A DNA stretch of 64,000 nucleotides from Auanema rhodensis (Eukaryota > Animalia > Nematoda), in NCBI GenBank assembly GCA_964057225.1, contig OZ059898.1, positions 5,022,001-5,086,000 of the forward strand, read 5' to 3'. This document shows, one piece after another, positions 1-64,000 of the stretch (position 1 is its first letter; every line of letters begins with the position of its first letter). Under the pieces are notes generated by a model that saw only the letters and a program-made list of their open reading frames with translations, had not been told where the DNA came from and ran no database searches. The translations under genes and the position numbers were made by a program.

Positions 1-909
1 AAATAATTTTCAATGAAAAAGAATAATTGAAAAATAGAAATAAAGATATGATCTCAATGATTTAAACGTTTTAGAAATAATGATTATCATTGGATTATTC
101 AAGTATTTATTCAAATTTGGAAAGAAGGATCGTAGTAAATTAGTTTTATGTTGATGAGGGATGATTGGGGGGGGGGGGGGTTCTGTACTAGAACTAGAGC
201 TATGATCACATAGAAAGAAGGAGTAGGAAACAGAGAGCTCTCTCTGTTTATGTTTCGAATAAACTTAAATCTACTCATATTGAAAGAAATCTTATTGAGA
301 AGGGATATTAGCTGAGAAATTAAAAGAGAGAAAGAGAGTGAAAGAGAAAGAGAGAGAGAAAGGGCAAGATAGTCTGGAAGAAGAAGCTCATGACACGATT
401 TCGCATCTGCTATGATTTTTATGAAGAAAAAAACCAACAAATTTCATAATAGTATAGTTGTAGAATCTTCGAATAATAATATTAAAGAATAATTTGTTAG
501 AAATTGATCGAAATTGTAAGACGATTGATGTATGAGAGTGAATTAAGCTAAAAAGATTTTATATTTCACCCTTCGTCTAGCTTACTCGTTCTTATTCTGT
601 TTCCTGAGCTTTTCTTTCTCTTCTTCAGTTTCTGCCTTATATGACACTCTTGTGTGTACCAGCAATTGCACAGACAGCAAGTCTCTGATTCGCGAATATG
701 CAGCAGGCTTCACGTGAAATCTGAGATGTGGAGACCGTCAGGCTATTTCAATGTGCTCAGCCGTTCCCACTCGTCGCTTTTTCCGTTGTCTTCTTTCCGT
801 TTCAATCTTCCCAGTTAGCAAAATTCAAATACATATATGTTCATGGAATAGAATAGAAGTTGCTTAACATATAAATAGTAAGTTTATTCAAAAATGAATA
901 AAGAAAGAT

Positions 910-912
<3 letters not shown>

Positions 913-943
<31 letters not shown>
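913..943. repeat. (GA)n microsatellite
   Basis: Uninterrupted AG dinucleotide run. Confidence 0.9.
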
Positions 944-948
<5 letters not shown>

Positions 949-2736
949 GAGAAAGAGAGTAACGTTGTTATAAGGAAAAAGATCAAAACGAAGATGAAAC
1001 ATAAGATATTATATGAATGGTTGAACTATTATCCAGAACTCAAACAACAACGTCATTGAGCATGTAATCTCAATATCTTCTCATAGATATCCATTTAATA
1101 CTGAAAATACAATTTAGAGAACAATATTTTTTAATTTATTTATTTTCTGATTAGTTTTTCATAAGATTTCCACATTTTTAAAACTTGAAAAGCTAAGATT
1201 TCATGTGCAAAATGAAGTTGCAAGTGCAATTATCCTATATTTCCGAACACCTGGTGGCATATACTAGATTGCGTGACAAGCTTGATCTCCAACAGTAATA
1301 AGAAGTTGACATGCCAAATCTAGAAATAGAAAAGAGAAATATGAAGAGAATTGTGAACAAAAAGAAAAAGAGAAAGAGAGAAAGTATTATAGAGAGATAG
1401 GATAGAGGGAAAAGACACAATTGTCTGGATGAAGAAGCTCTCTAGAGCAGAGCTTATTGAGTAATATTGAAGAATTTATTATCATAAATATAAATAATTC
1501 CATTTTTTTATTCAATTAATTCCTTTTTCTTGGTAAAAAAAATTTGTTTCGTTGTATACAATTTGATTTTTGTTGTTTATTTTAACAATTAATTCATTTT
1601 TTTCATTAAATTCACCTTATTTCAGTTTGATACTTTCGTAAATGCACTTTCCCAGGAAGATCAAATAGAAATGTCAACAGACATTTTGAAAAAAAAAGAT
1701 TTTGAGTTTTATTCAAATTTCTTTTGCAAAAGAAAAAATAATTTCGTTTTTCTTCAATTTTTTAGTTTTTCACAATTTTTATATTCAACTTAATTACTTT
1801 TAAACTTTATCTATCTATTATCTAACGATTCTTAAAATATTTATTTGTTAACTTTTAATTCGTTTTCAATTACTTTTCTTTCGTAAATTTCTTAAAATTA
1901 TTGTTTTTTAACAGTTGCTTCATCGACTTTTACGACAAAAATCTTATATCATCTCTTGTAAAATGTTTCCGATAACATACATGATTATATATATATATAT
2001 ATATATTATTGGTATCTTATATATTTTCCAGATTATCTATATCATTTTGTATTTTTTTTGTTTTTATTTATTATAATTATTTAGAATATTTATGTCTATA
2101 TTTGTATAATTAAGATTCGTTTTTCAATTTTATTTGAAAGTTTGTTTGAAGTTTTAATGATGTTACAACTTTTATTTCATTATTTGCTTTTAAAATAAAT
2201 ATCTATGAATGCATGTTTTAATTCTTAACTATTTCTATAATAAACAATACAAATCTTATATATTTCATTTGTATTTGAATGTATATATATATATACTCTT
2301 GTTACTATGGCAACTACAACTATATCAATCTACATACAGTATATTTTCAGAAAAAATTTTATTCACAGGGATAAGTAAGTAAAACACATTGTTATAGAAA
2401 ATTTCTTTATAAAATACTATGATCGAAAATTAGTATTAAAATATGTCCAAAAGCTAAATTTTAAAAAATCTGGCTTTCGTCAGCTGCCTTGCAGCACAAC
2501 ATCTTTGATTGAAAATTTTCACAAAGGTGGACTTCTGAAAGCAAGAAAACTATTGGTTTTAATCAGACAGAGAGCTGAAGAAAAATGAGCCACTTTCAGT
2601 AGATTACTGTAGAATATTTGTCATCAAAAAAATTTCCTATATTACTTACTATTTCTATAGTTAGGGAGAGAGAGAGAGAGGGAAAGAGATATAAAGAGAA
2701 GCATATATAGATATTTATAAATTTATAAAATTTTGT

Positions 2737-5700
2737 TTATTGAGTCCTTATTGGCATAAGTAGAGAATCACGGAATTCATTTTCCAATCTGCCCATATCA
2801 TCTTCATGACTAAAATATATAAATAAATAAATAAAATTATAATAATTACCGTCTATATCCGCCGGAACGGTTTACTTCATCCCAATCAGCGTAGCTTCTT
2901 GATTTACTTACAGGTCGATAGTGATCACGTTCACGTTCACGTTCACGTTCAGATCTAAGTAGAAGAAATTAGTTTGAAAAAAGAAAATTAAAATTAGAAA
3001 AAGACAGAAATAAAAATTAGTTATAAAGATATAATAAGCATGATTAAAAGCAAATAATCAATATCTAAACCTATCATTCATACAACTTTCACTCTATTTT
3101 TACTAATTTATATAAAATAAATATATAAATTAAAAAATGAATAAAGAAAATATAAAAAAAAGGAAAAAAGAATCTCTCATACGATATAAAATTAAAAAAA
3201 AAAAGAATTTATTTCTTTATAGTTATAGATATAGAAGTATGTATATTTATATATTTGACTTAGAATATAAAACAATACGTATATCTATTTGTAATAAAAA
3301 TATATAAAAAAACATTAAAAATTTGAAAAATGTCTGTTAATAACATTGTATTTAATTCCAATTTCATGAAAAAATTATATGAGAAATGACAGATGAAATC
3401 ACAATTACGCGGATAGACTCATGATGTATGGATGACGATGTGAATGAAGAAGAATAAAAGATTCTAATACCTTCGTGGCAGAGTTGGAGGGAACTCTATG
3501 AATGGCGATTGTTGGCTTCCACGACGGTGTGATGATAGGGATCTTCTATCATATCCATCACCGTTAAATACATCTCGAGTTGAATAACTCTTATGCATAC
3601 TACGATGTCCATTAACGTTCTCACGAACCTTTAAGAATTTAATGTTAAATATATGATATAGTAAATAAATATTTATAAAATTTATTATATTATACTTACA
3701 TCTCCATTTGGAACATATTTAAGTTCACCACGACGAAGAGAATCGGATAAACTTCCATATCGAGCATGTGCAATTCCACGACCGAATTGATCATCTTCGT
3801 ATCGCTTTAAATAAATATTTTATTATATGTTTTTATTAATTTATAACATACTCCTCCTGCATTATCATAATCACGTCTTGTGGTTACATGACGAGTATAC
3901 TGTTCATGAGATGATGGAACGTATCCATTACCACCTCTTGAAAGTGAGCTACTACGAGCACCTAAATCATAATAATTTTAAAAAATAATATAAAAGTTTG
4001 AGAAGCTTGTATAGGTTTGATTCAAAGCTGAAGCTAAATTAAACATAAATTATTATAAATTTAATGAATTAAATGAATAGATTTTATATTTTTGATATAA
4101 TTTATAAACATAAATATAGATATAATATCTATTCATTTAATTTTATATTAAAATTAATAATATAATTATGTTAGCGATATACATTGATGTGTTAGAAAAT
4201 CTATGCAGGACAGTGCATATGTGAAGGCTAGCTGATGTGGTTTAGGAAGGCGATCTGAGCAGCATAGGCTTCATACGTACGATGATTTTGACGGCGAACT
4301 TCATCTGCAGCTTCATAGGCTTCACGAACAACTTTGTCGATCTCGTCCTGAGTCATGGCACGGTTTGAATACTCGTAAACTTGGTGTGGACGTGGTAACG
4401 AGGCCACACGTCGCTCTACAAAGACGAAACACCACAATCATCACAAACATAATTTCAGAATATAAAAATTACGTGAACTTTCACGTAATTTCGTGAAACA
4501 CACGCGAATATGAAAATCAAAAGTGCAAACCGAGGACAACCGAACAACCCACAGAATGTAAACTCGTAATAATTCCCATACAAAGAAGTAATTTCCCATT
4601 AGATATTATATGGTTTTTTTTTCAAAATTATAATATACCTGTATAGTAACCACCATTTTCTCCCCAAGCACTAGAATGATGACGTGAGGATGAATGATGA
4701 CGACTACGATGATCACGACGTTCCTATAACATTTTTAAATTAGTTGGAACTATATGATATCATGTTATACCTTGCGACGAACACGACGCTCAATTTCTTC
4801 AGTTCGTCGTGTTTCCTCAATTCGTTGAACAGTCTCAGTTACAGTTGGCTAGAATAGAAAAGAATATTCAAATATCTCAGATGGTATATACCTTAGCAAC
4901 AACATTGCTTTGGCTTCTCTGATACTTGCTATGTTCCATAACTTGATTATGGTTTGAAGGGTACATCATCTGCTCACGTGATTCAAGTTCACGACGCTTC
5001 ATGATGCTTCTTGGCTTATCATCCTATAAGGATGTCATCAAAACATTATAATGACTATGTTTCATTTAGACTTATTAATAAAATAATAAACAAAACTATT
5101 TTTTTTCTTCAAAAATTCAAAAAATATTTTAAATGAAAAACGTGCACCAAAATTCTTTGAATTAACTTTCAAAACTTAATTATCATCTCGATTGAACGCC
5201 AATTCAAAGAACTTTGTCAATGGAAAAATTAAACTAAAGCTAGGCTAGAAAAAAAAAGTTAAATATAAGCTGAAGCTGGTTCTTTAAGCTGTAGATTGAA
5301 CCTTGATTTGTAATAGCGTTGGCATTGAAACACTCCTCATCTCATCATGCTCCTCGCTCAGAAGATTTTTGATTTGTGTTGAACGTTTCTTCTTCTTGCT
5401 CTGAACTTTAACTTCTTGATCAGTTTGTGATGAATCAGCTACAGAAGCTAGATCTGCTGGCATGTACGGCCATAAATTTTTCTGAAAGCCAATAGCTGGA
5501 CGTTACGAGGTTAGAAAAGCGGAAAAAAAGGAAAAAAAGAAAGAAAGCTATGCTAAATATATGAAAAAGCTTAGTATTTTATTATAAATTATATAATATT
5601 AAAACTAATAAAACCCAAATAAAACTTAAAAACCCAAAATTTTGTTTAATAAACTTAAAATAATCAAACGATATATACTATAACCAGAACTAATATTGTA

Positions 5701-7065
5701 GATTAAGGGAGGAGGGATCTAAGGGGATAAGGGAATATGCATCAACTCAATTCCTACCTTTAAGATATCTTCTCCAGCACCATTAACGGAAACTACCGAT
5801 CGTGGGGAGAAATTTTGAGTGGCAAACTGCCAAGTAGCTGTAGATACATCCTGAAAATGGTTAAACTTGTATCAGAACAAAGCTGCTAGAAGGTTGACCA
5901 AGTTAGATTAGATATAACAGAACCATTATCCCAACAAAACTTTGTTTTTTTAAAATTATTAAATAAACCCATAGCACTACCAAAATATAGTAAAACTTTT
6001 TTAATTTCATATGCTTTAAAGTTTCTGATAACGCAGAGGCAAAAAGCTGAAAGAGCAATAGCATTAATGAAATCTTTTCTTCCTTATCGTTTGTTTTATT
6101 AATTTTAGAAAAAGATTTGTAGAAGAAAAGCTTGCAAGCTGAGCATACAGCTTGAATAGTAAGAATCACAGCAACCATGTTAGTTTAAAGAATTTTCTAG
6201 TTGATTGTTGTAATCAGTGCAGATGATATGGAATTTTTGGATATGTGAAGACTATACGCTACCGTTGCATATCCCGAACGATCCTGAGCTGTTGTTGTCG
6301 TATCCACAGAATTACGTGATTCTAGCAATTCACGTGAGTATTCCTTAAATATGAAGCATATAGATTAGATTTGCATTTCAAACATATTAGTTCCAATATA
6401 ATTTCAAAATAAAATAATCTATTCTATCCGGATAAAAAACTAGTGGAAGCACACACATGTCAGCATGTCGTCCAGGCAATGCTTCAAGCTTAAAAGCATA
6501 AGCATACTCTTACCTTGTAGGCAGCAGGCACAGGTTCAGGATTTTTTTTAATAATCTCAGAGTCAATAAGCTTGTAATTTGCACGTCTTTCACGTGATCG
6601 TTCCAGAAGTTCATCAGCTTGACGTCCAAGTCGATCCAACTCTTCTGTCTGGACAAAGCGAAAGAAAAAGCTGATTAGATTAATAACACTCAGAATTTGA
6701 AGTTAGTTTGTATTGGAATTTGAACTATAGGAATAGTTTACTAAGCTCTAAAGTATTGGAATAATAATCTTGGTTGTGGGTGGAAAATAATACTAAATAG
6801 CTCTGTAATAAAGCATGAATAAGTTTTGTTCAAGCAAAACATTTGGTTAAATAAAATGAAAGGCTTTTAAAGCTTGGAGAAAGGTTTAGCTAAAATTGGA
6901 ATACAAATTCCGATATAATCATTTCATATGTTGTATAAAATATAAATACAAGATCTCACCTTAGGTGGTTGTTGAGCAGCCTGAAATATTCTTCAATGAG
7001 ATAAAATAAATTAAACATTTATATAACATATATTATACAGACAGACACACACATACACACACACA

Positions 7066-7101
<36 letters not shown>

Positions 7102-10100
7102 GTTTTATTAATTTTTTTACTTTTTGAAAACAAACAAAATATAATTTAAAGCCTCTGACCCCTCTAAAAATTTGATTAAAGCTGAAATGAATATAAAAAA
7201 TTTTGATATATAATGTATATAACTTCACCTGTGATGTCGATATAAAAGCAGAAGCCAATAGCTATCTATATATAATTAGTATAAGTAAACAGCAGATTAG
7301 ATGAAAGGGAATAGGTAAAAGGGAAATATACAGTATAATGATAAAGATAGAGATATTAAAGAAGGATAAAAGGAGAAAAAACATGCGAAAGAAAGGAAAA
7401 ATACACCAAAATTATATTTCATTTTGATAAAAAATTGATTTTCTTCAATTATATCTTATTAAAATAGATTACATAATTAAAAAAAACATTTATAAAGAAT
7501 ATAATAACTATATGTAATGTTATAGAAATAATATTATTTATGAAAAAAAGAACACTATAAAGCGAAATTTTGTTTTCTTAAAACAGAATACGTAAACTAT
7601 TATATGCACATAGTATAAAATTTACTGAAATTCTCTCTTGAGGCATTTTATAAAACAACTATTATTATAATGTATAAGTAAACTAATAGAATATCAAAAA
7701 AAATGTTTTCGAATTTCATGATTGTACGGAGAAAACACAACATTTCGCTTTTAGGAGTAAACAAAAAGATTTTGTATTTTGAAGATATGTGAATATTATA
7801 ACTAGATATTTATGAATATATTCTTAAAGAAAACGTGGATTTGGGCTGAGCAAGCGCGGATCGCGAACACTGAAAATGTTAAAACTTAAGCTTTAAGCTG
7901 TGATATGCCTTGGTAGTACTATGACAATGCCGTACAAAATAACATGGTATTATGTCTGAAGCAACCAAGAAACACACTTACCTTTGCGTGCGCGATGGTG
8001 CTCGAGATGTCTGCGGTGTTACGTGCAGATTTTGAGTTGATTGAGCACGCTGAGCAGCTTCTGCTACTGTTCGAATCATGCGCTTGGTATTGCCCTGCTG
8101 AGGAGAGATAGCTCTCATATCTGCTGGCGGATCGGCAAGCTATAAGTAGCCAAGCTGAGAAAACTTTCAAAAAGCATGAAAAGGCTCCGAATCAGTTGAA
8201 AATAATGAGCTTAAGCGTTAATTAAAAATTGAAACTTACGCGGTATCCAGATGGCAGAGCTGGAGGAACGTAGGCGCGTGCCCGCTCATACGAAAGCGGA
8301 GTAGGAGACGGAGCAGTTGCTCGGGCTATGTGAGTCCGTGCACGCTGCGCATTTGGCGTGTCACCGCGTGGAGTCGGTGACAATGCCAACGTCGAAGCAG
8401 CTCGTGATTGAGACAACGAATGGCGAGATTGGCGCGATGAAGAGTGCTCCTGACGCGAATGTTGGCGTGAGCCTGAGCCCATACCAGTGGGTGTATCTAA
8501 GCGGGTCGATGCTACAGAATTTCGCCGAGAAATCTAAAAAAGCTTGAAGCATACTAGAACAGCAACCGCTGATGCGTTGAGAGCATGAAATGTGACCGAT
8601 CATGTATCAAGCTTACCTGTTGTCTAGACATATTATGTTCTGGACGATGTTGATGATGATGATGATGCTGTTGTGGATGGCTCTGATGATGATGCTGCTG
8701 GTGATGAAGCTGATGTTGACTGTGGCTTCGTCTCGACTGTGGCACTGGCAACGTCTGATCGTAATCCGGCGGAGGATACGGCACCGTGTGCGACTGCAAA
8801 CGAGCCAGGAAATGGAAGAAGCGTCAAGAGGGAGCATAAGGTTGAATAACAGCTCAATTTAGGGAAATATCAATTTGCCAGCAAACAAAAGGAAAAGCAA
8901 ACAAAAGCACATATACTGATATGCTAACAGCTTTACATATTTTGCATGAAACAGCTTTTGGTTTGAAAATAACAAGCGCAACAAAAGTTGAAAGAGCTTC
9001 TAGCGCAAAGTATAAGCAAGCAACGACATCAAAAGTTTCACAAAAAAAGTTTTTAAAGAAATATCATTTGTTTCACTTTCTCTGTTGGATGACCATCAAA
9101 ATATATTTCTAAACTCACGCTATCGACACTGTTAGCACGAGCTACAGATTGGCGTCCAGATTGGATGGCACCTTCAAACTGATTTAGACGACGTCGTACA
9201 TCAACATGCCGTGGCATTTCCTTTTCAACCAAAGTTGATGAATGTGGAGGTAATTCATATATCTTTTCCCAATCATTCAAATCTATTTATAATATATAAG
9301 TTAATTTGGTTATGATTATTAAACATACGTCGTAAGTCTGTTTGACTATGATGTTCACGTTTTAAACGATGATCAGTACTAACTGATCGTTCTGGATGCT
9401 GATAATCAGGTACTGAAAAGAATATTAATTTATATATTTCATATTAATATATTAATTATTTACATGGATCAATACGATGATAATTTCGTTGATGAATAAC
9501 TTCAACATCTTCATGTGATTGATTTACATTAATAGGAGATGCTAAGCCTTGAACGGATTGTGCACGACGTTTCACAACCTATAAACGCATAATAAGTTTT
9601 ATATCATTATTGTTAGTATTGCTAGTGTTTATGCAAATTATTATTTTGAAAAAATACCTTAATTGCATTAGGAGCATGTGGGAAAAATCCGCCGCTTGGT
9701 GTTTGACGCTCTTTCCGAAAAGCTGGCTTAGGCCTATGACTACCGTCAGCACTTGGCTGAAATTATTTGAAATTAATATATTGTATACTTAATATAATAT
9801 ATTCATACTTGTATAACATATTTGGTTTGACGTTTTGCTGGTTCATCTAATGGGCCAGTTCCACCGCCTCGTCGTGGAGACATTGGGGGACTACTGGTGG
9901 GCGTGAAGTTTTTACGTTCATGCCTGAAGCCAGGATCATTGATAACTGGAGCCCATTTGTATTCTCCATCATCCATATCGGCTCCGACAGGTATTCCAGG
10001 TCCAAAGTCAACTGGCTCCATCATCGCGCCAGGTTCCACACTTATGGGACGTCGTAACGTTGGCCACACATATGGTTTATCCGGAGGAGGCTGCCAGCGT

Positions 10101-13100
10101 TTTCCAGTTCGATGAATTTCCGGAGTATGCTCAGGTTTTTCGACAAAAGCTTCTCGACGCTGAATTTAAGAAAATAGTCAAGTTATATGAATTTAATAAT
10201 ATTACCTTTAATAAATCTACATCATATTGTTCTTTCTCTAATATCTCTTCTGAGGTTAAAATTTCATTTTTAGCTACATCGTTATGCTTCTCTACTACAT
10301 ATGTTCGCTTCCAAGTTGTGGCTGGAGTGGGTGATGTCATTTGTGGATCTATCATGTCCGACATGCTACTAATTGGACGAGTTTCAAACACACGCACATT
10401 GTGTGGTCCGGGTGGCCCAGGATCCTAAAAATATTTTATTCTATTCTGTATTTTGATAAAGCTTTACCGTATAGCCTTGTTGTGGAACAGGCTGAGGTGG
10501 AGGGGTAGGTGAATAGAGCTGTTGATGCGGTTGTTGTGACATTGGACCATTAATCGTATGCTGCATCTGATTTGCCGGTGAAGCTGGATAGTCGGATTGA
10601 TCCATCATCGGCACAGGAGATGTTACTCCGTGCTGTTGCTCATATAACCGTTGTTGTTGAATTTGCATTGCCATGATCTGCTTTTGCATGGAGATCATTC
10701 GTTCTTCCTCACGGCGTCTCATCGCTTCACGTTCCATTGCTTTCTGGCGACGAAGCTCATCAATACGTTCGGGATCAGCCATGTTGCGAGCCATAACCGA
10801 CTGTGACCGTGGTCGATGAGAATTTTCAGCGATTGGTGGCCAGACAACAACAGAGGGTCCTCGTTCATCCTTAAATAGAATGTTTAATAAATCAATTATC
10901 TATTATGTGTAATACTTACCTGACGTGGATAGTGTCTGTCAAGTTCAATCTCAGAAGCACTCATTTGCTTCATCTGATGCAGTTGAGATGAAGCAGATTG
11001 ATGCTGTTGTACTTCATGATGATCGTATTCGTAGCGCGCTTGATGAGGTGATTGATGAGAGCCTTGATGGGAGCCATGATGAGGAGCAGACTGAGAATGG
11101 GGATCAACTTCCTCAATACGGAAGAAAGGTCCGTTGAATGATGCTACAGGCTGTTTTCCAGATGCACTGTGTGGTTTCTGCTGACGATGTTTTTGAAGAT
11201 TTTCTTGCATTATACGGTAACGCTCTTCTTCAGGGAGGTTCTATAATTCAATTTTAGGTATAAGGTATGAATAGAGATTGGTGAAGTTCAAACCTGGAAC
11301 GATGTGCTATGCGGACGCATTGCTTCTTGGCTACTTGCTGACGATGGAGCAGGTAACTGTGGAGGAGGTGGTGCAGGTACGGATGATGTATGTGCTTGGC
11401 TACGAAGATTACCGTTCGTATGTGATGATTGTTGATGATACTCTTCACGGTATTCGGATCTATGTTGTGCAAACTGTTGATGATGTTGATTACTATAAGA
11501 AATTTTGTAATAAATATAACATATAGTTAATATTCAAACCTGCTATACTCGTATTGTTGATGTTGTTGTTGTTTAAGAATGGATCGTGGTTGTTGACCTG
11601 GAGGCGGACTCATCAATCGTTCAGGATAGTCTTCTTCAGGATCACGTACAACCTAGAATGATAATAAGATTAATTATGAGCATATTTAATTATATAAAAT
11701 TTAAATTATACGTTATTTATAAAAAATATAAATTTTTTTTTAATTATAAATGAATATTAAAACAAGGAAGTAATAATATTATAATGTTATATATGTTAGA
11801 GTTGAAAGCATGCTTAGGTTATACTATACTAACCTGGTAACGTTCAGATGCTTTTACGTTCACACTAACAGATGAAGGTTGAATCGGATGATTTTCGTAT
11901 ACGATGCGTTCCGAAGGGCGATCAGATGGCTTGTGCTCACTAGCTATGTTATCCGTGCTACCAGGCGGATAAAGAAGCTGTAAATGTAAGTTCTAGAAGT
12001 TTGTTATTGAAAGAAACATTTTTTGTTGTTTAATTGAAATATTATGAAGAAAGCTTGAGAGATATAGCGAAAGGTAAAAGAGAAGTTACATAGCGTTCAT
12101 AGAGAAAACTTTTAAAATTACATTAGAATAGTCTATATTTCTAATATTAATTATAATAAAAATAGTTCATAGAACATATAGACTAGCATCTCTTTCGAAA
12201 AAGCAAAACTCTATTACTTCAAGAACAAAGGTAAAGGAAATGGTAGGTGGTCACGAAAACTTGGATTAACGCTATCGATTGGGAACGCTCAATGATCAAG
12301 AGTTATGTCAAGTTTCAGAGAAGAAAGAGAAACAATAATTTTAAGAAAAGTAGAAAATAGTAAAAAGGTAAGAGTGAATAAGATGAAGCTGAAGCAATAC
12401 TTTGGTAATTTTGATGAAAAAATAATAATTGACAAACTATTGAAATGAAAAACAAACCTGTGATCGTGAACGTTGCTTCTGAAGATTTGTTGAATGAGAT
12501 GGCGGTGGTGGAAGTGGTGATGTATTTGTTGATGGATGATTCTGATATTGTGAATCAACGTCTTCAGGTATGGGTGGAGGAGGAGGTGGTAGAGGTGGAT
12601 CGTGTCGTGGACGGCTCAGCGACGATGTGGATGGTGAAGGCTGTATATCTTGGGACCAACTGGCTCGACGTTCCTAAATAGTTTCCATAATATGAAGATT
12701 ATAAAGAAAAGATAAATCTATTTGTTTATATCTTTAACTACATATATTTTATTTATCTTTATGAATTAATCTTTGATACTTATAATGAATAGTTCTATCA
12801 AGATCAAATGAATTCTATCCTCACTAAGACTCGAGCACCGGTGGTGTATGGACAAGTCAATGAGACAAGTTGAAAGACTATGATCACAAGAAATCACGCA
12901 TGTTATCTAGCAAAAACTGAAGCAAACAGCTTCTCTTGATCTAGTTCAAGATGCACGTCGTGTAGCTACACAAATCTTAATTTCAAAATCTTTTTTTCTC
13001 TTTTGTATTACTACGTTGATGAATGCTTGTGATGCAAAGTCAATATAATACAAAGTCTTCATCTCAATAATAACAAAGAAAAAATGATTTTTTGTTTTTA

Positions 13101-16100
13101 TATGATCGATTTATACGTGGAGTTTACCCGATGAACTTCTTCATGCTCTGGTATGTATGGCAGAGATGGAGTTGCACGAGCTCCTAATGGTGTATATCGA
13201 CGAGCTGCCGCACGAAGAGCATATGATGATGATTGCGGTTGTTGTTGATGTCGATTTACATGCTCGAGATAGAGCTGACGAAGACGTCGAACTGATAAAT
13301 ACGGCTGTCCCTCATCATCCTCATTAGCTAGATAGTCTGATGAAGTAGCCTCTGCCAGATCCATCATCCGTGGATCGGCTTCTAGCACATGAGAATATGC
13401 TCTGTAGTCAATAGAATACAGTAATGTAATAATGTAACTCACAAATAATATAGTTAGAAGTTACAATAATTATATGTATAAGTAAGTAGCAAAGTACTTA
13501 AAGTTCAACAGTAAACAATCAAGTAGAAGAAATAAACAGTGAAGCTGATGGAGCATTGAGCGTCAATGATAATTAGAAAAAAACAACAAAAAACAATGAA
13601 GTCTTGAAGCTATAAGATGTGTTTAATCATTAAATCGTTTTTGAATTTGAAACATGTGGATACGGACTAAGAAGCACAGGATGAAGCACGGGGATGATAG
13701 AAGACAACGACGAAAAGAAAGATGGAAAGCCAAAAGTAAACACAGAAGAGATCGAAGAAATGGAGGGAATCGTAGAGAGAAAATAGAAGATAGAGAGAGA
13801 GGTGAAGCAATATGAAGGAAAGAATTTCATTGGCTAGAAGCATGAGCAGAGGGTTACAGATTGAAAGCAAGACTAAGATAGAGAGAATGATTGAAGAGTA
13901 AAAAGAAAGAGAAGACAGAGAAGGAAAAATAGAAGCTGCCAGAGCTTGAGAAATGAGCGAATAAGAAAGAGGACAAGAATGTGGCTGACAAGAAGACTGA
14001 ACAGACGAGATGAAATGCTTGATGGCTCAGGTACTCATCGTTATCAGAATCATGATGGTGTACTCTGGACAAAAGAAAAATTTTCTAATAAAACTAAATT
14101 AAAGAAAATCAAGAAGTAAACAAAACTGTGTTTATATAAAGGTAAAGCTTAAATTTAAAATTTTTTTTTGGTTTTGATTTGCTTATGACGATAAGATTTT
14201 ATAATAATTAATATAGTTTGTATATGCTAAACTATAAAATTATATAGGTTATCATTGAAAGTTAAGGATACATCTCATATTGAGTGATTCGCTGATAATC
14301 CGATGAAGAGCAGGAGCAATTTAAGCAATGAGAAACGTCAAGAGGTTTAAACCACATAAATTTAAAGGATTAACAAATAGGATAAAACATTAGTTATAGT
14401 AAATATACAGATAATAATATAATATAATATTTTTGATAGAAATATAGAAAATAATACGTTATAAGAATTATAATGTAATGTGATTGATAATTCTAATTGA
14501 TTCTGTATATAGAATGAATGTAACAAGCTTTAAGCGTCGTGTGTATGTACACGCTGAGGTTTCGCGTGAGGAGTTATTCCTTCTCAGCTCCAGTCAGAGT
14601 GAAAGAGAAAAGAAAATTAGGTATGAAGAGGTGGAAAGATGGAGTGAATGAAAGCAGAACAAGATGATGGTACGAGGTAGGTAAGCAGGCTGAGAGACGA
14701 AAATGAAAGATGATTTCGGTTAGAAAGGTGGAAGAGGTCGAGCTATTTGACAGCTTGTAAATCACCTCAAGTGGTCGACGAGTTAAGATTGTCGCAGAGC
14801 TGCCGACGATAAACTCCACGAAAGCAACAGACAAAGTTCTTACAAACGTACGGTTATACAAGATAATCGGATTAAATCTGATAATGATTTAACTTGTAAA
14901 TCTGTTGAGTTTGGATAGCAAATGGGTTTGATGACTAATGACGTTTTGCGAGATACCTCTAACACGACTGCTGTCAGAGTGATGAGGAACATCCGCACAA
15001 TGCTATATCGAACGAGAGAGCACACTAACATAAAACCTTTTGTTGGAGTCAATCTCAAGTTGTTCATTATTTTCATTTAAAATATTTAATTTAGTTTTTA
15101 CTAATCATGTATACTTAACTGAAGAAATAAACTAACAACAAAGTTATATTATTCAATACAGTTATTGATTTCATATAACATTCTATTGTATATGTTTAAA
15201 CTATTTTTTTTTCATTTTCTATTATATAATTAGAAATTTAAATAATTAGAAAGATCAATAGTTAAGTTTATCATCAAAAGTTTCAACAAGCTTGCATGCC
15301 TAAACCTTGTTGAAATTGTGACCAATCATATTCTAAACGAATCAAGCTTGATGTTGTATGTTTTCTCTTGTGTTTCGTGACGTTCACGAATAAGCGTTCG
15401 GCGGATCTGCTCTTCTCTATCGGCTACATTTGCATTTCTTGTTCAATGTTAGCTGATGATTAGAACATATTTATATAAGCTTGTAGTTTTTTAATTTGTT
15501 TCAAGGATATAAAGAAGATATGTGCATGCACATACATATATATAATATATTGAATAAACAATATTATTACTTCAATATAGTTAACTCATTGATTGTGAAA
15601 ATGAGCTTAAACTTTGAAGAACCAACTGGTCAACCTGTTGATTAGACACTACATGAAGGCATTAAGCTACGTAGTCAGTCGTTCAAACAATCGCAAATGA
15701 CGAAAACGCCCACTAATCTGAGAAATACACAATTACTTTTCTCCGACTGTACCGGAAAACCGTTTTAGGCTTCCAGTATAAAACGATAATGGTCTATACC
15801 ACTTCATGTTTAAAGGGATCTCCACATTTATTATGATTATTTTTAAAGGAAATATATAATAAATTAAATAATTATAATAAATATATATGAAACATACTGA
15901 ATATTTAGTCAGATGGAATTCTTTTCTCAATTGCCAGTGTAATGGGTCTGCATTCTTCGGTCGCTGACTATCCTATAATATAATATTTTAAAAATTAATT
16001 ATTATAAACTTAGATTTGAAGAAATTCTTATTAAAATATTAATCATAATTATTTAATTTATATTAATTATATAACATACTGCATGTATGATAAATAGCAG

Positions 16101-19100
16101 ATTTTCTTTTCAAGAACAGTGCTTCCCAGCCTTTTTTTATTACAAATACATTTAATTATTTATTTTATGTATTATTTAGATTGGCACTTTCAATGATATA
16201 GGAAAACAAAAGAAATTATTGATTGGATTTTCATCATATATGATCCTGAAGAAGAAAATCGGCTTCAATGGTCAGAATGTTTGCAGAAGAAGGAAAAGCA
16301 GACCGAGAGAATGACAAGACTACGTTCTCTGCCTGACTAGCAATTCATAATGATCCTCACTCACCTATCCTTCTTCTGGCTAATGAAACTATTTGCAAAA
16401 AAAATCTTCAAATCTGGTCAAACACGAAAATCTCAAAACAAATTTTCCAAATTAATCAATAGAAATAAGATTGGAAGAGGGAGGGGTTGATCAAATAATT
16501 TGCTGTACATGTTATATACAAAATAAAAATTAATTAATTATAATTAAATAATTAGAAAATGAAACACAATATAATTATAAAAATCAATAAGAAATATTAA
16601 TTTTTTTTAAGTTGTGATCAAAGTTTAAAGTTAAAACTTAAAATATAAATATTTGTATTGGAAAAACAATATTGTAAGATGATTCATACGGGAATACATT
16701 TGATGGAAAGACGTTTTTCTGTCAGGCTGATTTAGTAGAAACACCTTGCGTGGGATTGTATGGGAACTGGGCAATGTGAGGCTTGAGACGAGCAGATCTT
16801 CCCGATCTTTGCTGAGCGCTCGTCGGCGCCAAGGAATGAGGAGCATTCGAAATCTTCATCTATCTGAGAGCTCTACTATCGACACACTATTTTCATGAAC
16901 TGTATTACTGTCTGATTTCTCGGTGTGCTCGGAGTGAGAAACAGAAATTGTAAGAATCAAGTGATAGATAGTGTGACAGTAAATGAATATGAAGAGAGCA
17001 ACATTTTGACAGACAGATCGGATGAGAGAAAACGAACGAAGTTGAATGAAGATATAGGATAATTCTTAAAATGATGGAAGAAGGTGCTGAAGAACGAGCA
17101 CGAGATAGAAAGGATATAGAACGAAGAGTAAGAAATTGAGGAAGACATGAAGATGCATCACACAGCGAAGTGCTTGATTGGAAAGAAGCCGACGCTAAAT
17201 AGATAGCCAACACCACTTTCGAGACCAGAGAAAATAACTTTTTCTCATCACCGTCTGCGAGCAGACAATAAGCTAAAATATGAAAATACTTACGGCATCT
17301 AGTAAATCACGTGGAAGTGATATTGAAGGTCCTCTAGGAGATAGAACATCAACTGATTTATGTCTTTTCAGAGAATTCGATTCTTTGGTACTATCAAGAT
17401 ATCGATTTGTTCTCATTTTAATTAGCCAACCATTATCTTTTGGAGCACTTGATGGCGGTTGTGGACTCTGAAAAACAAAAAAAAATATAAAATGAGTTAC
17501 TAAAAAAAAGACAAAAACAATTGCTCCCGGTGAGGCTCGAACTCACGACCTTCAGATTATGAGACTGACGCGCTGCCTACTGCGCTACGGAAGCACGATA
17601 AGGCTATCCCTACTTTGCAATAAGTAGTATAGCAAATTGTAAGCGAGGAATTTTGTAGAAAATTAATAACGTACTGGGTTTTGTCGTTCATATTCTTCTG
17701 GACTGAGTAAATGGAGATCTTGCATAGATGTTGCACGTGTTCTCTAAATTTATTTATATTTTTTAAGCTATTTTTAACTGTTTTTTTAAGTAACAAGGGA
17801 GACCAGTATCAAAAAAATCCGTTTTAGTTAATTTCATAGTAAAACTGACCTGGTTCACTTCTGATTTAATAGCTGGAAAAAGGTAGAAGCCAAGGAGAGA
17901 AGAGAAGTAGTATAGCCAGGTGAAGGGGTCAGAGGCATTCCGTTCAAGGGTTTTTTTTTTTGAAAGATTTATCTCCCAATTTGGGATATTTAACATAAAG
18001 AAAGATCGGACGGACAAGAAGCACAGGGTATGGACATTAACGCTCACATACATAGTTAAACTCAGCAAGACAAACATATAGATAAACGGAAGAACAGGGA
18101 CGACATAAAGATGGACTGAACAACGATAAACATACCTTTTGAAGAGTTTCAATTGACTGAAAATAAAATTTCGTAAAAAATACTTTTTTTGAATTGGTTA
18201 CCTTTCTGATATGTTCCAATTCTCTCATGCTTTCATCATCATTCTTTGGCTAAAACAATTATTAATATAGGATAAATCTTTGTTTTTCAACCTTTGGTCC
18301 TGGCCAGCCAGGCTTGTTCCATGGCTTGTTGGCATCAGATTCTCTGGCTTTCAAGTATTCCCGAAGACGGGAAGCTTCCATATCGCGATGTCTCTCAACG
18401 CTTTCCGTGAGGTAGTTACTCGTCGTGATTGGGCGAGATTCTACGCTCTGGAACAGAAATATGTTTCTCATTATCAAATATTCACTGATACCTTGAACCG
18501 TCTCTGTTCTAGCGGCTCCAATTTAATGAGACTGCGTTTTGAGTGTGACGATGGAAAATCATCAGCAAGTTGACGTTTAGCTTCAGGTAAAGTAGTGGAG
18601 CTATATGGCATATTAGCATTTGATTGAACTTTAGGATCAATAATAGTTTGCTTATAGTCCTCGTGCCTCATACTGACCTGAAAGACAAAAATAACAAATT
18701 TCCACAAAGATCATTCGAAAAAATAATTTTCATTGAGATACATTGGAGAGAATTAACAACATCAGAAAAAAAATAATTTACCTTATAATCTCCTTTTTCA
18801 TTTGGGAGATAACCAGTCTTCCCTAGGTTTAGTTCCGATTTCTTAAATTAAAAACATGAAATAATCAGCGTTTGAACAGCCTAAGCTGCACATAATATTT
18901 TGACATACCGGTTTTCCTTCACCAATTTTATAGTTTGGTGTAATTCCTATGACATTTCCTTCACGAGCTTGGCCCTCTTTGGTTTGAGGATGATCTTCCT
19001 ATGATGATTATATAATTAGATAAATGAAGTAAATACATTGATCTGAGAATAAAATCATTGTATTGTCTCTGGCTTTGAAATTTTAGTCGTCACTCTCAAC

Positions 19101-21773
19101 TCACAAATATTTGTAATTTTTGACGAAAAGTTTGTGAAAATCGTGCCGGTTTAACAGCCGCAGTCATTTGTTCCAAATCTAATTGGATGTTCTAGACTGT
19201 AAAAATATATTAACTGTCATAATCAGCATAATATCTAACATTTAAAAGAAATATGGAAAAAAACTGCAGAACATTGCATTCTAGCACATTTGTCGGTAGT
19301 AAAGCCAAAAAATCATTGTTACTACAGTTTCATGGTCAGATCATAAAACTGACAAAATTGAAGAAATGACCCAAAATAAAGTAAAGAAATAGAGATATTG
19401 GACAAGAAAATGAGAATGTTCGGCGATGAAATATATAAGATACAAAAACTATGGTGAAACGTTGTAGAAGAACGAATTCAACTTAGAGATCAAGACTGAA
19501 TCTGTACCTCGGACGCCCTCTGTTTTAGGGGTCTGGAGGGGTAAACCTCGAAATGACCTCGTCTACTTTTCACGTAGGCGTCAGAGCAGCGGGTGGTATT
19601 GAATAATTTTTGGTCACAAATATTAAAATAGAAAAACAAACAATAAAAATTATTCAGTTAACTAGCAGTTTATAATAACTTAAAAAGATTTCAAAATAAA
19701 TTAAAAAGTAAGTGGATTGACCGGACTATATGCTATGCTATAATCACACAATGTTTCCACATGAATAGGTAGCTAAGCTAGATAGTACATGCATAGAAGA
19801 AACTAATGATTAATAAGACAATCTGTTTGAAAATAACATGAATGACGTCCAGTCTACACTGTTCAACTATGAGGAAAGTTTGTGAAAAACGCCTTGCTAA
19901 TCGATGATTGTCAAAATGAAAATTATAGAATAGATTTGGAAACAATTGAATTAATCGTTCTAGCAGGACAAGTAGATTCGAGATAGAAATCTATGAAAAG
20001 CAAGCGCACTCTCTCCTGTATTGTTTCATAGGCTAATAGCCCTCAGGCATTTGATTCATCAAATAAGGCATAATACAATAATATAATGAAAGCGGATGCA
20101 TATCAGCCAATATTTTGACAAAAACAATTATGAATCTAACATAGGATTCATACAATTAAAATCAATGAGATCATATGTTACAAACGTTAATTGCTATGTT
20201 AGGTTATGTAACCTCGAAATGGAACCCGTTGCAATAGCATCTAGTATATATTTGTTCAGACTTATACTCTCATCAAACTCTTAGTTAGCATATTTCATCT
20301 TGTATAACTATTCAATCAATTTTCAACAGCATTTGATTGAAATTGGATAGTTAACTATGGTGTCTTGTGATCAAATCAACTCCACCCATATAAGGATCTC
20401 ATGCCAAATTTCATGTCTAAAACCAGTCAAGGCGACACTTCGATGCCAATTGACATGGAAAACTGTCAAGACAATATAGCCTATGCTGCTGGGTGTGGCA
20501 CATTCCTCCAACTTTCACGTTGTCATGAAACAGCCTTCTATAATGCCTCGCTGGTTTGTACCAAACCTCGTATGGGCCCTTTCTCTCATCATCTTTCCCT
20601 CCCTCTTATTCGATATTTTCTGACTTTCTCTCTCTCTTTGTCTCTCTCCTTGTCAATTCTGCCTTAGCATTTCCGAGGCGTGGCTATACTGATGAAAGCC
20701 ATACAAACTCTTTCATTAGAAAAGAAAGGTAATTCTGAGAGGAATTATATAAGGAGAGTTGAGAGAAAAAAGATAACCGGTTTGTTAAAGAGAAATACAA
20801 GAGAACTGAGAAGAAAAGAATGAACGAGAAATGAGTTTGAACAGTTAGGATATAACTGAATAGTTAAACGATGAATAGAACAGTTATATAAATTAAATAT
20901 TTATATTCATACTATATGAATATTTTGAATATTTAGATTTTTTCTTTGATACCATTGACTATCAGTGCAATTCATTCTTTAACTATTTGAATTTTCTTTA
21001 CTTGATTGAGCTATCAATCTACAGAACTTGATTAACTATGTTGAAAGGTTAAGAGAGGAGCGGATAAGAAGACGTAGATCATACATATAATTATATAATA
21101 GATCATTTCTCAAGATGGCGTAAGCTAAAGCCAGAAAACAGGATCGATCACCGAAATAGCTGAATCAGATAATGTCTAGCTGGATGTAATCGAGATTTGT
21201 ATGCATGGTATGTTGGCTAGGGGACGAGGATAGGCGGATGGATGACGGCTAGATTCCGCGGACAATTATACGGAAACCTTTTTGAATTAAAATTTCTCAA
21301 CATAAAAAGAAGGATGGCAATGAATGTGATCAAAAAAGAAAAAAAAAGAAAATATAAATAAAATTTGAAAAGAAAAATAATATTGAGTTATGATAATTTA
21401 TATTTTATGATATAATATACTATATAACTTTTATATTATACATCTAAACTATATCATATAAATGTATATTAGTTATAGAGATTATGACAGAACTGTATAA
21501 AAGAAATGACAAACAAATAATTGTGCCAATGTCAATCTCTTTATCTTGTCCAAAATTATAATCGGAAGTAAAATGAATAGAGGACAGTTACTGGATAATC
21601 GGTGGCCGCCTTGCTTTCCCCCTTTTACCTGTAACAACGTACTAGTTCTCATCAATTTAATTTCTACAGCGTTAATATGGAACTATCTCATTCTATGCTA
21701 TTCAATGTCTAATCATTGCCTTTCATTTCACTACTTGTCTCCTTTTCACTCCTTTTCACTCATTTTTTGTCTT

Positions 21774-21836
<63 letters not shown>

Positions 21837-24800
21837 AATGTATGAAGATGTGTACAACGACTTTACTTTTTGAACAGCTAATGGTAACATTTCAATCTTT
21901 GCTGAACCTTGTTCTAGATAGTTAGAAAGGAAAAGCTAAAAGTGTTGTCAACAACAGCTGATTCTGAATATGCAAATAGTAACGTCATCTAGATATTTTA
22001 CTCTTTCAAGGTTATATCTCTCAGCCACATAAAACCATATTAAGTACAGTGCAAAGTTTTCAATGCAATACTTTCCAAATCATATTGTTTTCTCTTCAAT
22101 TAATCGAGAGCCGATCATAAATTATCTGATTACTATTATATCAGATGATGTAATAAATAAGAAAAGAAAAAGAAGAAGAAACAATAACTTTGAACGTTAT
22201 AAGATATAGAATAACAAGATTTCAATGTTTCCCATTTTATAAAACGTTCTCTTTAATGTTTTTTTTCAATAATCATATCTTACTCGCTGACACTTTACTT
22301 CGTAAGCTTTGTTTAAGCGATCAAGACAGAAATGAACAGAGAACAGTAGAGATATAAAACGAGAGATAAATACATGTATTCCAATGCTTAAGAGAAAGAA
22401 AGAAAAAGAAATTAGACCATTTCGTATACAACTAATCATTCTCAATCAAATGTTACATATCAATTCTTCTTTTTTTCTCTTGATTATATTAACTATTTCT
22501 GATATAGTTCAATGAAATGACCAAACAATAGTTGGCAATCAAAGTACGCCAAATCAGTTATAGTAATGAAATGTCGGAACTGTAGCATGCAAAATAGACA
22601 AGGAAATGAAGAAGCCAGTTGTATCGTAACTAAGTAGTAGAAAAGGCGAACTGGAAATAACGTTTTTGTCTCTCTCTCCCTCTCTCTTTCCCTCTCTCTC
22701 AAATCTCTGTCTATCACTTTTTCCTTTTCTCTTTTAGTCGCATTTTTAATCAACTAAAGCCGAGACAAGTGAGAAGTATACGGTAGATAAGAACAGTATA
22801 AACGTACCGGTCCGGGTGGTGTGCCTTCCTCTTTCTTGACCAATGGAGTTGACCATCTCTTTACAGAAGTTTCAGATTCTATGACTGATGTCATGGTTGA
22901 CCAAACGGTTGTGGGATGTGCTGAAGGTGGTGGCGGTGGTGGCGGCGGTACACTTGGCTTGACAGCTGCACCTGGATGTGGTTGCTGAACTTCAGAAGAG
23001 GATGAAGTAAGATCGGCTGCTACGGTCACCTCAAGAGGGCGAACGAATACCGAAATCGACTCTGAAAAACAAAAAAATTAAGTATAATATTTATAATTTA
23101 ATGAAATTATATGAAAAATAGGAAATATGCAAATAGAATAGAAGAGTGTGTTTTTTTTTTTATATCATTTATAAAATATATAATATATAATAATGAATCC
23201 AAATTAAGAAATAAAATCAGTGAATGATTATATATATATTCAACTTAGTTTTTATATAATAATTTATAAATAAAATATAATAATATGATTGTAAATATTT
23301 GAAGAATAACACTTATGTAGCGTGAAATTTGTAATCAAAACTCTAGTTGGAAACAAAATTGTGGGCTGAATGGTATAAATCAGCAACGAAAAACTGTTTT
23401 CTACACTATCATTTCGATCCGACAGTATTTTCCTGTCAAGAATCGAAAAGTGATTATGAATTCGGGAAAAAAAACAAGAATATAGCAAGAGAAGAGTGAA
23501 AACATAAATTGATGATAGGTGAGTGGGCAATGGCTCATATTCGATATACGAATTAAGATGATAATGAAATCTAGAGGACAAGAAAACTTTGCTATCAGGA
23601 TATCATATTCAGAAGAAAAACTTATAGAGAAGAGAAAAGAAGAAATGGAAATGAATGAAGAAAAGACTGTGAAAAAAAAATTAAAAAACTGAAGTATGTC
23701 GTATATCAAAGAATCATAATGTGAGAATAAGAATAATTATGATTACAGAAAGGAGAAGCTGCCAAATAATATCAAGAGGGTAAAACATGAGAACAGAATA
23801 GATGGGAGGGGACAGAAGGAGGAGAGAAATGACAAGAAATGGTTGATAATGATGATAAAGGTAGTTGATTGGTTCCAGCTGCTTACGCTGCCCCCCCCCC
23901 CCTCTCTCTCTCCCAACCTCTTGTTCAATTTCTCATTCTCTTATTGTTTCTCCGACTCTTTCTCCCTTACTGATATTGTAGCTTTTCTTTCTTTTTCTTT
24001 CTCTATTTCTCTATATAGCAATTCTCCTAGTCTATTTCTTTCTTATATTTCCCCTCTTCTTAGTCTATCTCGTCATCATCTATGGAATTGTTGGTGATTA
24101 TTAGTGATAGGAACAAGAACGAGTTCTTCAAAAAATGGCATTACTAGTGATAGAGAAGAGATCTGACGACTGGAAAAAAGGAAACCTGATGATGAAAAGA
24201 TAAGTTGGTAGAGAATCGTACGCACGATCATCAAGATTCTACGCAAAAGCTTCTTCTTCTTCTTCTTCTTCTTCTTCATTATTCAATCAACGCAACAAAG
24301 TAAGAAAAAAGAACGATTATAAGTTAAAAGGAAGGCAAGAAAAGAAGAAAGAAAGGTAAAAAGAAAGTTGTTTGTGTGAGGAACTAATGAAGATATAAGT
24401 TGAGAAGAGTAGAAACGTTCGTTATTAGATTGGAACGGTTTATAATCAGACGAGAAGAATCAGAGAAATACTCAAACATGTCGTTGTTATGCTCTTTGAC
24501 CTTTTATTTTCAGTTTCATCAAATAAGCTTTAATAAATAGAGAAAAAAAAACAAAAACAAAAAACTATTTAGTTTTGTCAGTTTTGTTTATTTTTCAATT
24601 TCTTTTTGGACGACAACAAACTGTTTCAAATATGTAATTTGAAACAGTCGTTTTATAATGAAATGATAATGAAAAATAGAATACTATAGATCATTAGTTG
24701 AAAAATGGTATAGTTTAATAGTCTTTTTCGTTATTCACCTAGAAAGGTAGAAAGGACCACGCCTTTTACAAAGTAAAAGAGAAGGTGTTGTCCGATTTTA

Positions 24801-27800
24801 GTTGTCTTTAATAAGTGTGAGAGAAACACTAAAATCCAGGAAAAAAATAGAACGACCAACTATCATACAAAACGAGAAAAGGAAATAGATAGATGAAGAG
24901 AGAGAAAGAGAAATATAGAAAATGAGGAAATAGAAAGAGGCAACAAAGACAAGTCGCAAAATAAACATCCAAATATAACAAGGTGTTGTCTTTTTTTTAG
25001 AATTGAGAAAAAAAACTAGCTGTCTCCTTTTCTAGGTACATCATGGCAAAAACTACAATCACATTGTGATGATGCAACAGTTTTTTTTTCTCGGTTGTTT
25101 GGTCATTGGATTTCTCCATTATCAAAACATATTATATCTACTCACAAAAAAAACCTCTCCTTTTAAATGATTTTGAACGTATTAGGAAATTATATATAAC
25201 AGATTATACTAAATAAAATTATTATATATTAAAGAAAACAAATTCAATCTTATTGATGATAACAATTTGATACTAGAATTGTATTTGTTTCAAGTTTGAC
25301 TTTATCGATGAAAATGAAATTGATTGCCTAATGATTATTGAATATATAGTAATATATAGTATATAAATAAGTTAATTTCAAAATAATACTGATTATTTCA
25401 ATTGAATAGTGTGTTACGAAGCTATGCATATATATATATTCTAGAAAATGAAACAGAAAAGAAGCTCAGAGAGAAATCTATGCTGACGTCATGATTGGAG
25501 AGCGTTTACAGTCATGTAAGGCATGTATTCAAGCAGGGCAAACTCATATGTTGACATAGACGAATACACGAAGAGAAATCATACTGCCGATATAAATCAA
25601 AAAAGTGAAAAAGAGATTCACGAGGAAAAGAAAAGAACGAAATGCTATGTTCTTCTGAATTCTGACGACAATTTTGAGTTCAAAATTATATTTTCTACCA
25701 TGATTAGCAGTAAATGTCTTAATATTCGTAAACGTAGATGACCACGCGCATGATCACAGTTGAACAAAAGCCAATATTGGAAAAGAGAAGACCATTTCGG
25801 AAAAGGGCGTTGGATAAGATGGACTTTCATTCATCGGTTCGAATGAAAAACAAGAAAAAAATCAGAAAAAAAGGATTCAGATGAACTGAAGATGTGCAGA
25901 CGACCACGACAACGACGAATAAGAAAAAGAATGAGAACAGGTAATTCAGTTTGTGGTTTCACCCGACTAAACATTGGGTGTGGGAAGAGTGTTGGAAGTG
26001 GACGGGAAGAGACATGGTCGCAGGTAGATACAGATGCTTTCTCTCTCTTTCTTATCCATTTCTTCTATATTTCAAGAGAAATTTTAAAAATATAAATGAT
26101 TTAGCTTTTCAAATGTAAAAAAAACAAGGATAATATATCAAAATATCAAATATAATCATTGATATGATAGCAATATGTGTGGGCGCTAGATCTATTCCTC
26201 ATAATATATATTATACCAAAAGGGGGAGCATAATAACCCATTTCTATTACTATAAAATTACTTATATAGATAGAAAATGAACTAAGCATAACCTTAAAAT
26301 ATTGAATTCAATATAGAAGATAATAAAAGTAATTAATTCAACTGGCCTAAGCTAAGCTGGAGAAAAAAAGTTGCGTATAAATTAATTAAAAGCCTATCGT
26401 ATCTTGTGCCTTATGTACCAGATTGATGTGATCGTTTAAGGAAACGTTGTTGTGATACAGCAGTATGCAAGAAGGTTTTTCAGAAAAAAAAAAGATAGAA
26501 AAACGACAACTTAGACGTCGATGAAGAACCACGCCCAGCAAATTTAAGCAACAAGGTGGACAGCGTGCAAAGAAATCGAAGATAGAAAAAGAAAAATAGA
26601 GAAATGAACGAAGAATGAGAAAGACAGACATACAAAGAAGAAACAAGAGAGTTTAAAATAGAAAGAAATCCAGCCACAGATTCTTCTGTACATACGGTAA
26701 TGAGATTGTGTTGACAGATTAATTTGATAGAATTGTTGATAGATAATTACAAAATAAAATGATAAAATAAGAATAAAAATATTACGAATAAGAAAATAAA
26801 ATATAATAAGTAATACCTTGTATATTAAAGTTTCAAATAGTATACAGCCGTTCACTACATGATAGTAAAATGAAATGAAATTATTCACGTATGATTCAAA
26901 TATGAAATTAACGTGATATGATATTATTCAAATGACATCAAATAGTTATTGAAATTTAGAAAAAAATTATTCCAAAAAAAAAAAAGATTTTTTTTTATAA
27001 ATTAATGATTGTAAATAATAATTTAAAATTAAAATAATAATAATATAAATATCATATATATATTGTATAATTAAATATTATTGATTAAATATTATATATA
27101 GAAAACGTTATGACGAATATAATATAAATGATATTACATTATATGTAAATATATATATTTTGTATATAGTATTATTGAAAAATCAATATAAACTATAGAA
27201 AATATAACTATTTTTAAAAGAAACAAACAAAAACAAATAGTTTCTTTCAATTATATTATATAATTTAAACATTTTACTAAATATAGGCTAGAGCGATGGT
27301 TCTATTGGAGTTTATGGAATTTGATGAGTATTCATTTCGCTCTATTTTACAAAAAAAGAGAACTCGACTGACTAGTTTGACTTCAAACATTCATTCACCA
27401 ACATCTTCAGATAGAAGAACGATGAGTCAGGACGATACTGAGAATCATGTTCAGCCATCATCATCCTTGTCATCTGAAGCCTGTCCTCAATTTAAACGCC
27501 ATCATATGTATTTCCGGATGCAGAACGTTTTGGTGACGTCATAATAGTACAAAAAAAAATTTTTTTTATTCTCACGAATTCGAGGACAATAGCTCGATTG
27601 TAAGCGGAGCATGCATATGAAGTAATTGAATGTTCAATGTCAAAAAAACTATTCAGAAAACTGTTTTTATCAGCTTCAGAAGACTATCAGATAAAAAGAG
27701 AAAATGAAAAATATTTAATAGTATAAAAACTTATTAAATATATAAAAATATATATTATAATATAAAGTTATAAAAGTTAATTTTGGTAACATTCCTTCGT

Positions 27801-30800
27801 GCTATATAGACAGTATAGGTCATGATAATGAAAATAACTAAAGAAAGAATATAAATAGAGGGAAATAAGAAAAAATTGAAAAAGAAAGATCAAGAAAGAT
27901 ATAACAAGATAGATAGAAGACACATTATAATTAGAATTTGATCGAATAATAATTTGAGTAGAACAATAAATTCGAAAGAAATTTAGTTTGAAAACCAGAC
28001 TTAGATGAATATTTGAATAATTATTCATGAATTCATAAATCACAATCAGAATGGAAGGTTTATCACTGGATAAGCTTTCTTCACTCCATCTAGCCAGCTC
28101 TCTAGCCATAACCTGCTTGTTAAACATTAGAAGAACATTAATTATAATCAACAGGATGATAATTATTAATGAAACTGCTAACATATTTTAATATTTTCAT
28201 AAATTGTTATGGAAGAATAGGACAAGAAAAGTTTTTCAAAAGCTGGTCAAGTTGTAAACTATATATTCTTACTAATGGCAGATTATCAATATGAACTAGA
28301 ATCTCGCGATAGATTAATGATGTCTTGACAAGCTCAAGTAGAATAGTGCTAAGAGGATTATCATGATTTGGCTATGAATACGATCAAAAGAAAAGCAACC
28401 ACTCCAGTCGGCTTATGACCGTCGATGCGTTGAGTTAAGCAAGTACCGAAAAGCTAGTTTACCACAAATTTCTATCACCTCTCGTTTGCTTGCATCTTGA
28501 CTATCATCCACCTTGTCACAAGTATGTGAATTCAAATAATTGTCAAATGACAAGAAAATCAAAAAATAATTACAATTTCAAAAGCATTTCTAAAGAAATA
28601 ATATATATTTACCATTAAACCTTAAAAAAATTTAGGAATAGGAATGGAAATAGCAAAGGATTAAAACGAAGAATCATAAACGTCTACTAGAGCAAGTCGC
28701 GCTTTAAAAGGAATATAGGTGAGTTTTTTTTCCTTCTGAGGAAAAACGTCACATATGAGAAGTGAAAGTGAAGATATTGGAGAAGATTTGATTTTGATGT
28801 TTGTTTGAAATTTATTTGAATGGATATTTAAAAAAATATATATATATATTAGTTGATAGATTTAATAAATTATATAATAGAAAGACTGAATGCGTTTATT
28901 TTTAGAATAAAAAAAAGGTATTCTTGTGTTGTTGTTGAAATAATAGTATTAAGATTAAATAAACAATAAAAGTTTATAAGAAAATCTAACTAGAGAATAT
29001 TTAGTAATTCATCATTGATGACAATAAATAAGATGATGAAATAGTTGGAGGTAGAGACATAAGATCGTAATTGTGGTCAGAGGATACGAGACTGCGACGG
29101 ATATGGCCTCGGGGAACAGTGACCTTGATGTGGATGGACACAGTGGCTAATAGAATTCTGGCTCTTACCAGCCGAGTTTTTAGTATTCATCTTCGAGGGC
29201 CGTTCTACCTCTCATGGCGTGTAATATCTTATCTTACTCCCACCTTTTCTCTCAGAATATGATCTTTTCACATAGAATCAGATTCTCTCTCATCCTCCCT
29301 TTACTCTCTTCTCTTTCTTCTTCTTCTTTACTCATACCCTCCGCTTCACTCTCTCTCTCCCTCATTCTCTCTTTGTTTCACCCCCCTCTCTCTCTCTCTC
29401 CCTCGTTCCCTTCGATGTTCGACTCTATATTAATTTCTCTTTTTTCGTCTCTTTTACTATTTCTCCAGCATGCACTACCATTACGTGCGTACCAAAAATC
29501 TTTCTTCCATTTTCTCTCTTTTTATTTTTCCTTTAGCATTCTTCTTCCCTTCGGATGACCCCAGAGTGAGAAAACCAATTTTGTCATAATCATCATCTTC
29601 ATCAGTAATATTTCTAGAGATAAGACAAGACAAAAGACAGATGAATAGTGGCTATATTGCCCAAGGCTGGTGGAGTAGTCAAACTATATATGAAAAAACA
29701 AGAAGAACGTAGTATTTATCTCAAAAAAATAGAAAAATACTAATAATCATGTAATCAGATGACCAATTCTAAAAAATAAAAAAATACTCTACGTACCTTC
29801 GTCCTGCTTGTTCTTTTCTAATTCCATTATCACAAAGCCAATATATTCCTTTTCAAGTAATCGTTCAGCTACGTCTTCTGCTTCCTCTTCCCGTCTTCTC
29901 AGACGCTACAGAGTGCGTATGGCACTAACACTGACTATCAAGTTACTGTAAATACAAGCTTTTCCAACCATTCAAATTGAAATGTGCGAATGTGACGACG
30001 AGTAGAAACAGAAATCAAAGAGAAAAATGATGACGATGAGCAGACAGTAACAATCGCGCAAAGATGAAGATGAACGACAAAAGGCTCGAAGGAAAAGAAT
30101 GCTGCATCTACTGAGTCACTTTACGTTACTTAAGGTTCAATGATTACACGAGTGTGTGAAACTATTCTTGTTGAAAAAAAGAGATAGAAATACAAAATAT
30201 TAAGCTTATAAAAAAATAAGTTAGTGAAAGCTGAAATGTGTAATGTAAGAAATTAAAAATTGAAATAAGAGAGTCTGAAAGCTTGAGTAAGTTTTATGAG
30301 TGTATTTTCAAATTTAACTTAATGTATATATAATAAATAGTATATAATGTCGTTCATGAAAGAAATAGAAAAAGTATTCGAAAGAAAATAACAGGAGACT
30401 GTATTCATTTATTATAATGTGCTTGTGATGATATTTGCCGTAAGGCTTGAATGGCTAAATGCTTCTTGGACTGAAAGAATTTCAGAAAAGAAGCAATCTC
30501 CAATTTATCACATAATAAAGATTAAAACATAAAACGATAATAATAATAAATTTTAAATTTTGATATTTAATACTTTGTAGGAATACCGATATTATCAGAT
30601 TTAATACTTTCTTCAGAAGTCATTCTCTTTCAAACTATATTGTTTCCTATAGTATATATTTGAATTTATAAGGAAATCGGGAAACTTCATACATTGTAAG
30701 CAAATTTTTGTTAAGCTCAACTATGTGCATAGTTAACTAATAAAACATTTAGAAAAAGAAGAAGTTCCATTCGACATGGCTTGAGCTTCTTAGCACATCA

Positions 30801-32097
30801 TGTCTATCAACAAACCGGACGGCATTGTTTCTTTTGTTTTGTTTTCGAATCAAAGACAAGAAATGACAAGAAGTGACGACGATGTGCATTGGGAAAGAAG
30901 TTCCACCTGAATTGTCAGTTGGTCAACTTGGTGCATTATGTGGATTCAGAAACATACACACTATTACAAAGCATAAAAAAAACTGAATGTTGGAATAAAG
31001 AGAATGTGATCAAGAAATCACATGAAAATGAAAGTCTAAACTATTCAGGACTATAATAGTAGCCATTTGAATAACAATAGCCAGGTTTACACCATAAATA
31101 GCATCTAATGACGATGTTGCAAACTGAGTGAAGAAAAATAAAATAATGGTAATCGTGGTAGCAACAACTATCAAGATATATGAGGATGTTCTTAAAAAAA
31201 TAAAAGTGGCTATGAAGAATATGTATGAGTCTCGAAAAAAGAATTGTCAATGCTCATAATCATGACAATTTCAATTGTATGTATATGGGGAAAAGGAAGG
31301 CAAATAGACAGGCCAGAAACGAATGAATTAACGAAAATATAAGTTGAATATCCAATGTTTTCTTATTTTCTAACACTTTTCTGTCAATTCAATAGCAACC
31401 ATGTGTATACAAAAGTATGTGATTTTGTTCTATCTGGCACTCTTCAGTAGCCATCTAAATCTTGTTTTAGTCTTATATGTAATTATTTATTTGTTTATTT
31501 TTATACATGGTGTATACTGAACCTAATACCCTCAATAGTAATAATTGTTCAATTTTTATTGATTTTTTTTTACTTTGGAATGTTTGTTCACGTGTTTTCA
31601 CGTGATTTTCGATTATTTTGAAGTTATAGCGTTAAGGTTACGGTTGATATATTTCTTTTTCTCTAAAATAATTGTCATGTTTTTAAATATTAGGAAAAAA
31701 TAACGAAATAATAGAAAAAGGATACACGGTAGAATAACTGTTTCAAACAAAAATAGCGACAGTCTTCAAGCGTTCTTTTGTATTTATTGATTCCAAAGGT
31801 GAAACAGTATTTTTTTTCTATTTTACATCCAAATATGAGCATTACTGAATATAAAGAAAGCAATTGTACAGATATTTTTAGAATAAAGAATTAAAAAGAA
31901 AGAAATATATTAAATACTTCATAAGAAACTTTTGTGGAAAAAAAAATAAAATAAACACATGAAGAATGTTTTTTTTGTTGTTCATTCATATCTCAAATAT
32001 GAATAACTAGTAAAGGTATAGATAGATATAACTCACGTGCTTTCTTTTCGGCTATGTGAGAATGACATACAGAAAGACAGTTTGAACAGAACTCCAT
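2737..32097 (-). CDS. pat-12: PAT-12/GEI-16-like nematode-specific hemidesmosome (fibrous organelle) protein; multi-exon, multi-isoform locus
   Basis: Spliced C-terminal exons give PTVTETVQRIEETRRTEEIERRV, RHHSSSRHHS, GIAHARYGSLSDSLRRGELKYVPNG, MHKSYSTRDVF, SPFIEFPPTLPR, RPVSKSRSYADWDE and EDDMGRLENEFRDSLLMP, then TAA at 2737-2739. These match the C. elegans PAT-12 C-terminus as I recall it. Phase-compatible GT-AG exons continue to 12673 and on through 18136-18998 and 22808-23061 to first exons at 29827 and 32097. Assignment of the exons above ~15.3 kb to the same gene is less certain. Confidence 0.8.
17522..17594 (-). tRNA. tRNA-Met (CAT), elongator type, in a pat-12 intron
   Basis: Reverse complement GCTTCCGTAGCGCAGTAGGCAGCGCGTCAGTCTCATAATCTGAAGGTCGTGAGTTCGAGCCTCACCGGGAGCA (73 nt) forms a cloverleaf with anticodon CAT, A and B boxes, and downstream T runs (Pol III terminator). 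Confidence 0.97.
21779..21832. repeat. (TC)n microsatellite
   Basis: About 27 perfect TC units. Confidence 0.95.
24250..24277. repeat. (CTT)n microsatellite
   Basis: About 9 CTT units. Confidence 0.9.
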
Positions 32098-34311
32098 GAT
32101 GCCTTTTAGGAGGAAAGACGATAGATGACAGCCGACGACATGCGAAACAAGACGAGGAATGAGGAATCATCGACCGAAATACCTTGGTCAACAAAGTATT
32201 TTTATTTTTAATTTACTATTCATCTTACTTATACTACTTGTATACTCAAACACATATATATATATATTTATTTATTTATATATTGTTGAAAACTAATAAT
32301 TTTGAAATATTTGAAATAAAAACGTTGCTAGTTGCTTGAAAAAAACGAAGTTATGAATAGATAATAAAGATGTTCCGAATTTTATAAAACATTATAATAT
32401 TAATGTTACAAAACAGAACAAAAAAATATATATAACAGTAAGTGATTGGAAGGCACAATTCATTTCATGTGCTCTTTTACAGCAACTTTTCGGGCTATGT
32501 TGAAGCGAATTGGTTAATCTGTATAGCAAACAATTGTCCCAACCAGACAGATTCATTTTGGATCTGGAACTTTAGGAACATTTGAGAATTAACAAGAAAA
32601 AAGAGAAAATTGAATAACAAACATTTTTATTTTCCTATATGCATATCAAATTTAAAAAATGAATCGGGAATATCTTATATATGATATTACATTAATATAT
32701 TAAATAACTTTTAATTAAATTAATTAAATTAGTTTATATAATAATTAAAAAATTATGTAATAAAATAAAGTTTTTATTCGTTGTAATGTTATTGCATTGA
32801 TTATTATATTTCCTATACGTATGTATATATCACAAATATTTTGATTTTAAAGTTTTAAAAATAGTTAAGTTATACTGGTAATTATCAGTTGATATACATC
32901 TGCTGCCATTTCAAATATAGTAAAATCTCCATTTTCATATCTTCTTCAATTGAATTTCAAATGAAAATAACATTTATCTTGAAGACTAATAAAACGATAT
33001 GTCCTTGCTATTTCTATGTGTAGGTGTGCTTGAAACTGCCTCTAACCACTATGGATGGATTCCGATTCCGGGCATCTAGTTCATAGTAACATGGCCATTA
33101 GGCGAGTAAATTTGATCGAATGAACGAGAGAAAGAATTGACCGGGTATATAAGAGGAAAATGAATCAACACCCGAACTATGTCTATATGGAAAGAAAGGG
33201 TGAAAAGGGAGTCGGGTAAGAGAGGACAACCGGACAAGCCGTAGCCGGTCTTGTTCGCCGATCACCCTATCCTTTCCATTCCCATCAGGCCCCCATTCAG
33301 TTTTCACTCTTCTCTTCTCTTTTCATTCTATTTCGTTCTAATACCTGCGTATTCTAATACTTTATTCGCTTGTTGGTGGTCACCTCGACCCATTGTATTC
33401 ACCGGTCCGTACTCCCTTAGTTCACTCCTCCACTTCTTGCTTCTCCTGTCTGCCTCTCTTCCCTTGTCATTTTCTCTTTTTTCTCTGTGTGGACCCATTT
33501 GTGTGCGTCTATATGTGCCCCATCGAGCGACCCATCGTATTTTCTGTCTCTCTAACACCCCACTCCCTCCCATCATCCTCGCCAACCCCACTCATCTTCT
33601 ATTCTCGTGTCCTTTCCTCTTGCCTCCATTTTTCACTTACATATACCCAACATTTTCCTCTATATCTGTCTATCTATGCATCATGCCCTTTCGCTCTTCA
33701 ATTTCCTCAGTTTTATTCCTCTAGGCCTCATATATGTGCCTAACATACCTATAAATTAACTCTGTAATTTTGGAGCTTTACATCTTTGTAGTCGTTCTTA
33801 TTTGCTTCACTTGTTTTTAACTCCCTCCGTCTTTTTCTTTCGTTCTACCATTGTAAATTATGGGATTCGTGCCCCCGAGCATCAGCACTACTACCCTGTT
33901 GAGCTCTTGGCCTACCCTCCAGCCCTATTTCTTTATTCTGCAACTCTGCACCAATTGTTTGAAGTCCCAGCCCACCCATTCTTCTGTCGCCTTCTTATGG
34001 CAAAAAACTACCCTCACATCCCTCACATGACAGGCTGGAATACTGAAACTAGTAGCTTTGTATCCCAGTTTCCACTATATACATATATACTATATTCGCA
34101 CATATTAGAATTACTTAATTTCTTGACTATTAATAAAAATTTTACAATTTTTCTAGTTCATTTCATTAAAAAATATAATTGATTATATTATTTATATATT
34201 GTCTTTTAATTGGCAAATGTTGTGTTGAAGTTGAAATTAATCGCGAAAAAAAGAAATGTTCTTCTAAATCCCCAAATGATTCCTCAAACTTAATGACTTA
34301 ATATAAATAAC

Positions 34312-34662
34312 GGCTCAAGTGCAGCTTCCCCCCCCCCTCCGCCATAAGCCCGCCCCTTCTGCCGAATTGCACACATTTGCTTAAAAAGTATATATGCATG
34401 CTATTAGCAATACCAAAACATAGAATTCCGAAACTTGATGAGAGGTCATAAAAATTATAAAAATGAATATAATTGTTTGAAAAATCACTCTAAAATCATG
34501 TTCCACTAAAAACCGATATTGCGGGTTAACCCCCTAACCCCCGTTTAGAACGGTATGTCTCTCGATAATTTAATATTATATTTATTTACAAAAAGTATGC
34601 ACCGTTTAGCAGAAGGGGCGGAGTTTACGGTGGGGGGGGGGGGGGGAATCTGCACTAGAACC
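34312..34662. mobile_element. Non-autonomous DNA transposon (MITE), Merlin/IS1016-like
   Basis: Imperfect ~60-bp TIRs (GGCTCAAGTGCAGCTTCCCC..CGCCCCTTCTGC / GCAGAAGGGGCG..GGGGAATCTGCACTAGAACC), 5'-GG termini, perfect 8-bp TSD TAAATAAC at 34304-34311 and 34663-34670, no ORF. Confidence 0.85.
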
Positions 34663-34745
34663 TAAATAACTATAGAAGTAATGTTGATGTCTTAAACTTT
34701 AATCATGGATAACAGTCTGTTATATGAATGTTATAATTTGAGATA

Positions 34746-35911
34746 ATGGCTCCGATGTACGTCATAGTCAATGTAACACATGGAGATGAAATGAACAACT
34801 TGATGATGACGCTCGTGGGTTTCCCCCCGTTGAGATGATTGACATCTAATCAAATCTTATTTAGGCAAACAAACATTATACCTTCTCTGTAACCGATAAC
34901 ATCAGTAAAGTCTGTTCTCACTGTTTGTCTGTGACTGAAAAAGAAGAACAGAAAATCGAAGATATTGTGGTTAGCTCAACTAAGTTATGTGGAATTAGGA
35001 ACAGAAGAGAATCAGACATTGTTTTGGAAACAGAAGGATGCTCCTTGGGGAATTCTCCCGAAAATTCAAACTGTACTTCCACGTTGTCGACCGAAAATAG
35101 CAATGTTATAAATCCCACCAACGATACTCATATCAGGTTTATATTTCAATTTTGCTTTGATCAAAAATTAGTTGTAGCGATGAAAATCTTGAAGAACACT
35201 CCCATTTTAAGACATCTTTGTCTTTGAATGAAGCATCGACAAGTACATGTGAACTCGGTACACAGCAGCTTCAAATGCTTGTAAGCGCGATTAAGGAAAA
35301 ATCTAATGACCTTATGCAAATCAACGAGTTAGAGAACAAAAATGCAAAAACAGCTAACATAGAAGAATCACCATCAGTAACTGAAAATGATTTCTACCCA
35401 GGTCATGCTGCCATATTAAAACGGTTTAACGTATGACAATTGCTCAAATAATGAGATAAATAATTATTTGTAGGAAAGTTTCGAAAATTCGTATATTCAG
35501 AATAGGAAAGATCATAGGGGAAAGTGTGATGTAAGTAGGGTATGCTTGCTCCAATGAATGTGTAATTTAGTTATGCGAACAACCAATATCAATAAGAACG
35601 CACCATATGCGAAGACATGCTATAACTCACCTAGGATTCAAAACGTATATTTCCGTCAAAGATAGATATAATTTACATGATTTTCAGGTTTCAATGTCGC
35701 CTTTGTAAGATGAATTTTAATAGAGCTGACATGTGCAAGCCTCACTTTGAAAGGCACCATCCCTCAGTACCTCAAATTCCTTTCGAAGACGTCATGTACG
35801 TTTTTATTAAATTTTGAATCAAAAAACAAAAACAAGAACTTTAGGACGCACGAACAAGCCTACCAACTTCAAAAGACATTAAAGATGTGCTTTCCAAAAC
35901 GAACAAAGTAA
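34746..35911 (+). CDS. C2H2 zinc-finger protein (two fingers plus C-terminal CFP motif), spliced
   Basis: Spliced translation MAPMYVIVNVTHGD...KCDLCEQPISIRTHHMRRHAITHLG..FQCRLCKMNFNRADMCKPHFERHH..QLQKTLKMCFPKRTK*, with short GT-AG introns; first exon less certain. Confidence 0.75.
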
Positions 35912-36088
35912 TACAATACAGAAACGATGAACAATCAATATACATAATATTTGAAATTCCGAGAGAAGCTTTAATTGTATGTGATATCAAAGGTTAATAA
36001 AATATCTCCTGAGGACCATTCTTCTTAAAGCACTTTAGAGAATATTAGCAAGAGTATAGCGTAAGTAAAATTTTTGCCCGTTGAGTTT

Positions 36089-37211
36089 TTAAAGACAACG
36101 ATCTCCTTCTTCTTCGCCACCAAGTCTAGGAGGAGAGAGCGCAATCACATCATTATCAGAATCTAAAAATAGGATAAAACTATGCCATTAGAAAGTCTCC
36201 TACTCTCATCGGCCGATTCGTCAATACAGATAACATCCATGTCACTGTCATTTGGTGAGTTTACTTTCTGCGAAGCAGAGTTTGAAGCTTGTTTTCCCTT
36301 TCCGGCTATTCTTTGCATAGCTTCTGGGAAGCATGTGTGCAAGACATCTTCTAGCTCTTTGAAGTTTTCTTCATTACTGAAAAAGAAAAAAAACGTATAA
36401 CCAATCGATATTGACACATACAATATATCAAGAACTGCACCAGTGCTACCGTGATTTTTTACGATATGAACACGAGCTGTGCTACTATGAAGAAAAGTAG
36501 TTGTGCACTGTGAGCACTTATATCTGGAAATAAAAATATTACTTTAATACAAGACAATAATGAAAGAACGTGCCCATTTATTTTCATATGAAGTCTAGCA
36601 TGAAGCATCAAATATCTTTTAGTAGACGAAGCAATTTGAGTTCCACACATCTGATATAAGAACATCAAAATAGGTTTGAAAACTTAATTCACTACCGAGC
36701 AAGGAGAACGCAGAACTGCGGTATTAGCTTTGATGTTCTTTTTTTTTTTTTTTGGCTCTTCAGAAACGTCAGTCGTCAGTTGTTCACATCTGAAACCAAA
36801 ATAACTCTATTGTGTATAGCTGTCGTGCATATTCTAACTCCGAGTTTCGTTTAACTTCATCGATTACGGTTTTTTGACTTTCAATAATGCCCTTAAAAGT
36901 TGTGGATAGGCAAAATGGTTAATCAGAGATATTTGGATAAGCTTAGTATACTACCTGAATTGACAACATTTGCAGGTCCTCAGTTGTAAGAATCGGGATG
37001 TTCGATGCTAATTGAGGTGTTTCAATTTCATCCAGAGTTCCTCTCTCGAAGAACTCGTAGAATTCATCCAATTGGTCAGCTGTTCTATAGTTAATTCCTT
37101 TGCTCTTCTAGAAAATTAATTCGTTAGAATTTTTTCCAAAATAGAACAAACCAGCATACAAATAATTTCTACTAATTCGGTGTTTAAAGGAGCATCCAAA
37201 AGAAGAAGCAT
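36089..37211 (-). CDS. C2H2 zinc-finger protein (two fingers plus CFP motif, acidic tail with SIM-like motifs), spliced
   Basis: MLLLLDAPLNTELVE...PCSICGTQIASSTKRYLMLHARLH..YKCSQCTTTFLHSSTARVHIVKNHG..ELEDVLHTCFPE..DVICIDES..DVIALSPP..DRCL*; TTTTAG acceptor 2 nt before the ATG. Confidence 0.8.
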
Positions 37212-37381
37212 TTCTAAAAGAAAATAAATGAAAAGAGTCAAGAGTATATAGATAGCAAAATGGTAGCGGTGAACTAAAGCTAAGTTTAAAAAAAAAACAT
37301 TATAAACTTTATATCACAACAACAATAACAATAACAAAAAAGAAAATCAATATAAAATTTATTGGCATCCTAGCTGTCAGT

Positions 37382-39551
37382 TTATTCGTTATATGTCTCG
37401 CGTTTTATTTTCATATTTGGCAAATCGTTTTTGTCGGGATAAATTGACACCAAATCCGAACCAGTGCTGACTCTCACCTTTAAAAACCCATAAAAAAACA
37501 AAATATACTACAAACTTACCTGATCAATAGTTAGCTCTGGACATATTTTGACAGTTTCCATAACAATTGCATCCATAACTTCTTTGCATTTTAAAATAGA
37601 AACAGAAGATGATACTTCAATAAATACTGAAGTGGTAGATTCTGATAACTGAAATAAAACTATTACGCATGGGTTTAAACAAATAAGAGATTAACGCATA
37701 GTATACTCTTAGACCTTTACAATTTGATTGCGAAATAATTTAAGTTGGAAACAATAGTAATAGAGTACCTTAGTTAAATCGCTATTTGTCATAGGTTGAA
37801 GGCTGATAACCAAACCATTGTCATCAGTAAGACATGGCAGTAATGGTTGCTGCTGGACCAAATGAAGATATCTAAATAGTTAACTGAATTTAAATTTTAA
37901 AAACTGGTTGAACTTATGTAAAGGATTCAGAGTACTTCGCTTCGTACGTTTTCGAGCCAATTCTGCATCACGCACAAGAGCATCCAATAACTCTTTTCCG
38001 CTGATCGGTATTTTTTTATGAAGAGCAGTAATCTGAAACAATGATTTAGATACTAAAATAAAAGTTAAATTAGATAAAAGAATTTTCCTTGAGTTTTCCA
38101 CCTACTTCTATTAACTTAGAAGAGAATCTACTACATCTACAGTATATATATAACTTACATGAATATTTTCAGCTGGTAGCGCTAAGTGCCTTAAAGGAGG
38201 TACAAAAGAATTTATTTCGTGAGTTCCAATAGCACCATCAGCACGATTATCACATAGGGTCGCGTGAAGATTTGTCTGAATTAGTATTTTAACATTTAAT
38301 TATAATAAATTAGACTAACTTGAATATTGATGAATTTTTTAAAGTTCTGCCCTTCAAGATTAAGATTCCTGAATACGCAACATACTAAATATTGGCGTAC
38401 ATCTTTAACAGATTGATCACTTTCAACAGTCATCTGAACAATGAAAAATAAAACAGAATAGAATATAAGAACATCTACATTTGGTACATCTGTATGGACA
38501 GTGATGGAGGGAAAAGCAGAATCAGTCGTTTCGTCATTGTCCACAGTCTCCAAACCAATGGTCTTGGTCTTTTTTGGTTGATTTTGCGCTGCTTTTGATA
38601 TAGCTGTAAGAATGCTAGAAACCTGAAGAAAAACATTTTTTTAAATAATTAAAAAACAATCACCTTGGCACGTTTATCGTTCGTTAACTTATTGAATCTA
38701 CTATCTTTGAAAGAATTTCCTGATAAATCCAAAGATTTAATCTTGGGATATCTTGAAATTAAATATAAAAAACAATAAAATGTGTGATTAAAACTTAGCC
38801 AGGACTCCTGGTGACTCAACAAGAGTGTTATTAGAAAGATTAAGATCTTTAATTTGAGGTATTTCAAATTCTTCAGGTACCTGAAACATATTAACAGGTA
38901 AAATAATTGTATAAGATTCTACCTCTGATATCTCGTTGTGGGATATGTTAACAGTATGCAGCTTGACAAAACCGGGCAGGCAAAGGCACAATGGAACTTT
39001 TGTCAATTTATTATGAGAAAAATCAGCAACTAAAAGGGAACTCATGGGTGTCATTTCATTCAAACCTTCATTAGTTATCTGGAATAATATTAAGTGAACG
39101 AGAAAACTCAAATTGAAGTGAACTTGATTTTGTGTGACTATCAAAGACTGAAGCTTTTCTAACTTTGATAATGATTTTGGAAGTCCAGATAGTTCATTAT
39201 TACTAACGTCTACAAAGGTTAAGTTAGTCAATTCTCCTATAAAATATAAATGAACGTTATATAAGTTAAATTAAGAACCGAAAATATCAGGCAGCATTTT
39301 TAATTGATTAAAGCTCAATACTAAGCGTGTAAGCTCATTACAATTTCCCACATAATTATACAAAACAGAAAGTTCAGAATTTTGAATCGAAACAAAATTC
39401 AACCGATTATCCTGAAAAAAATTGTGTTTGCTCATATGGTTCTTTGTCTTACTGAGTGAAAAGCTTTCTTTTGCTCATCTTCATCACATAATGATGGATT
39501 GTTTTTGATAATAAGCTCATGCTTCTCATCTAGAACATCAGACTTTCCCAT
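37382..39551 (-). CDS. LRRC47: LRRC47-like protein (N-terminal leucine-rich repeats plus B3/B4 PheRS-beta-like domain)
   Basis: LRRs (LTFVDVSNNELSGLP, LVADFSHNKLTKVP, IKDLNLSNNTLVESP) followed by VKDVRQYLVCCVFRNLNL..FKKFINIQTNLH..CDNRADGAIGTHE, LHKYLHLV..PCLTDDNGLVISLQPMTNSDLTK and VSIYPDKNDL. Confidence 0.88.
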
Positions 39552-39736
39552 TCCAGTAAACTTAATAAACATATATACATATATATGTTAATTAAATATT
39601 AAAGAAGATATAACACGCAAAACACATTTCTATATCACAAAAACTCTTTGAAACAATTTATATATATATATATATAACTATACATATTACAACAACAAAC
39701 AATATCATTCTATAATAAAGACATAACAGACTAAGA

Positions 39737-40463
39737 TCAAACTTTTTGTAATGATTGCAGCTTTTGATTTAAGCTTTCTCGTAAAAGAATGTTCAACAAA
39801 TTATTCGAATTAATCTTTTCTTGAGCCTCAACAGGAGGAAAAGGGTGACCTGAAAATGAAAAGTCTTAAAACTTCTGAACAGTGAACAGTACCATCGATT
39901 TCCAATACTGCAATGTCATATCTTTTCCAATATTCTCTTTTATTCTGAATGAATTGCTGCAGTCGTTGTGTAGGAAGGCGATAGATAGTTGTGAATGGAC
40001 CCTCTCGATCAACAAATCGTGGAACAATAACCTTAATTCAATACAACTGTTTATAACTTATAATATGATCGTACTTCATTCATTTTCGAAATCAAATCTT
40101 TCTCTGGAAGCCACCAATCCATCATTTCTGCGGTATATTCATCATGAGGTCCCCTTTCTACTCCAAGTTGAATTAGCTAAAAGTAATAGTATGATTACAA
40201 ATTGTTTTAAGATCATACTCTCTCTAAATAAGGTCTGGCTTCTACTGCCCTATTCCAAGGAAACTCTGCTCTTTCTTCCCGTACCATTCTTGTAACTATT
40301 TTTCTAAGAACCTAAAGACAAAAAAAAATGAGAATAAGAAGAAAACTCTAACCTCAAGTCTAGCACGTTGACTAGGTTCAATACCACCAGTTTTCAATTT
40401 TTGTGGCACATGCCCTATTGTTGCTCTAATTCTAGGCAAAGTATGCAAGGCTCTACCAGTCAT
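39737..40463 (-). CDS. mrpl-17: Mitochondrial ribosomal protein L17 (bL17m)
   Basis: Spliced MTGRALHTLPRIRATIGHVPQKLK..RARLEVLRKIVTRMVREERAEFPWNRAVEARPYLERLIQLG..MMDWWLPE..VIVPRF..FTTIYRLP..IAVLEIDGHPFPP; absent from the ORF track because the exons are short. Confidence 0.9.
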
Positions 40464-41066
40464 TATTCTATTCTATGATAAAAGCAGCTATATTTTTATG
40501 ATAATTGATAATATTGTTGTGCACCTGAAATAAGCCAAACAGCGTAAGCGCTAGGCTTTCTAATAGGCGCACAAACAAAGAAATAGTAAAATGCGGATTA
40601 ATACCACAGATCCAACACTGACATTTACATAGGCTTATTAATGATTTATTTATACCCACAGAGATGAGAATATTAGACTAATCATTCGTCCTACAGGATA
40701 TATTTAAGCGCATCAGATAATCACAGAGAAGGACACATATAAGTTATTTTTCCAAAAAAAATTTAAATGAAGAAAGAAAGAAAATGACATGCACAGGAAC
40801 TAGTTGTTTCCCTGATCTATTGCTACAGCATGTGCAGTTGCTAACAACGGTATTATACCAATACATATAACAGCACTTGTGCGGAGTTCCTTAGGGAATA
40901 TCTTATCATTGCGGAAGGTTACTGTGGAAGATCATTTTCTCAAAACCTTTCATCTACAGATATTTTACACAACCTGTAATGTAGGAAAACTAGCTAATAT
41001 GAGAACAAAGAGCGGAAATCAGGAAGGCACGACATAAATAACTATGCTCTGACTAGACTATACAGA

Positions 41067-44000
41067 TCAAAACAAGGATTCATAGCTACGCATAGCCGGA
41101 AATGAAGGACTCCGATCCAAACGCTTTCTAGGTAAGTTGATGAGTAGAGTAAGAATTTCACTAAAAGAAGGCCGATCAGCCCCAGAAAAGCTCCAGCACC
41201 TCATCAGCAACTCCTAAAAAAACAAAGATCAAACAATGAAAGCATTTAAATAAAACCACCGACCACCGCATTAGCTTCAAGCTTCGACATTTAATTAAAA
41301 TACACTGACCTTTACTTCGCGTATAGCTTTAATATTATGCATTGGAGCCTTCATTCCATTCCCAACCATCCAGATAATCGTATCAGATTGTTCCCATGCC
41401 CATGGGAAGGAATATGTAAGTAATTCATACCATATTGTACTAGAAAAATAATAAAAACCAGAGGCTTAAAAACGAGGTACCTGAATGCGTAAACGTCAGA
41501 GCTTTCGGAGAAGGGTAGATCATTGAGATCACTGCTTAGAGCACGGATAAGCTCAGGAGCAAGATAAGCCAACCAGTGGCTGGGAACCAGTAAAGAATTA
41601 TTCCTGAAGATCCTAACATGAAATATATTATAACGTCATTTATACCTCATAGGATATGCTAGACGCTTCATATCGAAAGTCCCAAAATCGGTTATAACAA
41701 CTTTATTTTTACTTTCTATGAAGATATTTTTAGAACGCAGATCTTTATGTATTATGTTCTTGGTATGCAAGTAAGAAATACCCTGAAACGTATTAACAAA
41801 AACTACAACTAATCTTTTAAAAAACATACCTGACATACTTGTGTAGCTAATTGGAGAACAACACTGATATCCAAGCGTTCATTAGATTCGTGAATTGCTC
41901 GGTGAAGAGAAGGACCTTTACAAAGACTCATAACGATGCCAAATCGATCATTTTCTTGACAATACCCAAGAAAGAGTACAATATTGTCATGTCTCGTGTT
42001 CTTAAATTAGTTTGAAAGTTAAAATCATCAGTCGCAATAAACAAACCTTGTGCGCGACAACATCAGATTTGAATTCTTCTAATCGTTTAACCTCCTCAAC
42101 GTGATCCATGTTTAAAAATTTGACAGCTACGTCACCGAAATGATACCCACGCAAAACCTAATTTAAAAGTTGACTTAACAAACATAATCAAGCACTCACA
42201 TAACCAAATCTGCCTTTACCAACAAGGCTATTACGCTTGAAATCGATTTCAGAAATCGCGATGGTGACTTCATTCCAACTTGCCTTAAGTAGCGTGATAT
42301 TAGAAAAACAGTTAGAAAAGAAAAAACCTGAGCATTTGGACCACGAATTGTCATTGTATTCCAGCGATTTCGCTCAAGTCTGTTATCAAGGCTCCTACTC
42401 TCCGATTCATCACTATTTACAAGATCAGTCTACAATCAAAAGCATTTATGTTAATAAGTCTAATTAGATAAGCATACGTTCGTACTACCCGTAGAATCAG
42501 CAACCAATGTTCCTTCACTTCCATCTCCAACAAAGCTACTCGAGTGAGTGGACGACACTGTGCCCAATAAATAATCTCTATAAACCAAAATTAGTTGAAA
42601 AAAAATTCAAAATCTCACGTTGAAGTTTCTGGCAAAACAATATCCGGAACTTCAGGAACTGTGTCAGGAAACGTAAAATTTCGCTCAAGAGCTCTAGACT
42701 GTCCAGCACCCACGTTATATGGGCTATTAACAGAGCCCATATCTTTAAACATAAAGAGATAAATTTATAATAAAAAAGATTTCATACTTAAAGGAAATGC
42801 TGGAGTACTAGGTGCTGAGCTATTAGTGGAAGAAGAGCTATCGACCACTGCAGCGTTTTCGGGATATTGAAATGCAGGCTCATTGAAAGATCGGGAGGAT
42901 GGAATACTTGCAGAAGGAGGGTCGTTCCACATATCCTATTAGGAAATAGATTTAATCAATTTCATAAAAGATAAAAACATACGCCATTGTTTTGTTCAAC
43001 TAATCGATCAAATAATAAACGAATGTGTTCAGGAGTTAGCCCACACGTATCTCCAATCCTATTTTTACATTGAGAATGAACCTTCCATCTTTATAGCAAA
43101 GTATATAAGCGAACTGGATAAAATAACTTACTTGCAAGTTCGACATTTTTCCCAGGACGTGAGAAATCCAAAGCCAAGTGGACGCCTACACAGCCGGCAC
43201 ACTGAAAACACGAAAAAGTTACTTTAACCCCATTTATAATTGTACTTGAATCACCACTTCTTAAAAAATATTTAGTTGATCGATGCCATTTATGTGGAAT
43301 AGCGTGTACCAAACGAGATGTCTTCGGTGACTTCACTGAAAAATACAACCGTTCTCGACAAAATGGACTGGATGAATAAGTATTGAGATATTCAATTCGC
43401 GCGATGATACATATTAAAACGATAAAAAATGAGTATTGATATTATAAATGAAACTTACGATATTCTATTAACCAAAAAAAGTATGCAAGTATAAAATAAA
43501 AGTTGACTTACTATTTAACTGCATGCTCGTGGACTGCACCATGCGCCCAGCAGATCCTAATGTTGGAGTTGAATGAGCTGAACCAGCCATAGGTGATGAA
43601 GGTGATAACGTAGACCTTCCGGATAACACTGACAATGATCCACTACCAGATGCTGATCGACTTTAAAAAAACATGAAATTTCTAGATGAAATCAAAATAT
43701 TACTAACCTGTGCCCACTTGCCATATTTGGAGTACTGGGAAAAGAGCCACATGGATCACTATCTAACCCAGGAGACTCACGTCCTTCGTCACCCCTGGAA
43801 AAATAAAGCAGCAAATTAATAAATATTAAAAGTAAATTATACCTAGCTTGAATATCTACTGGAGCTAAAAGATAACGGGGGCTTGGAGGACTAGCAGATT
43901 CAGCACTAGTATCTCTCCATGCATCAGCTTCTAGAAAAATACGTTCAAATCATAAAAATAAGCTCAACCTAATTAACGTACTCGATGACACGGGGGAATA

Positions 44001-45064
44001 AACCGACCAAGATAGTTGTTTATCCGTGAATGAAGATTCTCTACGTCCTAAATCAAATAATATAATTGATAAAAGTAAATTGATTTCTGAATCACCTATG
44101 AATGAGCAAAAACATTGATAAAAGCATCCACCCATGGATAATTAAAATAACCAAAGTTAAAGAAGGCAAAATTGACGAAATATAGCGATGGGGCTGCGCA
44201 AATGAATGGTGGGAATGATAAATGGTCATAGCGAACAGATCAGGTTGTGCGTACGATAGTGATTGATAACAGAACTAAATGTGAGAGGACTGCTAAGAAA
44301 TGTTTTTCTCTGAATTTCATTGCCTGGACGTCAAAATATATAACTTTGTCTAATTCAAGAAAAAAATATTTTAAAAAAGTGAAACATAGGGTGGACGCTC
44401 AAGAATATGATAATGAATCTTAAAAAACACGTACCCTTCAACGCTTCCAGATAACTATTAGCGATGTCACAAGAACGGAGTATTCTTTTTTTCGATTCAG
44501 GTGAATAACGCCCACGATCCGCAAGCAGATTGGTCTAAGAAACAGAGCAAATAAAGTTTGAGGGAAAGCTTTACAAAGCGAGCATACCTCTTTTCGAGGC
44601 TTTTGGATCATAACTAATATATCATGAATGCCGCATAACTCCAAGTGTCGGATGTTCGTCGGAGATAAACCAATAAGTCTTAACCAGTCCGTAAGTCGCG
44701 GTCTTAAAGGTGATGACCGAGAATGAGGTGGGCGTGATATCAAAACACGGGAAAGCAAACGAATCAACCGAGCCTATGTGCGTGGTTAAGTATTGAAAAA
44801 ATTATTTGTCCAAACCTCAAAAGCAACTAATTCTGCTTCTTTCAAGTTACCTACTTGGCCCTCATACTTTTGGGCAAGTGATTCGAATTCCTGTAGAGCA
44901 GAATAATAATCAGAATGTGCTACTGCTGTCCTACTAGTACTAGCCTAAATATTTTTTAAAAAATCAATAAATAGAAATTAGAGAGTGCAAACCTCTGGAG
45001 AAGTCGCATCATGGTCACTACGGAAACTTGAGTGAGCAACTTCCGAAACCGAACTCCCGTGCAT
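41067..45064 (-). CDS. ksr-1: Kinase suppressor of Ras (CC-SAM-like N-terminus, C1 domain, S/T-rich CA4, Raf-like kinase domain)
   Basis: C1 domain [50 protein letters not shown], then [14 protein letters not shown]. Kinase motifs [37 protein letters not shown] and WLAYLAPE; C-terminus [15 protein letters not shown]. Confidence 0.93.
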
Positions 45065-45350
45065 GCCCAATACAGTCAGATCCGCCTTTTATACATAGGA
45101 TTATACATTGATTATTAAATAAATTCTGGAAAAAGAACATCATATTTTTTAAACAACAGCTGCTCAAAAAGACCGGATTAATGTCATCAAATGATAAGGT
45201 GCAATAACATTTACAAGCATGAACTGAGAAAATTTGAAACATTCAATTAATGTAGCTTTGTAAAAAGGAGTAAAGTTGTTAAATAAAAAATAGGTCGTTA
45301 AAGAAATAATTGATCTTAAAAAAAAAAACAAAAATCATTCTCGCTCCAAA

Positions 45351-45360
45351 GGGGCGTGGC
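45351..45360. promoter_or_regulatory. GC box (GGGGCGTGGC) upstream of the ksr-1 trans-splice site
   Basis: Sp/KLF-type motif in AT-rich DNA ~230 bp upstream of the TTTCCAG acceptor at ~45126. Confidence 0.3.
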
Positions 45361-46389
45361 AAAAATACAAACGTTATGCGGCGCATGGAAGCTGCGTAAA
45401 CAGCTCACATGCAACTCAAAATCTTTAGCAATTCCTGAATTAACAACAACAAGTTCAAAAAATTAATAATCGAAGAGGGTTCCCAAGATTGGAGTATATT
45501 GCATGTACTGTATTAATTACAGAGACATACAGTTGGAAAACTAGTTTGAAAGTGCGAGCAAGCTAAGAACAACGGCGATAGGGCTATAGGATAGATGAAA
45601 TGGACTGCCCTCATAGATCTTAAAGAAGCCCATGTATCAAAAGCTTCTAAGTCTACCATGACATTTAGCGTCAACTAATTACATTTTTCAAGGAAAGAGA
45701 AGACCTGTCCGTATAATTGATCCTATTTGAGACATATCCATTAGCTATATAAACACTACTTAAGCCAACAAGCAATTGTCCAGGTCCCAGTGTAAGTGTG
45801 AATGTGAAAGCCATATTGCTTTCTCTGCTCATTGCAAAAAATACTTCAGGTAGTACTTAACAACCATTATAGACATCGAGAAGTAGACTGATCAATCAAT
45901 TTATGCGTATTTTTTAAAATATGAAAATGAATATTCATCAGATCTATTATTCAGTTCTTCATCTTTGTGCAGCCTGTGTGTCTGCAAAAGTGGCTATCGG
46001 TAATTTTAATTATTCTGAATCAGAAATTTGAGTAAGAGCAGCTTCTGGTTACCTGTTAAAAAGAATGAGATATTTAATATCTTTGATTTATGTTGCATTG
46101 AAGATTTTCCACGTTGTTGTTCAAGTTAAAGATATATTTTGACACACAATGTTAAAAGGCCAATTGCTCTATCATCTATGCATCACGTATTGTTCTAGTT
46201 TTTTGTTTTTCATATCTTTTTGTTTGTTTTCTGATCATTGAGTTGAACTGACATGCCTCGAGGATGATGTTTTCTTCCTGATTGGCATATTTTTTCATTG
46301 ATATAATAATAAAATAAAAATCCACACAAAACGATACAAATGAGACTATGAACCCTTACACAAGAAGGATCTTAATCTGAGGTCTCACT

Positions 46390-47900
46390 CTTTGTCGACA
46401 TGAACGTTCTGATGTCAGAAGAGCCCCCAGGCGAATCCGGCGAATATGGAAGGTTCAATTGACTTCGCGTAATTATGGAAGGAGAAAAGATTTATGCCCA
46501 ATCTTCGTTCTTTTTCATTTCATATTCTTTATTCTTTTCAATTTTCTTTTAGATTTCAACTTTCTGGCGTATCTTTTAGGTCTAGAATTTTCCGGAAGAA
46601 CTGGACGAGGTCGTTTCAACATCCTTTTAACTCTTATGGTAGTCGTTGTTGTCTTCTGCTTCATTGATGTCCAGTCCGACACCCATGCCTTTCCCTCTTA
46701 CGATCCTCCGCTTCAACTTCCTTTTTCAATCTCTCATATCCCCCGATCTTCCTGTCTTTCGTTCTCTCTCAATTCCCCCCTCTATTTCATTTACACTTTT
46801 CATCTTCTTCACTTTCGTACTCCTTGATTCTGATTCTTTTCTCTTCAAAATTTCACTCATCGACATCCCGACTCAAGAATAAGGCTTACCCTAATTCATT
46901 TTTCATACATTCTCTCGTAATGTCTGGTCAAGCTCAAGAATCGATTACCTTTTCTCTAGAGTTTCCTATTAGATGCTTAAGAATAGATCACGAATGTACT
47001 TTACCTTGATCATAGTGGCTGTATATAACCTTCAAAAATTAAGTTTTTATTCACTTCTTAGTAAATAAGGCGAAAATATTTCAACAAAAATTTTATCCCC
47101 CCTAATTACAACTTTACCTTTTCAGCATTACACGATCTGAGGAAATGTGATATACTCTGTAAACTTAAGAGTATGACATATTAACCCAGAAGGCCAAGCT
47201 TCAAAAGAATATCTTGAATGCTTGAAGATTTATTAAGAATTTTCTTCCAATGCCATTCTTAATAATATATTCGTATTTTTGATTTCAAAAATTCAATTTC
47301 CGTCATAAGAAATGAAATCGAAAAAGGCAGGATCTTCAAGCAGCAATCTTGACGAAGTCGTCATCATTGCCAAAAAATTCTTCACAAAACCTTGTTTGTC
47401 CTTCTCGTCCTTTCTTCAACTTCCCCATCTTCTTCATGTCCCATTCTCTCTTATGTCTTTTCTTTCTTTTTCTATTTCTCACAGTCATTCAGCTCATACT
47501 AATGTTGATGTTTTTTTACTATTTGATTTTTCCTGTTTATTGTCAATTATTATATATGGTATGTTGTGATGTTTACCTTGTTTCTACTTTCGAATTTCAG
47601 AGGCTTATTTTTGACTATGTTGTTCATATCGTTTAAGACTGTTAATCTTCATTCATATAGTCTTCTTCCAATTTTAATATGATTCTTATCCTCGCGTTCG
47701 TACTTGATTTACCTATCCTTTCCAACTTCTGTTAATGTTCCTTTCTTATTCATTCTTTCTATGATCGCTTTACACCTATCTCAACATAACATTAGTACCG
47801 CATATACAGAGGATAATCCTTCTTAACGTGTGATCGAAACCTTGACCTTGCTTCTTACCATTGCAACCATTCCACTGTATCATCACTCTTTACCGGCTCC
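46390..47900 (-). pseudogene. Decayed, strand-biased coding-like relic, possibly retroelement-derived
   Basis: Intronless purine-rich minus strand with interrupted K/E/R-rich frames (e.g. KRPRPVLPENSRPKRYARK); no diagnostic domain recognised. Confidence 0.2.
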
Positions 47901-49457
47901 GGGCTATTGGATTCGCATGGTTATTGTGCAAGACAAAGTATAAAAGAAAAAAAGAGAGAGGTAGACGAAAGGGGAAGATCAGCCAATGTTAGGCTTTGGA
48001 CCAAATTGCATAGGGCTGGAAGTTGCCAAGGTCAACAAAAATCATTAATACTAGTTCTCATACGTATTTACATTTTGAATTTAAATCCTCACCATATTAC
48101 CTTTCTAATTTAATTTTAATGTATTATTTATTCTTTTATCTCATCCAAAAAAAACTATATTTTTTATATTTCTAACATATGAGTTGAAAAAATGTTTTCA
48201 AATTCCTTTTATATTTTATCATTTTAGAATTTTTCTTTTTTTTTTACTGAACTCGTTTATATCTTTTTTCTTATTTTGTTCTTTTATCTCTCTACTACTT
48301 TTTGAAGTTTTTTTCTCACTTCTATATATGACTGGTGTCACTGTCTATTCATCTGAAATTCTAAAAGAATATTCAATGAACTGATGAAACATAAAGTTTT
48401 TACTCATATTGTACTGATCATTTTACTTTAATAATATTCATTATAGAATCTTTTACTAGTTAGATTATTAAACATATATACAATGTATATTGACACATAT
48501 AAATGAAACATTTATGTTTGTCTTTCAAAACAAAATTATGTAGTATTTTGGAAGTTTAAAATAGAATAATTTTCCAAATTCTAAACTTAGATTATTAAAA
48601 TTAAATTCTATATACTTCTTTGATTTAGTTTTATTCTTAATAATAAATTTCATTTATCATCATAATTCGAGCCTGCGAGTTTTCACAGCGTATTCTGCCT
48701 ACGGGGTATGCTTTAGTTTCTTCTCATGCACAATCACGTCATGCATCTCAACATTCAGTATTATGTTCTCAGCTGTCTTCTTATTCATAGTACCTAAATG
48801 AAATATTGAGTTAATGAAGATTATAAAAAAATTTTCAAATTTTAACTTTCAATTTCTATATTTTAATATGAAATTTACATTAAAAAAAAGAACCGTTATC
48901 CATATTCTCTGCTTTCCTTTCCCATCCTGATGTTGTTTTCTTTCTATTAGAAACAAAGTCTCTCAACCAATCATCTTTTGAAACGGCCAAATTTTCACTA
49001 AAGAAGTGGGCCGTTTTCTTTACTTTAAATAGAACAAATTCTTTTTGAACTCATCCTCAGCATTTGACAGATTTTTTTCTATTTTACTAGTTTGGGAAAG
49101 AAAATAACCATGACAAGTATGACCTCAAAGTTATGTAAATCAAAAGAATGCCTTTTGACCATAAAGAACATTGGTGTTTCCTACTTGTAATTCTATTTGT
49201 TTTCTTTTTAATTTCATAACTTTTCATTTTTGTATGTACATTTACATATCTATTGTAAATGTAGTATATGCTTACATACATCTTTCTAAAAAAAATATTT
49301 CCTTCTCACACAATTTATGTAATTACTAGCCTATTCCTCAGAGAAATGACAATTAAGAATTTTTGATAATATCGTCAATTTTCCATTTTCATCTCAACCA
49401 ATTGTGCTAATTTCAAAACCTCTTATTCAGGTAACTCAGCCTATTATTGATTTAAAC

Positions 49458-52339
49458 ATGGCAATTTGCTGGCCATCGTCTGCTTTTCTGCAAATTTTAT
49501 TATTTTCGCAGGTAAATTTAATTTAGTATATTCCTGACTTGCTCTTAAGCAGTTGATAAAATTCTGGAAAGGATTTAAGAAGCTAAAAACATCTTTGTAA
49601 TAGAGAGATTCAAGCCGATTTCAAGTGCTTCCGTTTTTACTATAGCTCCTCTCGAAGTATTTTCCCTTATGTATGTTTCAAAAAAATGAAAATTAATAGA
49701 ATTTGACGATTAATTAAGTAAAATTTGAATGAAACTTAAAAAAAGGAATATTGAAGAAGAATCTACTCAATCATGTAAACCATAGTGTAGCTACGATCAC
49801 TAAGGTTCATAAATATTCTATGTCCTTTCTCAGTAAAATATTGATGAAAGTCTCAATTTGTCTGTTAATATATGGATCTCTCGCTTAGAAAAACAGAAAA
49901 GAAAAGAAATGTGAACTCTATAGAAATGAGAATAATTTGAAAAGCCAGAAAAAATACAAAAGATATGAAAATGAAAGTTAAATGAGATGCAGTAGAAATA
50001 ATAACTTTTCTTAACTTTTTATAATAGTTAATTCACATTTCAGATATATAGTGTAATTGGAGATGAACTCTTACAAGGTAATGATATAAACTCAAGATAC
50101 TAATTGTTTTCTAACAACTTCCTAGATCGGTCTGTGGCTTGCACAGCCTCAAGCATGGATGTTTCTTTATCATTCACAAAGCCATTTAGTGGCAGTATAT
50201 TCACTGAAAAGGGATTTGCCAACCCAACATGCAGGTTCAATTGAATTAGAACTATCGTTCAAATAATTGAAAGTTTATTTAGATGGCCTGGAAAGGGAAA
50301 TACTAAAATAGATTTAAAAGTACCATTACTCACTAATGAAACGGATTGTGGAGTAATATCAAATGATGTGCGATATGAATTATGCTAACTTTTTGATTTT
50401 AATTATATTTCAGACTAGTGGAGAATTTACTGTAAAATTAATAATAAGTCCAGTTGAAGGCTTAATTGTTGATGGCTTTTCAGCTGTCAATATTCGTTGT
50501 ATTTACAGTACTCAGGATATCACTTTAACATTGCCTCCGGGTCTCAATGGAAATGCTTTACAAATAAGGTTTTATAATACAGTATAAGTATATTTTCTAA
50601 TTTCTAATTCAAACATTACAGTGGAACTCATACTGATGCCGGTGGAGTTATAACCGGAAGTGGGGGTGCTCCAATACTATCTATGCAAATCCTTGACGGT
50701 CATGGAATAAATGGTCAGCCTGTTGCTCGAGCTGCAGTTGGCCAACGGATAACTTTGGATCTTGTTCTGAAAGATACATGTACGTTTTCAAGCTTGCAAT
50801 AACTCATTATGCTATTCATATTTATATATAGATATACATATATAACATGAACATTTGAACATATTCATTTAATTTAGCAATATATGATTTCTACGTTCAT
50901 TCGTGTTATGCTCATGACGGAACAAACACGCCAGATGCAAGCATCAATATAATTGATAACAATGGGTTAGATATATCATATATTCATAATATTTCAAAAA
51001 CTTTTTCAACATTTTTCTGACGTCATTCCTCTCCATTGATTACGACGTGAGAAGACACGTGAAATATTATTTTGTTTAGTAAACATGAAAAAGCTCTTGC
51101 ATTCTATTATAAAAATTTTTTTCTGACCCCACGATTTGTATGATTTTCATTTCCAGGTGCGGAGTCCGCTTATCAAGAGCAATTGACGCCCCAGCTTTTA
51201 CAACAGAGCCAACTAATCATGGCCCAAAACATGTTTATCTTCACATGTATGTTTGTTTCGCATAAATGCTGCCAATTAGATTATTTTCTTTTCTTTTCTT
51301 TTCTTTAATCAAATCTATTGTATTTTAGGTACGGTTTCCAATTCACTTCATCTCAATTTGTGCACTTCGAGTGTCAAGTTAAACCTTGTGTACATTCATG
51401 TCGACGAGAGGTAATAAAATTAAAGTAGAAATTAACTACAAGAGATTAATTACATATTAACGTTTTCTTTAAATAAATTTTGAGCGTCGAAATATCACAA
51501 AAGATAAAAATGAGAAATGAATTGAAATTTCTTTCAGCAATGTCAACCAGATAGAGATGAAAATAAGATACCTTTGATACCAGCTGCGCGTCGTCGTCGT
51601 CAACAACAACAGCATAATGAAGATAATCTGAAAACACTGAGACTGCAAACTGTCATTCATATTGAAGAACAGCAAATCGAAAAAGCTGCATTAGGTCAAG
51701 ACAATGTTTTTTTTAAAATTAATCCTAAACCATTTCAAGACAATATTTCTTCCGATATCTTTATAATACACAATTTTTAAATTGAAGTTTGTGTAGAAAT
51801 GTTACTTTGAAGTAAGCATACAGTCGAAAATCATTCTCGAGTATAGGGCCTAATACATGATAAAATCTTTATATTTTTCGATGCTTCGTTTAGTCAGTAT
51901 ATCAATATCACTTCAGCAGTAAAGTCAATATAAGAATATAATAGTTTTGGTTGATGCCCTTTTTGGACTGTTTTTTTCCACAAAACTAAAAAATAATATA
52001 TAAATTGTTGATTTTTGCGGAAGTTACGCGGAAACTATAATCAAGAACTATTTATTGCTATAGTTATGAATTTTATAATGAAAACAGTACGTTCAAAGGC
52101 ATAACCTAGGTTTACAGTATATTATAAAGCTAATTTTTAACATTTCAGTATCAGCCGAACAACCAATCCCTTCATCACCTTGTTTGCAAGTTAATACCGT
52201 GCTATTTATCTGTCTTTTCTTTGCATTAGCCTTAATATCTATCGTAACGGTTGTGCTCTGTGCGTGTGCTTCACGAATTCGCCGTTGTGACCCAACATTT
52301 GAGGAAACTTACTGTACCAGCTCGTCTTTCAGCCAATAA
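49458..52339 (+). CDS. ZP-domain cuticlin-like (cutl family) type I membrane protein
   Basis: Signal peptide MAICWPSSAFLQILLF; ZP-N VACTASSMDVSLSFTKPFSGSIF..C..CG..IRCIY; ZP-C FYVHSCYAHDG..IIDNNGC..MYGFQFTSSQFVHFECQVKPC; furin site ARRRR; TM helix VLFICLFFALALISIVTVVLC; stop 52337-52339. Confidence 0.92.
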
Positions 52340-52842
52340 TCAGTATATTCCATTGGTTTTTGTTGGTATTACTGAACGAAAATCAGTGAGCATCTCGTTG
52401 AATCTCAACTCTGTTTCGAGCAATTATTCCTGTAATCATATCTGTTTTGTTTATGTGAAGATTCTTCCCTATCATTACGCTCCTTATTAATTTTAATATT
52501 TCTCTTTACATTCCAGCAATGTTTTAAAAGAAATGCCTTGTTTGCCTTTCGAAGTACTGTGAACGTCCGAAAAGGACATTTTGTTCGTCTGTGTCACTAA
52601 TATTCTGCTATGATTGATAACCAATACCAACCGCCTTAAATGAAATATCATTTTTATTTTCTTTTAAATTCAAAACATTCATAATTAAGTCTTGAATAAA
52701 AATATATAATAATAATTTTTTTTAGTTTTTATGCCTAATTATTGTTTAAGTTTTACTCAGTTTACATGTTAAAAAGTATCAAATCTAAAGTTTTACAATA
52801 TAATTGTAGAATACAATGAGCAAATGGTAGGTTTAAATCGTA

Positions 52843-52976
52843 GTTACGTGGCGGTGTGGTTGTAATGTACGCTACGACTAAAGCGACTGGGGTTCGAACC
52901 CCGTCTGGAACGATGACGATCCTATAGTTCAACTGAAACGTTTCATGGTGACAAATTTCGCCCCTATCGGAGTTTC
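52843..52976 (+). mobile_element. tRNA-derived SINE-like element (copy 1)
   Basis: A-box-like TGGCGGTGTGG, T-arm/B box GGGGTTCGAACCCC, no proper cloverleaf, followed by a ~64-bp tail repeated at 53195-53258. Confidence 0.55.
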
Positions 52977-53129
52977 CTCATTTTTTCTTTTCAAAGTTTC
53001 ATTCCTTTCTTATAAATTGCTAATATAGTTTGATCTTTTGTATTGTACTTGTTGTTGTGAAAATTTACAACTTCCTAGAATTCTACCGATCTATATTAAT
53101 TTCTTCACAATTTGAGATATTGTAGGAGA

Positions 53130-53258
53130 ATTGTATCCTGGTAAGATTGCCGTTTATGATTTCTAACACGAGGGATTGAATCCACCGTGAAACAATGACG
53201 ATCCTATAGTTCAACTGATCATATACATGGTGACAAATTTCGCCCCTATCGGAGTTTC
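53130..53258 (+). mobile_element. Degenerate tRNA-derived SINE-like element (copy 2)
   Basis: Eroded head (GGTAAGATT..GGATTGAATCC) plus the same tail ATGACGATCCTATAGTTCAACTGA..CATGGTGACAAATTTCGCCCCTATCGGAGTTTC. Confidence 0.5.
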
Positions 53259-53525
53259 TTTTTGTTTGAATTATTGACAATAGTGACTTCTTGTTCTCTT
53301 CACATCTATTAGGTATCATTCTGGTTCTTTACAAATGACAATGAGAACTCTCAGGGATTTATTAACTATTCATAAATTTTGGCTCACTGATTGCTTCCTA
53401 ATTTGTTATCTAAATTTTCTAAAGTACATTGGAGGACGAAAAGTTCTTAATTTACTCGGATTTTGTGCTCTTATCAGTATACGGTTGCTTGATCTTTTCA
53501 TTACTTCATTCGAATACAGCACGAG

Positions 53526-53903
53526 ATGCAGCCGGCAGTTGTGAATCGTCCGACACTAACGGATCCAAGAGGGATTCCGCCACCACCCCCATATCATGAA
53601 GTTGCTACGATCAGCGTGCGACCGGAAATTCCTTATTCCTGTCAGCCAGAATTATATCCATATTATATAGAACGAACAGCAGGTTAGTATATATTTTTTT
53701 CTGTTAATACATATATTATCATTTATCAGATAAAATAGAATTATCTCAATTTAATTTAATTTGCAGCAAGACCTCGTTGCACTCGTCGTCGATTCTTATT
53801 CCAACCTACAACTGCGCGACAATGGTTTTTAGTGTTTGCAATCCTATTCATTCCTGCACTTCTGATCACAATAATCCTAATGTGTACTTCCTTTGTTTTA
53901 TAA
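53526..53903 (+). CDS. 97-aa tail-anchored membrane protein with a PPxY motif (2 exons)
   Basis: Exons 53526-53682 and 53767-53903 splice in frame (294 nt): MQPAVVNRPTLTDPRGIPPPPPYHEV..RPRCTRRRF..WFLVFAILFIPALLITIILMCTSFVL*. TACAG acceptor 6 nt before the ATG and AATAAA at ~54003. Confidence 0.75.
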
Positions 53904-54014
53904 AGAAAGATCCGCTCATTTGGAACAAATTAATAAGAAATATAATCCTAAACTGAACAACTATGAAATGATTATAATATCATGTGATTTTATTAATTTA
54001 GTAATAAACCTGTC

Positions 54015-54018
<4 letters not shown>

Positions 54019-54056
<38 letters not shown>
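54019..54056. repeat. (AT)n microsatellite
   Basis: About 18 AT units. Confidence 0.9.
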
Positions 54057-54059
<3 letters not shown>

Positions 54060-55356
54060 AATATATTATTAATATATAGTTGGTATCAATAGTAGTTGTT
54101 ATTGTTGTTGTTTTTGCTATTTCGTTGCTATATTAGACGATCTCTATGTAAATTTCCTCATTATTTTTGCTGATACTGATAGTTTCTAATTTTATTTTCT
54201 TAAACCTTTAGTTATTTCTATACCTTGTATATTCTTGTACTAATATTACAAGTATAATGAAAGTGTATGACTGATCAATAAATTATATGCTTTTTTCTAT
54301 TTTATAAATCGTATTTTTCAATGTTTTTTTGGTTATTCCTCATGTTTTCTTCCCTGTTTGCTAGAGCAACGTATTTGTAACTATGCACACATTGTATATA
54401 TTACCGTCCTTTCTTCCTGATTTTTCGATATAAACTTGATTGTATCTTTTTTTTTGGTCTGTTAATGATCATCTAAAATTTAAAATATTGATAATATACT
54501 ATGAAATATACTACACATTTGAGTGTATACCATCGTATATCATAACTATCAAGCCTGTAAAGACTTTTGTTTCTCCGAAACATTTTTTCTTTCGATCATT
54601 AAAACTTTGCATTTATTATATTCTTTTATATTTGTGTTGTTTATATGTGTTATGAAATATGGTATTGATGTAGTGAACCAAAAAACTGAAAAATTATAAT
54701 CAAAATATAAATTGTTAAAGCTTCACAAGGCACAAAAGAAAATCAACAAAAAATTGTTCATTTCTTTTAAACGAATATAATGTAAAGATGAAACAATCAA
54801 AAGAGTAAGATTTAAAAGTTAATCTGAAGAACAGTTTGAAATGCTATGAATAAAGCAGATGAAATCAGCTACCGTGAAAGAGAACAACCTCAATTAAATT
54901 TTTTAATTAGAACTAACAGGCATGGATTTGAAGTTCAGATAGGAAGAACAGATAATAGGAATCTGCTCATATTAAGTAAAATCGGAATGAACGAATAACG
55001 CAATGGTTGAGGCTGATAGAAATTCAGAAAACTAGAAGCTATGTATATTATAGAAGTGAGTAAAGTAAGAAGAGTGGGATATACCAGGAAACGAGGGCGG
55101 AGGAAATAGGTGAAAAGTGTAGGTGGAAGCGTGACAGAAGAAGAATTTAAGCATATATTAAAGCATGATGATCCAAGTGTAAAAAGGAAGTTATAAGTTA
55201 ACAAGGTAAAAAATGTCGTAAAGGCTTCAGAAGATGCTGAACGATTTGAGCAGCACTAAAAGCATTTTCTCTCTGATATCCATAGTTGAAAATCAAACAG
55301 CAAGCATAGCAGGAAGCTCTTTCTGGCACTGTCATAATATCCTTTGTACTTGGTTA

Positions 55357-55943
55357 TTATCTTTCATCTTCTAAATATGAAGAATATGAAGAAATAAATT
55401 TGATCTGTTGATTACCTTGGAAAAGCTGCTGGTATGCAACCATTTGATTGAGAGCTTTTTGCCAAGAATTTCCATTCCAAGAATTTATTTGATGTGGATC
55501 ACGGAGCATGTTGACAACTATAAATTCTGCACAACAAATAAACGGAAGTCTAACTACTTTTTCCGTAAAAGGTCAAAAAGATTCTGAAGACTACTAAGAA
55601 GACATGTACGTTAATGAATGTTGTTATGAAGACCACGTGAAGGTGGTGAACATTCAAATGTTTTATTTGATTTTTTCTCCTCCAATTTCTATTATTTTTT
55701 GTTATACATTGAGAGGGAAAAGTTTAAATATACTTATATGAATAGCTGTTTACTATTATAATTATTAAAATTTGATCTATTACTGCAGAAAATGCTTTTA
55801 AACTCACTTAAACAGTTTTCCCCTCCTGCCCATTTACGGTTTGCACACATATAACCTGATGGACGTGCAGAAGTGCTTGGAAGGAGATTCAAGAAAATAC
55901 ATGCAGCCAGAATACATGTCTTAAATACCGTTAATCGACACAT
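55357..55943 (-). CDS. 86-aa secreted peptide precursor (3 exons)
   Basis: Exons 55808-55943, 55416-55526 and 55357-55370 splice in frame (261 nt): signal peptide MCRLTVFKTCILAACIFLNLLPSTSA, then RPSGYMCANRKWAGGENCLKFIVVNMLRDPHQINSWNGNSWQKALNQMVAYQQLFQEDER*. TTTCCAG acceptor 1 nt before the ATG. Confidence 0.75.
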
Positions 55944-58900
55944 TCTGGAAAAATATATTTTATAGAAATACTAAACGACAAAATATAAAAAAAGTTAAAA
56001 TAGATCGTATAAGTAATGTTTTCTTTAGCATTGATCATGTTATATGAAAACACATATATGATTTGCTAAAAGTATCTTAATTGAGATGAACATGTATAAG
56101 TGTGAAAGAGTCTAATAGAAGGACAAAAATCATAACTAAGGCAAGTGTCACAGCACACATTGAAGCTTGTATGAATCAAAACTGAATAGATAGGATTGAA
56201 TGAAAAAGGTCAGGCGTTAATATATTGGATTCAATTGAAATGACGTCAGTTGTTAGTGACGTTTGTCTCTGAGTTCATTTGAAGTCGCAATCACACGCTT
56301 CTTTGCTGAATTGATGAGATCTGAGTGGGGCAAATATTAAAGATCGGCATCTTAGAACTGATTATGATTAGATGCTGCTAGGCTTGAATATAGAGAATGA
56401 GACAAGTTTGTAGTTAAAGAGGCGGAGCGAATTACGACACAACAACAGATGAATAGAAAAGAAAAAAGTTATATTTAGAAAAATGTATAGATAGGATTGA
56501 ATAAAAATGAATGTAAGAACAGAAAATGGTAAAATTTTCGATAGATTCGTTTTCTTCTGAAAAGTTTCAAATGGAGCATAGAACTCGTTTAGAAACAATA
56601 TTTTGTATGTATTGTGGAGTCTGCCGAATTGAAAGATAGTTGTTGGAAAATGAGCTGCCAATCTACGTGAGAAACATCCGGAAAAGAGGAAATTGCAATT
56701 CAGGACTTGGCGTATTAAGCTTATGCTCTTTGTCATTCTCTCCTTTACTCCTTCTCTCTGGCATTTTTTTCTAGCTTCTCCGGTTTCCGCCAAAATATTC
56801 TTCCTTCTCTTTGATCCTGGAATCATTTTATTGAAATATAGCCCAGTGAGATGATTAACAGCTCAATAAATCTAAATGAATTATGATAACAGGTTACTGG
56901 CACTATTATCTTTAAATTTTTGAGAAGGCATTAGAGAACTTATTATTCAATACTTTTCCTTTCTATTGACTGTTTAATTCGTTGGTATTCCAATAGATAG
57001 AAGAGAAATTTTAAAATAAGACTATGGTTTCTTGATATCTATAGTGAGGAGGCGGTTATGAAAAGGGGTAGCTTTTAAGCCCGAATACAAATTACAGAAA
57101 GATTCTGGAGAACATGGAGAATAGATTCTGAAGTAAAAGCAATTTTTCATGCATTCGTTAGTTTTCAATACACTTAAAAGTGACAATGAAGTCTACCGTG
57201 TAGTAGTCGAAGTCATCTGAATTGCTCGCCTCCAGATATGTCTGTAAATATTCAATAATCTTAAAATAAAGAAAGATTGAGCTAAAAGGAGAAAGATTAA
57301 ATACAACATAATTTGAAATTCTCAATATAGAACCAATGAACCTCACACTATACAACAGACTTCAACATCCGAGATCGCAACAACCACTAACACGATTGGG
57401 TAGGCAGATCTTGACCACGTAGTGAATTATTGAGCAAGATGTTCGAATAAAACTTTCACTCGGGGAAAATAATGACATAAGAACAAGCTATAATAATAAT
57501 TTTTCCTATGTAAATATGAAAATAAAATTTTTTTCCTGATTTCTATTTTTTAGGATAAGCAAATGAGTGTAAGAATACGATATCACAGGTCATTCCTCAG
57601 TAATCGCCAACGTTTGATACGTTTTGGTAGGATTACGTTGCTATTTATCATGCAAATAGATCAGAAATTTAAAAAATATATCTACAAATGGACTTCTACG
57701 AGAAACCCAATTCCTTGTGAACTTAATTCAAAACAATATTATTGTTTGTTCAGCTATAAACTACAGCTCCTTTTAAATTTGCTCATGAAGCAGAACATAT
57801 CTTAATAATATCTAATTAGCTAATTAATATTATATTGAACCTATGCTTTCGAAGACAAAATATACAAAATATGATATGTCCAGTAATATGTACTATCTGA
57901 GGACGCAATGTAGTAGGGATTCAAGTAAGTTTTGAATAAAAGTTTTTTTGATCCTTGATTGTAGAATACAATAAAATAAATAACAAGCAAAGTATAATAC
58001 ACTTTCAATATAATTCAATAAACTTCTATCGTCATATATATAAGACGGAAATATATTCTATAGTGTGAAAAGGTCACGTTGATCACTACGTGAGTAGAAT
58101 AGTATTAATTTTAACTATGAGAATAAAGTGAACGGTTGTATGCTGTCTGATGCTGTTCAAGAGTCTTTGATCTTAAAGTAAAACCCAACAGAAAAGGAAA
58201 CTGAAAAAGTTAAACAAAACCAACTACTACTTTGTCTTACAACATTAGCATGAGGTGGTCAATAAATATTTCAACGTATGCTTTCATACTATTTGGAAAT
58301 TCATAGTCGAACTTCTGAATCCAGATTTATGATTTGATGTTATGCATGAGGACACTTCTAGTATTGGACTTCATGATCTTTTTTCTTTATTTTAGTTTAT
58401 TCGCTTGGCTATTTTCATAATTCCTCTTGTTTCACTTCTGACAACAATATTTTTTGCTTTAATCATTTCATTTTCTTGCATGCTCAACTTGTCAACTTTA
58501 ACTATTACGAGTTGACTGGTTTTAATTCCTCGAAAACCTGAAGCAATAAATGAAAACATTCTTATGGAAATGATTAACTGCTAAAGTTTTTCAGTAAAAT
58601 AAGAGTCAATTTTTCGAAACTTCATATTTTGTTTAACTATATACAAAAAACTCAATATCATTATCTTAGCCAAAGATCATATTAAATATTCTTTTATTTC
58701 AAATCGAGCAACTAAGAAGTCTCCAAACGGATATTGCTGTAGTAGCTCGATTAAGATTTGACACGAAGATTTTCCCGACACACTTATTTATGAGAAAAAA
58801 GAAAAGAAGATGAGAGGGACCACAACAGATAAAACTCAGAATTGCGTGAGCGGCATGTTAAAAATTCTGGCGAAATTCCAAAGCATGGCACATCCTGTAA

Positions 58901-60027
58901 AAGAAATGATGCAAAATCAAAACATCTTAAAACAAGCAACAATTAATGAAAATATTACATAAATAATGGTATGAGTATTATATATAATTAATTTAAATGT
59001 ATGTGATGTTTTGCCAAACAATTGAACTGATTTCTAATTTCAATAGAATAATTGACATTTTCATTTGAATTAATGGAACTAAGGTCTTTCTAGCTATTAC
59101 CAAAAATAACTCACACGAGATGAAAATATAATTGATGAAAGAGAAAAAATAAAATAATCGCTTATTATCTTTTAGCCTTTCGACAGAGTGTCAAAAAACT
59201 GCAAACTACTGCTGTGTGACATCACCAACATCTATTTAAAGAGAATTTAAAAAAAGGGAAAAAAGTTGTTTTCATTCTAAACAATACATCTATAGAAAAT
59301 GAGCAGCTCAGGTTGAAGGTTCAGAATAAAAAAGTTAAAAAAACGTAAAAAGTTGGCAATATGGTATGTACATATGCCACTTGTTGCTAAAAACTTGTAA
59401 TCAGTTTACAACTATTTCTAGCATGCAAATGGGAACAATTTTTCAGTTAGTTTGTAAGATTATCCTGTAGGGTGATAATTTATAAGCATTTGCAATTTGC
59501 TGTAGGTGAAGTCATTTCGTGACACGAAACCGATGAAATATGTATTATCCGAAAAAAAGTTGGTAACTGCACATTCGAGGCTTAAAATATGTATAGAACT
59601 GATGCTATAATTGCATAGAACTACCATCACCTTTATGCCTTAATTATGTTTTCATCACGATGTCTTTGTTTTTAGGAATAGCTTCGACTAAACACAAATA
59701 AGGAACCTAACTTTTTTCTATTAGCTTTAGTTTAATTCAATGAGAAAGAACAACTGTGATTTTAGAGTTCAAATATTTAAATTAATCATGTTTATTTACT
59801 GATAACAAAAAGGGAAAATATAAATAAAAATTACATCGTTCAATTGTATAGCAATAGATATAAAAAATACACCCGATTAAATCTTCTTGGAATTATGCCT
59901 AGCAATGATGAGGATCATTGTTCTGACTTAAAAACTATAAGCCAGGAGTTATATTTTTTCTTGAATAAACACAAGAAAGGTTAAGCTCATTAAAACAAGA
60001 AAAATTCAACTATTCGGTCTTATCGAA

Positions 60028-61973
60028 TTAACTTTCTTGAAAGCACCATGAATTCAGAAAAACTAATGATGCATTAGGTAATAAAAAGGCAGAATGATCG
60101 TCTGATTCGTGTATAAAGCATCCATTTGAGTGGAGCCGTTTCAAACTATCATAAATTCTCTGAAATAAGTAGTACTCTCATAAAGTATAAGCACAAAAAT
60201 AACTTCTTTAAACATATTTCTGGTTCCGCCTTCATCGACTACAATAATATCTGACCAATCCTTTAATTGAATGTATTTTTTTATAAAAAAAAAGCTTACA
60301 TACCATTATAGGAATCCATGTATCTGGTTTCATATCAACCATCCTACATAAGTTGATCACATCTTCTTCAATGAGAAGTTCAATAGATGGTTGGAAGGAA
60401 TCACAAATATTATTATATTCATATGATGTGATGCATGATAAAGCAGCCCAGCCTTCCTTATTAGCTTTCATGATGTTTTCAACTAATCTGAAAAATCTTT
60501 CAGTTTAGAAAAAAAAGATAGAAGTACCTATTTCTACTTCGATTTGATTTTTTCACCAACTTTTCCAGAATTGAAGGAATACCAGAAGTGCTCTCATAGA
60601 CTATAATAGTTACATCCTGGATATCCTAGATATATATATATAAGATATGTTAATGAGTGATGTAAAAATAAAAACCTCACTACAACTTATTGGCAAAAAT
60701 TTATTAAGATATTGATTTACTTCGGTTTCTGTGAAACCTCCAACAGAAACGATGTTGACAGGAGAAGTCGCAGCACCAAAAATATCCAAATTTCTAGTGG
60801 TCACAATAACCCTTGCCTTAACAAGGAAATAAAAAAATACAGAAAAATATTATGTTCGAAAACATACACCAAGTTGATCTAGCCAGCGGACTGTATCGAC
60901 AATTCTAACATCATCGATAAAAAGCAATGTATCTGGCTTGTCAAGTAAAGCCTCAGTTAGCTAAACCACTAAGTAGACTGTGTCCGGAAAAAAAACTCAA
61001 CCTTTTTTCTGATTGCTACTAAGGATAAATCTTTTGCGGATGGAGTATATAATGATGGTTCGTCACTGGGATGAATTTTTTTAGTTTTTAGGACTTTTTC
61101 AGATTTCCTTACGTCAACATGATCAGCAAATCTGTTAGAAAGTATTTCACTTGATCTGGTGTGTTACTCGAATCTCGAAGATAAAAAACACTACGATAAT
61201 ACCTGAAAAACAATAGTGCTTGGCAAAATCAACAGAACCTGACATTCCTATTAATTCAGGATCTGTAGACAAAGTCGCAGACACCAAAGACGTTTTTCCG
61301 CTTCCAGCCATGCCGTGAATTATCGTGAAACAACTATCTAGAAATAGAAAAAGTAAAAGAGATTTAAGCTAAAAGACACACCTAGGCCAGTGCTATCTTT
61401 CAAAATATCGGAAACAGTTTTCATAGTAGACTCTCTATGAATAATATTACGCACAGATGGAACCTATTATAATACTTGAACAGGAGAAATAAAGGTTCAA
61501 ATCTACCTGCCCTGCTAATAATACATTTAGTTTACGTTCTTTACTAAGTGGTGGCTTCAAAGAAGTTTTCCTAAAGAAAAGATGTCAAACAAGACATGAC
61601 TAGCTATTTTCAGTTAAACAGAATTTATCACAACTCACGTATCAGTAGATTGCAATGAACGTATTCCATTTTCCAAAAACTCAGCAATATGATCTTGCTT
61701 ATTATACAGAAAATATTTCAATATTGGATTTAAACTATCAGATTCTCGTATATAAACACGGAAGAATTCTCTTACACGCTCGAGTCTCGTTGGCTAAACA
61801 TTTAATCAACAAATCATTTCATCTAATATAACCTTTATTTCCACTCTTTCTGAAAGATCTTGGTTTAAAGTGCCATTAGCTTCAAGATATATTAAAGCAT
61901 CTCTAGGCTCAAAATCCTGCAAAAACGTTTCTGCTGCAGAATATAAAATGGAACGTTCACTTTCTGACAACAT
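60028..61973 (-). CDS. ced-4: CED-4 / Apaf-1-like caspase activator (CARD + NB-ARC)
   Basis: CARD MLSESERSIL..QDFEPRDALIYLE..TRLERVREFFRVY..YNKQDHIAEFLE; LLAGQVP; Walker A HGMAGSGKTS; Walker B LLFIDDV; sensor IVTTRN; LSCITSYEY; DSLKRL; stop 60028-60030. Confidence 0.92.
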
Positions 61974-62484
61974 TCTATAACATATATTTTCGTGTAGACT
62001 GATAGCAATTAAGAGATAGTTATCAGATTTAACAACCTAAGAACATTTCTAAGTATATAATTAACATTTATTACATGTTCTGCCTTATTTGGTATGGCTG
62101 ATTACAAATGGAGGAGGTAAGAAGAGGTACCGATTCTCTGTAATTATATGAAAACTGGTGGAGTAAATACAAGGACCCAACTATGAAAGGTCACCGGCTG
62201 GTACACATAACAAAAACATTACCAGGGTAAAAAGTATAACAAAGAGAAGAATATAAATGTTTAAACTGATACAGAACAATTTGAAACCCGTTGAATTAGT
62301 ATAGTAGTCGGCATATACACAATCCAAAAAATGAGATGAAATGATAATTGGAAGACAAATAACAACGATGCAAAATAAATAAATGTCTATGAAAGAGGAT
62401 GTTGTGGATGTCCTGAAGATTCTTGCGAATCAGAAGCTGAGCTACTGGCCGACTGTAAAAATTACAAATTACAGTAGGCAGTAT

Positions 62485-64000
62485 TTATTGGGGACCTACC
62501 GCCGGTAATGAAGAAGACTGGGAGGGAGTATTCTGTTGCATCTGCAACTGTGGCGGCTGATGATTAGCTTGTGAATGTGTCGTTTGCTGAGAAGATTGGG
62601 GAGAAGGTGTGAAACTTTGGGAACTTGGCTGAGTTTGACTATTTTGTGAAGCAGGACTAGGACTAGGTTCCGAAGAAGGAACAACGACCGAAGGGGTTAG
62701 TTGTGGTGGTTGCGATGAATGTTGCTGAGACTGCTGCATGGAAGGTGGAGCTATTACAACCTATAGACAAAATAAAATTTAGAAATGTTTTCACTATTTA
62801 ACTACCTGTGCAACTGTTTGGGGAGAACCTCCTCTAGAAGGAACATTCATACCACGGGTTAAAAGCTGCCTAGTCATAGGAGCTCCAGTATGCCCTACAA
62901 ATAAATTTACATTATTCAAGTTTTTATAGTATTATCCTACGATTACCTTGAACAATTTGAGAACCACTTCTGGCATTTGGAGCCATTACCATTATACGGG
63001 AACCAGGAGGTAGGTTAGCAGGATTACGTGGAACAGCTCTAACTTGTTGGATCGGGGCAGCACGACCAGGCATCACCATGGTGGTAAGTTGCTGAATAAC
63101 AAGTTTAAGCAAAAAAAAATAGAGACTTTTCTTACCGGATTGTTAGGACTATTATTCATAGTTGTTCGTCGTGGGGGTAACCGTGTATTTGGTATCATTC
63201 GTACATTCGATTGCATCACATATCCACGTTCCGATATTGTTCCAGATCCTTGTGTCATATACATTCGAGTCCCAGTACCCTATAGTAGAAAATAAAATTA
63301 GGTATTCTGATATAATATTTTATACCCTTGGTACAACTCTTCCCGGAGCCTGTCTTTGAATTCCAGCAGGTATAGTCTGAGCACATGTAGTATAAACATT
63401 AGACGAATTTGGATTAGCAGATGTGAACCCTCCACCCGATTGTCCACCGCTGGTCACATAGCCAACTGGGGCACGAGTCATGCCAGTAGTAATCGGTGTG
63501 TTAGGAGGAGTTCGACGAGCAGGAGGACCAGTAAAGCTTCGGAAAACTTGATTAACTCCTTGACCGCCTGCTTCTTGACGCTGAAACAGATTTAGCTTAA
63601 CTATCAATATTAACATTTAAACACAAACTCGTATTCCAGGTACATTACTGTCATGACCAACTACCACATAACCTTGTTGTGCAGTTTGCTGCTGCTGCAT
63701 ATTATGAGCGTAATTGCTGCTTATTGAGCCAACACGACGTGCCAATGCAGGCTGAGTATATGTAACCTTAAATGAAGTTAGTCATTATAATGAAGACATG
63801 AAACAAAATTACCACGTTGTGTTCTTGCTGCATAGACGATTGAATACTCTGTGGAGGAGGTGCAGGAGGTCTGACGGGCTAAAAATAAATATAATTATTA
63901 GAAGTGGGTATGATACCATATAATACCTGAAGAGGTACAACCTCCAAAACAAAAGGAGCTTTAGAGACAACGCTGCCTGTTCCTGCAGTAACCGCAGGTG
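62485..64000 (-). CDS. 3' part of a gene with a long Q/P/G/S-rich low-complexity C-terminus (5' end outside window)
   Basis: Consecutive in-frame exons with short introns: PVRPPAPPPQSIQ, RQEAGGQGVNQVFRSF, GTGTRMYMTQGSG, QQVRAVPRNPANLPPG, MQQSQQHSSQPPQ..AVGPQ*; no folded domain visible. Confidence 0.8.

Follow-up and report, generated by a model that had tools for sequence, protein, structure and literature searches.

Intron 4 of a KSR gene in the nematode Auanema rhodensis carries a 40-nt candidate mini-exon which, judged by its conservation in Auanema sp. JU1783, is a real functional element, and the 3´ edge of this element coincides with a proposed splice donor. Our tentative preference, held with slightly less than even confidence, is that the conserved 3´ part of the intron comprises an internal promoter and an alternative first exon, which would give rise to a KSR that lacks the CC-SAM module and begins with a Cys-rich N-terminus. 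In the RAF-MEK-ERK cascade, KSR acts as the core scaffold and as an allosteric activator, and its CC-SAM module is thought to provide both membrane targeting and coupling to BRAF. Such an isoform had been proposed in an earlier sequence-only reading of the window, by which we mean the whole 64,000-nt stretch of A. rhodensis DNA that was analysed (assembly GCA_964057225.1, contig OZ059898.1, positions 5,022,001 to 5,086,000 of the forward strand). Coordinates are those of the window unless stated otherwise, and the principal features are as follows.

41067..45064, minus strand: KSR gene in full, long isoform (tblastn with P0001, the ortholog from JU1783, and exon projection)
45064-44993, 44944-44816, 44773-44588 and 44534-44435, minus strand: exons 1-4, predicted N-terminal CC-SAM module (exon projection; AF2 model of an ortholog)
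44048..44434, minus strand: intron 4 (387 nt, phase 1), longer than any other intron of the gene (exon projection)
44092..44335, minus strand: conserved block within the intron, with 77-100% identity to JU1783; a candidate for an internal promoter with leader and first exon (identity profile and alignment)
44240..44300, minus strand: acceptor-like TTTCTTAG (exon start 44292) followed by 17 open codons, the basis of a cassette-exon reading
44178..44184, minus strand: conserved TATA-like TATATTT (direct reading)
44096..44135, minus strand: candidate alternative first coding exon (the mini-exon), 13 codons and the first base of a Gly codon (direct reading)
44048..44095, minus strand: candidate mini-intron of 48 nt; donor GTGATT, acceptor tttgatttag shared with the long isoform (direct reading)
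43982..44047, minus strand: shared exon 5, from which the two predicted isoforms would coincide (projection; junction with exon 4 confirmed by P0001)

The gene is a member of the KSR family, as the sequence-only reading had it. Its start codon lies at 45064 and its stop codon ends at 41067, with about 22 exons between them. The exon map was obtained by projecting the 21 exons of P0001, an 839-aa protein of Auanema sp. JU1783 that is the closest database protein and matches the window exons at a minimum of 651 of its 839 residues. P0001 contains a Pfam C1 domain and a kinase domain. When a kinase profile built from eight nematode orthologs including P0001 was compared with the PDB, KSR (8bw9_D, E 3e-109), KSR2 and KSR1 outranked BRAF (E about 3e-59), and hallmark sequences of KSR are readable in the kinase exons of the window. 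The C1 domain (CA3; Pfam C1_1) scores 27 bits against a cutoff of 26.5 on P0001 residues 309-366, and the window exons at 43335-42983 are the aligned counterpart of this region. The FxFP ERK-docking motif (CA4) is present as FTFP and was read directly in the frame at 42764-42618. Thus, the preference of the kinase profile for KSR, KSR2 and KSR1 over BRAF, together with the C1 domain and FTFP, identifies the gene as KSR.

Several features of the locus and its surroundings were observed along the way. The window contains an extra 44-nt intron (42284-42327, minus strand; donor GTTTTT, AAG acceptor) between ...RGPNAQ and ASWNEV.... Exon 15 of JU1783 does not have this intron (186 nt, compared with 230 nt projected), which marks the gain or loss of an intron between these close relatives. 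Elsewhere in the A. rhodensis genome, a second KSR/RAF-like kinase locus (G000:C4:10907391-10907720, plus strand) exhibits 44% identity to P0001 residues 544-642 and may be a ksr-2 or RAF gene. In JU1783, the gene for the mitochondrial ribosomal protein bL17m (L002:7197-7928, cluster of P0153) is located about 200 nt 3´ of ksr on the same strand, and the ksr and bL17m genes of Haemonchus contortus bear consecutive locus tags (V3C99_002646 and V3C99_002647), suggesting a conserved tight linkage and possibly an operon.

The exons upstream of intron 4 had been assigned to the CC-SAM module, and structure prediction supports this assignment. An AF2 model was built from the N-terminal 147 residues of an ortholog (transcript contig L003:97-537) rather than from the joined exons of the window, and it reached a pLDDT of 86.2. 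The top PDB matches of the model in Foldseek were 5vyk_A (TM 0.69, probability 1.00) and 2lpe (TM 0.61), which are CC-SAM structures of KSR1. CC-SAM (CA1) was undetected in Pfam and in PDB sequence searches, and the SAM exon was resolved by the fold search alone. The last helix of the model ends at the junction of exon 4 and exon 5, so exchanging these exons for the mini-exon would remove exactly one whole module, the counterpart of the KSR1 CC-SAM (CA1) seen in 5vyk and 2lpe.

Intron 4 is unusually long, as had been claimed: most introns of the gene measure 41-49 nt. Exon 4 ends at 44435 with AAG G/GTACGT in phase 1. Inside the intron, the mini-exon reads ATG GGT GGA TGC ... ATA G/GTGATT, with the ATG at 44135 and the donor G at 44095, and the 48-nt mini-intron would join it to exon 5 at 44047. 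The candidate donor and the exon 4 donor are both in phase 1, and the exon 4/exon 5 junction is the one confirmed by P0001. Retention of the mini-intron leaves the frame open and yields a 61-aa ORF. The exon, the 48-nt intron, the phase and the open retained frame were thus all found in the DNA as the sequence-only reading had described them. The 40-nt sequence is a single copy in the 181-Mb genome, and no second genomic copy or paralog with the mini-exon peptide was found there.

An ORF of this type is unremarkable by itself. In 5000 dinucleotide-preserving shuffles of intron 4, a qualifying frame was defined as an ATG frame of at least 5 codons with a phase-1 GT[AG] donor located at least 40 nt before the acceptor. 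Such a frame arose in 46% of the shuffled introns, and one of at least 13 codons in 32%; a qualifying Met-Gly start was present in 1.0%, although this feature was chosen post hoc. The splice donor is weak: at 4.0 bits, it falls in the 5th percentile of the 38 real donors of the gene pair, which range from 3.1 to 12.3 bits. The start codon is preceded by tcc, a context that is not A-rich. It is the conservation across species that lifts the mini-exon above chance.

The JU1783 locus (L002) was resolved into 21 exons by exact spliced alignment of P0001. Its intron sizes resemble those of the window, with 14 of 20 introns at 41-49 nt, and its intron 4 (408 nt) is again the longest of the gene and occupies the same place in the same phase. 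Within this orthologous intron, all 40 nt of the mini-exon are identical (L002:3937-3976). The encoded peptide is thus identical in this one related species; a lack of peptide conservation, together with a lack of transcripts from this intron, had been named in advance as grounds for dropping the proposal. The conserved block corresponds to L002:3740-3977 and is about 88% identical over ~240 nt. In a global alignment scored per 40 columns, the coding exons are mostly 65-92% identical and the other introns 27-55%. Across the 4.5-kb gene alignment, no perfect run is longer than the 61 nt from 44152 to 44092. This run comprises the mini-exon, the 17 nt before its ATG and the GTGA after it, so that it stops 4 nt into the proposed donor. 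The runner-up perfect runs, which are located in the kinase exons, measure 35 nt, and a further perfect run of 31 nt (44307-44277) is found inside the block.

Identity drops sharply just beyond the GTGA of the proposed donor. The counterpart of the mini-intron in JU1783 measures 54 nt and cannot be aligned with the 48 nt of the window, but in both species this segment is in frame, free of stop codons and near the usual intron size. No indels are observed from the ATG to the donor. Upstream of the ATG, about 200 nt are nearly as conserved as the mini-exon, and indels of 1 and 6 nt occur there, which means that no frame is conserved in this part.

The conservation exceeds what coding sequence would be expected to show. 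Among the identical residues of the two KSR proteins, 46% (287/626) are encoded by different codons, and at this rate 12 unchanged codons in the mini-exon have a probability of about 6e-4. The constraint therefore acts at the nucleotide level and may be unrelated to the peptide. Because the mini-exon carries no substitutions, synonymous or otherwise, selection on the peptide cannot be demonstrated. The claim that the mini-exon is a genuine element is thus borne out by its conservation in JU1783 and by the end of that conservation at the proposed donor. As the most conserved stretch of the gene, the block would be a control element for KSR expression even on its non-coding readings.

The idea that the mini-exon is a chance ORF in neutral intron sequence without function is scarcely credible. 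Although the shuffled introns readily produce such frames, 61 consecutive identical bases and the high identity over 240 nt are found in a gene pair whose other introns are unalignable and whose codons differ as often as stated above; the JU1783 conservation effectively refutes this idea. If intron 4 hosted a separate gene for a small non-coding RNA, this would explain a strongly conserved ~240-nt intronic block with unproven coding constraint, but such a gene is very improbable. In Rfam (E<=10), the block returned no match worth noting, with top bit scores of 11-19 where the gathering scores are 50-160. Folding of the block on either strand is no better than that of shuffled sequences (z = +1.4 and +0.7), and the 71-nt core likewise shows no excess structure (z = -0.2 to -1.5). 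A miRNA or snoRNA in the block was rejected on the same grounds, namely the lack of an Rfam family and of excess structure on both strands.

More weight is due to a non-coding cis-regulatory module, in which GATA-type factors would act on an intronic enhancer or silencer of the ordinary KSR transcript and the ATG...GT frame would be a coincidence absent from mature mRNA; this alternative is possible but on the unlikely side. Three TTATCA/TGATAA (GATA-type) motifs in the same orientation are present at 44096-44335, where 0.30 would be expected (post hoc P about 0.004). The mini-exon itself holds one of the three, and the JU1783 block contains five; motifs of this type would point to gut or epidermis as the tissue of expression. 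A module of this type would also fit nucleotide-level conservation that surpasses the coding exons without any synonymous change and that continues through frame-breaking indels for about 200 nt 5´ of the ATG. The ease with which shuffled introns yield ATG-to-GT frames and the blank searches of predicted proteins described below agree with it as well. However, it gives no account of why conservation stops 4 nt into an in-phase GT donor, why the distance from the 3´ end of the block to the acceptor stays at 48 and 54 nt although the spacer has fully diverged, or why the segment from the ATG to the donor is the best-conserved part of the block. The rarity of a Met-Gly start in the shuffles (post hoc) also speaks against it. 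The TATATTT element lies 32 nt upstream of the start of the 61-nt run in the window and 26 nt in JU1783, owing to the 6-nt deletion, and calling it a core-promoter element is speculative. Together with the GATA-type motifs, it is compatible with an internal promoter and equally with an intronic enhancer.

The block may instead be a cassette exon running from the TTTCTTAG acceptor to the GT at 44095, which is decidedly unlikely. Spliced after exon 4, this exon would add 17 codons and a TGA, and the result would be either a short CC-SAM-only protein or, as a poison exon, an mRNA destined for decay that tunes KSR dosage. Regulated unproductive-splicing exons typically show very high nucleotide conservation, as the block does, and the limits of the block roughly correspond to this acceptor and donor. 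TTTCTTAG is perfectly conserved in JU1783, inside the 31-nt perfect run. The exon-4 frame then stays open over 17 codons and closes at a TGA common to both species (run and frame together 44240-44307; L002:3771-3838), and four of five substitutions in these codons occur at third positions (P about 0.05, n=5). On the other side, the acceptor scores 1.7 bits, lower than any of the 39 real acceptors in the two genes. Moreover, the exon would differ in length between the species (197 and 192 nt), the intron downstream of it is not conserved, conservation peaks at the ATG-to-donor end rather than at the stop codon, and transcripts containing it were not found.

The alternative first exon accommodates the position of the conservation better, and we infer the following course of expression from it. 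Transcription would begin within the conserved block, perhaps near 44152, 3´ of the TATA-like element and the three GATA-type motifs, and the ATG at 44135 would serve as the translation start. The 40-nt coding part would be spliced over the tiny intron to exon 5 in the phase used by exon 4; if the mini-intron were retained instead, an identical N-terminus would result, in frame in both species. The 13-residue peptide would take the place of the 162-residue CC-SAM module. As computed from the coordinates, the swap in JU1783 would exchange 487 nt for 40 nt, and the predicted product of about 690 aa, compared with 839 aa for the long form, would retain all parts from the Ser/Thr-rich region onward, among them the C1 domain, FTFP and the kinase domain. 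This reading is supported by the identity of the mini-exon at the orthologous place in JU1783, by the end of the 61-nt run in the donor, by the lack of indels from the ATG to the donor, by the near-constant size of the diverged mini-intron, by a donor within the range of the real donors of the gene, by the CC-SAM boundary at the exon 4/exon 5 junction, by the GATA-type motifs, and by the precedent of mouse T-KSR2 (PMC4050188). It is weakened by a nucleotide-level constraint that may be unrelated to the peptide, by the nearly equal conservation of about 200 nt 5´ of the ATG, by the Tyr at residue 6, by the weakness of that donor, by the start context that is not A-rich, by the failure to find a transcript, and by the lack of a similar exon in strongylids, Caenorhabditis angaria and Mesorhabditis.

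The transcript and protein searches weigh little, because they covered called ORFs rather than reads and one of them missed known orthologs. Word searches of predicted proteins gave no match for the 61-aa intron-retention ORF in the 34-107 aa band and none for L003:523-1122 in the 110-350 aa band. In the 461-1468 aa band, the search with P0001 residues 150-420 retrieved nothing beyond long isoforms and orthologs from strongylids, and it also missed known orthologs such as those of Pristionchus and Diploscapter. Among the called ORFs of these three length bands, no predicted protein begins with MGGCFYQCF.... The exact 40-mer of the mini-exon had 0 matches in metagenome contigs, and the JU1783 annotation contains the long KSR form only.

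The proposed N-terminus had been likened to an SH4-type myristoyl/palmitoyl signal, a comparison that the sequence weakens. The peptide begins Met-Gly-Gly-Cys, with Gly2 directly after the initiator Met (ATG GGT, 44135-44130) and Cys residues at positions 4, 8 and 10. The N-myristoylation pattern of PROSITE (PS00008) is G-{EDRKHPFYW}-x(2)-[STAGCN]-{P}. Gly3 and Gln7 conform to this pattern, but residue 6 is Tyr, which lies outside Ser/Thr/Ala/Gly/Cys/Asn, and the pattern fails. Known acylated N-termini include the SH4 segments of the Src family (Met-Gly-Cys) and GAP-43, which is palmitoylated without myristate. The mini-exon peptide shares with them its shortness, Gly2, several Cys residues and a hydrophobic setting that in principle could tether a protein to the membrane. 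Compared with the Src-family SH4, it has its first Cys at position 4 instead of 3, Tyr6 and no basic patch, and it is known as a predicted translation. Since its first Cys is at position 4, it is not an SH4 motif. Gly2 and the three Cys residues thus stand, whereas Tyr6 and the position of the first Cys count against the SH4 assignment. N-myristoylation of the peptide appears doubtful on these residues, and S-palmitoylation of Cys4, Cys8 and Cys10, which are located among aromatic residues, is plausible, though this is pure inference.

A Cys-rich hydrophobic N-terminus of this type might be S-palmitoylated and substitute for CC-SAM in membrane association. CC-SAM/CA1 promotes KSR1 membrane association and BRAF binding according to a passage of PMC5583734 that cites Koveal et al. 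2012, and the former role could thus be taken over by a lipid anchor. Binding of the BRS domain is beyond a 13-residue peptide, and the isoform would therefore differ in its RAF coupling. The complete proposal, in which a GATA-driven promoter in intron 4 would produce an S-acylated, membrane-tethered Auanema KSR with a 13-residue Cys-rich lipid anchor in place of CC-SAM, is unlikely. If it were true, membrane recruitment of KSR would be uncoupled from CC-SAM/RAF-BRS control, and the isoform could prime the ERK cascade in a tissue-specific and possibly Ras-independent manner. A natural isoform with a lipid anchor in place of CC-SAM would amount to a ready experiment in which membrane targeting is separated from BRAF coupling. 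The reach of the proposal is limited to two species of a non-model genus and to an isoform predicted from the genome.

The architecture proposed here is already known in kind, since mouse T-KSR2 uses an intronic first exon. This exon has a leader of 62 bp and adds 55 bp of coding sequence of its own, in frame with the rest (PMC4050188). Like the Auanema candidate, mouse T-KSR2 (testis/sperm) and human KSR2b combine an intronic first exon, an ATG of its own and a short in-frame coding segment into an N-terminally truncated KSR (PMC4050188). T-KSR2 differs in starting in intron 5, in losing more than CA1 and in having been found by 5´ RACE, whereas the Auanema exon is known here from genomic DNA; moreover, the unique peptide of T-KSR2 is not described as a lipidation signal (PMC4050188). 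No identical human genomic sequence was found for the mouse exon (PMC4050188), while the Auanema exon is identical in two species. The sequence-only reading knew of no description of the isoform it proposed. The literature search, which covered openly accessible papers, likewise returned no relevant report on ksr-1 isoforms or on myristoylated, palmitoylated or CAAX-tagged KSR. The statement thus holds for a lipid-anchored KSR and fails for intronic first exons of truncated KSR, which have been published (PMC4050188).

A KSR that naturally lacks CC-SAM also exists as KSR3 of non-chordate metazoa, which activates ERK without RAS (PMC10322840). Adding a SAM domain back to KSR3 slightly lowers ERK activation, and KSR3 is reported to have been lost in nematodes (PMC10322840). 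KSR3 is encoded by a gene of its own and has a kinase core that is remodelled and inactive (PMC10322840), whereas the Auanema isoform would use the KSR1-type kinase exons and change the N-terminus alone. If the isoform exists, worms without KSR3 could still make a CC-SAM-less KSR by promoter choice.

The sequence-only reading had asked for exons of the Met-Gly-x-Cys type in the orthologous introns of other nematodes. JU1783 contains one; none was found in Cylicocyclus nassatus, Haemonchus contortus, Nippostrongylus brasiliensis and C. angaria. The orthologous intron is in phase 1 and long in all four, measuring 5.1 kb, 3.0 kb, 3.8 kb and 528 nt, respectively. No block shared by the three strongylid introns was found, and none of the four introns showed a counterpart of the conserved block, a similar exon or a Met-Gly...Cys frame. 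A scan of the whole locus in Mesorhabditis belari, where the orthologous intron was not mapped, revealed no Met-Gly...Cys ORF. On present data, the element appears to be specific to Auanema.

Two other nematode KSR genes show features at or near the N-terminus. In C. angaria ksr-1 (L006:2743-2781), an ATG located 39 nt before the acceptor of the orthologous, likewise unusually long intron is in frame into the next exon (MFQIYIFLQSRFP-DLHHKRDS). The MFQIYIFLQSRFP frame may be due to chance, and its peptide is neither a Gly2 peptide nor Cys-rich. The annotated KSR of Diploscapter pachys (P0006, locus L005) has no recognisable CC-SAM and begins with a hydrophobic, Cys-containing peptide (MMCWRYSIFVAPVC...), which is followed by a long Ser/Pro/Gln-rich stretch. 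This N-terminus represents either a mis-annotated 5´ end or another CC-SAM-less form of KSR.
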